A stretch of DNA of 64,000 nt from Epithemia pelagica (Eukaryota > Protista > Bacillariophyta), in NCBI GenBank assembly GCA_946965045.2, contig OX337240.1, positions 2,480,001 through 2,544,000 of the forward strand, given 5' to 3'. Shown piece after piece: positions 1 through 64,000 of the stretch (within the stretch, counting starts at the first letter, position 1; every line of letters begins with the position of its first letter). The position numbers were made by a program, and so were the translations under genes. The notes below the pieces were generated by a model that had not been told where the DNA came from, did not search any database, and worked only from the letters and a program-made list of their open reading frames with translations.

Positions 1-782
1 CGCCTTGGTCCGACCCACACTTTTGCTTTTGGCCAATCGTCCACTCCAAGCCACCCACCCACATTCGGCCGCATTCGCTCTCTTCCCGCAACTGGAGTTT
101 GCCCAACCAACCAGCCAACCTCGTCGCCAGAGCCAACAACAAAACGAGGTCTCCCAATGTTGCGATCCGGAGGCCAACATCCTCTTCTCTCGCTCGGTCA
201 CTCCATGGCCTCCCACCCAAAAAGTGCGCTGTGCCACAAAACTCGCTCCGGGGATCCGCACTACTACCCAGCTGGTCAACATGGCTTCCCCACACTTTGC
301 ATTCGCCTCACCCTGTCCAGTGTCCAGTCATCGATGGGGAGTAACCAATTCCTTGTAAAAGCTAAAAGAGAGTGATCAATTTTGCGGGTTGATGGTTGGT
401 AGGTGATGGGGATTGAAGAATGACAATGCCCAAAAATACATAGGAGGGCATATATAATAGTATACAATAGCTCAAAGGTCGGTTCTACACTGTAAACTGT
501 AAAGTACTCGTACTCGTAACTCTCGTACCCGTACTTGTACGACAACCCTGACCAATAACAACCCGTGATTCGATCTAAGGATATTAGGACCAACTGTTAT
601 GCGACTGAAAGTGGCATTGGTCGCCTTGGAAATGCCTTCGCAATTCTCTTGGGCCCAATCATGATCTTGCCCGTCTCACAAAACTCTATAAACACACACA
701 CACAAAAGCAAGAGTCACACGAGTCCTTCTTGCCCGTTCTCTCTCTATTATGCGAGCGGACGAACATTCCCTGCGCCGCTAG

Positions 783-2657
783 ATGTGCCACAATTTCCCA
801 GAACAACGTTTGACGCACATGACAGCGCAACCACAGGACCGAGCGGACACACCCAAGTGGAAGAAGAAGAACAAGGGAGGAGGGAAACAAACTACTACTA
901 ATAAAAGGTGTCATGGTCCCTTGTGTTGTCTGTCATTCCAACGAAGACCAAAACCCGCAAAGGGTGGTGATGGTGACATTGTTCCCAAAGATGCATCGCG
1001 CCGAGGAGTGTTGCGACGGTTCAGCATGCCGGAACGGACGCACTGGGATGGAGAAGAGACCACCACGCTGGTGATGCCAAAGGATAGTCGGACGGGGTGT
1101 CTGATTGCCCCCTCCAAGGATTCCGTCCGCCGCATGCGAGGGATTGGCGCATTGGGCATGGAAGATCCCGTCTTTGGTAGTGGTCAGCCACGTCGACTGT
1201 CGCATCCGTCGCAGGTCTATGAAGACATGAGTCTGGGCGATATTCCCCGAGATATGCAAGATTTGATTAGTGTGGCGTCCGATCCAACCGCGCTCATGGA
1301 CAGTGGCTTGGATTCCCAACTCTTTCATTCCAGTCTGGGCGGGTGTGACCTGCAACACAGTCTCTCCGACTTTTCCTGGGCCACCTTGGTGGCGCCCGTA
1401 GAAACGTTGCTGCATTCCTCTCAGGGTACCAACAGTTTCGCCAGTTCTTCCAGGTTGAAAAACGCCAAACCCAACCAACCATATTGTAGCAGCAAAGTGG
1501 ATCCTTGGGGCACCATGAATTGGAAAAGGATACAACCCAGAAACATCTCGTTGTCCGATGCCGCATCGGCGACATCGGAAACGCAACACTCGACCACACG
1601 GGCCGAGAAAAGAAGCGGCGTCGTGTCCCTCACGTTGGGTGATTTGACCGCAACAACACCACGGCTCATTCGCCGAGCCAGGCATGGTGGTGGGGAGCGA
1701 CCACCACCATGCTCGGCCCCGAAGCAACCGAGTGAGGCGAGACAAAGGAGTCAACCCATCAATGCCCATACGCTGTATTGGAAACAAAGATCGCACACCA
1801 GTTCCGTATCTTCTTCGTCATCGTCGTCGTCCACGACCTTGAGAAATACGATTGCTCCCTTGTACCAACTCTCCAACAACAACACGAGACAACGAAGGGG
1901 ATCCACGGGCGATATTTCCCTTCATCTCTCCTCCTCCTCAGCCTCATCCTCCTGTTGCCACTTGAAGCAACGGTTGGATCTGCCGACTCCTCGACAGACT
2001 GGGCAAGACTGTCCCTCGAGGGTCACAGTTACTGATACAGCAACAGCAACGGCGGAACGAGGCACGGTTATACGCGACAACAAAGTTCAACATCATCATT
2101 CTAGTTGGATGGACGGAGTCCTGGTTGTGGACAATCCTAATCCTCTACAGGACGCATCAGAATCCAATGGTCCGCATCCCCGCCGGTACCTGGCCGACAT
2201 TGTTGTGGAGCAACCCACCCACGCCCCACGACGCACCGCAACCACGACTGGCACGTCTCTGAATCATTCGCAAAGTACCGACGCCGTCCTGGAACAGCCG
2301 CGTCCAAGGCTGCCGTCTCTCTTTGTTGTCCATTGTGCGTCGGGCTTGGAGCCTCGGCTGCTTCCCACCATTGCGGACATTTACAACAGCAATAGCTGCA
2401 GTACCAATACTCGCGTTCCAAGAAGACGAAATACCTGCCCCCTGAGGAATCAACTCCACTCGAGCAGCAGTCAAGATGTCTTGCACCCAACGTCGGTTCG
2501 AAGCTTTTACGAAGAGGAGGATCCCAAAGTAGTCTTGGCGGCAACAGCAACACCACCAGGCTGTCGTTTGGCTGGCATGACGGTTCGCGACAGTGGCCGA
2601 TATTTCGAAAGTACCCATGCCGTCATGTCGGAAGGAGAGCAGAATGTCATTCTGTAA
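783..2657 (+). CDS. Hypothetical low-complexity Ser/Thr/Arg-rich protein (~620 aa)
   Basis: Long open ORF with no recognisable domain; composition suggests a disordered protein. Start codon uncertain (783 or 819). Confidence 0.45.
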   Translation: MCHNFPEQRLTHMTAQPQDRADTPKWKKKNKGGGKQTTTNKRCHGPLCCLSFQRRPKPAKGGDGDIVPKDASRRGVLRRFSMPERTHWDGEETTTLVMPKDSRTGCLIAPSKDSVRRMRGIGALGMEDPVFGSGQPRRLSHPSQVYEDMSLGDIPRDMQDLISVASDPTALMDSGLDSQLFHSSLGGCDLQHSLSDFSWATLVAPVETLLHSSQGTNSFASSSRLKNAKPNQPYCSSKVDPWGTMNWKRIQPRNISLSDAASATSETQHSTTRAEKRSGVVSLTLGDLTATTPRLIRRARHGGGERPPPCSAPKQPSEARQRSQPINAHTLYWKQRSHTSSVSSSSSSSSTTLRNTIAPLYQLSNNNTRQRRGSTGDISLHLSSSSASSSCCHLKQRLDLPTPRQTGQDCPSRVTVTDTATATAERGTVIRDNKVQHHHSSWMDGVLVVDNPNPLQDASESNGPHPRRYLADIVVEQPTHAPRRTATTTGTSLNHSQSTDAVLEQPRPRLPSLFVVHCASGLEPRLLPTIADIYNSNSCSTNTRVPRRRNTCPLRNQLHSSSSQDVLHPTSVRSFYEEEDPKVVLAATATPPGCRLAGMTVRDSGRYFESTHAVMSEGEQNVIL

Positions 2658-2908
2658 ACTCGTATCCGTATGGTGGACATGGACCATGACGACGGTTCTA
2701 ATACAAATAGGATTGTGGTTTCTCTATTACTACTAATGAATACCTGTAGAGGAACGTAGGTACATGCGAGTTCCAAAATCCGAAATTGTACAAACTCGGG
2801 AATCCATTGTCCATGTAGAAGACATCATCCATCGTCGTTTGGTTGTTGGAGTCTCAATGTAAAGTAGGACTGCATCCATTCTCTTTTTTCGTTGCACGAT
2901 AGTGTTGG

Positions 2909-4411
2909 TCAGTCTGGATTCGTAGCATCATCCTCATCTTCTTCTTCTTCTTCTTGTGCTTGTGTCTGATACAATTCCATCAAGGCTTGAAAGGAATGGG
3001 CGTGACCGCCCGTCAAGGAGGCGAGTGGAATGGTATCGACGGGTGCTCGAAAATTGTGCAAACTACTGGGACGGACGGCGGGTTGTGGTTGAGCCGAAGG
3101 TGCCACCAATCGTACCACGGGTGCTGGTTCGGCGGACGGTTCCGCAGAAGCAGTGGCAGTCCTTGCCGCCGCCAGTCGTGACAGGTGGTCCCAGTCAAAC
3201 AAGAGCGCATCGGTACGGGGACCCCAGACATTGAAATCGACAATGTACAACTGGTACCTATCAAACAAGTCGTCGTCGTCGTCGTCATTGTTGTCATTGG
3301 GAAACGAAAAAGGATACAATGGACGTGGCCGTCGAGGTTCCAAATAGACATCCAGGACGTACTTGGTCATGTGTTGGGCCATGGCCATGGGTGCAACATG
3401 AGTCTGGTACACGGTGGCAATGAGTTCGGGGACCCACCACCAACCAGAGGATTGACAATACCGCGAACTCGATACTGCTGGTTGAGGTTGAGGCAGAACC
3501 TCCAACACGGGTGCTTGATCTTGAATCAAATGCGCAAAGCATTGATCGATACTTCGTTGACAAAGTGCCACGATTTGATGGTCCTGGACAAAACATCGAA
3601 ATTCCAGACTGGCATGCCAGGGATGATGAAATTTCCGCAAGACAATTTGCAATGGAAGATTGGTGTTGTTGTTGGTGGTGGATGGTTGTACGGGGGCGGT
3701 TTCTTCTTGTTCTGGTTCTGGTGCATGTTGTTGTGGTGGTAGGGAGGACTGGGATTGCAACAACAACAACAAGTCCACATCGGAGGCACAAAATTCACTG
3801 GATTTGAGCATCAAATAAACATCGCCTGCCGTTTGACACTCCAAGGTCCCTTCATTGATCCACGCCGCATCTTTGGGGGCACTCCAATTCAATTTGACCA
3901 AGACCGATCCACCCAAGGAACGAATGGCCTGCTGGAGTTTCACCGTCACCTCTTGCAAGGCCACGGGCCACTTTTGTTGTTCTGGTTCTGGTTGAGGTGG
4001 TTGTGGGCCACTGTTGTTGTGAGTGTCGTCGGGGACACTGCCGTTGGTGGTCGAGTCACTGTGGTCATCATCCTCGTCATCCTCGTCTACGACCCGTTCG
4101 GGACGACAGGCCAAACACGAGGAGGGTTGCGTGTTGGGGGGCAAGTGAATGCCATCTTGTTGCAAATAGTCCACAACGGCTTGCGATTGCGCAGTCGTCA
4201 AGTCCAACATGCGACTCTCAAAGGTTTGTGGAAAGGCAATGTCGTTGTCATTGTCGTCCAAAGAATGATTCGGGGAAGAACGATGACGAGCTGCTGCCGC
4301 GACCAAGAGGGGATACCACGACGAGAGTTGACAGGCTTGATAGTCGGACCATGAAGGAGATGATGATGCAACGGACGACCGAGCTTCATCGTCCATGGAG
4401 GATTCGCTCAT
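2909..4411 (-). CDS. CDC123: Cell division cycle protein 123 (D123 family, ATP-grasp eIF2 assembly factor)
   Basis: Family motifs: CQLSSWYP, VKLNWSAPKDAAWI, GDVYLMLKSS, EFRCFV..LCQR, DFNVWG..TDALLFDW. Start placed at MSESS (4411) within ORF 2909..4483. Confidence 0.9.
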   Translation of the reverse strand: MSESSMDDEARSSVASSSPSWSDYQACQLSSWYPLLVAAAARHRSSPNHSLDDNDNDIAFPQTFESRMLDLTTAQSQAVVDYLQQDGIHLPPNTQPSSCLACRPERVVDEDDEDDDHSDSTTNGSVPDDTHNNSGPQPPQPEPEQQKWPVALQEVTVKLQQAIRSLGGSVLVKLNWSAPKDAAWINEGTLECQTAGDVYLMLKSSEFCASDVDLLLLLQSQSSLPPQQHAPEPEQEETAPVQPSTTNNNTNLPLQIVLRKFHHPWHASLEFRCFVQDHQIVALCQRSIDQCFAHLIQDQAPVLEVLPQPQPAVSSSRYCQSSGWWWVPELIATVYQTHVAPMAMAQHMTKYVLDVYLEPRRPRPLYPFSFPNDNNDDDDDDLFDRYQLYIVDFNVWGPRTDALLFDWDHLSRLAAARTATASAEPSAEPAPVVRLVAPSAQPQPAVRPSSLHNFRAPVDTIPLASLTGGHAHSFQALMELYQTQAQEEEEEDEDDATNPD

Positions 4412-5293
4412 TCGTTCCGTTGTTGCTTTGGTTTGTTTGGGTTTTGACAAAAAGGCACCACACCGCCAACCCACCAACCACACAGGACTGCCGTTCTTTT
4501 TGCGTATTGCTGATACTAAAACTATGATTCAAGAATTCTGGGTGGTGGCCGTGCTAGTTCGGAGTGTGATTGTTGTTGTCGTTGTTGTTGGGACGAGGAT
4601 TGGCGTCTTGCGGACGTTGAACACGCGCTACGGCGTCGTGTCGTGGAATGTTGAGAGCGACGGCCCCGGGAGACAATTGGAGCCACACTCGTCCTTGCGT
4701 ATTGCCTGTCGTCAATTCTTGATGGGCGACAACGGATACCGCTGAATGAGGAGAAGCACCAACACCAATACTGGAAGAGGAATGGTTGAGTGGAATCGTC
4801 GTGGTGGTGGTGGTGGTGGTAGTAGTTGTGGATTTGGTCGTTGGATTCGACGACGATGACGACGGCGACCGTGCCATGGCCAAGCACAAAACTGTGGAAC
4901 AACCTAGAGGTAGGTAGCTCCTCATATTACCCCCTCTCTACTAGAGCTATCGGAGTCTTACGTCTGACGGACTCGTGAATGAGGGTACCTATGTTCGTCC
5001 GTCACCCGAAAGGAAAATCCATAGCGCCAGCCGTGTCAAAACGTCAGCCTGCCATTCGATCGTAGATCGGTACGCCGGCCTTGCCTCGTAGTGTGTACTT
5101 GTCTCATTTTTTTCGAGCGCAACACCAGCACAAAGACGACCATGAGCACAACACCCAAACCCAAAAACAGACGGGAGGTACACGGTTCCCTTCCGGGTGA
5201 GTATACATATACGACATTGCACAAAAACCCAAAAGACTCAACCTCCGAGGAGTTTTGTGAATTGTCCAAACTCGTAACGATTCATCTTCGACA

Positions 5294-7084
5294 ATGGCAC
5301 GGTTTTTCAACATTCATGGCGCTCCTCGATACCTTGCGGAGACAACTGCGACGACTCTTTATGAAAGAAAGCCAGTCACCGAACTTTGGAACAAGCTCAC
5401 GCGAGTTGCCAAACTGCAATGGAAGCGAAAGAACCTTACCAGCGAACAACCTCCACTCTCACGAGCCCAAACGTGCCGAATCTTCCAAATCCATGGGCCG
5501 CCTGGAACTGGAAAGTCGAGCGCTGTCTTTGTCTGGATATCGCGAGCTTGTTGGAATGCGGATACGATGGCCACTTGGATTCATTGTTCGACGACGGTTG
5601 GGGAAGCCTGGACAATCGGGCGAGATGGGGAGGAAAGTTGCTCGCGAGCTATAATCTCTCCTGTTCCTCGTTGCGCACATGACTTGGTCGATGCTTCTTC
5701 TATTGCTGTATTCGACGGCGTCCGATCTGCTACACTGGAGACGTGGAGAGACCTGATGAATGCCCTGGCGAGGCTTGGAGTCTTTGTCATTGTTGTAACT
5801 TGCGAAGTGCTGTCGTTTCATGCCGGTGATTCCCAGGATATTCTCAAGATCGAGTACTCCTTTCCGTCGTGGGTCATGGCGGAATACGAGGAATCTTGCG
5901 AGTCCGATCAATTGTGGAGGCAAGTCTCGCATGTCTTTACTACCAACGCATCCGCACAGGACACGGAGGCTCGCCGACTGGAACTGCTTCACGAAAAGTT
6001 TGCCGTCGCAGGCCATTCTGCTCGCTTCATGTTTCAGTACACGGTTCGAGAAATAGTACGGAAACTTTCATACGAGGCCCGTACCATGGAAGGTATCGAT
6101 TCTTTGGAACGAGCTGTCCGGGCTGGTCGAAGTATTGGATCGGTCAATACCGTAGTTGCTCGGTTGGACGACGACAAGAACGGAGCAACGCCCTTGCAAA
6201 CTGCCGTCTTCCCTACGGATCAAGATTTGACGGCCACTGCGGCAAATCGCCGTGAGCTATTTGCATCGGACAATGACTTTGCAACAGAGAGCAGCTATGC
6301 TCGCTTGGTCAGCGCGAGCGCTACCGAGAAGGTCATCCATGAGATCATCACTACTTGTACTGATGTGTTTCGGCTTTGCTCTCTTGCTCGTCATTTGGAA
6401 AATCAAGCAATGGAGGGCTATGCTTTCAAACAATACCTTCACCAAAAGCTGAGAGAAGCAACTCAGCCGGGGAACAGTCTGACTTTACAGCAAAAAGACA
6501 ATGTGCAACAACTTCCAGTTTCTCGATTGATTGAATGCTCTTCGCCAGCACAAGTTACAGCGGTGCTGAAGAAGGTCATTATCCCTGACACATGGATCTT
6601 TGTAGCTGCTGGTCAACAAGAAGGGGCGTTCGATGCGGTTCATGTCGTGTCGACAGCACCGCCAACGGACGCCAGGATTCGATTTGTACAGGTCACAGTC
6701 CGACAGTCACACACGGTTCAATGGCATCTGATTGATACACTGCTGAGGAATCTGGCCAAAGGAGACACTCCCAAGACTTGGTCTCACTTGGAATTTCTAA
6801 TTCTCCGTCCCGAACAGGATGATCGAACGTTCGGGCTAGACTTGGCCGTTGGGGTTGTGGGCCTGGAGGATTACAGACGTTTTGATGGGGAACTTTGGGA
6901 TCGAACAGACTACCGTAGCAATGTGCAGTACCAGAAACTTTGGTTTGAAACTACTACTCAGAGATGTTATCCATCCACTCAGTCAGTGGAAGGTCTGTGC
7001 CAGACAAAAAGAAAAAGCTACGACAGGTACCAACGCTTGAAAAATGATGAAACGACAGAGGCACTCGCTGTCGTTTTGCTGTGA
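5294..7084 (+). CDS. Crinkler (CRN)-like P-loop NTPase plus C-terminal PD-(D/E)XK-like nuclease domain
   Basis: Walker A GPPGTGKS, Walker B-like IAVFDG and AGHSARFMF. C-terminal EGYAF..., GAFDAV and RFVQVT..SH match the CR-NTPase + CR-REase layout. No N-terminal head is evident, so it may be 5'-truncated. Confidence 0.65.
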   Translation: MARFFNIHGAPRYLAETTATTLYERKPVTELWNKLTRVAKLQWKRKNLTSEQPPLSRAQTCRIFQIHGPPGTGKSSAVFVWISRACWNADTMATWIHCSTTVGEAWTIGRDGEESCSRAIISPVPRCAHDLVDASSIAVFDGVRSATLETWRDLMNALARLGVFVIVVTCEVLSFHAGDSQDILKIEYSFPSWVMAEYEESCESDQLWRQVSHVFTTNASAQDTEARRLELLHEKFAVAGHSARFMFQYTVREIVRKLSYEARTMEGIDSLERAVRAGRSIGSVNTVVARLDDDKNGATPLQTAVFPTDQDLTATAANRRELFASDNDFATESSYARLVSASATEKVIHEIITTCTDVFRLCSLARHLENQAMEGYAFKQYLHQKLREATQPGNSLTLQQKDNVQQLPVSRLIECSSPAQVTAVLKKVIIPDTWIFVAAGQQEGAFDAVHVVSTAPPTDARIRFVQVTVRQSHTVQWHLIDTLLRNLAKGDTPKTWSHLEFLILRPEQDDRTFGLDLAVGVVGLEDYRRFDGELWDRTDYRSNVQYQKLWFETTTQRCYPSTQSVEGLCQTKRKSYDRYQRLKNDETTEALAVVLL

Positions 7085-7411
7085 ACAACCGTTCAGAATT
7101 ATCGGGGAAGATTGTTCCTAAATTACCCACTCTCTGCATTCTTGTGTTAGTACTAGAAATACTTTCGACAGATGGTGGTCGTTGTTTTGGACAGCAGTGT
7201 CACGGCGGAATGTAACATTTCATTTTACATGATATCTCAGTAGTTAGTAATGACGAAACAGCAAGACAATTGTTTGAGAGCAAACAGATTATTCCGAATA
7301 AACAACTATGGGCTCTATAGTTTCGCCATTGTAGGACATACATGCCCAACATGTTGCACAATTCCGGATTTCCAGATTTATCCTTCCCCGAAGCACCACG
7401 GCGAGTATTGG

Positions 7412-8102
7412 TCATGGTTCATTCAGATTTTCATGTCCGGTGGAAAAGGGGGAAATATTAGCATGATGGATAAACATTCCTTCCCGAAAATGAAACCATC
7501 CGTTGGGCTGCTGCTCACAGAGTCGACGAAAACACCACGTATTCTTGTCCATTAGTGGTAATGTCGCACAGGTAGGATTGCCCCATCCACCGATCGCAGC
7601 AACTTGATTGGCAACAGTCATAATACGGCAGCCTTCACGGCGATTTGTGAATGGTGGGAGATTCTAAATGCGGTTGCTGTGAGTATCCAAGACTTCCACG
7701 GTTTGGCTGCGTCCACCCTTAACAACAAGACAAGATCCCACGGCAACGACTGTACAAGTTGCTCGTGGAACGGAAAGTTCCAAATCAGAGTGAGTCGTCC
7801 AAGAAGACAACAACGAAATAAATGTAGAAGCAGTCACAGTCTCCCCCTTTGTCTCATCATTATCACGGTTGTCCTTCTCGCCACTGCTTGTCTTGTTGTG
7901 CTAAATTCAGTACAAGAACGGAATTGGTGACTTGTCCGTCTTGTTGATATCCACCCAACACGACGATCGTATGATCGAGGACGACCGAATCATGATTGTA
8001 ACGCCATCCTCCTTTGAGAGGAGGCCAGTCGCTTTCATTCCATTCTGCTGTCTCATCCAGAAGGACAAGGCCCGACTGCCATGTTTGTTCGTGCAGTGTC
8101 AT
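7412..8102 (-). pseudogene. Kelch-repeat gene copy, internally deleted with a premature stop
   Basis: The N-terminus MTLHEQTWQSGLVLLDETAEWNESDWPPLKGGWR and C-terminus CATLPLMDKNTWCFRRLCEQQPNGWFH match the intact copies. The central repeats are missing (junction near 7862), and TAG replaces W in NRI*NLPPF. Confidence 0.85.
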
Positions 8103-8771
8103 GGCTTACTCTCACTTTTCTGGAATAGAAATTTGTGGGTGCGAGGTGATGCGAGGGAGAGAGCACTCCGCCACGTACGGAGGACGGACGGTCGATCACG
8201 AAAGAAAAGAGAGCGCGAAGAGAATTTCGGCCGTTCTCTTTTGTTTGCAAGGATGTCATGGCAAAGACGACGATGTACAATAGATGCTCGCTGCTTTTGT
8301 AGATGCACCTATTTCGATCCATTCTCGTCCTGAAAAGTGTTCTGCCTGGGGGCAGCAACGACACGTGGGGCACTGGACTTGACGGAAAGGGGGACACGTG
8401 AGGTGTGGTGAAACCCACTTTGTCAAGACTGTTCGGTGCTGTATATCCATCTATACACATCATCAACACAGAGCAATGGTCGGAGGAATCTTGTTCTTCT
8501 TCAGGAGGGGGCACAAGGATGCAATTGGACGACCACCAAGAATGATTGCAGTGGACTGTATCATTGATTCTTAGATGATTGATCATTCTGGACATGTTTG
8601 AGCCATCCATCGACATTTATCATCAGTACATGGCTCAGCGGTGAGTCAAAGTTTCTTTTCATCCCTCCAGGACTTGGTCTCACAAAACGACCATCGATCC
8701 AGACGGTAACACCACAACAAACAAGAACAACTTGTCTAGCAACAAACCAAAACAACCACAACAACAACAGC

Positions 8772-9774
8772 ATGACGCAATCTATTTCCTTCTTCTTCCA
8801 TACCACCACCATGACCATGATTGTGGCATGGATGCCTCCTTATTCCCGGTCCGTCGTCCATGCCATGGAACAGGGAGGGTTGCCCACCAGTCTCCGTCGC
8901 CTCCAACACTATGCCAAAGTCTTGCAAGAGCATCGTTCGTTGCGACCCGCTGCCGCGCAAGGCCACACAGCACAGGACCGGATGGAAGCCGATCGTCAAC
9001 GGTACGCTATCGATACCGAACTCGTGTCTCTTGTTGCAGCAGAATTGCCATGTTTGAGTTTCCATTCTTGTCTGTGACATGTATACCGCATAAAGGCTCA
9101 CACGATTTTTGTATGTTTCGATTCAATCCAACGTGTACAGGGCTCTGGGAGAAGGTTTGTATGGTATCTCCATGTCGTATCCTGGGACGGATGATGATTA
9201 TGGCTTGTCGTTTTCGTTTTCGTATCCACCCGGTGGAGATTTCTCCATGTCGTTTCCATCCTGGGACGACGAAGGATCCTTTTCCTATCCACCCACTACC
9301 GGCTTTTCGTATCCCTTGTCCTTTGACTACGACGAAATTAGCAATGATGTCGTGGACAATGGCCAGCAAAGCAGCACGAGTGATGGCACTGCATCTACTG
9401 TTAGCCATGGAGGACACAATGGCAACAACAACCACCAGGGGACGACAAGTCCGAATGACAATGACAATGAGGACGGCACGAGCACCAGTGAACCGTCGGG
9501 TCCGAACAATGCGGAACCGAATCCCACCGAAACGGACGGTTCGGCCATTGTCCAGAATGCTGCCACGAGTGACACGAAACACATGACGACGGGATCGATT
9601 GTGGCCGTGGTGTTGGGTGCCATGGTATTGGTCCTGGCCAGTGTGGCCATGGCGGTTCGTCACCTTCGCAAACTGTCCTTGTCGTCGTCGTCTGGTATGA
9701 GTGCCATTTGGAGTAGTAGCAGTAGTTCCGAGTCGTCGTCCGTGGAAGGATTTACGGCCACCACGCCCGTGTAA
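8772..9774 (+). CDS. Two-exon type-I membrane protein with RXL motifs; join(8772..9001,9141..9774)
   Basis: A GTACGC donor at 9002 and TACAG acceptor at 9140 join in frame and are conserved in the second copy. The protein has RRL/RSL/RAL motifs, SMSY/SFSY repeats, a Ser/Thr/Asn/Asp-rich stalk, one TM helix (IVAVVLGAMVLVLASVAMAV) and a Ser-rich tail. Confidence 0.7.
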
Positions 9775-10594
9775 AAGAAGAAGAAGATCGTCACAAAAGG
9801 AGCCTACCAGAAAGGCGGGGGGTGAAACGGTGGACGACAATGACGGTCGTGTTGTTGTGTTTTTATTTTTTATTGCAAGAGCAAAAAGGGGATGTGAGGA
9901 ACGAGTCATTTTGTTGTAGGGGCTCTCTGTGTAGTGTTGTTGGTGATGATGTGTGCCACACCAATTTGTAAACAAAGAAGAACAAGAAACCTAGATAGAG
10001 AGATAATCTGGTCGGTCGATCTACTAGAAAGATAACGTGTATATGTTTCCCATTCCGTATGTCATGGGATGCGGAAGTCATTTGACCCTGGCAACGAATG
10101 TCTGTGTGTTGGTTCGATTTCGTAGGTGCGGTCTTGGAAACAAACAATACGTGTTTCTGTGGAACGGCCAAGTGTCAATCTGTGGCAATGGCTGGCAAGG
10201 TACTTCTAATGAAAACATAGCTAGCTGGATGAATCATCTCTACCACGCCTCCAAGCTTTTGGCGAGAGGACTTGACGAACATCGAACACATAAGGTACTC
10301 CTAGTTTTTCGTCGTCTCCTCTTCAAGTTAGGAGAGTGGGGCAAAGCAAATCTACTCATCCTATCACGCATCGCTAGATTGATAATTACAAAAATCGATC
10401 GTTGCTCCACAATGACATCCAGAATCACACAATCCGAATTCCGAATCTTCTCTATGGAAAGTGGTCAGTGGTATTCGTACGCCTCTCTCAAAACACACAC
10501 CCCGACAGAAAGATCTGTCACCGATTGACAATGAGCATCGACTCGCAAGAATAGGCAACCTCAAAGATTCACCGAAACAACATCTTATCTCCCC

Positions 10595-11770
10595 ATGGCG
10601 ATTTTTGATTTTGCCATTCGGTCTGACCATGAACCTCCGCCCTACAAACATTTGTTTGTGTTGGGTGGACGGTTAAGCAGTCACATTGTGGTCTTGAGTG
10701 CGGTGATTGTGTTCTTTCATGTTTATTGCTTTCGAGAATGGAACTTTGCCTGGGGGTTTCTCTTTTATATTTTGTTGCTCCAATTCATTGGTGTCTATGG
10801 TGATGGAGTGTTAAGCAACAGTTTTGGCAAGAACATTCAGAATTTACGACGGGTAGGATATACGGATGGTACCATATTTTTGTTCATGGAATTCAATCTG
10901 ATTGTATCGCAATTTATGGGTTATCTCATCATGACGGTTCTGGTTGACGATCCCAATGTTTGTACGTGGTCATACCTAAGAGAACAGGCCAGTTGGTCGT
11001 TGCTGGGCAAAATTGCGGTCAATTTGGTTGTGGCCGAACTCATGTTTGGGTTGGGTCACGGATTCCTGCATACCAATGAAACCATGATGAAATTTCATAT
11101 CATTCATCACTGCGCCAACTTTCCCTCCTGGACGACGAATACCATCTTTCATCCCGTCGATATTGCCATTGAATTTGGATTGCCCGTTTTGGGTTTGTTG
11201 GCCATGCATTTTACAGCCTGGCATTTTACAGCCTGGCAACGGGATGCCTTGACCTTGGTAGTGACCTTTCTTACCTTTCAATTATGGTATGCCTGCGAAC
11301 ACGATGAAAAATTGCAATTGTATCACGCGCGGCATCATGCCCAATGCGACAGTCTCTATGTGATTTATACCAATTTCAAATCCAATCCCAAACACAACAA
11401 ACTCAAACGATACCTCCTAGACCAATATTCCTTGGAATGGCAACGTCCACAAGTCAACAAGAGCATAAAGAAGCAAAAGAGTAAGTCACCCGTGAAAATC
11501 AATGGAGATGGTTTGCTGTCAATACACCACTCACCAAGAAAGTCGATGGATACAGTGTCTTTTTCCTCCCTTCATGATGACCACCCACCAGCCCGGGTTC
11601 TCTTCCAGGGCCATGCGTTAAGCGAGTCTGTACTCGAGAATCGAGTCGATGCAAGGGTTTCATGTATGACAAATGAAGAAACACTGGTAGAAGTGTCTAG
11701 TGATGGAGACTTTCCATGTCCATGGGAACCAACGCAGCAAACATATAGCACGGGGCGTGCTTCAGGATGA
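10595..11770 (+). CDS. Fatty acid hydroxylase / sterol desaturase superfamily membrane di-iron enzyme (copy 1)
   Basis: His boxes HGFLH, HIIHH, FHPVD and HARHH with several TM segments. Contains a 15 bp in-frame duplication (HFTAW x2) and a longer C-terminal tail than copy 2. Confidence 0.8.
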   Translation: MAIFDFAIRSDHEPPPYKHLFVLGGRLSSHIVVLSAVIVFFHVYCFREWNFAWGFLFYILLLQFIGVYGDGVLSNSFGKNIQNLRRVGYTDGTIFLFMEFNLIVSQFMGYLIMTVLVDDPNVCTWSYLREQASWSLLGKIAVNLVVAELMFGLGHGFLHTNETMMKFHIIHHCANFPSWTTNTIFHPVDIAIEFGLPVLGLLAMHFTAWHFTAWQRDALTLVVTFLTFQLWYACEHDEKLQLYHARHHAQCDSLYVIYTNFKSNPKHNKLKRYLLDQYSLEWQRPQVNKSIKKQKSKSPVKINGDGLLSIHHSPRKSMDTVSFSSLHDDHPPARVLFQGHALSESVLENRVDARVSCMTNEETLVEVSSDGDFPCPWEPTQQTYSTGRASG

Positions 11771-12393
11771 TTTTTACAGAAAGTCTAGAGTGGAGAGAAT
11801 TTTGATGCAATTGTTTTACTTTTATGAAACATGTGGAAACTCTCTTTTAAGGAGAATATCCATGGGGAACAATCGCGTTTGGCAGTCCCAGTGGACAAGC
11901 AGCCTCGCAATCATTGTTTTGTTGGAGCAAAACAACCTTTGTAACTACATCAGTTTTTGGAATGGTCACGCAGCAACTTTGGCTTTCAAATCACTTTACA
12001 AATTAGCTTGAAGACTGACTGCTTTTCGAATAACACAATGCCAAGTTTCTGCATCTGGTTCTGGTTGTCATAGTGACTCTCTTCTGCACACATAGGCACG
12101 CTAGTCTATTGACTTTCTAACCCGGATTTGTCGCGTCGCACTTTTGTGTCCATTTTTTGTGTCTCTTGAAGTTTGTTGTGGGGTGGAATCCGTTCCGCTT
12201 TTTGATACTATTTGATGAAGATTCTCGAGATGCCCCACTGTGGTCACACCTGAACGCGACTATTACAAGACCCATAAAATAACAACATAGATGAATCATA
12301 ACGGACGCTCGAGAAGAAGGGAAAAGATATTGAGGATGCGACCCACACTTACAATAGCCCCAACCAGACAAGATTCCACAGAAAACAAGCACC

Positions 12394-13311
12394 ATGGCGA
12401 TTTTGGACTTTGCCGTTCGGCCCGACAATGAGCCTCCTCCCTACCAACACTGGTTCATCTTGGGTGGACGGTTGAGCAGTCACATTGTCTTGATGAGTGC
12501 GGTGATTACGGTCTTTCATGTCTATTGCTTTCGAGAATGGAACTTTGCCTGGGGATTTTGTTTTTATATTTTTGTGTTGCAATTCATTGGTTTGTATGCC
12601 GACGCGGTGGTGAGCAATAGTTTTGGCAAGAATATTCAAAATTTGCGGCGGGCAGGCTTTACCGATGCCTGGATTTTGGGTGTCATGGAATTCAATACCG
12701 TGGGATCTCAATTGTTGGGCTATCTCATTATGACTGTCATTGTCGACGATCCCAATGTTTGTACGTGGGCCTACGTGCAAGAACATGCGAATTGGTCCCT
12801 CTTGGGCAAGGTGGTGGTGAATTTGTTGGTGGCCGAAGTCTTGTTTGGATTGGGACATGGTCTCATGCATACGAATGAAAGCTTGATGAAACTCCATGTC
12901 ATGCATCATTGTTCGACTGTTCCTTCTTGGAATACCAATACCTTGTTTCATCCAATCGATTTGGCCATTGAATTTGGCGGTCCCGCCACTGGTTTGTTGG
13001 CCTTGCATTATACCCTTTGGCAACAAGATCAATTGGCCTTGGCGGTCACCTATGTGATTTTTCAATTGTGGTATGCCTACGATCACGACGAAAATTTGGG
13101 CTTGTATCATATTCGGCATCATACGCACTGTGACAGCTTGTACGTGATTTATTCCAATGTCAAATCCAATGCCAAACACAACAAACTCAAGGGTTACATG
13201 AAAGATCAATTGTCCCTGGTGTGGCCGCAGAGTACTCGACAGAGCAGTGTCGTTGTCGTGCCCAACAAGAATGGCAGTGGCAACACGGCGTCCCTTGAGA
13301 AACGCGATTGA
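12394..13311 (+). CDS. Fatty acid hydroxylase / sterol desaturase superfamily enzyme (copy 2, tandem paralog)
   Basis: His boxes HGLMH, HVMHH, FHPID and HIRHH; colinear with copy 1 from the start Met. Confidence 0.85.
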   Translation: MAILDFAVRPDNEPPPYQHWFILGGRLSSHIVLMSAVITVFHVYCFREWNFAWGFCFYIFVLQFIGLYADAVVSNSFGKNIQNLRRAGFTDAWILGVMEFNTVGSQLLGYLIMTVIVDDPNVCTWAYVQEHANWSLLGKVVVNLLVAEVLFGLGHGLMHTNESLMKLHVMHHCSTVPSWNTNTLFHPIDLAIEFGGPATGLLALHYTLWQQDQLALAVTYVIFQLWYAYDHDENLGLYHIRHHTHCDSLYVIYSNVKSNAKHNKLKGYMKDQLSLVWPQSTRQSSVVVVPNKNGSGNTASLEKRD

Positions 13312-13853
13312 GAGAGACACATCCTACAAAAGAGCTCTGTTTGGCCAAAGGCAATGGCTCGTCGCGTCGTGTGTGCGGCATGCGGGCTCTAGAGTGTTGT
13401 CATGGACCCTGTCGACAGGACAACAACTGCGAGTATCCCTATAGAGAAGAAGAGACACGTCTAACATTCTAAAAATAATGGACCCAGGGATAGAATGGCC
13501 GAGTAAAATAGACGTAGGGGAACAATAGGATGATCCGCAAAAATGACCGTAGAAGAGTCGTCAGAGTGTGGGTGTTGTCTGGTGTCTATTTGTGTCAATT
13601 TGAGATGATGAGAAAATTGGCCTTCCGTCTTGAAGATATCGCCCGGCGTTTCTGTTCCGATATGACTGCGATGTGAAATGTACACGCTGGCGTGCGCCGT
13701 GACCACTCCCAATCCGAAACGACCTCAAAAGTGACCCATGATGCCGACAGTCATCCGACCATGAAGGTATCCTTCCAATTTCCAGAATGGCGGACTAGAG
13801 CAACTATCATTGATCCAGACAACAGAGCTACAGAATGAACGCCTTATGATCGT

Positions 13854-15617
13854 TTGCTGTTGCTTGTTTGCTGTCGACGAGCCCATCCTGAAGACGTTAC
13901 CAAATCAACCAACGAAACCATCATGGAGGAAGCAACAAGGTGTCGTCCTGCTGCTCCAACGCTTCCTTCCAGTCTATTCCTCACGAGTCGTTCCAAGTGG
14001 TTGCTCCTCGGTGGAGGAACCTTGCTGGTGGCTGTGACACTGTTGAGTGGTTTTTGGCAGAATTCGTACCATCCGGCCGAACCACATCATATTCACCTGC
14101 CAACGCCAACACGGGACGAATCGTCCGTCCTTGGATTCCCACCGCGCTTGCCGTTGGAATGTCAAGCCTTTGTGACACAACCCCCCAAACCAAGTGCCAC
14201 GACACAACAACAACAACTACATGTCTCTTTGGTTCGATCCGGTCCACGATCACGACGACCCATTTTGCAGTTGCATGGTCATGCCACCTTTGTACCCAAT
14301 TTGGAGGACGACCCTCCCTTGTACAATTACACCTGTTTTGCGCTCAAGGCACGCTACAATTGTGCCTTTTCCCCTCCGCATCCCACTCCACTCCAAAATG
14401 CTTCCTCGTCGTCGTCGTCAAAACGTCATGACAAGATTGTCGGACGATTGGCGCATCAATGGAAATTGGTCTTGCAGCAGCAAAAGCAGCCCACCACCAC
14501 CACAACAGCGACAAACACCAACAATACCGACCGCAACTCTGTGTGCGATTTGCGTCATGTGGTCCAACACACAGTGGGAGGCATGCCAGGTGTCGCAACA
14601 TTTCTCTGGCACAACCAACAACGACACTGGACGAAAACGACTGCATCAACCACAACAACAACAGCAACCATGCAATCCATTCGTCCCTCTCCCTCCAAGA
14701 TCATCAACATTTTGATCCTGGGCAATTCCTATTTGCGTCAAGTCTGGGAAAGTATGGCATGTCACTATGCGTCGCACATTACGAATGGATTTTTTCAAAA
14801 TGGTGGTCCGGGCATTGACAAGGCCGCTCGACAAGGACAAGCACAAGATGCCAAAGTCTATCCGCAAGACGTGGGAGAAATGGTACCCTTTTTTGCCCCC
14901 ACTAGCAACCATACGACGACGAATCCCCATACCATTCCCATTTGTCACGGTGCCCTGAAGCAATACCAACACTTTTTTCACCCCAATGCCACCTTGTCCT
15001 CGCAGAGGTTTTCCCCCCAGTGCAATGACAATGTGGCCATGGTGGAATTTGGGAACCGATTGCGGGTCTATTATGTCTTTCAACCCGCTCGCTATGACAA
15101 TTTTACCGCCTTGTTGGTCCACTCCCTCCAATTGGATCCCTCCCAAGTCCATCATGTCGTGTGGAATGGAGGCGGAACTGACAAACTCGAATCAAGGACA
15201 ATGGCAACACCCGGACAGCCGCCAACACCACACAACAACGACACGAACGAAAACGAACCGTGGACATGGAGTCACTACAATTTGGCCAATGCGAAACATG
15301 TGCATCATTTGTTGGAGTCTGCCGGTGTTCCCGTTGCCTCGTGGGAGGAGGAACCAACGGATGCACCACCGTCGTCTCCTCCTCGGACAACCACAACAAC
15401 AACAACGACGAAGACGACCATTACGGATTGGAAACGTGTCTTGCCCTTTGTTCGTCAATTGCAACAACGTCAAGGTCCCAGTTACTATTATTTTGGGGCC
15501 GACAATCCAGGCATGCATCATCCACCCGATGCTCATCCCTGCATGCCGGGTTTGCCCGACGATCAAGTCGCACTCTTGCTCCTCGTCTTGGTGTACCAGT
15601 TGGAATTGGATTTGTAG
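13854..15617 (+). CDS. Type-II membrane PC-esterase / TBL-like (SGNH-fold) putative O-acetyltransferase or esterase
   Basis: N-terminal TM anchor, ILILGNSYLRQ (GDS-like motif) and C-terminal DAHPCMPGLPD, which resembles the TBL DxxH motif DCxHWCLPGxPD. Confidence 0.6.
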   Translation: MLLLVCCRRAHPEDVTKSTNETIMEEATRCRPAAPTLPSSLFLTSRSKWLLLGGGTLLVAVTLLSGFWQNSYHPAEPHHIHLPTPTRDESSVLGFPPRLPLECQAFVTQPPKPSATTQQQQLHVSLVRSGPRSRRPILQLHGHATFVPNLEDDPPLYNYTCFALKARYNCAFSPPHPTPLQNASSSSSSKRHDKIVGRLAHQWKLVLQQQKQPTTTTTATNTNNTDRNSVCDLRHVVQHTVGGMPGVATFLWHNQQRHWTKTTASTTTTTATMQSIRPSPSKIINILILGNSYLRQVWESMACHYASHITNGFFQNGGPGIDKAARQGQAQDAKVYPQDVGEMVPFFAPTSNHTTTNPHTIPICHGALKQYQHFFHPNATLSSQRFSPQCNDNVAMVEFGNRLRVYYVFQPARYDNFTALLVHSLQLDPSQVHHVVWNGGGTDKLESRTMATPGQPPTPHNNDTNENEPWTWSHYNLANAKHVHHLLESAGVPVASWEEEPTDAPPSSPPRTTTTTTTTKTTITDWKRVLPFVRQLQQRQGPSYYYFGADNPGMHHPPDAHPCMPGLPDDQVALLLLVLVYQLELDL

Positions 15618-15845
15618 CAGAAACAAAAAGCCACATGACACGACGAACAATGGGTGCATCGTCCGGGATAATCCGTCCAAAAGACTGGATCGAACCATGG
15701 AAGGAGAGCACCACCAACACCTCTCATGGTGGTGGTGCCTATGACTTGCGCGCATTATGGGTACATGACGTCACGTTTGGCATCAAGTTTGTCGCGGTGT
15801 ATCGTGGCTTCACCATGGCATGCCTTCCGTCAATCTGTCATGGTC

Positions 15846-16200
15846 CATAACTATCTTCGTTTTCTTATCCCTCGCAGAGATCCGTTCTATTCGTTCTATT
15901 TGTTTGATTGCTACGAGGGATAAGAAAAACTCCTTGTCCTTGTGCCACAAAGCCTGATCGTAAAAGGTCCCCTCGTCCTTGCTCTCAGAAGCGCAAGGAG
16001 CGCGCAACAACACCAATCGAGCGAACCGAGTCCCTAGCGCTAGTGACTGACCTAGATCTACCGTTGTAATAGAAATGGAGAGATGAAAATCGTCCAGAAA
16101 AATCCGCCATGGTCAAATTAGTCTGATGGTAACGTTCATTTGCACCAGTGCAATGGTTGAAATTCCACGTGTAAAGCACGGCGTTGGGACCCATAGCATT
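15846..16200. repeat. Dispersed ~360 bp repeat, copy A (copy B at ~36794-37166)
   Basis: Direct repeat sharing long identical blocks, e.g. CTAGATCTACCGTT..TAATAGAAATGGAGAGATGAAAATCGTCCAGAAAAATCCGCCATGGTCAAATTAGTCT. Confidence 0.8.
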
Positions 16201-16534
16201 GGTTCGATTGGGATTCCTGTGAACCGTCGCATTCTCGATCATTGATGTTTGTCACAACGAACCCATGCAACAAGATGCGCACTGACTTTACTGCCATGAC
16301 AGTGCCCCATGGATTTCAGGATTCACCAAGGCAAATCTTGCAGGAGTGGATAGTTTGAAAACAAAAACAGTTACAGTCCAGAGTCAAACCTACACCCCCG
16401 AATGGAAAAGAACCACAACAATGTGTGTGGACACACACATGTTTGTGGTGTTCCGAATACACTATGGGTAGACGAAAGAAAACTAGGTTTCTGGTTGTTT
16501 CCAGAATGGCTAGTATAGTATTATGTTTCTGCAG

Positions 16535-17875
16535 CTACGAGGAGGACCGTGGGGTCATTTTGAGGACTGCTACCATGGCTACGGCAGCCACTGCCGCCGC
16601 AACCACGGTCCACGTGGATGTGAGGCTGTTGGTCGTAGCCTTGGCCTGTGCTGGTTCTTGTTGTTCTTGTTGTTGCAGATAGTCGCGATAGGCTTGCAGG
16701 GCGGCATGATGAGCGCCTCGAATGCCCAAATCTTGCACCAAGACGGCATAGAGAGGAATTCGGTCCAACAAGGGTTGGACACGGCCCTTGTACCGGTACG
16801 ATTGCAAAAAGAGACTGTTGGCTTTCGTCAAGTGATGCAAATTTTTGGGCGTCAAGCCGCCCGTGACAAACAAACCACTCGTGGGAATCCACTTGAGCGC
16901 GGCCGATCCCACTTCTTGTCCATAGGCCTGCAAAAACACGTCCATGGCATACGCACACACGGGACAGTCTTGCGTGTGTTGCGCCACGACCCGACCTTGT
17001 TCGTCACCGGCGTGCAAAAATTCTTGGTAGACGGTTTCGTTGCGTTGCTTGTGAAATGGCTTGTGGTGGACGGCCAAGAAGTGATAGACATTGGCCAATC
17101 CGGTACCGGACACGACGCGTTCGACCGAAATTCGAACATGGGGTTTCGTATTGTCAAATTGGTTGGCCAAGTGTTGGACCATGTCCCATTCCAAGGCATT
17201 GCGGGGGGCATATTCCACATGACCGCCTTCACTGGGAAAACAGGCATAGGAAGAAGAAGAACCGTTGGACGAGGCCGATGGATGGGGCGTCAAGTAACAT
17301 TGGCCCAATCCGGTACCGGCCCCGACACAGACTTTGGGACCCGAGCCCGTTTCAAATTGATCCAAGGTTGGTCCATTCAAGTGATGGACTTCCGACGGTT
17401 GCAAGGTCAAACAGCCATAGCCTTGTGCGACAAAATCATTAATGACCCAACATTGGACCAAACATTGCAAGTGCACGGTACTCGTATTGTCTTGCAGATA
17501 AGGTCCGGAAATGAGTAAATTGCCCAAATTGGTCAAGCGCACTTCCTGATTGGACGACACAAAGCCGGCACTGGCAATGCATGCGACAATCACCGTCGTC
17601 TCGGGAGAGGCTGGTGGAAGTTGGTAGTCTCTCCAACACTGCTGGAAAAAGGGTGTCACAATGCAATTGCAAAAGGCCGATTCTTCTTGCAAGACCGATT
17701 CCGGTTGATATTGCGTCGCATTGCGAAAGGTGTGGGTGCCAATCAATTCCGTAGTAGTACTAGTGCTAGTGTCATCCAAGACGCGATACAAACTCATGCG
17801 ACTGTTGGTCCCACCAATGTCCCCCGTCAACAAAAACACCGTCTTTTTCTTGTTGTTGTTGGAAGACGACGCCAT
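16535..17875 (-). CDS. GLK: Glucokinase, bacterial Glk type, with a hydrophobic C-terminal tail
   Basis: GDIGGTNSR, INDFVAQGYG, GAGTGLG, PSEGGH, SVERVVSG.GL and TGG motifs. Confidence 0.93.
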   Translation of the reverse strand: MASSSNNNKKKTVFLLTGDIGGTNSRMSLYRVLDDTSTSTTTELIGTHTFRNATQYQPESVLQEESAFCNCIVTPFFQQCWRDYQLPPASPETTVIVACIASAGFVSSNQEVRLTNLGNLLISGPYLQDNTSTVHLQCLVQCWVINDFVAQGYGCLTLQPSEVHHLNGPTLDQFETGSGPKVCVGAGTGLGQCYLTPHPSASSNGSSSSYACFPSEGGHVEYAPRNALEWDMVQHLANQFDNTKPHVRISVERVVSGTGLANVYHFLAVHHKPFHKQRNETVYQEFLHAGDEQGRVVAQHTQDCPVCAYAMDVFLQAYGQEVGSAALKWIPTSGLFVTGGLTPKNLHHLTKANSLFLQSYRYKGRVQPLLDRIPLYAVLVQDLGIRGAHHAALQAYRDYLQQQEQQEPAQAKATTNSLTSTWTVVAAAVAAVAMVAVLKMTPRSSS

Positions 17876-18350
17876 GGTGGTGGTGGTGGTGGTGGTGGTT
17901 GATCTTTTGACAGACTTGTTGTTGTTTGTTGTTGTAGATTCGACAGCGAGACAACAACAGGGCGAATCTTTTTTTTGGATCTTGTGTGTCTACAGCTCGC
18001 ACACACACAAAGCGCGATGTTGCGTTGGTGCGACCCGACAATGACCACGATCTACCGTCCGTCCACCATCCGTGTCGCAATGGATTCTACGACATGTCGC
18101 ATCGTGACACCCCCGATCCGATTCCAATAACCCAAAACACCACGTGTTGAACTGCATCCGGGAATTTCTCTTTGGTTTGTTTTGTTTTGTTGTAGTAGAG
18201 TTGTGTCATTTGTTTCCAAAAGACAAGCACGAAACTCTCTGGTCTGCTCCTCGTCGCTGTCGTCGTCGTCGTTGGGTGAAGAGAGAAAACGAGAGAATTG
18301 AACTTGCTGTGCTTCTGCTGCTGCTCCTCCTCCTCATCATCTTCATCACC

Positions 18351-19796
18351 ATGTCGTCGTCGTCTTCTGCTCCGCCGTCGCCTCCCGTCTTGATTGTCAA
18401 GAGTTTGGCCATTCCAGCTCTGTTGAGTGCGATTGCCTGTTATCAATTGCAAGAGCCCTTGAATGCGTTTGCCAGTTACTTTTTTGCCGCTTCGTTGCTC
18501 GATCAAACGGCCGTCTTGGGTTTGATCTTTGCCCTCTTGTTGGGGGTCTTGAGTTTGGCCTTGTCCCTCACCTTGGACGACTCCCACTCGACCAAGGCCA
18601 TGGTCGATCCCTTTGTGGCCACGCCCTTGCCGGCCAAGACGAGCAACAACAATGCCACGATTGTCTATCCCTTGCAAGCCTTGGCCAATGCCACGACGGA
18701 CAAGGAGCGTTTGGACTGCATGTATCCCATGTTGCGCGATGAATTGCTCGCCCATTTGCGCGATTGCAACGAATTGACGGAGGAAGCGGTGGACTGGTGC
18801 CAAGCCATGATGGATTACACCGTGCCCGGTGGCAAGTTGAATCGTGGGACCACCGTCTTGGCCGTCTTAAGGACCTTGCAAGGGGGACAATTGACCGAAT
18901 TACAAACGGCTCAAGCGGCCGTTTGTGGGTGGTCCTTGGAATTGTTGCAAGCCTTTTTCTTGGTGGCGGACGATGTCATGGACGACAGTAAAACGCGACG
19001 AGGACAACCCTGTTGGTTTCGACAACCTCATGTTGGATTGGTGGCTATTAACGATTCCTTTTTGTTGGAATCCTTTGTCTTGACCGTCTTGAAACGACAC
19101 TTTTATCAAGCTTCCTTGTTGGTGGTGGACAATGCCACGGAACGGGTGCGATTGCAAACCTTGTATGCCAGTCTCCTGGATCTCATGATGGATACCATTC
19201 AAAAGACGGAGGTGGGTCAATTGTTGGATTTGACCTCCCAACCGGCCAATGGCAAGATGGATTTGACGCGATTTACCTTGGAACGCTATCAAAGCATTGT
19301 CAAGTACAAGACGGCCTTTTATTCCTTTTATTTGCCCACCGCCATGGGCATGCTCCTGTCCGGCATTGCCGATGCCCAAGCCTATCGGTTGGCCCAAGAC
19401 ATTACCGTACAAATGGGCGAATACTTTCAAATTCAAGATGATTATTTGGATTGTTTTGGCGATCCGGCCGTCATTGGCAAAATTGGGACCGACATTCAAG
19501 AAAACAAGTGCAGTTGGCTCGTCGTACAAGCCTTGGACAAGTGTCCCGTCGACAGTACCGACAAGGGGGCCAAACAGGGCCGCAAAGTCTTGGAACAACA
19601 TTATGGACAATGGAACGATGGCAAAGTCGCCAAGGTGAAGCAATTGTACAAGGAATTGGACTTGCCAGCCGTTTTTGCCAAGTACGAAGAAGCCTCGTAT
19701 CAAGAATTGCAAACCAAAATTGCCCAAGCGGCCCATGTCATGCCCACGGCCGTCTTTGAAGAATTGTTGCACAAAATTTACAAACGATCCAAATAA
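18351..19796 (+). CDS. FPPS: Farnesyl diphosphate synthase with a hydrophobic N-terminal extension
   Basis: PGGKLNRG, first Asp-rich motif FFLVADDVMD..RRGQPCW, YKTAFYSFYLP, second Asp-rich motif FQIQDDYLD, and GKIGTDIQENKCSW. Start placed at MSSSS (18351) within ORF 18144..19796. Confidence 0.95.
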   Translation: MSSSSSAPPSPPVLIVKSLAIPALLSAIACYQLQEPLNAFASYFFAASLLDQTAVLGLIFALLLGVLSLALSLTLDDSHSTKAMVDPFVATPLPAKTSNNNATIVYPLQALANATTDKERLDCMYPMLRDELLAHLRDCNELTEEAVDWCQAMMDYTVPGGKLNRGTTVLAVLRTLQGGQLTELQTAQAAVCGWSLELLQAFFLVADDVMDDSKTRRGQPCWFRQPHVGLVAINDSFLLESFVLTVLKRHFYQASLLVVDNATERVRLQTLYASLLDLMMDTIQKTEVGQLLDLTSQPANGKMDLTRFTLERYQSIVKYKTAFYSFYLPTAMGMLLSGIADAQAYRLAQDITVQMGEYFQIQDDYLDCFGDPAVIGKIGTDIQENKCSWLVVQALDKCPVDSTDKGAKQGRKVLEQHYGQWNDGKVAKVKQLYKELDLPAVFAKYEEASYQELQTKIAQAAHVMPTAVFEELLHKIYKRSK

Positions 19797-20053
19797 CTGC
19801 CTACATTCACCACAACCACCAAACGACAAGGGCGACGAAACTCGCCGAGGCCCTGGGACTGCCGCAATTCCAATTCTATACTACGAGTCATACAACATAG
19901 TTCGTTAACAACCACCAATGTTTTAGAATAGGGAGTTTCCTTGTGTTCTCTATCTATACTTTAGGTAATAGCAACCACAAGACGGTCTGGTTGTTCCAGT
20001 GTTCTTCTTCTTGTTGTGGGTCACGGATCCAAAAGTCTTCTTGTCGCTGTCTC

Positions 20054-20396
20054 TTTTGAAATGTGTGGTGAAATGTCCAACGATTGCCATCGTTCTTCTT
20101 GGAACCCCAGTCGTGAGCCAAATCCAGTCCAGTTCCAAAACACTTAAGTCACGCATGGTTTGGTTCCAACCTACGAAATCGAACCAACATTCGTTGCCAC
20201 GGTCCAATGGCTCTTTGAAATGTGTGGTCAATGTAAAACGATTGCCATATCGTTCCTCTCTCTACTTGGAACCCCAGTCGTGAGCCAAAATCCAGTCGTC
20301 ATTTCCAAAACACAAGTCACGCATTGTTTGTTTCCAAGACCACACCTACGAAATCGAACCAACACACAGACATTCGTTTCCAGGGTCAAATGGCTC
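20054..20396. repeat. Tandem duplication of a ~160-185 bp unit at the inner edge of the right inverted arm
   Basis: TTTGAAATGTGTGGT...TTGGAACCCCAGTCGTGAGCCAAA...ACCTACGAAATCGAACCAACA...AATGGCTC occurs twice (starting ~20054 and ~20214). Confidence 0.8.
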
Positions 20397-23300
20397 CCGC
20401 ATCCTAGGACATACGGAATGGGAAATACATACACGTTATCTCTCTAGTAGATCGACCGACCAGATTATCTCTCTATTCTCAATCTACCTAGGTTTCTTTT
20501 TCTTCTTCGTTGACAAATTGGTGTGGCACACATCACCAACAACACTATACAGAGAGCCCATACAACAAAATGACTCCTTCCTCAAATCCCCTTTTTGCTT
20601 TCGCAATAAAAAATACGCACACAACAACACTACCGTCGTTGTCGTCCACAATTTCACCCCCCGCCTTTCTTATAGGCTTCTTGTAACGTTCTTCTTCTTC
20701 TTCTCATTCTTCTTTTTTACACGGACGTGGTGGCCGTAAATCCCTCCAGGGAGGACGACTCGGAACTGCTGCTACTACTCCAAATGGCACTCATGCCCGA
20801 CGACGACGACAAGGACAGTTTGCGAAGGTGACGAACCGCCATGGCCACACTGGCCAAGACCAACACCATGGCACCCAACACCACGGCCACAATCGATCCC
20901 GTCGTCATCTTGTGGGTGTCACTGGTGGCAGCATTCTGGACAATGGCCGAACCGTCCGTTTCGGTGGGATTCGGTTCCGCATTGTTAGGACCCGATGGTT
21001 CACTGGTGCTCGTGCCGTCCTCACTGTCATTGTCATTCGGACTTGTCGTCCCCTGGTTGTGGTTGTTGTCACTGCCTCCTACATGGCTACCATTGGATGC
21101 AGTGCCATCACTCGTGCTGCCCTGGTGGCCATTGTCCACGACATCATTGCTGCTAATTTCGTCGTAGTCAAAGGACAAGGGATACGAAAAGCCGGTAGTG
21201 GGTGGGTAGGAAAAGGATCCCTCGTCGTCCCAGGATGGAAATGACATGGAGAAATCTCCACCGGGTGGATACGAAAAAGAGAAGCCATCATCATCCGTCC
21301 CAGGATACGACATGGAGAAGGAGATACCGTGCAAACCTTCTCCCAGAGCCCTGCACACGTTGGATTGAATTGAAACATACAAAAGAAGTGTGAGCTTTTT
21401 ATCCGATGCATGTCACGAAAACACAGAATGGAGACCCAAGAATCGCAAATCTGCTGCAACAAGAGACACAAGTTCGGTATCGATCGCGTACCGTTGACGA
21501 TCAGCTTCCATCCGATCCTGTGCTGGGTGGCCTTGCACAGCGGCGGGTCGCAACGAACGATGCTCTTGCAAGACTTTGGCATACTGTTGGAGGCGATGGA
21601 GACTGGTGGGCAACCCTCCCTGTTCCATGGCATGGACGACGGACCGGGAATAAGGAGGCATCCATGCCACAATCATGGTCATGGTGGTGGTATGGAAGAA
21701 GAATGAAATAGATTGCGTCATGTTGTTGTTGTTGTTGTTGTTTTGGTTTGTTGCTAGACAAGTTGTTGTTGTTGTACGCTGTGGTGTTGCCGTCTGGATC
21801 GATGGTCGTTTTGTGAGACCAAGTCCTGGAGGGATGAAAAGAAACTTTGACTCACCGCTGAGCCATGTACTGATGATAAATGTCGATGGATGGCTCAAAC
21901 ATGTCCAGAATGATCAATCATCTACGAATCAATGATACAGTCCACTGCAATCATTCTTGGTGGTCGTCCAATTGCACCCTTGTACCCCCTCCAGAAGAAG
22001 AAGAACAATACGATTCCTCCGACCATTGCTTTGTGTTGATGATGTGAATAGATGGATATACAGCACCAAACAGTATTGACAAAGAGGGTTCCACCACACA
22101 CAACGTGTGGCCCCACGTGTCGTTGCTGCCCCCAGGCAGAACACTTTTCAGGACGAGAATGGATCGAAATAGGTGCGTAGACAAAAGCAGCGTGCATCTA
22201 CAGTGATGGGTTTGGGAAGGGCGGCTCCGATCTCGGTCATGCTGCCACGCATCGTCGTCTTTGCCATGAGATAATCCTGCAAACTCTGTCGATGCACATG
22301 GATTTTTGTTTCCTCTCTTTTTCGTGACCCGAACGATCGACCGTCCGTCCTCGTACGTGGCGGAGTGAGAACTCTCTCGTGTCTCGTGCCCACAAATTTT
22401 TACATTCCAGAAAAATGAGAGTAAGCCATCAGCCATCATGACCATGACACTGCAAGAACAAGCATGGCAGTCGGGCCTTGTCCTTTTGAACGAGACAGCA
22501 GACTGGAATCAAAACGACTGGCCTCCTCTCAAAGGCGGGTGGCGTTACAATCATGCTACGGTCGTACTTGATCACCCCGATACCGAAAACAATAACAACA
22601 ACAACATCAACCAGGGACAAACGGTTATCGTGTTGGGAGGATTCAAGGAAGATTTTACTATTACCAACTCCGTTCTTTTGCTGAATTTAGCAAATTCAAA
22701 CATGCAGTGGCGAGAAGGGACGCCCATGAACAAGATACGCCGTGAACATGCCGCTGTCGTGTGCAACGGAGGCGTCTATGTGATGGGAGGATTCCTTGGA
22801 GGAGCTTTGGATTGTATGGAACGAATTGATTCCAATGATTTGCTGCAATCATTTTCTACGACAAGGAGTTCAAAGAAGAGTCACTGGACGACATTGTCTT
22901 TGCGTTTATTGAGAGGAAGAGACGGATGTTGTGCTGTTGCGGTTCACAATCGATACATTGTGGTAATGGGTGGACAAACCAACATCCGGGGGGAAAACTT
23001 GTCGTCGGTGGATATTATTGATACCCGCAACCACACTCTCACTGCCGCGCCAAGCATGAATGTTCCTCGATCATCGTTTGCGAGTGCAGTCATTGGTCAC
23101 CGCATATTTGTCGTTGGAGGCCACAACAATGACGGCAATCTTGACTCGGTCGAGTATTTGGATTTTGTGAATCATTGTGACAAGGAGGAGACAAACGAGG
23201 ACACGGCTGCTGCAGTCATCTCATTCTCGTCTACTTGGACCACTCATTCTAATTTGGCTCTTTCTGTCCCACCACGTTATTCTTGCGCAGCGGTTGCCGT

Positions 23301-23640
23301 GGGATCCTGTCTGGTTGTTGCGGGCAGGGACAGTCAAACCGTGCAAGTCTTGGATACAAATCGCAACCGCGTGTGGAATCTTCCACCATTCGCGAATCAC
23401 CGCATTGGTTGCAGTATGGTGACTCTTGCGAATCAAATTGCACTGATTGGTGGGATTATGAATTCTACCTGTGCGACATTACCACTTATGGACAAGAATA
23501 CGTGGTGTTTCCGTCGACTCTGTGAGCAGCCGCCCAATGGATGGTATCATGGTCGGGAAGGATCAGGTTCCCGAGATGCCAATGGGATGGGGATCCGAGA
23601 TACCAATGTAAGACGCTGCTTGATCTCGACATTAGGTCGT
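20318..23640. repeat. Right arm of the large inverted duplication
   Basis: Reverse complement of ~7410-10152; carries the RXL membrane gene and an intact Kelch gene. Confidence 0.85.
20717..21721 (-). CDS. Two-exon RXL-motif type-I membrane protein, copy 2; complement(join(20717..21350,21492..21721))
   Basis: Near-identical to 8772..9774 with the same intron position and splice sites. Confidence 0.7.
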
Positions 23641-23646
23641 AAATGA
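22438..23646 (+). CDS. Kelch-repeat beta-propeller protein (no BTB or F-box domain seen)
   Basis: Repeated GG..(L/V)xSV(E/D)..W Kelch units (VIVLGG, VYVMGG, IVVMGG, IFVVGG) with family-specific N- and C-termini. Confidence 0.85.
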   Translation: MTMTLQEQAWQSGLVLLNETADWNQNDWPPLKGGWRYNHATVVLDHPDTENNNNNNINQGQTVIVLGGFKEDFTITNSVLLLNLANSNMQWREGTPMNKIRREHAAVVCNGGVYVMGGFLGGALDCMERIDSNDLLQSFSTTRSSKKSHWTTLSLRLLRGRDGCCAVAVHNRYIVVMGGQTNIRGENLSSVDIIDTRNHTLTAAPSMNVPRSSFASAVIGHRIFVVGGHNNDGNLDSVEYLDFVNHCDKEETNEDTAAAVISFSSTWTTHSNLALSVPPRYSCAAVAVGSCLVVAGRDSQTVQVLDTNRNRVWNLPPFANHRIGCSMVTLANQIALIGGIMNSTCATLPLMDKNTWCFRRLCEQPPNGWYHGREGSGSRDANGMGIRDTNVRRCLISTLGRK

Positions 23647-24154
23647 ACGGCGCCCAATACAAGCCATGATGAGAAAAGGGAAGGATGAAACTCAGATTGC
23701 ATGTCACGTCAAAACCTGAGGAAGCACTATCATGGAAATTATACTGTCAAACAATAGCCCTGTTGATGTCCCGAGATTTTAAGCTTGATGAAGATCACAT
23801 TGTCAATTCCTTAGTTACGTTGTGAATCCTATTAGTCTAGTTAATGAAAAACTGCAACTCACTTTACAGGAGTAGCTTGCTCTGTCGAAAAGACATCACA
23901 ATAGACAGGGATCAGAGAGCAACTCATAGCTGTTCCGGCTGTGCCACCGTGTCAGTTGACAATAGGTAACTCTCATTCTGTGCCACTGTGTCTGTTCACA
24001 ATCACTACTTCATTGCCTTGATGGGTGGTGGAGGACAAGAAGACTGTTCGGTTCACACATCCCGATGAAAGCAACTCCAATTCGCTATTTGTCGTACCCA
24101 CGTCGGTCAATCGTCGTCGCTTTGGAGTCGCCATGGTGAGCAACGACATTTGGA

Positions 24155-24469
24155 TTGTCCATTGTCGCAAGGAGGAATACACTTGCATCAACAATCGGTA
24201 GCGAGTTTCGAATTCCATGTCCGATCGCCACCACCAAAACGGAACAATGGTGCATTTCCAAACTTCTGTTCACCCTTTGCGTGGAAGTTGCAGCCGGGTT
24301 GCTCTCTACACGTGACGTTGGAAAAGCATTGATCCACTCTGGTGGTAAGGACAATTATCATATGCAGTTGTCGTCCGTCCAAGTCATTGATCCAAACAGC
24401 AATCAAGCCTGGGCCGTTTTGGAAGCCACACAGCAATGGTTGGTCGTTTCAAAGACTGATCCACAATGA
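24155..24469 (+). pseudogene. Divergent Kelch-repeat relic
   Basis: GGKDNYHMQLSSVQVIDPNSNQAW resembles a single Kelch unit; no full gene context. Confidence 0.45.
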
Positions 24470-24509
24470 AAAGGTAATGCGGAGTACAACACCCAAAGTT
24501 GCAAGGACG

Positions 24510-25380
24510 AGCTAGACTCGTTTCAGAGGCAGGCTGTGCCAATTCGGACCAAGGCTTGGTGCAATCCTGAAGCTCAAGGTACCCTTGCGCGTCACATTGA
24601 CTAAAGAACAGCGTTGTTGTTGTTGTCGTCGCATGGACAAGGACACTGCGTTGAATTTGTCCACTCCAACCAAACTAGGCCAACATTGGAATCTATCGAG
24701 CCGTATACTCAAACACATTTCTGCAATGTTGTTGTTGTTGCTGCTGCTTGGATTCAAGGTCGTTGGGATTGATGTTTCATGTAAGAGAACACACACAGGC
24801 ATAGGACAAGGTCTCTCATTGTCTTGTTCCTGTTGTAGTGCCGTTGTACCACCGCCTCTGTTTCAGAAATTTCGGAATGTGATGTCGCATCCGTGTTGGA
24901 AAAGGGCCCAAATTCAACCCCCGAATCTGTCAGTTTTTCGTCGTTGGTAGTTTGACCATGGCAATATTGCCATGGTCTTGTTTGTCTGGTGTTGAGTGCG
25001 ACGCGTTTTCCGCCGACCCTAGAGAGATGTTATGAGCAATGAATGGTACTTGGTGTTGTCGTTGCTGCTCTGTTCGAGGAAGGTCAGTCTCATTGGCTGC
25101 ATATTATGAATAGGCTGGGTTTCGGTATCGCTCTCGTTACCATTGCGGTTGGTTGACAGAGTCGGATGAATCAAGGACGAGACTGACAATATTGGATCCA
25201 TCCTCATTGTCGTCTGGCTGTTGTGATGGTGGTGCTCTACAATATGATGTGCTCTTGTTGTTGTTTCTGTTGCTGCTGCTCCAGCAAGGTAAAAGCTCGC
25301 AAACGAATGCCATGGTTGTCATGATTGTCAATATCTGGAACGACACAGCATCAGGAAGAATGGGATTCGTGTTGACGACC
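24510..25380. repeat. Degenerate ~0.9 kb direct repeat, copy 1 (copy 2 at ~27690-28660)
   Basis: Shared blocks such as CACACAGGCAT.GGACAAGG, GGATCCATCCTCATTGTCGTCTGGCTGTT and ATATCTGGAACGACACAGCATCAGGAAGAATGGGA. Confidence 0.75.
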
Positions 25381-25687
25381 AGTTTCATTTCGGTGCGACA
25401 CAGGCCGTTGTCCAGGCATTGGTCGCTGTGGCGATATTACAAACCGATGCATGTTTAATAATATATTCAAGAAGTTGGTGGAGATGTGCCATCGGCAATC
25501 GGCAACGAAAAAGATGTGTCACCACGCCAAAAGATACGTAAGGGCTTTTGTCATGTAGTCTATGTGCGATCCGTACACCTCCTGCGAACGACAGACACCC
25601 GACCCCCGTTCTCAACCATGAAAAGCACTCTCTGCTCTCTGCTCCTCACGTTTGCTCTTTCGTGTCGTAAATCGTAAGTGAAAGAAC

Positions 25688-26923
25688 ATGACCATGACCC
25701 TGAAACAACAAGCATGGCAGTCGGGCCTTGTCCTTCTGGATGAGACAGCAGAATAGAATGAAACTGATTGGCCTCCTCTTGATAGAGGACGATGGCGAGA
25801 CTATCATGCATCGGTCGTACTTGATCACCCCGATAACGAAAACAAAACCACCACCAACAACGAACAAACTGTCGTCGTAATGGGAGGATCTCAACAAGGC
25901 CAAGGCATTGTCAATTCCGTTCTGTTATTGAATTTAACAGAATCAAACAAACAGTGGCGCGAAGGTCCATCCATGAACAAGAGACGCTCTGGACATACGG
26001 CTGTTGTGTGCAGCGGAGGCGTCTACGTAATGGGAGGAGAAATGACTGGATTTTCAAGTTTGGCTTGTATGGAACGAATTGACGTAAACGATTTGCTGCG
26101 ATCATCTATAACAACAAACAACGCCAATGAGAGTCATTGGACGACATTGATATGTCGGTTATCATCGCAACGATATTGGTGTGGTGCCGTTGCGGTTCAA
26201 GACCGGTACATTGTGGTAATGGGTGGCAGCACTGATCAGGATTATTTGTCGTCGGTGGATATTATTGATACCAAGAACCACACTGTCACTGCGGCTCCAA
26301 GCATGAACGCTCCTCGAGTGTTGTGTGCCAGTGCGGTCATAGGTCACCGCATCTTTGTCGTTGGAGGCCATAACAAGCGTGGCGCTCTTGATTCGGTAGA
26401 GTACATTGACTTTGCAGGGCCATGTGATAATGAGGAAACAAAGGAGGACACGACTGTGACACTCATTTCTTTTTCGTCCACTTGGAGCACTCATCCTAAT
26501 ATGGTGCTTTCCAATGCACGAAGGTCTTGTGTAATGGTTGCCGTGGGATCCTGTCTGGTGGTGGCGGGAGGACGAGGCCATTCAACCGTGGAAGTCTTGG
26601 ATACGCACCGCAACTGCGTGTGGAATTTCCCGCAAGTTGAAAATGACCGCATTGGCTGCAGTCTAGTGACTGCTGCCAGTCAAATTGCCGTGATTAGTGG
26701 ATGGCACAATTCTACTTGTAAGACAATGCCACTAACGGACAAGCATACGTGGTGTTTTCGACGACTCTGTCAGCAGCCTCGGAACGGATGGTACCAGTCT
26801 CGGGAAGGAATGGTTATCCGAGATGTCAATGTATCATCCTGCGCCATCTTGTCATCAAATCGTAAACGAGTAAGGACCACTAATGCATGGCATGGTGGTA
26901 TTAGAGAGGAGGATTGCACGTGA
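25688..26923 (+). pseudogene. Kelch-repeat gene with a single nonsense codon near the N-terminus
   Basis: An in-frame ATG at 25688 matches the family start. TAG at 25754-25756 stands where paralogs have TGG (W). The remainder (ORF 25880..26923) is intact and close to 30925..32154. Confidence 0.8.
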
Positions 26924-27689
26924 AATGTGCCACAGCATGCACGTCACATCAAAAACTGAGTAAACAATATCATGGAAATTGCCATGCTCATGTCACGAGA
27001 TTTAAAGCTTTGATGAAGATCATGTCACTCCTAAGTTACGTTGTTAATCCAATTAGTAAATGAAAAGCGCCAACTCACCATCAGTATATTGGAGTGGCTT
27101 GCTCTGCCGAAAAGACATTGCAATGGAAAGGGACCAAAGAGCAACTCGAGCTTGTTTTGAAGGCATCCACCTTATATAGCATATGACTGCACATGAATTT
27201 CCTTCTAATGTCAAGGCTTGTGTGGCAGTCGGATAAAACTATGAGACCCATGCTTCCTCCATGCCGATTGTCCTATAATAGGTTACAGTTTTCGCTCTTA
27301 TCTACTACAAACTACTTAATATCATGGTTGCAGCGTCGTGTACTATCAAGCAACACACCACGACTGCACACAGAACCAAAAATGACAAAGTTTGGCATGT
27401 AGTTCTCTTTTTGGTGGAGGAGCACAAGGTGTCTTTTTCGGAATGGTATGAGTTTACCTGCCATGATGGACTCGCGGCAGCCTCAGAGAGCTCAAGCCTC
27501 ATGTCACCGGACAAAGAGAACAAGTGGTACAAAACACTAATGGTGAGCATCTTGTGCACGGGATTTTTGGGGTAGAATGCACACCAAACGTTCCTTAGAG
27601 TACTGGAACAGTATTGCTCGTCGACACTGCTTTGTGAATGTTCTTGACGTGGAGTACAACACCCATGGACGGACAAAAGACTCGTTTCC

Positions 27690-28930
27690 GAAAAAGACTG
27701 CACCGATTGGTCTTGGTAGAATCGTGAAGCTCAACGTACACTTGGGTCACGTTTTGACTGAATAAGAAAAGCATTGTGGTTGCCGTCGTCCCAGGGACAC
27801 AAGGGCAATGAGTCGAGCTTTTCGGGTCCTGCCAAACCAAGGGCGAGGCTCCAGGCCAATCAATATTCACCAGAGAATCGATCGAGCCCCACTCAAAAAT
27901 GCACTTCCGCAATGTTGCCGCTGCTGCCGCTACTACCAGAATTGGATTCACAGTCGATATCCATGATCGCGTTCAATGTTTCATGTCAGAGAACACACAG
28001 GCATTGGACAAGGCCACTCTATCGTTGTCTTGTTCCTGTGATTGACGTCGTACTACTACCACCTCTCTTTCAGAAATGATGGAACTGGATGGTTTTGGAA
28101 AAAGACCCCCCAGAATGCAACTCCCGAATCTGTCAGTCCCATCCTGCCAATAAGGCCAATGGAATTTCCAAGGTCATCTTGTGTTGCAATGGTCTTGTCT
28201 TTGGTCCTTTGTGGTTCCACCATGACCATAAATAGAGCCACATGGTCTTGTGTTTGTAGGGTGTTTGTCTGCGTCGCGTGCTCCGTCGACACTAGAGATT
28301 CTGCGAGTAATGTGGTGCTTGGTGTTGCTTTTGTTGTGGTTGGTTGGATCGAAAGACCAATCCCATTGTCGGCACACTATACCACAAATTATTGAGGTTT
28401 CATTGGCTGGTCGTCCTATGGGTATCGCTCGTGTTGCCATTGCTGTCACTGGACAAACTCGGGTGAATCAAGGACGACACTGACAATATTATTGGATCCA
28501 TCCTCATTGTCGTCTGGCTGTTATGGTGGTGGTGCTCTATAATGTGCTCTTGCTGTTTTTATGTTGCTGCTGTCCATCAAGGTAGCTCGCAAAAGAATGC
28601 CATTCCTGTCATGATCGTCAATATCTGGAACGACACAGCATCAGGAAGAATGGGAATTTCCAATCCACTGCAATCATTCTTGGTGGTCGTCCAATTGCAT
28701 CCTTGTACCCCCTCCAGAAGAAGAACAAGACTCTTCCGACCATTGCTCTGTGTTGATGATGTGTATAGATGGATATACAGCACCGAACAGTATTGACAAA
28801 GAGGGTTTCACCACACCTCACGTGTCCCCCTTTCAGTCAAGTCCAGTGCCCCACGTGTCGTTGCTGCCCCCAGGAAGAACATTTTTCAGGACGAGAATGG
28901 ATCGAAATAGGTGCATATCCGTATACAGAA
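27690..28930. repeat. Mosaic repeat: copy 2 of the 24.5 kb block fused to a third copy of the ~270 bp module at 8290-8560 / 21930-22200
   Basis: 28660-28930 contains TCCACTGCAATCATTCTTGGTGGTCGTCCAATTGCA...GGACGAGAATGGATCGAAATAGGTGC, shared with the inverted arms. Confidence 0.75.
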
Positions 28931-29393
28931 GAGGTACATCTACAGTTATTGGTTTTGTGTTTGACTCCGATCTCCGTCATCCTGGCACATTGTCGTCTTT
29001 GCCGCGATGTGATGACATAGCAAGAACAACTACGGCCGGTTGTCCTTCCTACTCGGAACGAAGAGAGCAGGCACAGACAGAAGGCATGCGCATGCCCGAC
29101 ATCGACATGTGTTTTGGATTTTCGTCGCGCCGGGCGACCTTATTCGTGACGTGCAACGCATCAAACTCCTCAGCGAGCAGGGCCGCTATACTTTTCGTCA
29201 GGGTTGACGGCACAAATCTTTTTTTGGATCTTCTCAATGTATTACTCCTAGGAGTAGGAATTAGGACCTGCATCTACCATCTCTTCCTTTATCGTTAACA
29301 CACTCTCTCTCTCGAAAGAAATATAGTTGCGATTGCGCTCTCCACATCGATTGTTTCCCCTCAGCAGACACCATCAGTACTCCTACAAACAAA

Positions 29394-30683
29394 ATGGCCG
29401 AACAACACCCACCAAAAGATATTGTGCCGGGCTGTGGTGAATGGAAGGACAATGATTGGCCTCCGCTGTTGGGACCTTGGAGATATGGTCATGAAGCGGT
29501 CGTTGTACCAGCACCATCCTCCTCATCATTGGATTCCAAGGAACCCGTCGTTGCCGCAGTCGTGGTAGTGTTGGGAGGAGAACATGAAGATGAACAGGTA
29601 TTTGACTCGGTTCAATGGTTGCCCCTTGTTGTTGGTGGTGGTGCTACCACCACGATAACCACCACACTGAAACCACAGTCGTCGTGGCAAACCGGACCGT
29701 CCCTGAATACTCCACGGAGCCAACATGCCAGTGTCCTCTGCAATGGTGCCATTTATGCCATGGGTGGATTCAATGGATGGTCCCCTCTGAATAGCATTGA
29801 ACGCATTTCGGTTCCAGATATTTGGGCATCTACTAGTTCTAATACGAGACAAAAAACGACCAACACTACGAGGGGATGGACCACTCTCTCTTGTCGATTG
29901 CAAATGGGGCGAATCGGATGTACGGCTGCCGTGGTACAAAATCGGTACATTGTCGTGGGTGGTGGTCAGTATGGGACCATTTTGTCGTCGGTGGAAATTC
30001 TCGATACGCGTGGCCGCAATAACACTATTACCATGGTACCAGGACCATCTCTGTGTGTTCCACGATCCAATGGGGCCATGACCGTCTGTGCTGGGAGCAA
30101 CAATCGTGTGTACATGACGGGAGGAGAAGATGAGGAGACGGGTGCCCTGTCGTCGATCGAGTATTTGGAATTTTACACAACACCATCTTCCTCCTCTTCT
30201 GCACAAGTCACCTTTTCCTCGTCGTGGAAAGTGGATACGACTCTGGCTCTGCCGGGTGGACCTCGGTATTATCATGCGGCCGTAAATGTAGTCACGGCCA
30301 ACAACAGCAACAACAAGCAAACGGATACTGCTACTGCACCTCCGTCGTCGTCATCAGTTTTGGTGGTGGCGGGTGGATCCAATGGATGGGGCAGTTCTGA
30401 AACGTCGGTTCCAGTACTTGTACAGGATCCCACCAGTAGCAACGGCAACGGCGTACTCGTATGGAAGAACTTGCCCCCCACGACTCGTTCCATGGGACAC
30501 CATGGTGGTGCACTTGTCGCAGTACAGCATCCAATGGATCCTCAACAAGTGGTGTTGGCTGTTTTGGGAGGATTGAACCAATCCTCGTGTGAAACACTGC
30601 AGTGGAGAGTTTCCGTCAAGGACGGCAACGACGACAAAGAGACAACAGCCACCACACAATCCACCACCACCACTACCAAATAG
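29394..30683 (+). CDS. Divergent Kelch-repeat protein
   Basis: NDWPPL.G.WRYGH start plus Kelch units (VVLGG, YAMGG, IVVGGG, VYMTGG, LVVAGG). Confidence 0.8.
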   Translation: MAEQHPPKDIVPGCGEWKDNDWPPLLGPWRYGHEAVVVPAPSSSSLDSKEPVVAAVVVVLGGEHEDEQVFDSVQWLPLVVGGGATTTITTTLKPQSSWQTGPSLNTPRSQHASVLCNGAIYAMGGFNGWSPLNSIERISVPDIWASTSSNTRQKTTNTTRGWTTLSCRLQMGRIGCTAAVVQNRYIVVGGGQYGTILSSVEILDTRGRNNTITMVPGPSLCVPRSNGAMTVCAGSNNRVYMTGGEDEETGALSSIEYLEFYTTPSSSSSAQVTFSSSWKVDTTLALPGGPRYYHAAVNVVTANNSNNKQTDTATAPPSSSSVLVVAGGSNGWGSSETSVPVLVQDPTSSNGNGVLVWKNLPPTTRSMGHHGGALVAVQHPMDPQQVVLAVLGGLNQSSCETLQWRVSVKDGNDDKETTATTQSTTTTTK

Positions 30684-30924
30684 GAGCCCTCTTCCGAACG
30701 GGGGCTGGTGTTCCTCTCGACTCTATATAAGGTTACATAGGTAGTTCTCTTTCTTGTGGAGATGTGGCATCGGCAACGGAAAAGATGTCACCGGTCACCG
30801 TGCTTGTCATGTAGTCTATGTGCGACCCGATAACAGCTCGCTCCTACGAACGACAGACAACCCCGACCTGTTCTCAACCATCAACCTCACGTTTGCTCTC
30901 TTTCGTGTTGGAAATCGTAAGTGA

Positions 30925-32154
30925 ATGAACATGATCATGACCCTGAAAGAACAAGCATGGCAGTCGGGCCTTGTCCTTTCGGATGAAACAGCACAATGGA
31001 ATGAAACTGATTGGCCTCCTCTTGAAAGAGGATGGCGAGACGATCATGCATCGGTCGTACTTGATCACCCCGATAACGAAAACAAGCCAAACAACAACAA
31101 CAACATCGAACAAACTGTCGTCGTAATGGGAGGATCTCAACAAGGCCAAGGCATTGTCAATTCCGTTCTGTTTTTGAATCTGTCAGACCCAGACAAGCAG
31201 TGGCGCGAAGGGCCACCCATGAACAAGCGACGCTCTGGACATACCGCTGTTGTGTGCAGCGGAGGCGTCTACGTAATAGGAGGACGCAGTGGATCCTCAA
31301 GTTTGGCTTGTATGGAACGAATTGATTCCAAAGATATACTACAATCATCTATAACAACAAACAACGCTAATGAGAGTCATTGGACGACATTGACATGTCG
31401 GTTATCATCGCAACGATCTGGGTGTTGTGCTGTTGCGGTTCAAGACCGGTACATTGTGGCAATGGGTGGCAAGAATGATGAGTATTATTTTTCGTCGGTG
31501 GATATTATTGATACCAAGAACCACACTGTCACTGCGGCTCCAAGCATGAACGCTCCTCGAGCGTTTTGTGCCAGTGCGGTCATAGGTCACCGTATCTTTG
31601 TCGTTGGAGGCCATGACAAGTATGACTCGCCTGCCTCGGTAGAGTGCATTGACTTTGCAGGGCCATGTGATAATGAGGAGTCAAAGGAGGACACGGCTGC
31701 GACTGCGACACTCATTTCTTTCTCGACCACCTGGAGCACTCATCCTAATATGGTGCTTTGGCGAACTTCTTGTGCAATGGTTGCCATGGGATCCTGTCTG
31801 CTGGTGGCGGGAGGATGGGGCGAGAACACCGTGCAAGTCTTGGATACGCACCGCAACCGCGTGTGGAATTTCCCGCTAGCTGAAAATGAACGCAATGGCT
31901 GCAGTCTAGTGACTGTTGCCAAGCAAATTGCCGTTATTAGTGGATGGCGCAATCCTACCTGTAAGACAATTCCACTTATGGACAAGCATACGTGGTGTTT
32001 TCGACGACTCTGTCAGCAGCCTCGGAACGAATGGTACCACTTTCAGGAAGGAATGGTAATCCGAGATGTCAATGTATCATCCTACGCCATCTTGTCATCA
32101 AACCTTAAACGAGTGAGGAGGCATGGTGGTATTAGAGAGGAGGATTGCACGTGA
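30925..32154 (+). CDS. Kelch-repeat protein
   Basis: Intact ORF from the same family. Shares 5' and 3' flanks with the 25.5-27.3 kb unit. Confidence 0.85.
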   Translation: MNMIMTLKEQAWQSGLVLSDETAQWNETDWPPLERGWRDDHASVVLDHPDNENKPNNNNNIEQTVVVMGGSQQGQGIVNSVLFLNLSDPDKQWREGPPMNKRRSGHTAVVCSGGVYVIGGRSGSSSLACMERIDSKDILQSSITTNNANESHWTTLTCRLSSQRSGCCAVAVQDRYIVAMGGKNDEYYFSSVDIIDTKNHTVTAAPSMNAPRAFCASAVIGHRIFVVGGHDKYDSPASVECIDFAGPCDNEESKEDTAATATLISFSTTWSTHPNMVLWRTSCAMVAMGSCLLVAGGWGENTVQVLDTHRNRVWNFPLAENERNGCSLVTVAKQIAVISGWRNPTCKTIPLMDKHTWCFRRLCQQPRNEWYHFQEGMVIRDVNVSSYAILSSNLKRVRRHGGIREEDCT

Positions 32155-32469
32155 AATGTGCCACAGCATGCACGTCACATCAAAAACTGAGTAAACAATA
32201 TCATGGAAATTGTTGTGCTTATGTCACGAGATTTAAAGCTTTGATGATGATCACGTCACTCCTAAGTTACGTTGTTAATCCAATTAGTATATGAAAAGCG
32301 CCAACTCACACTATCACTATACAGGAGTGGCTTGTTCTGTCGAAAAGACATTACAATGGAAAGGGACCAAAGAGCAACTCGTAGCTTGTTTTGAAGGCAT
32401 CGACTTAATATAGCATATCAGCGCTCATGAATTTCCTTCTGATGCGGCAGTCGGATATGCCTATGATGC

Positions 32470-35190
32470 CAGATTCCTTCTTGTCGTCACAGCCATTGTC
32501 ATGATGCATGGATCTGCCATGGTCATATATCAGCATTCTTGAAGACTTGCGGTAATAGCAGGAGGCTTTTCAAGCATTTTCTTCACCACATCGATTCCTA
32601 ATGTCAAGCGTGGAAAGGCAAAGGTTTCGGTGCCTGTGATCCAGCTGTCTGACACAAAACAATTGTTTCGTTGACATTGTTCATGTCAGTATCCCAAGAG
32701 AAATGTCTGTCGGCCGTGGAAGCAGTCTCCATTCGGAAGGGGTCCCCCCATGTCGGTCCATCGTCGTTGCTTTGGAACTGACGTGGTGGGCAACGGCATA
32801 TAATTGTCAGTCACCGCAAGGAGGACTCTCCCTGCACCAACACTTTGGTAGCGTCGTTTCCTTGGCCTAGGTGATAGATCCCGGTGCGAGGTGCCAACTG
32901 TTTGTATCCGGAATCTGTTTCATGCAAGTCCATTGCAACAAGAACAAAAACAAGACAACCACTTAGGTCCAGTTCATTATTTTCCATTGGTGTTTGTCCT
33001 TGAACACTTACCATCAATCGAAGTGCACCTTCATCATCAAGACTGCAATGAGACAAGCATGACGATGATTCACCATCATTCCGTACCTCTGACAAGGCCT
33101 TGAGACCACGGTCGGTGATGCAAGGTAAACCAACATGTCATTCGTGATCTTCTTGGACAAACGCCAATTTTCTCACTCCTGCATTAGATGCATCTTTGTT
33201 TGCAATGGAAAAGTAAAACCACTTGTCGTTACCATCCAACGCGCCCAAATTTCCGCACTCCGTGTTTATCAACCTTCTTAGTACGAGCCACATTCACGCA
33301 ACGCCAATCACACTTGCTTTTCACAGCCTCAACTAGCGCCTTGATCCCAGTATCATCAAGAGGCACATGCGCCAGATCAAAAATTTGCCATAGATGACTG
33401 TTTTGTAACATGTCTGCAATGACATTAGCTCCGTCATCTCCAATGTACAGATGACTCAACAACAAACGAAACCAATGGACGTTGCCTTGTGGTCGAGATG
33501 CAAGAGCGGCTGATGGTACAAAAGCACTGGTGCTGTCCATGTTCCCTGTCGTTGGACTATCACCTTTTGGATTGACTGGATCAATCAAAGGGCGTCTGGA
33601 AAGGTCAACCGTCTTGTGTTGTGCATTGAGATGGTTCGAGCAATGGGAAACGGTCTACCAACACAGAGAGCCCGATTTGAAGACAGCATGTCTATTAATC
33701 CATGGATGGCCAGCATTGTCCCCAAAATACTGAGTCATTTCGAGGGCATTGGTTGCTTTGTGAGGACTAAATTGGAAATGGTTTGTTCCGTCACTCCAAT
33801 TCGACTGGATTGACGGAAAAGAAACCATTTCGAATTTAATCCTATTCTTCTCCAACCGTAGGCGGACGGCATGGCCAAACTTGAGGACGGCTTCACCAAA
33901 CTTGAGCCATCCAAAGAAACGTGACGTGTTGTGTGCACTGAGATGGTTCGAGGAATGGGAAACAGTCTACCAACACGGAAAGCCCGATTGGAAGACAGCA
34001 TGTATATTCATCCATGGATGGCCAGCAGTGTCCCAAATACTCAGCCATTTCGAGGGCATCGGTTGCTTTGAGAGGACTAAATTGGAAATGGTTTGTTCCA
34101 TAACTCCAATTTCGACTGGATTGACGGAGGAAACCATTGCAAATTTGATCCTATTCTTGTCCAACCGTAGGCGGACGGCATGGCCAAACTTGAGGACGGC
34201 TTCACCAAACTTGAGCCATCCAAAGAAACTACCACAGTAGTCTGCAGATAAAAAGCAAACGGTTCCCAGTCGTTTGGCGTTTTCAGAAGAGGAGATACCA
34301 TCATTTCCATCCCTTGGTCTAGAGTATCATGAGGGAGACTCACCATACAATAGTTCCAACACGTGTGTCTACAGAGACTCTCGGCCACTATGCGGACAAG
34401 TTTTGCCTGGCCTAAATCCAGATCAAACACTCGCAGACTATGTTACCATGCAGTGAGTTAGCAACGGATGCCTGTCCATCAGGATTCTCTGGTGGAAACC
34501 ATCTGACAATGCTTCCGATGGATCCGACCCATATCAAGACAGCCAAGTTGTAATGAATTCCATGTCTTATTGACACGCAAGGTTTTCATCAAGGCTTTGA
34601 CTCCACTCACAGAAGCAAGAACATGAATTTGGTCTGTTGGGTATTTTGCTGCAGCGCTCCTGAAAGTGCTTCAACTCCTCTGGCAGGAGCGCTGCAGCAA
34701 AATACCCAATAGACCAAATGTACTCGATTGAAAACCGCATTGCCGAATCCATTAGGTCTCCCGCGACGGATTCAGTAGCACAGAGCATTTTGCCAACCGA
34801 ACTGCCGTTGTGTCGTCCAAGTCTTGAACGCCACGCAGTATCAGATATGGGGATATTGACCTGCACCACACATCTGGGAGCAGCAGATTGTCCCTTCATC
34901 CCTGAGGATGTCTCTCCGTATCCAAATCTACTAAGAGTAAGACTTGCGCTTCCCTTTGATGTTGATTGTTGATCGTTCCACCCAAAGATTCGTCGTTGTT
35001 GAGGATGATCCACGGGATCTGGCTCCGGGTGACTTGTATCCCTCCAACCTCCAACTCCAACTCCTCCAACGCGCGCACCAGTAGCCTGCCGCGCGTTTTC
35101 GACTAGCAAAGTCAGTCGTGCTTCCAGTCCCGAGCAAAAACCCACCCCCAAAACCCAAATAACCTTTGATCGATCTGTCAATCCTCATAC
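32470..35190 (-). pseudogene. Decayed ribonuclease-inhibitor-like LRR gene
   Basis: Fragments in several frames: LSHLYIGDDGANVIADMLQN..LDDTGIKALVEAV, LDDEGALRL, LRLDKNRI and LSTLDIRN. Many stops; boundaries approximate. Confidence 0.5.
33616..34229. repeat. Tandem duplication with ~309 bp period inside the LRR relic
   Basis: Two units; the terminal ~69 bp (CCAACCGTAGGCGG...CCAAAGAAAC) are identical at 33852-33920 and 34161-34229. Confidence 0.85.
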
Positions 35191-35208
35191 ATTTTCTGCT
35201 GTCAACGT

Positions 35209-36444
35209 TTGGAAGGAACCATGACCACTACACTGCACGAACAAGCACGACAATCAGGGCTTTTCCTACCGGAAAAGACAGCGCAATGGAATAATAGCAA
35301 CTGGCCTCCTCTTGAGGGTGGATGGCGAGAGTATCATGCTACAGTCGTACTTGATCATCCCGATCAGCAGGACGACAATACCAACAACAACAACAAGAGA
35401 CAAACCGTCGTCGTAATGGGAGGACGCCAACGAGGACACGACGATGAGGTCAATTCCGTTCTGTTATTGGATTTAGCAGAGTCCAACATGCAGTGGCGAG
35501 AAGGGCCGCCCATGAACAAGAAACGTTCAGGACATACCGCCGTTGTGTGCAATGGAGGCGTCTACGTGATGGGAGGAGCCAGCAGTGTCACAAATATAGG
35601 TTCAAGTTTGGATTGTATGGAACGGATTGATGTAAACGATTTGCTACAATCATCTTTGGCAAGTACCAGCGATTCAAAAGAGAGCCACTGGACGACATTA
35701 ATTTGTCGATTATCGACCCAACGAAGAGGATGTTGTGCGGTTGCGGTTCAAAACCGGTACATTGTAGTAGTGGGTGGATCGAACCGGAGGAGAATGTCCT
35801 CGGTTGAGGTTATTGATACCAGGAACCACACTATCACTGCGGCACCAAGCATGAACGTTCCACGAGAATGGTGTGCCAGTGCGGTCATTGGTCACCGCAT
35901 CTTTGTCCTGGGAGGCCGAAGTCACGGCAATCTTGATTCGGTGGAGTATTTGGACTTTACAGAGGTTTGTGATAGTGCGGAAACAAAGGAGGAGACTGCT
36001 TCTACAGACATTGCATTCTCGTCCACTTGGACCATTCATTCTAATTTGAAGCTTTCCGTCCCACGAGGCTCTCATGCCGCGGTTCCTGTGGGATCCTGTC
36101 TGGTTGTGACGGGAGGACGCAGTACTAAAACCGTGGAAATCTTGGATACACGCGGCAACCGCACGTGGAAGCTCCCACAATTCGGAAAGGACCTTCGAGG
36201 CTGCAGTATCGTAGCCGTTGCGAATCAAATTGCACTGATTGGTGGACGTTGGCATCGTACCGGTTGTGCGACATTGCCACTCACGGACAAGAATTCGTGG
36301 TGTTTTCGTCGAGTCTATGAGCTGCCTCCAAATGGATGGTATCATTGTTCGAAAGGAATGTCGCAACATGGCCACCTCGGATTCAAAGGTCAGACTTTTC
36401 TTCCACCTGGTGCAAAGGCAAAGGTTTTCCCGGTTCCAACTTGA
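35209..36444 (+). CDS. Kelch-repeat protein
   Basis: Intact ORF with the same family termini (NWPPLEGGWREYH; CATLPLTDKNSWCFRR). Confidence 0.85.
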   Translation: MEGTMTTTLHEQARQSGLFLPEKTAQWNNSNWPPLEGGWREYHATVVLDHPDQQDDNTNNNNKRQTVVVMGGRQRGHDDEVNSVLLLDLAESNMQWREGPPMNKKRSGHTAVVCNGGVYVMGGASSVTNIGSSLDCMERIDVNDLLQSSLASTSDSKESHWTTLICRLSTQRRGCCAVAVQNRYIVVVGGSNRRRMSSVEVIDTRNHTITAAPSMNVPREWCASAVIGHRIFVLGGRSHGNLDSVEYLDFTEVCDSAETKEETASTDIAFSSTWTIHSNLKLSVPRGSHAAVPVGSCLVVTGGRSTKTVEILDTRGNRTWKLPQFGKDLRGCSIVAVANQIALIGGRWHRTGCATLPLTDKNSWCFRRVYELPPNGWYHCSKGMSQHGHLGFKGQTFLPPGAKAKVFPVPT

Positions 36445-36793
36445 CTGTCTTTGGATATTAAAAAAAAACAGATATTGGTGGTCAGTTCTCACGATTTCGC
36501 TGACAGAATCGTGTCAGACGCACCCAAAGGTGCTTCCAACCCCTGAAAAAAAAGATCGGCAGCAGCACCGACATGACTCACCCATGGCGACAAAAAACAA
36601 GCCTATGCGGCGTCTTGTCATTCAAGCTGTTGTAGCTCCGACGCTGCAATGTCTTGTCTGTATCACGGACAAGGGTATTCGCATGGATCGGGATACCCAG
36701 AGCCGAGAGAAGAGATGCCGAGCGCGTGGGAGACTGTAGCGCAATGAGGTGAAAGAGCATGAGACTCTTGGTTGATCCCGTGAAACAAGGGTG

Positions 36794-37166
36794 TAACCAT
36801 CTTCGTTTTTCCTACCCTCGCAGACATCCATTCTATTTGTTCTATTTGACTGATTTCTGCGAGGGTAGGGAAAAACTCTCCGTCCTTTTGGCACAAAGCC
36901 TGATCGTAAATGGTCCCCTCGTCATTGCTCTGCAACAAGCGCAACAAGTGCAACGAGAGCGCAAGGAGCGCGCAACAAGACCATCGAGCGAACCGAGTCC
37001 CTCGCACTAGTGACTAACCTAGATCTACCGTTCTAATAGAAATGGAGAGATGAAAATCGTCCAGAAAAATCCGCCATGGTCAAATTAGTCTCATGGTAAT
37101 GTTCATTTGCACTAGTGTAATGGTTGAAATTCCACGTATAAAAGCACGGCGTTGGGACCCATAGCT
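36794..37166. repeat. Dispersed ~360 bp repeat, copy B
   Basis: Matches 15846-16200; ends ~100 bp upstream of the CRN-like kinase start. Confidence 0.8.
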
Positions 37167-37267
37167 GCGAACAGCCGTGGCAGGGGACGCCCGTCCTGCG
37201 TCCGTCCGAAGCGGACAAACCAACACGCTGCAACAAAACATGGCATTGATGGGGTGCCAGAATCACC

Positions 37268-39049
37268 ATGGCGGAGGCTTGGAACCGAATCACAAACGAC
37301 GATTACAAGTCGTGGCTTTCAGAGCGGCAGGTAACTGCCTTTGAATTTAATGCAGCCTCGCTTGCTGACCGTAGCGCTCTCCGCGAACAGTTCGATCAGC
37401 ATCAGCTGCGACGGGTTGCAGCAGCGTCACAACAGCAGCAACCGTTGACGCTGTACAACTTGGTGTTTCGAGCCATCCCATCGGGCAGCTCGGGTGTGCC
37501 CCACATCCATGAAGATCTTGAAGAGTTCCCCATGGAGGAATTAAAATTGTTGCAAGTGCAAGAGTACACCAAGCCGCTGTATCGTCGTCTCCATTTACCT
37601 CGGAGGAACGGAGAAATCCACTACAGCCGCGAAAATCAGGTGCAGGCTCATTTGGAGACTTTGGTTACTGACGTGATTGACAGCTGCAATTATGGCCTAA
37701 CAACAGACATAGAAGCGGCCTTGAATGGTCTTAAAGTGGATATTGGCTTTCTCCGAGACGAAAACGACGACCTTTGTGGCACAATGGAAGTCAAACAACC
37801 ATATAGAAGATATGCTCAACCTCCGGATCCAGATCCTATGACCCATCCGAAGGTTGTCACGCAGGTGTTATCTCAGATGATACCTCTTCGTACTATGTAT
37901 GGAGTGAAGAACGTGTACGGCATTCTTTCTACGTACTCATCATGGCGATTCTTTCGTTGGTTGCCCTCCGAGGAGTATGAAATTCGTACGGACGAATCAT
38001 TGGAAGAGTCTGAAATCACAAAAAAGCTGGAAAACCTTGCTATGTCTGATAATCAAATTGAGGAGGGCTCGTCGGTCGTAGAAGCGTCGCAATATCGTAC
38101 GCCCCGTAAGGCAAGGAGCGGCACCTTGGGACCTCGCATCTCTCCTCCGACGTCACCCAAGCCATATTGCGATTGTGATCAAACGGAACAAGACGGAGAC
38201 GAGGATCAAGAATCTGATGGTGACACTACGACTAAGCGTGGCATACTATATGCATCAGAGGTAATATCAGACGCTCCAAAGGCACTGCGAGTTTTGGCGT
38301 GGGTGTTGGGAGAAATGTACCTCTCCCCGAGGCAGTACGTCCCCTCCCATCAACGCGATTTCCTCTATGTTGTCAAGAAAGGAGAGGACGACATCGTAGG
38401 GGGCTACGAACGCGTTCGACACGACGCGGAGTTTTACAAAGGACGCATGCCACGAGTGGATGTTGAGAAACTGTATATCTTGGAAGAACTCGGCCACAGG
38501 TCGCATGGAAGAGTCTTTCGTGCAATGAGTAAGGGCGGCAATCTCTGCGTGATCAAGTACTTTGTCAAGTCCCAATACGCTCTGAACGAGAATGGCAAAC
38601 GCGTACAATTTGATGCAAGCGCTGCAGCACAGAAATCTGTTTCGTATTGGAACGCAGTATACGCCCACAACTGGCTACCAGCGGCAAGATTTGGGACATG
38701 GGGTGGGGGCGATGCTATCCTTATGCCTGATTTGGAGAAAATACCAGTGATGGAGGCAGAAGAGCGACTTTTTGTCATGAACAAGCTGGAAGAGACGATG
38801 AAAGAAAGGTTCCACCGGAGGGGCATCTGGCATGATGATCCGGCATGGCGCAATGTTGCACTTGTTCGCAACCAACTTGGTCGCATTACAAAAGTCTGCA
38901 TGATTGATTTGGAACCTGCCCGTATGATAGAGAAGGTTGAATTAGACAAGTGGGGGGAGTTTGAGACAATGTGGGGGAAGTTCCAGAAGGTGCTCGACGC
39001 AGATTGGGACAATTTCAAAGCTACACTATTGACAGGAACCTCACACTGA
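37268..39049 (+). CDS. CRN-like protein: short head + PD-(D/E)XK nuclease-like domain + protein kinase domain (copy 1)
   Basis: KVDIGFL...MEVKQP (D..ExK). Kinase motifs: ELGHRSHGRVF (Gly loop), CVIKYF, HDDPAWRNV (catalytic loop) and MIDLE (DFG equivalent). Confidence 0.7.
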   Translation: MAEAWNRITNDDYKSWLSERQVTAFEFNAASLADRSALREQFDQHQLRRVAAASQQQQPLTLYNLVFRAIPSGSSGVPHIHEDLEEFPMEELKLLQVQEYTKPLYRRLHLPRRNGEIHYSRENQVQAHLETLVTDVIDSCNYGLTTDIEAALNGLKVDIGFLRDENDDLCGTMEVKQPYRRYAQPPDPDPMTHPKVVTQVLSQMIPLRTMYGVKNVYGILSTYSSWRFFRWLPSEEYEIRTDESLEESEITKKLENLAMSDNQIEEGSSVVEASQYRTPRKARSGTLGPRISPPTSPKPYCDCDQTEQDGDEDQESDGDTTTKRGILYASEVISDAPKALRVLAWVLGEMYLSPRQYVPSHQRDFLYVVKKGEDDIVGGYERVRHDAEFYKGRMPRVDVEKLYILEELGHRSHGRVFRAMSKGGNLCVIKYFVKSQYALNENGKRVQFDASAAAQKSVSYWNAVYAHNWLPAARFGTWGGGDAILMPDLEKIPVMEAEERLFVMNKLEETMKERFHRRGIWHDDPAWRNVALVRNQLGRITKVCMIDLEPARMIEKVELDKWGEFETMWGKFQKVLDADWDNFKATLLTGTSH

Positions 39050-39129
39050 ATGCGCACGCAGGGACCACTTTCCTTTTTTGGCCCACGTCGAACTCAGCAC
39101 GTGATTCGAGCACCACGGACCAATACTGT

Positions 39130-40546
39130 TGCGCCTTGAGATTGCACCAGATGAGTCTCGATCTTTTACCTCTACTTCTTCAAAATTACAGGCAGAAAAA
39201 TCCCTATAGGCGCGTTCTCACTGCATCCTTCTTGAAGGAACGAAAAGTTATGGAGGTCAAGGTGTGGTATTCTCTGAAGGAAATTAAGGACAGAGATGCT
39301 TCCCTTCCCCACTTTATACATCACGGAAAGGATTTTCCGTTCCAGCTATGCGAACTCTACCTCTACGACGCACCTCCTGACATGGTTCCCATGGGGAACA
39401 CCCGAATGGTTGCCTTCTCTTACCCCAACTCGGGTTGGTTTGAAACGATGAGGAAGGACCAGCATCACGTGCGACTGTACATGCCCATGTGGACTCTGTC
39501 TGAACTCAAGGAAGCCGTTTATGTGCTCGGTCTAAAAGTGTCCCCATAACAATTGCTTGGAAGGATTGAACTCTTTGGGGGCACGGGAGGGCAAGGAAGC
39601 CATCGATGCCACTTTGGGCAAGATAGAATCGTTGGATTACGTGTCAAGGTGCTTCGAGGGAAAGGTGGACTTGGAGAATGTCGTCCATCGCCTAATAGGG
39701 ACGATGCCGACTGGAGGGATAAAAAAATTGAAACCGGCTTCCAAGATGGTCGCTTCGATGATACACAATAAGCTCACCCAGAGTCTCGACTCTGAGCGGC
39801 AAAAGCTGGACGGAGCGGGCAAGGCTGGTCCGTTTCTCGCCTGGCTCTTTGAGGAGTTTGCGCACGAGATTTTTCTGAAGGGACGGGAGTTTTGCTTAAG
39901 GCCTCTGATGGAAGGAGTATCGCCAGCCACGCTAGTCATTGAGGCGGCAACGGGCCACTACAAGGGCTTCAAATTGGAGGAGCCCCTCGAGGAAATGCTG
40001 GTGAATGCGTATAACATACCCGACGCGCCGAACCTACAGTCGATTGATTCGTACTATGAAAACGAATCTGGGAAATGGATGTTTCAGATGACGAGGTTCT
40101 TCAATCACGAAGAAGACCTTGACGACATTGTAGACTTGCTGAAGTCTTTGGGACATCTGGGAAAAGTAAAGTCGAACCCGTCTTTCGCGAAGCTTGTTTT
40201 CGTCATGCCAGCCAAAGTGGAAAGCACGTTCATGAAGCAGAAGATATCAAACGATCCGATCTTTGAGGGCAAGACAAGTGTGGATGCGATAATGACTGCT
40301 GATTGCTCTGAAATCAATGGGATTGAAGAAGGGAGGAAGAAGATTTTGAACGATAACGGAATCTTCACTATTCAGCAGTTGCTGGACTCCCACAAGAAAA
40401 AGCCAATGACACTCGTGAAAACCTACATCGAAGAGTTCCTCAAAAAGCTGGACACTTTTCAGGATGCAAAGAGATATCAGAAGATACCTCAATACGTGAT
40501 TGGGATAGACTACAGCTTGGAACACGATGAGCCAACAAAGGGTTGA
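39130..40546 (+). pseudogene. CRN-like NTPase + nuclease relic (frameshifts, stop, Walker A lost)
   Basis: SIFYLYFF/..YRQKNP, YMPMWTLSEL, IELFGG, AWLFEEFAH and IDSYY..WMFQMT occur in shifting frames. TAA at 39547-39549 stands where copy 2 has GAA. Confidence 0.6.
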
Positions 40547-40813
40547 GCAATAGTACAGTGCATTATTTAAAGAAAGTCACAGGATGTGTAATGACAAGCC
40601 TCGCAACAAGTAGGAGGTCGATGGGAAACTATCGTCATCAAAACCACCGTGTTCTAGGCAATTATGCTTTCGCTGAGGCGTCACAGCATGTCTAGTTTCG
40701 GAAATTGTGAACTTTACACAAGGCGATGTTATGATGTTCGGTGCTTATTTGGTGTTACCAAAGTGGACACGATTAAAGCCTTTGTGCTCGAATGACGGGA
40801 CAGTGCGTGTGGT

Positions 40814-42000
40814 TCACAGAGTTGACGCGGCTACTACGGATCTACCTGTAGTGGTGGGTCCACCTTCTTTTCCTCCTTGGCGCCAGGATCCGTAGGATCC
40901 GTTTCCGGCGACGCGTCCACCACCACCAATTCGGGTCCATGTTTTGCCACGGCCTGGCGCAAGGCAGTCGCCAAGGCGGGAGACGCTTTCCTGCACGGCT
41001 TGCCAAAATCGAGTCCAATTGGGAAAGGGCGTGGCATTATTTTCCGTCAAGAAGGCCACGGACGACGGTTGCAAATTGAGGACACTGTGTGGCCAACCGG
41101 TCGGTACATGGACGATTTCGCCGGGTTATTGCCAAACGTGCACAGCCACGTCCCCATATAGTACTCCATGGCTCTCGTTGGTAATGACCTTCTTGCGCAA
41201 ACCACACAAGGCCGATGGAATTTGTGGCAATTGCATGCCAATGAGAGCGCGGTCCACCGTGGGAGGAAACACAAGGCCCATCGTTTGGCGCTTGTATTAG
41301 TAACGTGACCCAGGCATGAGTACCGACGGGATCGACGTGCAAGCCCGTACCGGAACGTTCTCCGCCCATGAAAATCCAACGATTGGGAGGACGCGAGACG
41401 GTGGCGGAGGACGACGCGGTGGTGGACGCTTCGTCGTCCGTTTCTGGTTCGCTGCTCTCGTCGTCGTCCTCGTCCTCCTCGTCATGATCTTCTTCTTCTT
41501 CCAACAAGGCCAACATATCTTGGGACCAATCACATCCCCATCTGTCCATGGGAGCACTACTACTGGTTCGTCGTCGTCCATTTCATTGTTGCTGCTGTCA
41601 GCTGGATGATTGTCGTCGTCTTGATGATACACGTCGACGAGTTCGGGCCGTTCGGCCATTTGGACTTGCGCCAACTGTCAAACCGTTCTTCCGCCGACAC
41701 AAGACGACAGTTCGACCCAGATGGCGGAGCCGGAAGTCGTGGAGACGCGACTCCAGTACTACTAGTAGTAGTAGTGGTAGATGCCATGGGATTCTTTGCT
41801 GGTTGTGTAGTAGTAGTGGCAGGGAACGAACATGGACACCACCGGTCCAAATGTTCACCGACGACCGTGGAAGGAGCAGTCCCCATTCGGCAGCAGCCTC
41901 CGTCTTGACGGGTCTGGAGGACAGAGCAGTTGGTTTGTGGACAGGTTCGATTCCAGTATCCCACACACCCAAAACTGCCCCCCAGCAATGGCAGCAGCTC
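40814..42000 (-). pseudogene. JmjC-domain (JMJD6/PSR-like) pseudogene
   Basis: [24 protein letters not shown], then a frameshift near 41293 to KRWAL, then [19 protein letters not shown] (TAA at 41126-41128). The 5' end is unclear. Confidence 0.75.
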
Positions 42001-43212
42001 CGCCATGTCCATCCTCCATGTCGACTGGAAATGGTGGTGAAAATCATTGGCCCGGCACTACTACGTGCCCCTCCTTGCGAGTGCCAGAGCGGTGTGGGTG
42101 TTGCCGGTTGGCCATTGTTGTGGTTTGGGTCGCAGTTGTTGTGGTTTGGGTGGGTGAGTGGGTGGTTGGTTGAGACTTTATATCGTAGTGTCTCAATGGT
42201 CCTGCGACTTGTCGGGCCGTCGTCATCATGCTATCCAGTCGTCTTGGTTGCTGGATGCAACCAGGGGGAATCGCATGACTGGGGGCCGTTGTACGTACAG
42301 TCTTGTTCCTGAAGCAACATCATCATCACCCATTTCTCTACCACAGCCGAGTGTCGGTTCCCAAACGCGAGGCTTGTTCCAATCCTGTACAGTCCCGATC
42401 CAAGACTCCAGCCATGGGAGGCATGGTTCTGGCAGACATTTTTGGATCCACAAGGGTCTCTCTCGTGGTCGTGTAGAGTTGTTGTGCTTCTTGTGGGTCG
42501 TTTCGAATAAGGTCTACCAATAATAATACGATGGTGGCGAGATTTCTGGCCATCACGACGGGTGATGCTTACAGAAATGTCGTTTGTTGATCTGGTGAGG
42601 AGGAGGAGGACAAGGACGGCGGCGCATGATCTGACATCACCATCCCACAACCGCAGAAACGACTTGTTGTGGATCGATCAATTCCAAGGTCGTCGAGGTG
42701 AACAGGGAACACCATGAAAGAGAGGAATCTTTGTACTTTTGTTTGTGTATCTTGAACAACATAATTGATGTCACGGCAACAGATACTGAGCGGCGTGTCA
42801 TGTAGTCTATGTGCGATTGCCTCGATCCGTAGTCCGAGCTCGATGCGTTCGTCCGTCGGTCCTTCCATGACCGGGGGCGGTCCGATGCATGCCAGCCTTG
42901 TCGACAGCGATTTTTTTCGTCGCGGCACAGTTGCGGGAATACGCACAGAACACTGTCGGTCGCATATGATATAAAAAAGATTCACAAGGGTATCTTTTTT
43001 GGCGTGTGTTGCTCTCCATCCCATTGAATAGAGATCTATCCCTCTCGTTCGACATGTCTGTATCATTCAATTTTTGTTTGTGGTTGCTGTCTGGAACAAA
43101 GAGACACACTGGTGGTACTCCAGACGCCTAGTGAAAAGATTCACAAGGAAGAAGACCAATCAAACGATTGTTTGTACAAACGAGTGTTTGAAAGAAGAAG
43201 AGCAAAATCATA

Positions 43213-46200
43213 ATGGTCTTGACTCATGAAATTGTGGATGGTGTGGAAGCCAAATTAAGCATTCATGGTGTCTTGGAAAAGACCAAGTACACCTTATTTT
43301 ATTCCATGGTGGGTGTGGTGTGCCTCACCATTTTGATCTCCTACGGCAGTGTGGCCTTGGTGCTGGAAACGATTGCTCGCAACAATCCCAATTGGAAAAC
43401 CTGGCAACGCTTTGACACATCCAATAATGCCTTTCGAAGGCCTTCCACAGCCATTTATGTACAGGACATGGTGTCCCAGAACATTCCCTTTGCGCAACGG
43501 TGGTTTCAAGATTATGTTCGGACTACAACTACTAGCTCCTTGCAAAATGATGATAGTGCCCTCTTAGTCAAGGTGCCCTGGGATCGTCCCACAACAAATT
43601 CTGTCACCAAGCACCAGGAGGGTCCTTTCGAGCAGGAAGGCGAGGTGTCGGAATCCACCTGTTTGGTCAATTTCCTCTCCTTGGTGCAAGCAGTGTTGGT
43701 GCAAGAACCAGACCCAGCAGACACCAGCATCAACCATACTACCAGCACGATCATGACAAATCCAGAGTACGTTGAGTTGGTATTGGAGCACATGGGGTTG
43801 CGGTACAGCATTCCCATTCGTCGCGCCTTGTCGGCCTACTTGAACGAACCCCAACCCTTGGAACACTGGTTTCTGTTTCCTAGTGACAGTATCATTGCCA
43901 ACAATCCCCTCTTGGATTGTTGGATGGGCATTGTGGGGTTGCCCGAATTGGCCTGTGCGTTACAAGAAAGCACCCATGAGTGGGAAGTTTTGCGCCAAGC
44001 TGCTGCTGCTTTTTCGGATGCATCGTCCTCTTCACCTCTGCGTGAATATATTCTCTATGTGGTCCATGTGGCGGTGGTGCTGGAAACGTTGATTGCCGGT
44101 GACAATAAGGCTAAAGTCGCTGCTGGCTTGGTCCAGAATGTAGATACATTGGAAGAAATCTTGTCCATCTTGCAACAGGGTCAATGGCGTGCCCTTCAAA
44201 AACAGCAGCAGCAGTCCTAACAAGATTTCCATCGCTATGGAAGAATGTTCCAAACCATGATTCGTGAATCCGTAGGACCAACCAGGTCGTCGACGTCGAC
44301 CTTGTTTACCATGAATATACTGCAAACCATGCAACAACAAGTCGCATTGGGCCATGTGGACCAAGCCCGCGTCGGATTGACCTTGACCACGACTCGAAGC
44401 AATTCTACAACAACACAAGGTTTTCCCCGTCGTTCCGCCGAATGGACCAATGGATATACCACATGGAGTGTCGTCCATGCCATTGCCACTCAACCCTTGT
44501 ATCATCTCATCCAGTTCTTGATCCCATCCGTCACATGTCCAGCTTCTTTGGCACAAGTGTCGTCGGAATGGCTCGATCGTCACATTGTGGTAGCCGCCTT
44601 GACTCACATGATTGTCCCCACTATGAATTCATCCCTCGCAGTACTGGGAAATTTCAGTCAACCCTTTCAGCAGTACATACTGGAAGAGGAATATAATTTG
44701 CCCGAGAGTCGATGGTCCGAGGCACAACTTTTGGGAGCGCTCAATACCGAAACGATTCAGTTGTCAAGTCCATCCAAGAGCACTGTAGAAGAACGCTTGT
44801 ATGACTGGTGTGGTGAAACATGTCATTATCGAAACAGTGGTGGGCCATGGAGATTTACCAAAGATTCCATTCCTTTCTTGACCAATTTGTCCGACGAGCA
44901 ATTTCGATTGTACTATTCCATATTTTTGTGGGTCACTGGTGTTTTGACGGGCCTGGGATCCGAAATCTTTGTCTGCCTCTTGTATCTGCGTACGTGGACG
45001 GCCGACCGTGAAATGTGGTGGCGGTACGTCCAATTAATCTTTCCTCTCTTGGTCACAACTGGCTTGGCCATGGCTGCCCAGCGGGATTTTTTGTCACTTC
45101 TGTTTGTGGTGGTTGGCTTGTGGAAGTTTGGCTTTCGCGAGGTCATTATGTATCTCTACGTCGGCTTTTTGGATGTCAAGGCGCCTCGATTACTGCGAGT
45201 TGCAGACGTTTTAAATGGTCTAGGAACCATTATTCATCACAGTATTACTGTATGGTTTGCCGCCATGCAGCTGGGAGGCGTGTTTGTGCCGGACCGCTAT
45301 GTCATTGCCTGTACCACTGTACCCTTGATGCAACATTGGTTTGTTTTGCTGGCCAACGCCAATCCCAATCTTTACATTACCATTGAACTCATCTTGGAAG
45401 TCTACTTTGAATGGATTGCCTTCTCGTACATGGGACATTACTACTATGCACAGGGACTAGCGGGCGCCAAGGCACCGGCCACCATGGTCTTGGCCCATTG
45501 GTTTTATTGGCGGCCGCCACGATTGAACTCTTGGCTCCTTCTATGGAAGATGAAGACGACGATGCGATTTCCGTCAGTACCAACAATACACCCTTCCGCC
45601 ATATGCATACACGAGGCGTTCAAGTATTTGCCCGTCGCAACTCGAGCGATCTCGAGTTTCGGCCGCCCTCCAAAATGGAAATTCGCCGCAGCACGTCTAT
45701 AACAGCAAACGAAACGGACGTTAGTGGAACAGTGGACCTATGGGGAGGACTCAGCAGCAGAGAGTTGTATCAAGACAGCACATCGTTTTTGCGAGGAGGA
45801 TCCATCAATGATGATGATGGCTTTGACAATGGTCCCGACCATGCAAAGCTCGGCACCAGTCCGATGCGTCGTCGCCACACTTTCCCGAGCTCGGGATTGA
45901 TGGACCAGGAAATGAGGTCCTTGTCACTTTTTAGCAGCAAGCACAACGAGGAATCAAAACAACCAACAATCCCTCTGTCTCGTCCCGGGAAAAGTATCCT
46001 GGTAAGGAAAAATGATGATAACCCCAGTGTTGTAGGAAATGGTGAGATGAAGAACATTCCAGCGGGGGTCCATGTCCTGGATAGTCCCACGACAGGTTGG
46101 ACTAGCAGCCACGACAATCTCCTCACCCCAAATACTCGCAATAAAGGAGACCAGGAGGACGAAACTGTAAACCGTGCCGTGGAGAATAGTCCCTCTTCGC

Positions 46201-46409
46201 CTTTTCCGGGTATTGAGCAAAGCAACCGTCAACATGATAACACAAATACAGAGCTTCTCGCCACCACCCAGACGAGTAGTCCCGATCAGGAGGTTGTGAG
46301 CAAAATCAACAGTCCATTCCAAGTACTCAAAGAGCGCAATGAATATACCACCAGGAACCAGAACAAGGACTCACCCGCTACAACTTTGGAGAGGCGTTCC
46401 TTATTCTAA
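43213..46409 (+). pseudogene. Large multi-pass membrane protein gene split by one in-frame stop (44218-44220) and one -1 frameshift (~45507)
   Basis: ORFs 43213..44220 and 44245..45702 are in the same frame. HWFY continues as LAAATIELL in the frame of ORF 45411..46409. It has many TM segments with IIHH and QHWF motifs; family not identified. Confidence 0.55.
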
Positions 46410-47338
46410 TGGGCTTTGGAACAAGCGACACCTCAAAAGAGGCGCTGATTGGGCCTGACTGTCGTGGATGAACAGAATGGGGATCCTCAAGGATGTCACA
46501 ATAACATGTTTTCTCCCAAATAACAACCCACGGAAGCGTAGTGACCAACGAATGGCTAGTATCCCTAATCTTGCCACGCAGACCACCGGCGATTCAGCGA
46601 AATTTTGACTCCCACCATTGCAACCAATCAACAACCGGAGCAGATCCGATTACCATGGTCACAATAACATGTTTTCTCCCGAATATCAATTGATCTGTTC
46701 CCATGGGAACCGAATAACCAACCAGATGCGAACACGCACGTTTTTCTCCGATCAACCAACGTCTATTTGGCATGACAGTGAGACCCATGTCGTGGTTGGA
46801 CTCGCACGACCTTCTTCTCTGTTCGATAAGGGCAAGCCTCTGTGGTAGTACCATCGACATACGATTGTGATATCCTTGAGACTCGCAGCAGGGACCTCCG
46901 GGATTATCGCTGTCCAACCAAAATCGTCCTCCAGCTCCACGACACACGTTCGAAAACATGGTAACGTGTAGGAAAAGAGTCTGCCTTATGCTGCTCCCAC
47001 TAGTGGCACTTCGTGGAGCTACAAGTCTATGGAGCGGGATCAGAAAGTACCATGCTCTACTTCTTCGCTACATCGTCTTTTCAGTTTCAAAACAGATCGT
47101 AAAAAGCCCATCAACCAAACAAAATCATTCTCAGTTGCTGATGACTCGTTGTTGACCAACCATGTCAAGAGTTTCAATGAAATCTCTGAACCCCGCGGGT
47201 TACAAGAATGTTAATTTGAGACAAGAGCCCCGTCAGTGGTCATAAAAATCCGAAATCCTTCGTCAGTTTGGTGCTCCATCTTCTCATAATTTCCAATCGA
47301 GCAAACGATCAAGCAAGCTTCTACCTTAGTCTACGATC

Positions 47339-48365
47339 ATGTTGTCATTCTCTCTTTCATTCCTCTCTGTCTTTGCGTTGACCGTTGTCAACAGTGTCTC
47401 TGCCACGGCAGCAACATGGAAGGCTTACTCGGTAGCCGCTTGTCATGGTGTTGATTTTAACACCCTTTCCTCCGCGGAACAAGAAAACTTTGCTGCAGCC
47501 ATACAGACTTCGTTCAACCGAATCCACGGACCCAACGAAGTCCTTTGGGACACGAAATGGGACGCTGTGATTCCGGATGCGTTCCCAGGTTATTCTGAGA
47601 CGCGCTTGGGTTGGCCTGAAGGGTAAGACTTTCTCGCCACCTCCTGTGCTTACATGACACGAAGAAGCATCATCTTACCCTTGTTGATATTTTTGTTATC
47701 TTTCTTGACGATACAGCGGTGGATCAAATTCCCATCTTGAATGTCACTTATGCCCGGATGACGACGACAACTTTGACGACACCCTTCCCCTTTCTTTTTC
47801 ACAAACATTCAAGCCGGATCTCGTTGAATGGGCGGCAGATCTCACCACGGAACTCCAGAGTAGCGGCCTAACTGGTTTGAAGGAGGCCACCGCTTGCTCT
47901 GTCAAAATCGACTTTACGCGAGTTGCAATGGTGGACACGGCTGTTCGTGTGCAGTGCCAGAACGTTGACTGGGGTGTTCTGACGACATCGGAGCAGCAGT
48001 TTGCGGCTTCCGAGATGCAAAACTCCTTCCATAACGTCCATTCTGTTGATAAAGACATGATGCGACTCCACGACATGAAGAGTGTTCCGGAAGTTGGAAA
48101 AGTCAACTCGTTGATTGACGTATTGATTGGTTTTGCGTGGCCTTCGAAATATGGTTATTTTACTGGAAGCTTCTCGGCCGACGTTGATGCCAAGGTAGAT
48201 GTACCAGCTGCGACCCTACGACGCACGAACACCAAAGATGTGATGGCGTTTTATCTTTGGGAAACCGAATTTGAAAAGCTTCTTCACAGGGGACCCTATT
48301 CTGCTCTTTCTCATGCCGCCGACTGTCGCATTGAAATGAAAGTTGTGGACAGCAACATGGATTGA
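47339..48365 (+). CDS. Secreted hypothetical protein with a duplicated Cys-containing domain; join(47339..47622,47717..48365), 310 aa
   Basis: N-terminal signal peptide. The GTAAG..TACAG 94 bp intron joins in frame. Contains CHLCPDDDD and an internal repeat (CHGVDFNTLSSAEQ..IQTSFNRIH vs CQNVDWGVLTTSEQ..MQNSFHNVH). Confidence 0.75.
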
Positions 48366-48744
48366 GAATCGCTGCGGGTTGAGATTGGTTCGCAATCTGT
48401 TGGAGTCGATTGCAAAGCTCTGTTCTGGGGTAAGTTCGATTGGATTGGGGAATGGATAGGTTAGCAATAGGAGATCAGAAGCGTTAATATAGTAGACTCC
48501 TAGCATGATAAAAGAGGTTCTCTGTTGCGTTTCTAAATATGTTCATAAACGGGAGGCTAGTCAACCCTACCTAGTACCTTCTCGTTTTCGCTGTGAAAGT
48601 CATGTCCAAGTTCCGCTGGTCGCTAGAGCACAAGTACTTTTTCTCATTTGGATGTGGCAAAAATTAAGAAGGGCACGACAACGACACCATCTTTCAAGTA
48701 TTTATTAGAAATTCTAACACTAAAATGTATGTCCAAGATCTTAT

Positions 48745-49232
48745 TCACCATGTTGATAAATGTGTTTCCTTCCTACTAGCCAGATGATTGCCCCCACCTC
48801 CCCAAGGTACACACGGGATGACCGTATCTGCGGGGGGAGTACATAAAAATGATGGCGGCCAAAAAGGTATCGCGACCGGTCCGAGTGGGTTTGCGTTGAA
48901 TGTCGGCACTGTTTTCTCGCATGCGTTGGAAATATTCCATGAGAATGGCGGCATTGGGAAAGGAGACCTGGAAGGTGTCCACATCAATCGTGGGCAGGGT
49001 AAAGCCGGCACGTTGCAAGAGTCCTCACACCACCTTCGCGTTCCAATTCCGCCATGAGGAGGGCGACGCGGAGTTCCGGTAAGGTGGTACCACCAATCAT
49101 GGCCCACATGAAACAGCCATCGGGTTTCAAAACGCGCTGGATTTCCGACAAGACTCCTGGAAGATTGTTGACCCACGGGTGTGAGTGCTGCACTCGCCCA
49201 CATGTGGTACGGAATCTCACAACAACAGACAA
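48745..49232 (-). pseudogene. NDUFAF5: 3' fragment of an NDUFAF5-like SAM-dependent methyltransferase gene
   Basis: [39 protein letters not shown], then a deletion/frameshift to QRAGF.LPTIDVD..QVSFP..GRDTFLAA. The N-terminal part is absent. Confidence 0.8.
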
Positions 49233-49844
49233 GTTAAAACAGACTTGACCAGTTGTTAAAGACTGCTAATAATAGTCTTCTGGGAACTAAAAGTCCATCA
49301 TTTCACTATTCCCCATGCCCCATGGTTTCAAGGTCTCTGGGTGGTATGGCACAAGAGTATGTTGTTTCATGTCCTTGCGGTGTCAATGACACAATGCTCT
49401 GTTAGAGGTTATTGCTGTGGTAGGATATGATTGCGACTGCAGGACCATGCTCTGTTGAAGACAGCATTGCAATTGTGGTTCCCAAGGCAGACAAGGCAAA
49501 GGAGTTCATTGGACGCTGTTTGGCCATGATTGTGGCAATGGAAGTATTGGTCCACAAGTCTATCGTGTCGCTCTTGTTTTGGGTCTTGTCGCTGGTGCGG
49601 ATGGGTGTCACGGAATCGTTCCATACCGCCACGTGCGGGTGTCGAGGATGGGTCATCGGTTTGGTTGTTGTTTCATGGATTTCCACGTTATTGGTAGTCA
49701 GTGGTTCGACCAATAACAGGGTCCGCGCCTGCCATATAAAATGCCACAAGGGTCCCTTGGGGTAGTAGAGATAGGAGCGACATGTCGGTGGCGATTGCAA
49801 GGGGCCATCGGTGATGTTACAACCACAGCAAGATGGGCCTCGTG

Positions 49845-49904
49845 TTGTTTGTGTGAGTTTTTGTCAAAGTCGAGATTTTGAGGATCGCGCCTTGTGGGTG
49901 AGTA
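49845..49904. mobile_element. Inner half of an older TIR relic related to the 49912-53390 element (outer half at 60835-60872)
   Basis: GAGTTTTTGTCAA..GATCGCGCCTTGTGGGTGAG aligns with GAGTTTTGTATCAA..GTCGCGCCTTGGGGGTGAG of the right TIR at 53291-53338. Confidence 0.55.
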
Positions 49905-50213
49905 TCAGGCCTACCCCCCAGCGGGGGTGAGATTTTTGCAGTCTGTCCGTCAATCATTTCAGTGATTCTCATTCTCACCCCCAAGGCGCGACGTCCAAAA
50001 TCAGCGATTTCCCGAGGTTGATACAAAACCCATTGCACCTCAACACATCCAACACGGAGCCAAACTTGTGAGCGTTGGTGCATGCCTCCTGAACGTTTTA
50101 AAGCCCACCGAATTGTTTCATGACCCTGTCCTCACCTCCAAGGACGTCATACCGCGTTGATTTTGCCTCCCAAACGCCTTCTCGTACCTTCCCACCACTG
50201 TAATACAAGCAAC

Positions 50214-51254
50214 ATGTCCGCCACAAGCAACCCAAGGCAAGAGGTGACCGAGAACACCCGTCATGGACCCCTTCCTGTACCCCGAACCTTGCCCGAACCC
50301 ATTTCCAATGGTCATGACCCTTTCTGCAACCGCACGTCTCTTCAAGAGGCGGTAATTTCTGCTTTTACCGACTGGCACGGCAAGACTGCCCGACATTGGC
50401 AGGTTGACGCCTGCAAAGAGGTTATCAAACGACATATTGAGCCACCAACACAAGACCTTCTTCGTCCGCTCCTCCTTGTTCGATCCACTGGTGGCGGAAA
50501 ATCAGCTGTCCGTGACATTTCTGGCTTTATGTGCGGGGGGATAACCATCACGATCGTCCCACTTCTAAGTTTGGCAGCGGATCAAACGTCGAAGCTATCC
50601 CAGCTTTCATTGGGCCAAGACCTTTCACATCGCTTGAACGTCTTCAACCTCGACGTGCTCCGATCTGCACACCTCAACAATGAACTCCGTGACAAACTGC
50701 AGGCCCTACCAAAAGAATCCTCTACAACAGTGTCTCTTTTTTCTTCACCACAAAAAATCACCAACGATCCATTGTGGCAACAAACCATTGCAAAGTGTTG
50801 CAAGCAAGGAACCCTGCGTCTTATTGCCGTGGATGAATGCCACTTGTAGGCCGCACACGGTATGGAATTCCGAGAAGAATTCGGTCACTTGGAACGATGT
50901 CTTTTCCGTATTGCCCAAAAAAACAGCCGACATCCTGTCCCTGTTTTGTTTATGACTGCCACTGCCTCACAGGCCATGCTTCACGATCTCCAGTTGTTGA
51001 CTGGTTTGTCCTTCCACCCCGAGAAAGATTTGATATGGCCCCACAATCATTCTGGAGTACAGAGGCGAAACATTTTCATCGACTTGTCGTTTAAAGATTC
51101 GCCAAGTCGAAGAATCAAAGCTGACCTTGTCAAGACCTGCAAAACTCCCGGCAACAGGAAACTAATTGTTTACTCCAATTCAAGAAAGGCCATCATCAAT
51201 CTACATGCTCAAAGCCGTCAATTGCTCAACGTCATGGAGATCCCATGTTATTGA
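50214..51254 (+). pseudogene. RecQ-family SF2 helicase, N-terminal lobe only, with one in-frame TAG (50847-50849)
   Basis: RHWQVDA, STGGGKS (motif I), IVPLLSLAADQ (Ia), SSPQKI, AVDECHL*AAHGMEFR (motif II plus aromatic loop), FMTATA (III) and IVYSNSRK (IV). Motifs V and VI are missing. Confidence 0.85.
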
Positions 51255-53229
51255 ACTTTCCAAAACAATCTTCCATTCTCGTCAATAATTGTCTATCCAT
51301 CATTTCGCAGAAGGGCTTCACAACGTCCGGTTCAATAAGAGGTGGGATTGGGGCCTCCAATTGGGCCAAGGCGTCGTTGAGGCGTCCGACAACATCCTGA
51401 TGAAGCTCAAGGGCTTGATCGTGCCGTTGTTTTACGTCAAACTGTTGCCAAATGTTGCGTAATTCCGCCAGACTATAGCGGTCTCCTGGTGTTTCTTGGA
51501 CTATCCTGTGTAGAAGGGTCAATCTATCTCCACCAGAAGCTTTCAGTCGCTTGAAGATTGTGTACCAGCTCCTTTCCGGGTGGTAGTCGGCCTGAAGGAA
51601 CAGTGCTTGCGGATAGTTAAAGATCTCGAAATAGGATAGGAGTTGTTGGATGCAATCGGTGGGAGGGGAAACAAGGTTGCAACCAGACGATGGTGAGAAA
51701 ACAGGAAACTTGAGGTATAATCCGTTCTGTGATCTTTCGGACATTGCAGCGATGATATCGTTGTATGTCTTGGTGCCAATTACTTTTCGGATAACACCGG
51801 AAGGATTTAAGTGCACATATCCACAAAGTTGATTGTAGAGATTGCCCTGGCACATGACTTGAGGAATGTGTTGTGATTGGTGAGTGTCTCGCGCAACATC
51901 CAACCAACCTTTTGCATAACGTGGTGGTAGGAGTTCGCTTCGGAAGAACAAGACGATGGGTGTTCCTACCTCCAAGAACCAAATATCTTCCAGAAAGAGC
52001 GTTCGCAAGGCAAATGAAGTAACCATTTGAATTGGGGCAGCCGAAGTACTTGATAGACCAGGCACAGCATCCGACATCAGGGACGAGGAGGGCAGTGGTA
52101 CACTGTCGCTGTCACTAGAGGATCGCTTTCGTTTGTTGGTGTTGTTATAACGACGTTGTTTTGCTGTGCCAGTGGGAGACCGTGTGACACCCTTCGTGTA
52201 GTTCTTAGCACGTCGCATCAAAGGACCACAGTGATTGGAAACCAACGACAGTGAAGATTCATCATCCGGAGTAGAAGACACAAGAACCATTGGAGGGTTT
52301 TTTTTTTCCGAGTCACCTGGGGTTCGACAAGAAAGAGGGGGGTGGCGTCGCAATGGAACCAAAAAAGAACCCTCCGTGATTTTGGGTACTTGTAACTTCA
52401 GGTTTGGATGTATATAGGGTTGCATTGCCGAAGTGGGTGGCCGACGTGTGAGATTAAGACCGGAACCGAGGAGTTCAAGGGATGACGACGAATCAGTTCC
52501 GGTGGTTTGTGCAGTCGGAGGCGCGGCGGCAGTAGAAACAGTGTACGGAGTGGTCGCTTGCTGAGGGTTGTTGTGCATGGTTGTGGTTGACGTTTGCTCA
52601 TTTATTTCGGTTCCCAAAGTACCAGCTGGTGTGGAAGCGTCCGCCTCTTTTGTACTCTGCACATTCATGGGCTTGGGAGGGGAAGATTGCGTACCAAATT
52701 GAACAAGTCCAATGGAATCGCGACGGTGCAAAACGTGAAAGGATGAAGACAAGACCGTGGAAGTTGAAGTGTTGCTGTTGTTTGAAGCGGAAGCTGCGGT
52801 GGTCTGACGTTGTGGTGGCACTGTGGGAAATAACATAGAGGGTTGAAAGACCGGTGGAGGGATCGCATGGAAGCGTGGTGTAGTTGACACCGACGAGATT
52901 GAACTGTCCATTGCTCTTGTCGAGGACGGTTCAGACCTGTTGGAAGGTTGTCCGTTGCTTCCTGGTTGAGTCCGGCAGATTTGCGGAGTTTCGTACGGAA
53001 CACCACAGGAAGCAGAGGGCAACAAAGCAACGGACGAGGTCGCGTTGCCGGTGGAGACAGGGTCGGTGTTGGCTTCTTGAGATTGAGGTGCAGATGTAGT
53101 TTCGGCGATGGGTCTGCTATCATCTGAATTCTGCGTTGTATAAGGCGGTGCGGAGGCACTACGGGTGCCGAAGGCTTTCCTGACAGCCTTTTGAGACCTT
53201 CGGGTTCGCTTGTGAGAGGATGTCGACAT
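51232..53229 (-). CDS. Unknown 665 aa protein inside the TIR element (candidate N-terminal part of a transposase or accessory protein)
   Basis: The ORF starts ~60 bp inside the right TIR. The N-terminal half is disordered and the C-terminal ~270 aa looks globular. It ends exactly where the helicase is truncated. No catalytic motif recognised. Confidence 0.55.
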   Translation of the reverse strand: MSTSSHKRTRRSQKAVRKAFGTRSASAPPYTTQNSDDSRPIAETTSAPQSQEANTDPVSTGNATSSVALLPSASCGVPYETPQICRTQPGSNGQPSNRSEPSSTRAMDSSISSVSTTPRFHAIPPPVFQPSMLFPTVPPQRQTTAASASNNSNTSTSTVLSSSFHVLHRRDSIGLVQFGTQSSPPKPMNVQSTKEADASTPAGTLGTEINEQTSTTTMHNNPQQATTPYTVSTAAAPPTAQTTGTDSSSSLELLGSGLNLTRRPPTSAMQPYIHPNLKLQVPKITEGSFLVPLRRHPPLSCRTPGDSEKKNPPMVLVSSTPDDESSLSLVSNHCGPLMRRAKNYTKGVTRSPTGTAKQRRYNNTNKRKRSSSDSDSVPLPSSSLMSDAVPGLSSTSAAPIQMVTSFALRTLFLEDIWFLEVGTPIVLFFRSELLPPRYAKGWLDVARDTHQSQHIPQVMCQGNLYNQLCGYVHLNPSGVIRKVIGTKTYNDIIAAMSERSQNGLYLKFPVFSPSSGCNLVSPPTDCIQQLLSYFEIFNYPQALFLQADYHPERSWYTIFKRLKASGGDRLTLLHRIVQETPGDRYSLAELRNIWQQFDVKQRHDQALELHQDVVGRLNDALAQLEAPIPPLIEPDVVKPFCEMMDRQLLTRMEDCFGKFNNMGSP

Positions 53230-53724
53230 TATAGACTTTGTTATCAACCACTGCACCTCCACCACCGTGATGAATGCATGTGTGGTTTTGGAGTTTTGTA
53301 TCAACCTCGGGGACTTTCCGTCGCGCCTTGGGGGTGAGAATAGAGATTCTTCTTTTTGTGCGACCAGATTCTCGCCCCTGCTTGGGGGTAGTATCAGGCC
53401 GTTCCTTACGGCAAACCAAACCCCTCAAATTTCACCGTCTGGACGTCATATATCCGGGTTTTTGGGCTTTTCAGGTTTGGTTCAAACTGATTCGAACCAA
53501 ACCTGAAATCAGGTTTGGCGCGTTTACCAAACCTGAAACACACTAGGGATAAAGTTTTCGTTATGCTACTGTAATAATTTCCTACAGTTTCGAATTCGAC
53601 TTGGCATGCGTGCGTTCAACTCCAACGGTCACACGTCCCCCCATTTCTCATGAAATTAGACGATATGTCTTTTGTACGATGGAATTCTTTTAGTACAATA
53701 TTCAATTTAACGCCAATCGTAATC

Positions 53725-53774
53725 GAGTAGCGCATAGCTGTCTCCCATATATGGGAGACAGCTATGCGCTACTC
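53725..53774. repeat. Perfect 50 bp palindrome in the piggyBac left end
   Basis: GAGTAGCGCATAGCTGTCTCCCAT-AT-ATGGGAGACAGCTATGCGCTACTC. The core ATGGGAGACAGC recurs three times (one inverted) at ~57500-57560. Confidence 0.9.
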
Positions 53775-54075
53775 CCTTAACTTTCACTTCAAATAACTTC
53801 ATCAAAATCCACTTTCATCCAAATCTAACTTCATCGTTCGATAGATCTTACAATTCTGAACAACTTCATGTATGATACTCTACAGTAGAAATGAAGTCAT
53901 AATGGCGATATTTCGCTTTGAAAAATTGGCGATTTCCCTCATTTTTGTCCATTTTCAGTTTCCTTCGCCCGAAGCCCAACTTGGTGCCCTTATATGTTCG
54001 GTCTCTCTGAACCGATCGTTGCAGGACTCTCCATTCTGGAAGTCTATATAGTGAAGAAGACTTGGACGCAAGGAA

Positions 54076-57000
54076 ATGTCGTCTCAACCTTTTCCCATTG
54101 AGTGGGACGACCATGAGTCGACACCACCCGATTTATCGCAACCGCTCATCGATCAAGACGCAGACCAACCCGTCGTAACTCAAGCCAGTGACACTCAAAC
54201 CGCAGCACCTCCAGTCGACAATTCAACAGCCGGAGAGCCTAATGCCCCGATGGAGCTCCCACCGGAGCTAGAGAGTTTTGTCGCACATTTGCCTGGACGA
54301 CGACAATCTTCCCGCCCGAGATCAAGATTTTCATACGCTAAGCGGAGTTTCGTTGCGATGGACGACTTCTGGATCCATGAAAATTTCAGGGAAGATTTCC
54401 GTCGTCGGTTTCGACCCAATCTTACCGACCGTCACATTCCTCTTCTCGGAAAAATTGTGGAATGTCCCTCGAAGCAGAATGACAATATATATGCGATTGT
54501 CTGGGACAAACGCAGTATTTCGAGTTTGAACATTCCCGACAATTGGATCAAGACACAGTTCACCTCGTCGAAAGCAGTCAAAGCCAAACTTCGTCACTTC
54601 ATCGAAGTCTACAATCCCGCCAATCTGCCATTTCAACCATCACAATCGACCCAACCATCCCAATCCCAACAGTTGCAACCAACAGGTCAGTCGGCTTCAC
54701 AACAAACAAACAACACCTCCACGACGGCATCTCAACAGAACAATCACACTCAAGACGACAACAATCCTACCAACAACAGCACTGTAGACGACAACAATCC
54801 TACCAACAACAGGAATGCACAAGAACCTCCTCAACCTCCTTCCACAGCAGAGCGTGCACGCCGCCGAGCCGCCATTAGGAATGTACCAGATGCGTCTTTG
54901 AGGCGATCTCCTCGTCGTCATTCGACTTCTACATCGAACATGCCATCGACTCAAGAGCGTGCACAGGGTCGTGCTGCACTCATGACTGCACCAGAAGGAG
55001 TGCTATCTCCAAGTACTCAAGGAGGTACTCCAACTAACGAAGTTGCAACTCGTCTCTTCAGAAGTGCTAGTACTGGTGGCTCCTCCAGGACGACACGACA
55101 GCAGCGGGTAAATAACAACAACAATTCCACCGAGGCCTCCGACGACGAACCAAATAATGACAACTCTTTATCAGACGAAGATGAATATGGTGGCTATGAT
55201 TTAGATGTAAACGAAACTGTGCACAGGGATAGCGATCCATTGTTGGAATACAATGACAGTGACGACGAGGATAACCCTGACGAAGAGAATGCTTCCTCAG
55301 GATCGGACAACGAAGATCCCAACAATTCAACAAATTTGAAGGTGTTGATCGATAATTTACACTTCCACTTCAAGGAAGTTGATTCGTCTGATAATGCTTT
55401 CTCATGGGTTGGGCAGGAGCGCAACAACAGATCGATGTTTCGTGGTGGAGACGGTCTAAAAGTGGGGATTGCAGATGTATTTCATACTCCCTTTGACTGT
55501 CTTCGAGTTGTTGGAGGATTGTCTAAATCCATCATTTCGGACATGGCTGCGGCAACGAATCAATATTTCCGCAACAAAATCCGTCCAAACCTAATGGGAC
55601 GACGAGGATATTTTCATTCTCAGAAATGGAGAGACGTGACAATGCAAGAAATGACTGGGTTCTTGGTATCATCTTGATGATGTCCTTGAGACCCGTTGAT
55701 GGTGGTGGTTACGCAGCTTACTTTTCCAACTCCAACATGATGTACAGCCTGGGAACTGCAATTCCAACAATGGAAATTGCAGATAGTGCTGGTTGGGCAT
55801 CAAAATACATGCGCCTTGCTCGATTCCGACAAATCAGAGGAGCATTCCACCCCGAATCGAAAGAAGCTGGACGGGGAGGTGACAAATGTTACCAACTGCG
55901 AAGACTCATCCAGGCTGTAAATTCTGCGTCAAGACGATCTTTCCAAATTCCACAAGATTTGGCATTCGACGAAGGAGGTATTGGATGCCGTTCGAGGTAC
56001 TGCCCGGTCAGGCAGTACAACAAGGACAAACCAGCCAAGTTCCGCGTTGATTTCTTCATCCTGGCTTCGTCCACTAGCTATGCAATCTTGCATTTGGACG
56101 TATATCAGGGAAAGAATGCTACTAATTCATACATCCGACACGAGGCACAACGTCTTCCTACAACAATGAAGGCTGTTGTGAATGCGTGTTACGCGCTGGA
56201 ATTGAACAACGAAACCCGTGGATTCCGCCACTTATCCATGGATAATAGGTATGCCGCTCCACAACTCCTGGTGATCTTGCGAGATCGACTGAAAGTCCTT
56301 GCTACTGGTACTGTTCGTGTAAACCGCGTTGGATGGAACAAGGTTCTCATGGATTTGAAAAAAACAAAGACCAATCGTGGAACGATGAAACTGGGACATG
56401 ATGAAGTGAACGGAATCCTAATCGGGCAATGGGTAGACTCTAAGGTGGTTAATTTTGTTTCAAGTTACGAGAATGTTGGGACAGGGCAACTACAACGCCA
56501 AGTTGGTCAAACGAAGAAAGACTTCAGGTGCCCCCAAGCATTGATACGATACCAAGACAACATGGGGGGGATTGACCGTGGCGACCAAATGCGGTCACAA
56601 ATGGGCGGATTTGCCACACATGGCCATTTCAAGAAATGGTATAAAAAAACTGCCCTCGGTATCATGGATATTATGTTGCTCAATGCTCTCATAGCCTGGA
56701 ACATGTCCGCTGGGGATAGAATTCGTTCAAGGCGTACAAAGCTTTCAAGACATGCTTTCTACACGTGTGTCGCACAAGCTATGTGCAGTTACGAAGATAC
56801 AGAAGAGGTTGATGCCTTGGCGCGGCGGACCCAACAACCTTCACAACCAAGTTGTGAAGATGGACACTTTCCAATCCCTTTGGAGGGCAACAAACGGTTG
56901 GCGTGTGCTGTTTGTTTGTTGGAGCACCGTTGGAAGAAGAAAACATTGGGGATGAAAGGATTGTACTCGAATGTCGGTCAATGTGCCAAATGTGGAATTG

Positions 57001-57323
57001 TCACACATTTGGTGAATTCCACAGATAAAAGAGAGGATGGTTGGAAGATTCATAAGCTACCACAATTCGCAGGTAATACCTGTTTCGAGATTCTGCACTC
57101 AATTCAAGGCAGGGAGATATTCATGTGCCGTCCGGCTGATGGAGGGGACAGCAGATATAAGTACACAACAAAGAAAAATCACCCTCTTGTATTGGATTTG
57201 AGAGAGAAACATGGTCTGCCGCCGGAGTTCACAAGAAAGAGAAGACGGATTGAAGCCTCGGCCCCTATGGAAGAAGACAACAAGAGTGAGAATGAAAGTG
57301 GTGAGGAAATCCATGAATTGTAG
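54076..57323 (+). pseudogene. piggyBac (DDE_Tnp_1_7 / PGBD-like) transposase, ~1080 aa, with one -1 frameshift at ~55662
   Basis: EMTGF/LGIILMM spans the shift. The catalytic triad contexts are LAFDEGG, SMDNRYAA and MGGIDRGDQ, followed by a C-terminal Cys-rich domain (CAVC..CAKC..H..C). Confidence 0.9.
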
Positions 57324-58137
57324 AAGCAGCATTATATAAGAGACATAGTAAACACAGACGACACAGACTCACCTTGGACAGGTCATTCATAGGTTACTTG
57401 TGCCATGGTTGACATGGATCGATGATCTTGGCTGTGTTGAATGTCACAAAAATGAGACCTGCGTTTCAAGGTTAAAACAGCCTCTGTTAAGGCGCTCGCA
57501 TGGGAGACAGCAAATTCGAGCATCTGGCTGACTCCCATAAAATTTATGGGACACAGCTATTTGATACTCCGATAAGCTTAAAACCCGTTCTTTACGATTG
57601 GCGTTAATGAAGTCAAATGGGGGGAAGTTGGGGGCAGGGCTGTGTAGTACGATAGTCCAATTTTCGACGAAGTCCCTTACTTTGTACTGTACTTCACCGA
57701 CTTTACGCATTCCCTTAGTATAGTCCCCCTCTCTCTCTCAAGGGACTGCCAGTCCCTCAGTCCATTCCCTATAGTCACTCACAACCGACTATAGTCTCTA
57801 CCGTCATCCCCCCCCCCCCCCCCCCCAGCCTTCAATCGTACTATATTCCCTCTCTCGAGTCCCACCAGTCTCTCATATCGTACTTTAAGTCCTAAAGTCA
57901 AGTACCTCCAGCCAAATATATAGACTGTATAGTACAAAATCACTCCTCATCTCCATATGAAACGACTACAACCATGATATCATGTGTTTATCATTCCAAA
58001 TCAACACAAGAAAACAGATGAGGATAATCACAACACAGAGGTACGTTACCCATATCTTGGTTGCTTCGCCTCTCTTCAACAATCAAACCATTGTCCTCTC
58101 TTATCTTGTCTCATACAAGGAGACGAGGTCGAATCAA

Positions 58138-60760
58138 ATGGAAGGAGTCCAAGATACCGTTTGGACATTGGAAGATCCTTCCAGGAGGGATCCCCCTTCC
58201 TCCAACAAGAACAAATCTTCTTCCAACAAGAACAAGCCACGGCCCTCATCCAGTAAGAAGACGACTTCCAGTTCAAAGAAGAAAAAGAAGAAGAAGCCTC
58301 CTCCTGCAGGTTCCAACGAATTGAAACGAAAACCCTCTGCACTCGAAGCCGAGAAGAAAATTGTTGAGAAAGAGCTTGCACCAGTTGTGGAAGCCAAAGA
58401 TGATTTCTTGGCAAATGAGAAATCTCTTGTTCCTCTTCTTGATTCTCCAAATCCATTATTCTTCGGCCATCCTAGTTGTTCACCGTACTGGCGTTGGATC
58501 CTTCATGTTGACTGGCCGGTGTTTGAACAATATCTGATCGATAACTCGGATGATATTCCCCAAACCCCCGGCATTCTCAAGCTGATAAACAACATGAAGA
58601 CCAAAACCAAAATAGGAGACATGAAGAATCTCAAGTCGGCATTGACTCCCCAAGCCAAGAATAAAGCCATGAAAGAGAAATACTCAAATCTTGTCCGTTA
58701 TGTTGTCATCTGCCCACGCTGTTTTGCGAACAAAGACAAACCACTGGACGAATGTATCCTACTTTGTGGGCTTAACAAAACATCCAACATAGCAACTCAT
58801 ATCGGCAAGTACCACAAAGATGTTCAAATTCAAGACGACGCCGATGATCCCTCTCCGATGAAAAGCCAAGGCACGCTAAGCTCCATGGTCATAAAGGATG
58901 CATCCAAATCTACTGCTTCTGCGGAACTAAGGCAGCTCATGTATCGGTTCATCAATGACTGTGCACTACCGGCAATTACGGCCGAGAAAAAAGAATTCCG
59001 AGATCTCATCCGGTACGCAATCAACAACAGTGCTGCTCTCCGCGACACACCGGCAGAGATCATGAGCCGGTGGGAAATTTCCAAACTTCGTATCTCTTCC
59101 TACGAAAGTTTTTTCGGTGTGGCGACGAACCTTATCAATGCCTGTCGCTCTGAATACGAACGATTGTGCTACCAGAAGGTTCCTTTTATCTCCGTGTGCC
59201 CTGATATTTGGCAAGCGAGGGACCATGACGTCCTTGGGGTTACAATAATGTTCATAGACCCTCACAACTGCGAGGTCTATCGCATCCCCATTGGTCTTGC
59301 AGAATGCAAAGGACACGCAGCAACGGACGTGGCAAACCTAACTGATGTTCTCCTTCTTGGCGTTGGCATCACTACAGGAGATCTGTCGGCCTCTGTGAAT
59401 GACAACACGACGGCCACTGTGTTGGCGGGCAAGTACATAGTGGGCCAAAAGGATAAGACTGGAAAGTGTGATATGCACAAGGCTGAACTTGTGCTAAAGC
59501 ACGCCACGGGGTTAGTTCAACGCTACCACAATCGCCAGCTCATGGATTCTAACACGGAGTTTCTTGAGCTATGGCAAATCTTCAAACAATTTGCGTCGTG
59601 GTTGACCAGCAAAAAATCTCCAAAGCGAATGAGAAAGTTTCGAGAGGCCTGTATTGCGATGGGAATGAAGATTGTTTCTATTCCACTCCCAAATGACACT
59701 CGAGTTGCAGGACTTATCCTAACAATTCAAGCCTTGCTACGATGCAAATTTGTCATGGATAACTACTCTACTCTGACTGCTTTCCGGAGCGACCCAAAGT
59801 TCAAAAAGCTATATCCAGAGGAAAAGGAATGGAAGTTACTTGCTCAGAACGAGGGAATCCTTGCTCCCTTGAAACAAGTGTCCATGTCTTTACAATCTGA
59901 TGAACCAGGAGCAAGTTCCGCGGCCCTGCTTGAAATCTATTGCGCTTATTTTCAAGCAACAACTATGCGCAGTGACAGTAAAGAGTATGGTGGTGTCTCC
60001 TGCTTGAATGTGTCTAGTGGAGCCGAGACTCAATGGGACGCTCGTGATACCATGGACGATCTAGACAGACTGCGCGATCCGATTTCTCTACAAGGATTTA
60101 GAGGCTGGACCACGCCGCCTAATTCGCCGGATTATCGCAGAGTACAAGCATTACTTATTCCATCATGACGAAGATGGAATAAAAGCTGTTTGTGCTAATC
60201 CTCTATTGGGAAATGTATACGAGAATATGTTCGTGAATTTCGGCGTTTTTGATCAAGACACCGTCAAAGAGTGTCGTAGGATCATCATCAAAGACGTGGT
60301 CGCCAAATTCAGCAACAAGAGTGTCTCTCAGATTGGACTTGCGCTCTCTAAACAAGGGGCCACGGGGAGAGAAGGTGATGACGATGAGAATGTTGAAGAA
60401 CAGGCGATGTCCCCTTCCAGAAAAACTATTCGGCACAAAACCCGTGATGTATTTGCGAACATGAGGCGCTCGCATGACCTACAACAACAAGCGTTACTGC
60501 ATCTTAGTGGCAAGGCATCCAACGCTGCCTCTGAAAACGAAATGGTGATGGCCTTACAGAAAGCTTGTACATCATGCTACGACGAATTTCGCGAACATTG
60601 CAAGGGTCACATAGACAACCATTGGGATCAAATGATGGAAGACTATGGAACTCTAGCCTTCTATAAGGCTCGCGACCGCTGGAACGATAATCAGAAGAGA
60701 AAGTCAGAGAGTTGTCAACTCTCTGACTTTGGTTTGGTTGAGTGTAAGGACGGCAAATAA
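58138..60760 (+). pseudogene. hAT transposase with BED-like zinc finger; +1 frameshift at ~60095 and apparent C-terminal truncation
   Basis: CPRC..NIATHIGKYH, FINDCALP..EFRDL, CPDIWQ (first D), NDN, CDMH (CxxH), PNDTRV and LAPLKQVSMSLQ. The C-terminal catalytic E / dimerisation motif was not seen before the TIR. Confidence 0.85.
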
Positions 60761-60834
60761 TTGCGCCTTTTTCCAAACAAATCCTGGAAAGGTCTTCACA
60801 GGTTTGGTTTGGTTTGCCGTAAGGAACGGCCTGA

Positions 60835-60872
60835 GGCCGTTCGACCAGGACTCACCCTTCCGCTAGGGGGTA
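60835..60872. mobile_element. Outer half of the older Academ-like TIR relic
   Basis: CGACCAGGACTCACCCTTCCGCTAGGGGGTA aligns with CGACCAGATTCTCGCCCCTGCTTGGGGGTA (53361-53390). Confidence 0.6.
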
Positions 60873-61100
60873 CGTCCTACTGAAATTGTATAGTGTTTCT
60901 AGCAGAGGTATGTCCGGAGTCTTTGTTGTTTTCCCACCCCCAGACCCCCTTTAGCCTGCCGGCTTACCCGACTCCGTTCTTTGAACTCAGTCGAACACAA
61001 CCAATAGTCACTTCTTTCTTGTGCATGACGATTAACAGTCTCAAGTCTTTTGTTTTGTTGTTGTGTTGTTGTTGCTGAAATATTATTAGTTCATTTGACC

Positions 61101-63173
61101 ATGTCAGACCCTGCCAGTAAATCAAACATGCCTGACACGATGGAGGAAACAGATGCGACGCCCGTCACCCCTGTCAGGAGATCTCCCGATATGGCTGCAG
61201 TGGTAGAAACCATGGCTTCATTGCTGGCAGCTCCTGATGACAATGCATCCGCCTTGAGGACTGATCTTGAGGCCATGTTCTCGTCGTGGAAAGTCACTCG
61301 TTGGGAAGACTTGATGGCTGTAAAGGACACGGACGTGGAAGATTATATTGCAGACAAAAAGCCTGAACAGCTCTCCCCCCTTATCATCGAGAGGCGTTTG
61401 GGTTACCTGGTCCGGTATGCCAAGCTTGATAAGCCCTTGACTAGCGCTCTCACGATGGCTTCTGTGATTCGGGAGGTGGATAAACAGCAGCATCAGCTGC
61501 GACGGGTTGCAGCAGCGTCACAACAGCAGCAACCGTTGACGCTGTACAACTTGGTGTTTCGAGCCATCCCAACGGGCAGCTCGGGTGTGCCCCACATCCA
61601 TGAAGATCTTGAAGAGTTCCGCATGGAGGAATTACAATTGTTGCAAGTGCAAGAGTACACCAAGCCGCTGATTCGTCGTCTCCATTTACCTCGGGGGAAG
61701 GGAAAAATCTACTACAGCCGCGAAAATCAGGTGCAGGCTCATTTGGAGACTTTGGTTACTGACGTGATTGACAGCTGCAAATATGGCCTAACAACAGACA
61801 CAGAAGCGGCCTTGAACGGACTGAAAGTGGATATTGGCTTTCTCCGGGACGACAACGACGACCTTTGTGGCACAATGGAAGTCAAACAACCATATAGAAG
61901 ATTAGCTCAACCTCCGGATCCAGATCCTATGACCCATCCGAAGGTTGTCACGCAGGTGTTATCTCAGATGATACCACTTCGCACTGTGTATGGAGTGAAG
62001 AACGTGTACGGCATTCTTTCTACGTACTCATCATGGCGATTCTTTCGTTGGTTGCCCTCCGAGGAGGATGAAATTCGTGCGGACGAATCATTGGAAGAGT
62101 CTGAAATCACAAAAAAGCTGGAAAACCTTGGTATGTCTGATAATAAAATTGAGGAGGGCTCGTCGGTCGTAGAAGCGTCGCAATATCGTACGCCCCGTAA
62201 GGCAAGGAGCGGCACCTTGGGACCTCGCAACTCTCCTCCGACGTCACCCAAGCCATATTGCGACTGTGATCAAACGGAACAAGACGGAGACGAGGATCAA
62301 GAATCTGATGGTGACACTACGACTAAGCGTGGCATACTATATGCATCAGAGGTAATATCAGACGCTCCAAAGGCACTGCGAGTTTTGGCGTGGGTGTTGG
62401 GAGAAATGTACCGCTCCCCGAGGCAGTACGTCCCCTCCCATCAACGCGATTTCCTCTATGTTGTCAAGAAAGGGGAGGACGACATCGTAGGGGGCTACGA
62501 ACGCGTTCCACACGACGCGGAGTTTTACAAAGGACGCATGCCACGATTGGATGTTGAGAAACTGTATATCTTGGAAGAACTCGGCCACAGGTCGCATGGA
62601 AGAGTCTTTCGTGCAATGAGTAAGGGCGGCAATCTCTGCGTGATCAAGTACTTTGTCAAGTCCCAATACGCTCTGAACGAGAATGGCAAACGCGTACAAT
62701 TTGATGCAAGAGCTGCAGCACAGAAATCTGTTTCGTATTGGAACGCAGTATACGCCCACAACTGGCTACCAGCGGCAAGATTTGGGACATGGGGTGGGGG
62801 CGATGCTATCCTTATGCCTGATTTGGAGAAAATACCAGTGATGGAGGCAGAAGAGCGAGTTGTTGTCATGAACAAGCTGGAAGAGACGATGAAAGAAAGG
62901 TTCCACCGGAGGGGCATCTGGCATGATGATCCGGCATGGCGCAATGTTGCACTTGTTCGCAACCAACTTGGTCGCATTACAAAAGTCTGCATGATTGATT
63001 TGGAACCTGCCCGTATGATAGAGAAGGTTGAATCAGACAAGTGGGGGGAGTTTAAGACAATGTGGGGGGAGTTCCAGAAGGTGCTCGACGCAGATTGGGA
63101 CAATTTCAAAGCTACCTTTATCACTCCTCGTCGTGCCATTCCCTACTTTCACCCCCAAATAGATAAGCCCTAA
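61101..63173 (+). CDS. CRN-like nuclease-kinase, copy 2, with a different ~130 aa N-terminal head
   Basis: Nearly identical to 37268..39049 from QHQLRRVAAAS onward (61488 vs 37397). The head is unrelated, and the C-terminal end is altered by an insertion. Confidence 0.7.
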   Translation: MSDPASKSNMPDTMEETDATPVTPVRRSPDMAAVVETMASLLAAPDDNASALRTDLEAMFSSWKVTRWEDLMAVKDTDVEDYIADKKPEQLSPLIIERRLGYLVRYAKLDKPLTSALTMASVIREVDKQQHQLRRVAAASQQQQPLTLYNLVFRAIPTGSSGVPHIHEDLEEFRMEELQLLQVQEYTKPLIRRLHLPRGKGKIYYSRENQVQAHLETLVTDVIDSCKYGLTTDTEAALNGLKVDIGFLRDDNDDLCGTMEVKQPYRRLAQPPDPDPMTHPKVVTQVLSQMIPLRTVYGVKNVYGILSTYSSWRFFRWLPSEEDEIRADESLEESEITKKLENLGMSDNKIEEGSSVVEASQYRTPRKARSGTLGPRNSPPTSPKPYCDCDQTEQDGDEDQESDGDTTTKRGILYASEVISDAPKALRVLAWVLGEMYRSPRQYVPSHQRDFLYVVKKGEDDIVGGYERVPHDAEFYKGRMPRLDVEKLYILEELGHRSHGRVFRAMSKGGNLCVIKYFVKSQYALNENGKRVQFDARAAAQKSVSYWNAVYAHNWLPAARFGTWGGGDAILMPDLEKIPVMEAEERVVVMNKLEETMKERFHRRGIWHDDPAWRNVALVRNQLGRITKVCMIDLEPARMIEKVESDKWGEFKTMWGEFQKVLDADWDNFKATFITPRRAIPYFHPQIDKP

Positions 63174-63393
63174 AAACTACTGTACTTGGATTTTTATTTT
63201 AGTGTAAGAATGTAGAATAGCCCAAAACGGAAAAGTAGCACCCACAGAAAAGTAGCACCCACAGAAACGGAACGCGCCAAAAACGGAAACAGTCGAAAAC
63301 GGACAGAAACGGACAGTCAACCAGCAACAGACCAACAGACATAGGGGCAACATGACAAAAGGCGGAGACAACGGACAGAGACAGTTACGTAAA
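63116..63393. other. ~280 bp insertion absent from copy 1, with short tandem motifs
   Basis: Lies between AAAGCTAC and TATTGACAGGAA, which are 2 bp apart in copy 1. Contains AGAAAAGTAGCACCCAC twice and several AACGGA(CAG) motifs. Confidence 0.7.
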
Positions 63394-64000
63394 TATTGAC
63401 AGGAAGCTCAAACTCTTCACGTGATTCGAGCACCACGGACCAATACTGTTGCGCCTTGAGATTGCACCAGATGAGTCTCGATCTTTTACCTCTACTTCTT
63501 CAAAAGTACAGGCAGAAAAATCCCTATAGGCGCGTTCTCACTGCATCCTTCTTGAAGGAACGAAAAGTGATGGAGGTCAAGGTGTGGTATTCTCTGAAGG
63601 AAATTAAGGACAGAGATGCTTCCCTTCCCCACTTTATACATCACGGAAAGGATATTCCGTTCCAGCTATGCGAACTCTACCTCTACGACGGACCTCCTGA
63701 CATGGTTCCCATGGGGAACACCCGAATGGTTGCCTTCTCTTACCACAACTCGGGTTGGTTTGAAACGATGAGGAAGGGCCAGCATCGCGTGCGACTCTAC
63801 ATGCCCATGTCGACTCCTCTGTCTGAACTCAAGGAAGCCGTTTATGTGCTTGGTCTAGAAGTGTCCCCAGAACAATTGCTTGGAAGGATTGAACTCTTCG
63901 GGGGCACTGGAGGGCAAGGAAGCCATCGATGCCACTTTGGGCAAGATAGAATCGTTGGATTACGTGTCAAGGTGCTTCGAGGGAAAGGTGGACTTGGAGA
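63394..64000 (+). pseudogene. CRN-like NTPase relic, copy 2 (runs off the window)
   Basis: Near-identical to ~39100-39675. Confidence 0.7.

Follow-up and report, generated by a model that had tools for sequence, protein, structure and literature searches.

The 3479-bp unit at 49912-53390 of the window (the whole 64-kb stretch of DNA that was analyzed, contig ctg1347l of ENA assembly ERZ21939226) is probably a dead, internally deleted copy of a diatom family of cut-and-paste DNA transposons that, by its features, fits AcademH. To our knowledge, cut-and-paste transposons that encode a helicase are uncommon and little understood, and descriptions of AcademH are confined to animals and fungi. Because relatives of 7.5-8.1 kb with the same ends occur in the same assembly, we regard the window copy as an internally deleted member of a helicase-encoding family with terminal inverted repeats (TIRs), as a reading of the sequence alone had proposed. 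That reading also took the host for a probable diatom, and it is one, close to Entomoneis.

The element, its ends, and its relatives in the assembly

The element begins with TACCCCCCAGCGGGGGTGAG and ends with ...CTCGCCCCTGCTTGGGGGTA, giving TACCCCC...GGGGGTA tips, and is flanked on both sides by a perfect 10-bp duplication, GTATCAGGCC (Table 1). Its inverted ends are imperfect, with a mean identity of 75% across ~120 nt and two 10-nt gaps on the right side. Within them, one perfect block of 23 nt pairs 49971-49993 with 53319-53341, and another of 19 nt pairs 50011-50029 with 53293-53311; each block occurs at two sites only in the 64-kb window (0 of 100 shuffles). The TIR-bounded unit, its identical blocks, and the duplication had all been named in the sequence-only reading and are present in the sequence. 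The heptamer TCACCCC forms an inverted pair at positions 13 and 64 of the left end, and the same arrangement is found in other copies.

Table 1. Coordinates of the element, its parts, and neighboring features in the window
Feature	Position	Strand	Remarks
Whole element	49912..53390	.	3479-bp internally deleted, non-autonomous copy; tips common to six related copies
Left TSD copy	49902..49911	.	GTATCAGGCC, 10/10 identical to 53391-53400
Right TSD copy	53391..53400	.	GTATCAGGCC, 10 bp
Left inverted end	49912..50029	+	Tip palindrome TACCCCCCAGCGGGGGTGAG, then 23-nt block 49971-49993, then 19-nt block 50011-50029
Right inverted end	53293..53390	-	Two 10-nt gaps relative to left end; A-to-G in tip heptamer (CTCGCCCC)
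RecQ-like SF2 helicase 5′ fragment	50214..51242	+	ATG 50214; first ~345 codons; tblastn homology
Internal deletion junction	51242..51244	.	Homology to full-length proteins stops (helicase 51242, transposase 51244)
Open 665-codon ORF	51232..53229	-	ATG 53229, stop 51232; N-terminal ~680 residues of family transposase; lacks catalytic core
Right-end subterminal piece of older family copy (L005-like)	49841..49904	+	Local alignment score 75
Unrelated 7.4-kb element, perfect 29-nt TIRs	53394..60834	.	Parts the two pieces of the older right end
Tip of older right end (...CGACCAGGACTCACCCTTCCGCTAGGGGGTA)	60835..60872	+	Comparison with family ends

Six other TIR-bounded copies come from other contigs of the assembly (L001, L002, L003, L005, L009, and L010); they share the TACCCCCC...GGGGGTA tips with the window copy. 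Their target-site duplications (TSDs) are 10 bp in L001 (TTGAATCTCG), L010 (AGATTCGGAT), and L002 (one mismatch) and 9 bp in L005 and L009; that of L003 is 9 bp, or 10 bp with one mismatch. Since L001 and L010 have unambiguous 10-bp TSDs beside the same TA...TA ends, the alternative reading of the window duplication as 8 bp lacks support. Lengths of the related copies are 7.5-8.1 kb, reaching 9.8 kb where a nested insert is present. L002 is interrupted by ~2.3 kb, and its right end, with matching TSD, lies at 19029. All six have the layout transposase -> <- helicase, and both genes are open in at least three (L005, L009, and L010). The family helicases are 590-770 aa, with DEAD and Helicase_C domains in the helicase ORFs of all six copies, and the transposases are ~1650-1830 aa. 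As had been suspected, the family is multi-copy: ERZ21939226 holds no fewer than 18 helicase genes, along with 15 or more transposase genes or fragments. Tblastn found no other family coding sequence within the 64-kb window.

In the window copy, a helicase fragment on the plus strand and the 665-codon ORF on the minus strand converge. The sequence-only reading had them meeting at ~51240, where the helicase breaks off; because the match to full-length relatives stops at 51242 in the helicase and at 51244 in the other ORF, we place a single junction at ~51243. The ~4.3 kb lost in one deletion comprises the 3′ part of the helicase, the intergenic spacer, and the transposase from ~residue 669 to its end. 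The window copy is 4326 bp shorter than L009 (7805 bp), which together with L010 has the ends most similar to its own.

The helicase fragment aligns to residues 29-385 of the 726-aa L003 helicase and 134-436 of the 636-aa L001 helicase. It is 58-66% identical to family helicases by tblastn, and its nearest relatives are 71-73% identical. DECHL represents its motif II region, and an in-frame TAG (50847-50849) lies opposite a Tyr conserved in five relatives. When the window's own ORFs were scanned against Pfam, the helicase fragment gave a weak, sub-threshold DEAD match. Among the matches listed, there was no autonomous parent of the window copy, as identity reached at most 73% for the helicase and 55% for the transposase fragment (44-55% for the nearest). 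One of the searches was restricted by protein length, which would have concealed a full-length parent, but two others with effectively no such restriction did not yield one either.

Transposase and helicase

The 665-codon ORF contains a S/T/P-rich region, a basic stretch, and a conserved N-terminal domain, while its final three codons and stop come from helicase DNA. Its identity to N-terminal parts of proteins of 1488-1829 aa from the same assembly is 39-55%, with 50-55% in the conserved domain (residues ~430-662). It starts with MSTSSHKR and its relatives with MSSSSHKR; past the break in the window copy, the relatives' transposase runs on as ...CFGRFNNIF.... Pfam gave no domain match for the 665-aa ORF itself, the identity of which came from homologues only. 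The suggestion that this ORF might be the N-terminal part of a transposase was therefore borne out by the full-length family proteins.

The family transposase matches Pfam DUF6589, with E = 2e-8 for P0004 and values up to 1.5e-21 among distant relatives. An AlphaFold model of residues 480-1420 of family protein P0070 (941 residues) had a pLDDT of 86 and a pTM of 0.82. In this model, D281 lies on a beta strand, D524 just after a beta strand, and E779 on a helix; the three residues (D760, D1003, and E1258 in P0070 numbering) are 100% conserved. An exhaustive VIA-align search with model residues 273-809 returned DDE enzymes as the best matches: the hAT transposase Hermes (PDB 8edg; Z 8.4, 281 residues aligned), retroviral integrases (Z 7.8-6.2), Tn5 (7.4), the P element (7.3), ISCth4 (6.3), and RAG1 (5.7). 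As Z-scores of 6-8 are singly common for VIA-align, the case for a DDE enzyme rests on the consistency of these matches and on the conserved triad. Comparison of the transposase sequence with all PDB chains gave nothing at E ≤ 1, and Foldseek with the 941-residue model gave nothing at E ≤ 0.001.

Like Hermes, the modeled protein has an RNase H-like core in which a long all-alpha insertion precedes the catalytic E; the P element and RAG1/Transib are further DDE enzymes in which a large insertion separates the second D from the E. Unlike Hermes, with which it has no sequence similarity, the family transposase has no hAT dimerisation domain and is ~3x larger, with TSDs of 9-10 bp instead of 8 bp. 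We conclude that DUF6589 is very probably a DDE transposase core, with a predicted RNase H-like fold and with D760, D1003, and E1258 of P0070 as the predicted catalytic residues. A transposase fold in longer versions of the ORF had been named beforehand as a test of the sequence-only reading, and such a fold is what the P0070 model has. All three residues lie past the break in the window copy, and thus the whole catalytic core falls in the deleted part.

Might the 665-codon ORF nonetheless have been kept as functional, its product a catalytically dead fragment that binds family ends and represses transposition, as KP of P elements does? Its 665 codons are open from a conserved start, whereas the adjoining helicase fragment carries a stop; it retains the conserved N-terminal domain (~430-662) and the basic stretch; and the many autonomous relatives in the genome would be possible targets. 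However, chance alone would leave a frame open in a young copy, which the perfect TSD fits, and the ends of the window copy's lineage share just 72-80% identity with those of the intact copies sampled. We consider a retained repressor function very improbable, and treat the ORF as a transposase fragment.

In a search of PDB sequences with the element helicase, all 36 matches were members of the RecQ family (BLM, RECQ1, WRN, RECQ5, and RecQ; E values from 1e-11 to 3e-5). Element helicases share the two RecA-like lobes (DEAD and Helicase_C) of these cellular proteins, including bacterial RecQ, but are only ~25% identical to them and always adjoin a transposase gene inside TIRs. They also lack the RecQ-Zn (PF16124), RQC (PF09382), and HRDC (PF00570) domains, which are present in the cellular RecQ matches. 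In a helicase tree, a long branch (SH-aLRT 100) split 31 cellular RecQ rows, all from outside this diatom, from 34 element-linked rows. The window fragment was nested in a 19-member clade from its own genome (SH-aLRT 100). The phylogeny proposed as a check on the sequence-only reading thus sets the element helicases apart from cellular RecQ.

AcademH and other transposon groups

AcademH is the helicase-encoding lineage of the Academ superfamily, reported so far from animals and fungi. Its marks, as given in a passage of PMC10045372 that cites Kojima 2020, are TIRs, TSDs of 9 or 10 bp, and a helicase, while AcademX has TSDs of 3-4 bp and an XPG nuclease in place of the helicase (PMC10045372). 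The window copy and the six related copies have TIRs (TACCCCC...GGGGGTA tips on ~120-bp imperfect ends) and TSDs of 9-10 bp (with the mismatch in L002). A SF2 helicase lies beside the transposase in the six copies, and the window copy retains its 5′ part only. A Pfam scan of ~30 family proteins found neither XPG_N nor XPG_I. Because the family has the TIRs, the 9-10 bp TSDs, and the helicase by which AcademH is defined in print, we prefer an AcademH-like assignment, one made by shared features and not by transposase homology with a reference Academ. Of the two options in the sequence-only reading, AcademH-like or a new family, the former fits better.

The family also resembles AcademH in consisting of TIR elements of several kb with a large DDE-type transposase and a separate SF2 (DEAD/Helicase_C) helicase. 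It differs in its host: AcademH has so far come from animals and fungi, but this family is from a diatom and its relatives from Skeletonema and a dictyochophyte. The window copy further differs in having lost the catalytic core and roughly half of the helicase. AcademX is likewise TIR-bounded and presumably belongs to the same transposase superfamily, but the diatom family has longer TSDs, a helicase, and no XPG nuclease. Academ is most abundant in rust fungi (PMC5751038), and DUF6589 is enriched in rust fungi (bioRxiv 10.1101/2025.10.24.684071); as a link between DUF6589 and Academ, this shared enrichment is only circumstantial.

We weighed several other groups. Helitrons have neither TIRs nor a TSD and encode a Rep/PIF1-type helicase protein; they were rejected, as TIRs and TSDs are present here and the helicase is RecQ-like SF2 rather than PIF1, without Helitron_like_N. 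MULE/MuDR elements likewise combine long TIRs with duplications of 9-10 bp and a pair of convergent genes, the second of which in MuDR, mudrB, is not a helicase. The sequence-only reading had drawn an analogy with MuDR, which stands for the layout of two convergent genes read from TIRs but does not extend to the proteins: the full-length copies contain no MULE, DBD_Tnp_Mut, SWIM, or Transposase_mut Pfam domain, and DUF6589 is the sole family match. Although IS256-type ISCth4 is among the structural matches, it is outscored by Hermes, integrases, Tn5, and the P element. Despite the similar TSD length and gene layout, a Mutator-like element is thus extremely improbable. Kolobok, including helicase-bearing KolobokH, has a TTAA target-site duplication (PMC9587614) and was rejected, since the TSDs here are 9-10 bp of varied sequence.

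Distant relatives with 24-26% transposase identity, from metagenomes (L006 and L007) and Skeletonema marinoi (L011), show this gene pair in this layout too, as does P0212, in which transposase and helicase form one fused product. In the distant L006 lineage, the TSD is 8 bp and the tips are CAC...GTG. The right end of the Skeletonema copy is abutted by another short element, which obscures its TSD. The named relatives, from searches that carry few names, are all stramenopile algae (Skeletonema marinoi and Pedinella sp.); those in Skeletonema marinoi are annotated "hypothetical protein," and relatives also occur in a dictyochophyte transcriptome. A profile search for fungal or animal relatives gave, among the matches listed, only copies from ERZ21939226, and cluster look-ups of family proteins gave no fungal names.

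The algal names, the lack of a named fungal or animal protein among them, and the sister lineage with its different TSD and tips would also suit helicase-coupled DDE transposons of ochrophyte algae that make up a superfamily or deep lineage of their own, as yet undescribed, and merely resemble AcademH. None of the papers searched joins Academ with diatoms. However, missing fungal names are weak evidence in searches that carry few names, and a large DDE transposase with a RecQ-like SF2 helicase, TIRs, and 9-10 bp TSDs is the AcademH set in the passage of PMC10045372. In addition, the DUF6589 model draws mostly on fungal proteins. The group in which the preprint reports DUF6589 enrichment is that with the top Academ abundance (PMC5751038). 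We therefore consider a separate lineage unlikely and retain the AcademH-like assignment.

Origin, surroundings, and significance of the copy

A full element of the family measures 7.5-8.1 kb, with ~120-bp imperfect inverted ends and convergent genes for a transposase and a RecQ-like SF2 helicase. The TCACCCC heptamers (positions 13 and ~64) are likely transposase-binding sites, and integration duplicates 9-10 bp of target. In the window copy, one deletion of ~4.3 kb joined helicase codon ~345 to transposase codon ~662, taking the catalytic core and the helicase C-terminal lobe; the helicase remnant also carries one nonsense codon. Because the core and the lobe are gone, and given the nonsense codon, the window copy is unable to move by itself. 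Both ends and a perfect TSD are kept, and it was therefore inserted by a normal transposition event. In principle, a related autonomous copy could move it in trans. Internally deleted copies of DNA transposons usually arise when gap repair is aborted following an excision. Like the deletion derivatives Ds (from Ac) and KP (from P), the window copy has intact ends and TSD, a deleted catalytic part, and autonomous relatives in the genome; unlike them, it has no close autonomous parent that we could find (helicase, 71-73%; transposase N terminus, 44-55%).

The element lies in a nest of transposons. As the sequence-only reading had noticed, a diverged terminus of the same family is nearby: 49841-49904 aligned to the right-end subterminal part of a related copy with a score of 75 (maximum in 200 shuffles, 42), with the motif CTCACCCACAAGGCGCG at 49886-49902, and the corresponding tip lies at 60835-60872. 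Tblastn detected no coding remnant of the family upstream of 49841-49904. The unrelated element between the two pieces contains a piggyBac-type DDE_Tnp_1_7 ORF (55626-57320), and its left tip supplies seven of the 10 bases in the site that the studied element targeted. Because the target site straddles that junction, the studied element was inserted after the unrelated element had split the older terminus. The window copy is thus useful mainly as an insertion-order marker in the nest.

Three of the seven copies are inserted at tips of other transposons' inverted repeats. A further reading, which we consider quite unlikely, is that the elements with a DUF6589 transposase and a RecQ-like helicase in ochrophyte algae (Skeletonema marinoi, the Entomoneis-like diatom studied here, Pedinella transcripts, and numerous contigs of marine metagenomes) represent a deep lineage that falls outside the Academ clades described so far and also tends to insert at such TIR tips. 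In that case, the helicase might assist the transposase in opening or recognising structured, palindromic DNA ends.

As a textbook deletion derivative, the window copy carries little weight by itself. Among its relatives, L005, L009, and L010 are intact copies for functional tests, and annotators gain a handle in DUF6589, which is very probably the core of a DDE transposase. The family looks recently active, given its 18 or more helicase genes and the several copies that have both genes open. The finding is an extension of a known kind of transposon to a new host, not a new mechanism. The presence of a diverse family of AcademH design in a diatom would widen the host range of such elements to photosynthetic stramenopiles.

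Window element and its full-size relatives

The sequence-only reading had described a 3479-bp TIR-bounded unit flanked by a 10-bp duplication. The unit was found exactly, with GTATCAGGCC perfect on both sides. Its inverted ends are ~120 nt each and 75% identical overall, with two 10-nt gaps in the right end; the identical 23- and 19-bp blocks reported within the TIRs are both perfect in the aligned ends and have no further occurrence in the 64-kb window (0/100 shuffles). The proposed convergence of a RecQ-like helicase frame and a 665-aa ORF was likewise recovered. The 665-aa product is recorded for contig ctg1347l (1.41 Mb) of ENA assembly ERZ21939226. A GMP synthase on a second contig of this assembly shares 89% identity with the Entomoneis paludosa enzyme and clusters with Entomoneis sp. 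CCMP467, which makes the host a raphid pennate diatom near Entomoneis and bears out the "probable diatom" of the sequence-only reading.

Six proteins matched the conserved C-terminal region of the 665-aa ORF (50-54% identity); all six belong to the same assembly and extend far past the position where the window ORF stops. From the loci of these and further matches, on other contigs of the genome, we recovered six bounded copies with 9-10 bp target-site duplications (TSDs), so that other TIR-bounded copies do exist. All copies start with TACCCCC(C/A)AG and end with GGGGGTA, and in all of them a very long ORF and a helicase ORF read inward from opposite ends. Both genes are open in L005 (1673 aa and 677 aa), L009 (1746 and 588) and L010 (1829 and 623). 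For this family, at least 18 helicase genes, with 52-97% mutual identity, and no fewer than 15 transposase genes or gene fragments were counted in the assembly, in line with the suggestion that the family is multi-copy. The family is also diverse, and its intact ORFs and clean duplications point to recent activity.

In nearly all copies each end contains TCACCCC as an inverted heptamer pair, at positions 13 and ~64; these heptamers are candidate transposase-binding sites. The elements in which the pair was noted at the two ends are the window element, L001, L002, L005, L009 and L010; at the right end of the window element, the tip heptamer has been lost by an A-to-G change, and two stretches of 10 nt are missing. 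The element tip is itself a small palindrome, CCCCC(N3-5)GGGGG, which could form a hairpin. In L002, ~2.3 kb splits the right inverted end (L002:16690-18970), with the true tip and matching TSD at 19029.

Tblastn alignments of full-length proteins from the other copies were confined, within the window, to this element. The transposase alignment covers residues 3 to ~680 and stops at base 51244, while the helicase alignment (residues 29-385 of 726 for the L003 copy, or 134-436 of 636 for the L001 copy) stops at 51242. That homology to both proteins stops at 51242/51244 shows a single deletion with one junction, at 51243 +/- 1, which removed ~4.3 kb from the window copy; the size deficit relative to L009 is 7805 - 3479 = 4326 bp. 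Missing are the C-terminal part of the helicase, the spacer and the transposase from residue ~669 to the end, and the final three codons and stop of the 665-aa ORF are helicase DNA. Relatives of 7.5-8.1 kb with the same ends thus bear out the view of the window element as an internally deleted family member; the break in the helicase, previously put at ~51240 where the two ORFs meet, shifts by only a few bases, and the 665-aa ORF does correspond to the N-terminal part of the transposase. The in-frame TAG of the helicase stands in place of a Tyr conserved in five relatives (DECHL-Y-A). A close parent of the window copy was not found: the best helicases are 71-73% identical and the transposase N-termini 44-55%. 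Compared with the ends of L009 and L010, those of the window element show 72-80% identity.

Features of the window and bounded copies of the family at other loci of the same assembly
Feature	Location	Size or strand	Details
Window element	49912-53390	3479 bp	5' start TACCCCCCAGCGGGGGTGAG, 3' end ...CCCCTGCTTGGGGGTA
Target-site duplication of window element	49902-49911 and 53391-53400	10 bp	GTATCAGGCC, perfect direct repeat
Perfect block in inverted ends	49971-49993 / 53319-53341	23 nt	
Perfect block in inverted ends	50011-50029 / 53293-53311	19 nt	
Helicase-like frame	ATG 50214	+	one in-frame TAG at 50847-50849
665-codon ORF	ATG 53229 to stop 51232	-	converges on helicase-like frame
Older L005-like right end, subterminal part	49841-49904		left flank of window element
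Older L005-like right end, tip	60835-60872		
Second element	53394-60834	7.4 kb	perfect 29-nt TIRs (TCAGGCCGTTCCTTACGGCAAACCAAACC)
ORF of second element	54076-55677		
ORF of second element	55626-57323		piggyBac-type DDE_Tnp_1_7 (E 5e-38)
Third ORF of second element	57982-60168	728 aa	
Long window ORF	37268-39046	593 aa	C-terminal DUF5898 (E ~3e-9)
Long window ORF	61050-63170	707 aa	C-terminal DUF5898 (E ~3e-9)
Copy at L001	9834-17646	7813 bp	TSD TTGAATCTCG (10 bp)
Copy at L002	9242-19029	9788 bp, including ~2.3 kb insert	TSD CCGC(A/G)CCAAA (10 bp, one mismatch)
Copy at L003	8909-16394	7486 bp	TSD CCCCAAGCG (9 bp, or 10 bp with one mismatch)
Copy at L005	5858-13383	7526 bp	TSD TGAGTCCAT (9 bp)
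Copy at L009	8405-16209	7805 bp	TSD AGCAACCAA (9 bp)
Copy at L010	8510-16576	8067 bp	TSD AGATTCGGAT (10 bp)

Helicase and transposase

The helicase contains the Pfam domains DEAD and Helicase_C, and 36/36 of its PDB sequence matches are RecQ-family helicases. The RecQ Zn-binding, RQC and HRDC domains of the cellular RecQ matches are absent from the element helicases. A maximum-likelihood tree was built from 65 sequences, 31 of them cellular RecQ (the diatom's own RecQ genes not among them). It gave no support to the possibility that the element helicases are cellular RecQ orthologs: a long branch (SH-aLRT 100) separates all 31 cellular proteins from all element-linked helicases. The 19 helicases of this genome, the window fragment included, form one clade (SH-aLRT 100). 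Helicases linked to distant DUF6589 transposases (that of metagenome locus L006 and the helicase half of P0212, a transposase-helicase product) fall on the element side, on long branches whose exact place is unsure.

The sole Pfam match of the long protein is DUF6589 (E 2e-8 in the transposase P0004, up to 1.5e-21 in distant relatives), and an exhaustive HMMER search returned 443 relatives at E <= 0.001. An AlphaFold model of residues 480-1420 of a related transposase, P0070, built on 64 of the 443, is of good confidence, with a pLDDT of 86 and a pTM of 0.82. The alignment contains three acidic positions that are 100% conserved, corresponding to D281, D524 and E779 in the model (D760, D1003 and E1258 in P0070). 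In the model, D281 is in a beta strand, D524 just past a beta strand and E779 in a helix, with ~250 mostly helical residues between the second D and the E; this predicted placement is canonical for a DDE triad in an RNase H-like fold. Foldseek gave no significant match with the model. In an exhaustive VIA-align search nearly all of the highest-ranked structures, aligned over model residues 273-809, were DDE enzymes: Hermes (Z 8.4, 281 residues aligned), SIV, HIV, MMTV and other integrases (Z 7.8-6.2), Tn5 (Z 7.4), P element (Z 7.3, 355 residues aligned), ISCth4 (Z 6.3) and RAG1 (Z 5.7), the individual Z-scores falling in the range that the tool terms common. Because the structural matches are consistent and the triad is conserved, the clear reading is that the long protein is a predicted DDE transposase. 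Longer versions of the 665-aa ORF, as had been suspected, carry a predicted RNase H-like DDE core with a conserved triad; the window ORF ends ~130 residues short of its start.

Transposon nest and insertion sites

The left flank of the window element derives from an older, L005-like copy and represents the subterminal part of its right end; the tip of that end lies beyond the 7.4-kb element, which sits between the two parts. These two pieces are the diverged same-family terminus previously noticed nearby. The target site of the window element, GTA|TCAGGCC, spans the joint of the old terminus and the 7.4-kb element, so that the window copy inserted last, after the 7.4-kb element had entered the old copy. 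No obvious TSD was seen around the 7.4-kb element, and the 8-nt string GGCCGTTC is present both in its left TIR and immediately outside its right end.

The L003 copy lies 12 bp inside the tip of another same-family copy (L003:16388 onward), and the L001 copy is 12 bp from a 777-bp TIR element (L001:9035-9811). With the window copy, 3/7 insertions are at or next to a transposon terminus, a count uncorrected for TE density that is suggestive of a preference for transposon termini as targets, or simply of TE-rich DNA. The two DUF5898 ORFs of the window appear to belong to a repeated gene family of the host diatom.

Distant relatives and classification

The same convergent gene pair occurs on the eukaryotic metagenome contigs L006 and L007, with transposases 24-26% identical, tips CACACTGTAGT and an 8-bp TSD (ACTTACTC in L006). 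This distant sister lineage (L006:7636-14998, L007, L011:6618-12095), with transposase and helicase converging between CAC(A/G)CTGTAGT tips, occurs in marine metagenomes and Skeletonema marinoi. At the Skeletonema locus, L011, a truncated helicase converges with the transposase gene. Two relatives from this centric diatom, KAK1743298.1 and KAK1733536.1, are annotated as "hypothetical proteins", and others are among transcripts of the dictyochophyte Pedinella sp. CCMP2098. P0212 (L008:6001-11034, ENA ERZ25039508) joins DUF6589 (E 1.5e-21), DEAD and Helicase_C in one 1677-aa product, either a natural transposase-helicase fusion or a merged gene call.

PMC10045372 (citing Kojima 2020, Mob DNA 11:15) ties the TSD difference between AcademH (9 or 10 bp) and its sister lineage AcademX (3-4 bp) to the encoded helicase versus nuclease, and both that article and PMC10799480 assign AcademH to animals and fungi. 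Academ abundance is highest in Pucciniomycotina (PMC5751038), a group that reportedly also shows DUF6589 enrichment (bioRxiv 10.1101/2025.10.24.684071). Like AcademH, the diatom family has TIRs, 9-10 bp TSDs and a helicase gene next to that of a large DDE transposase; no XPG domain was found. The earlier assignment to an AcademH-like, helicase-encoding DNA transposon therefore fits, and the window element is supported as a non-autonomous deletion derivative, judged AcademH-type from these shared features rather than from sequence comparison with reference Academ transposases. MULE was rejected because the full-length proteins contain no MULE-type domain, Kolobok because the TSDs are 9-10 bp instead of TTAA, and Helitron because TIRs and TSDs are present and the helicase is RecQ-like. 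Among the papers searched, none pairs Academ with diatoms. The novelty lies in the hosts, diatoms and other ochrophytes, from which this known type of transposon is now recorded, and not in the mechanism.
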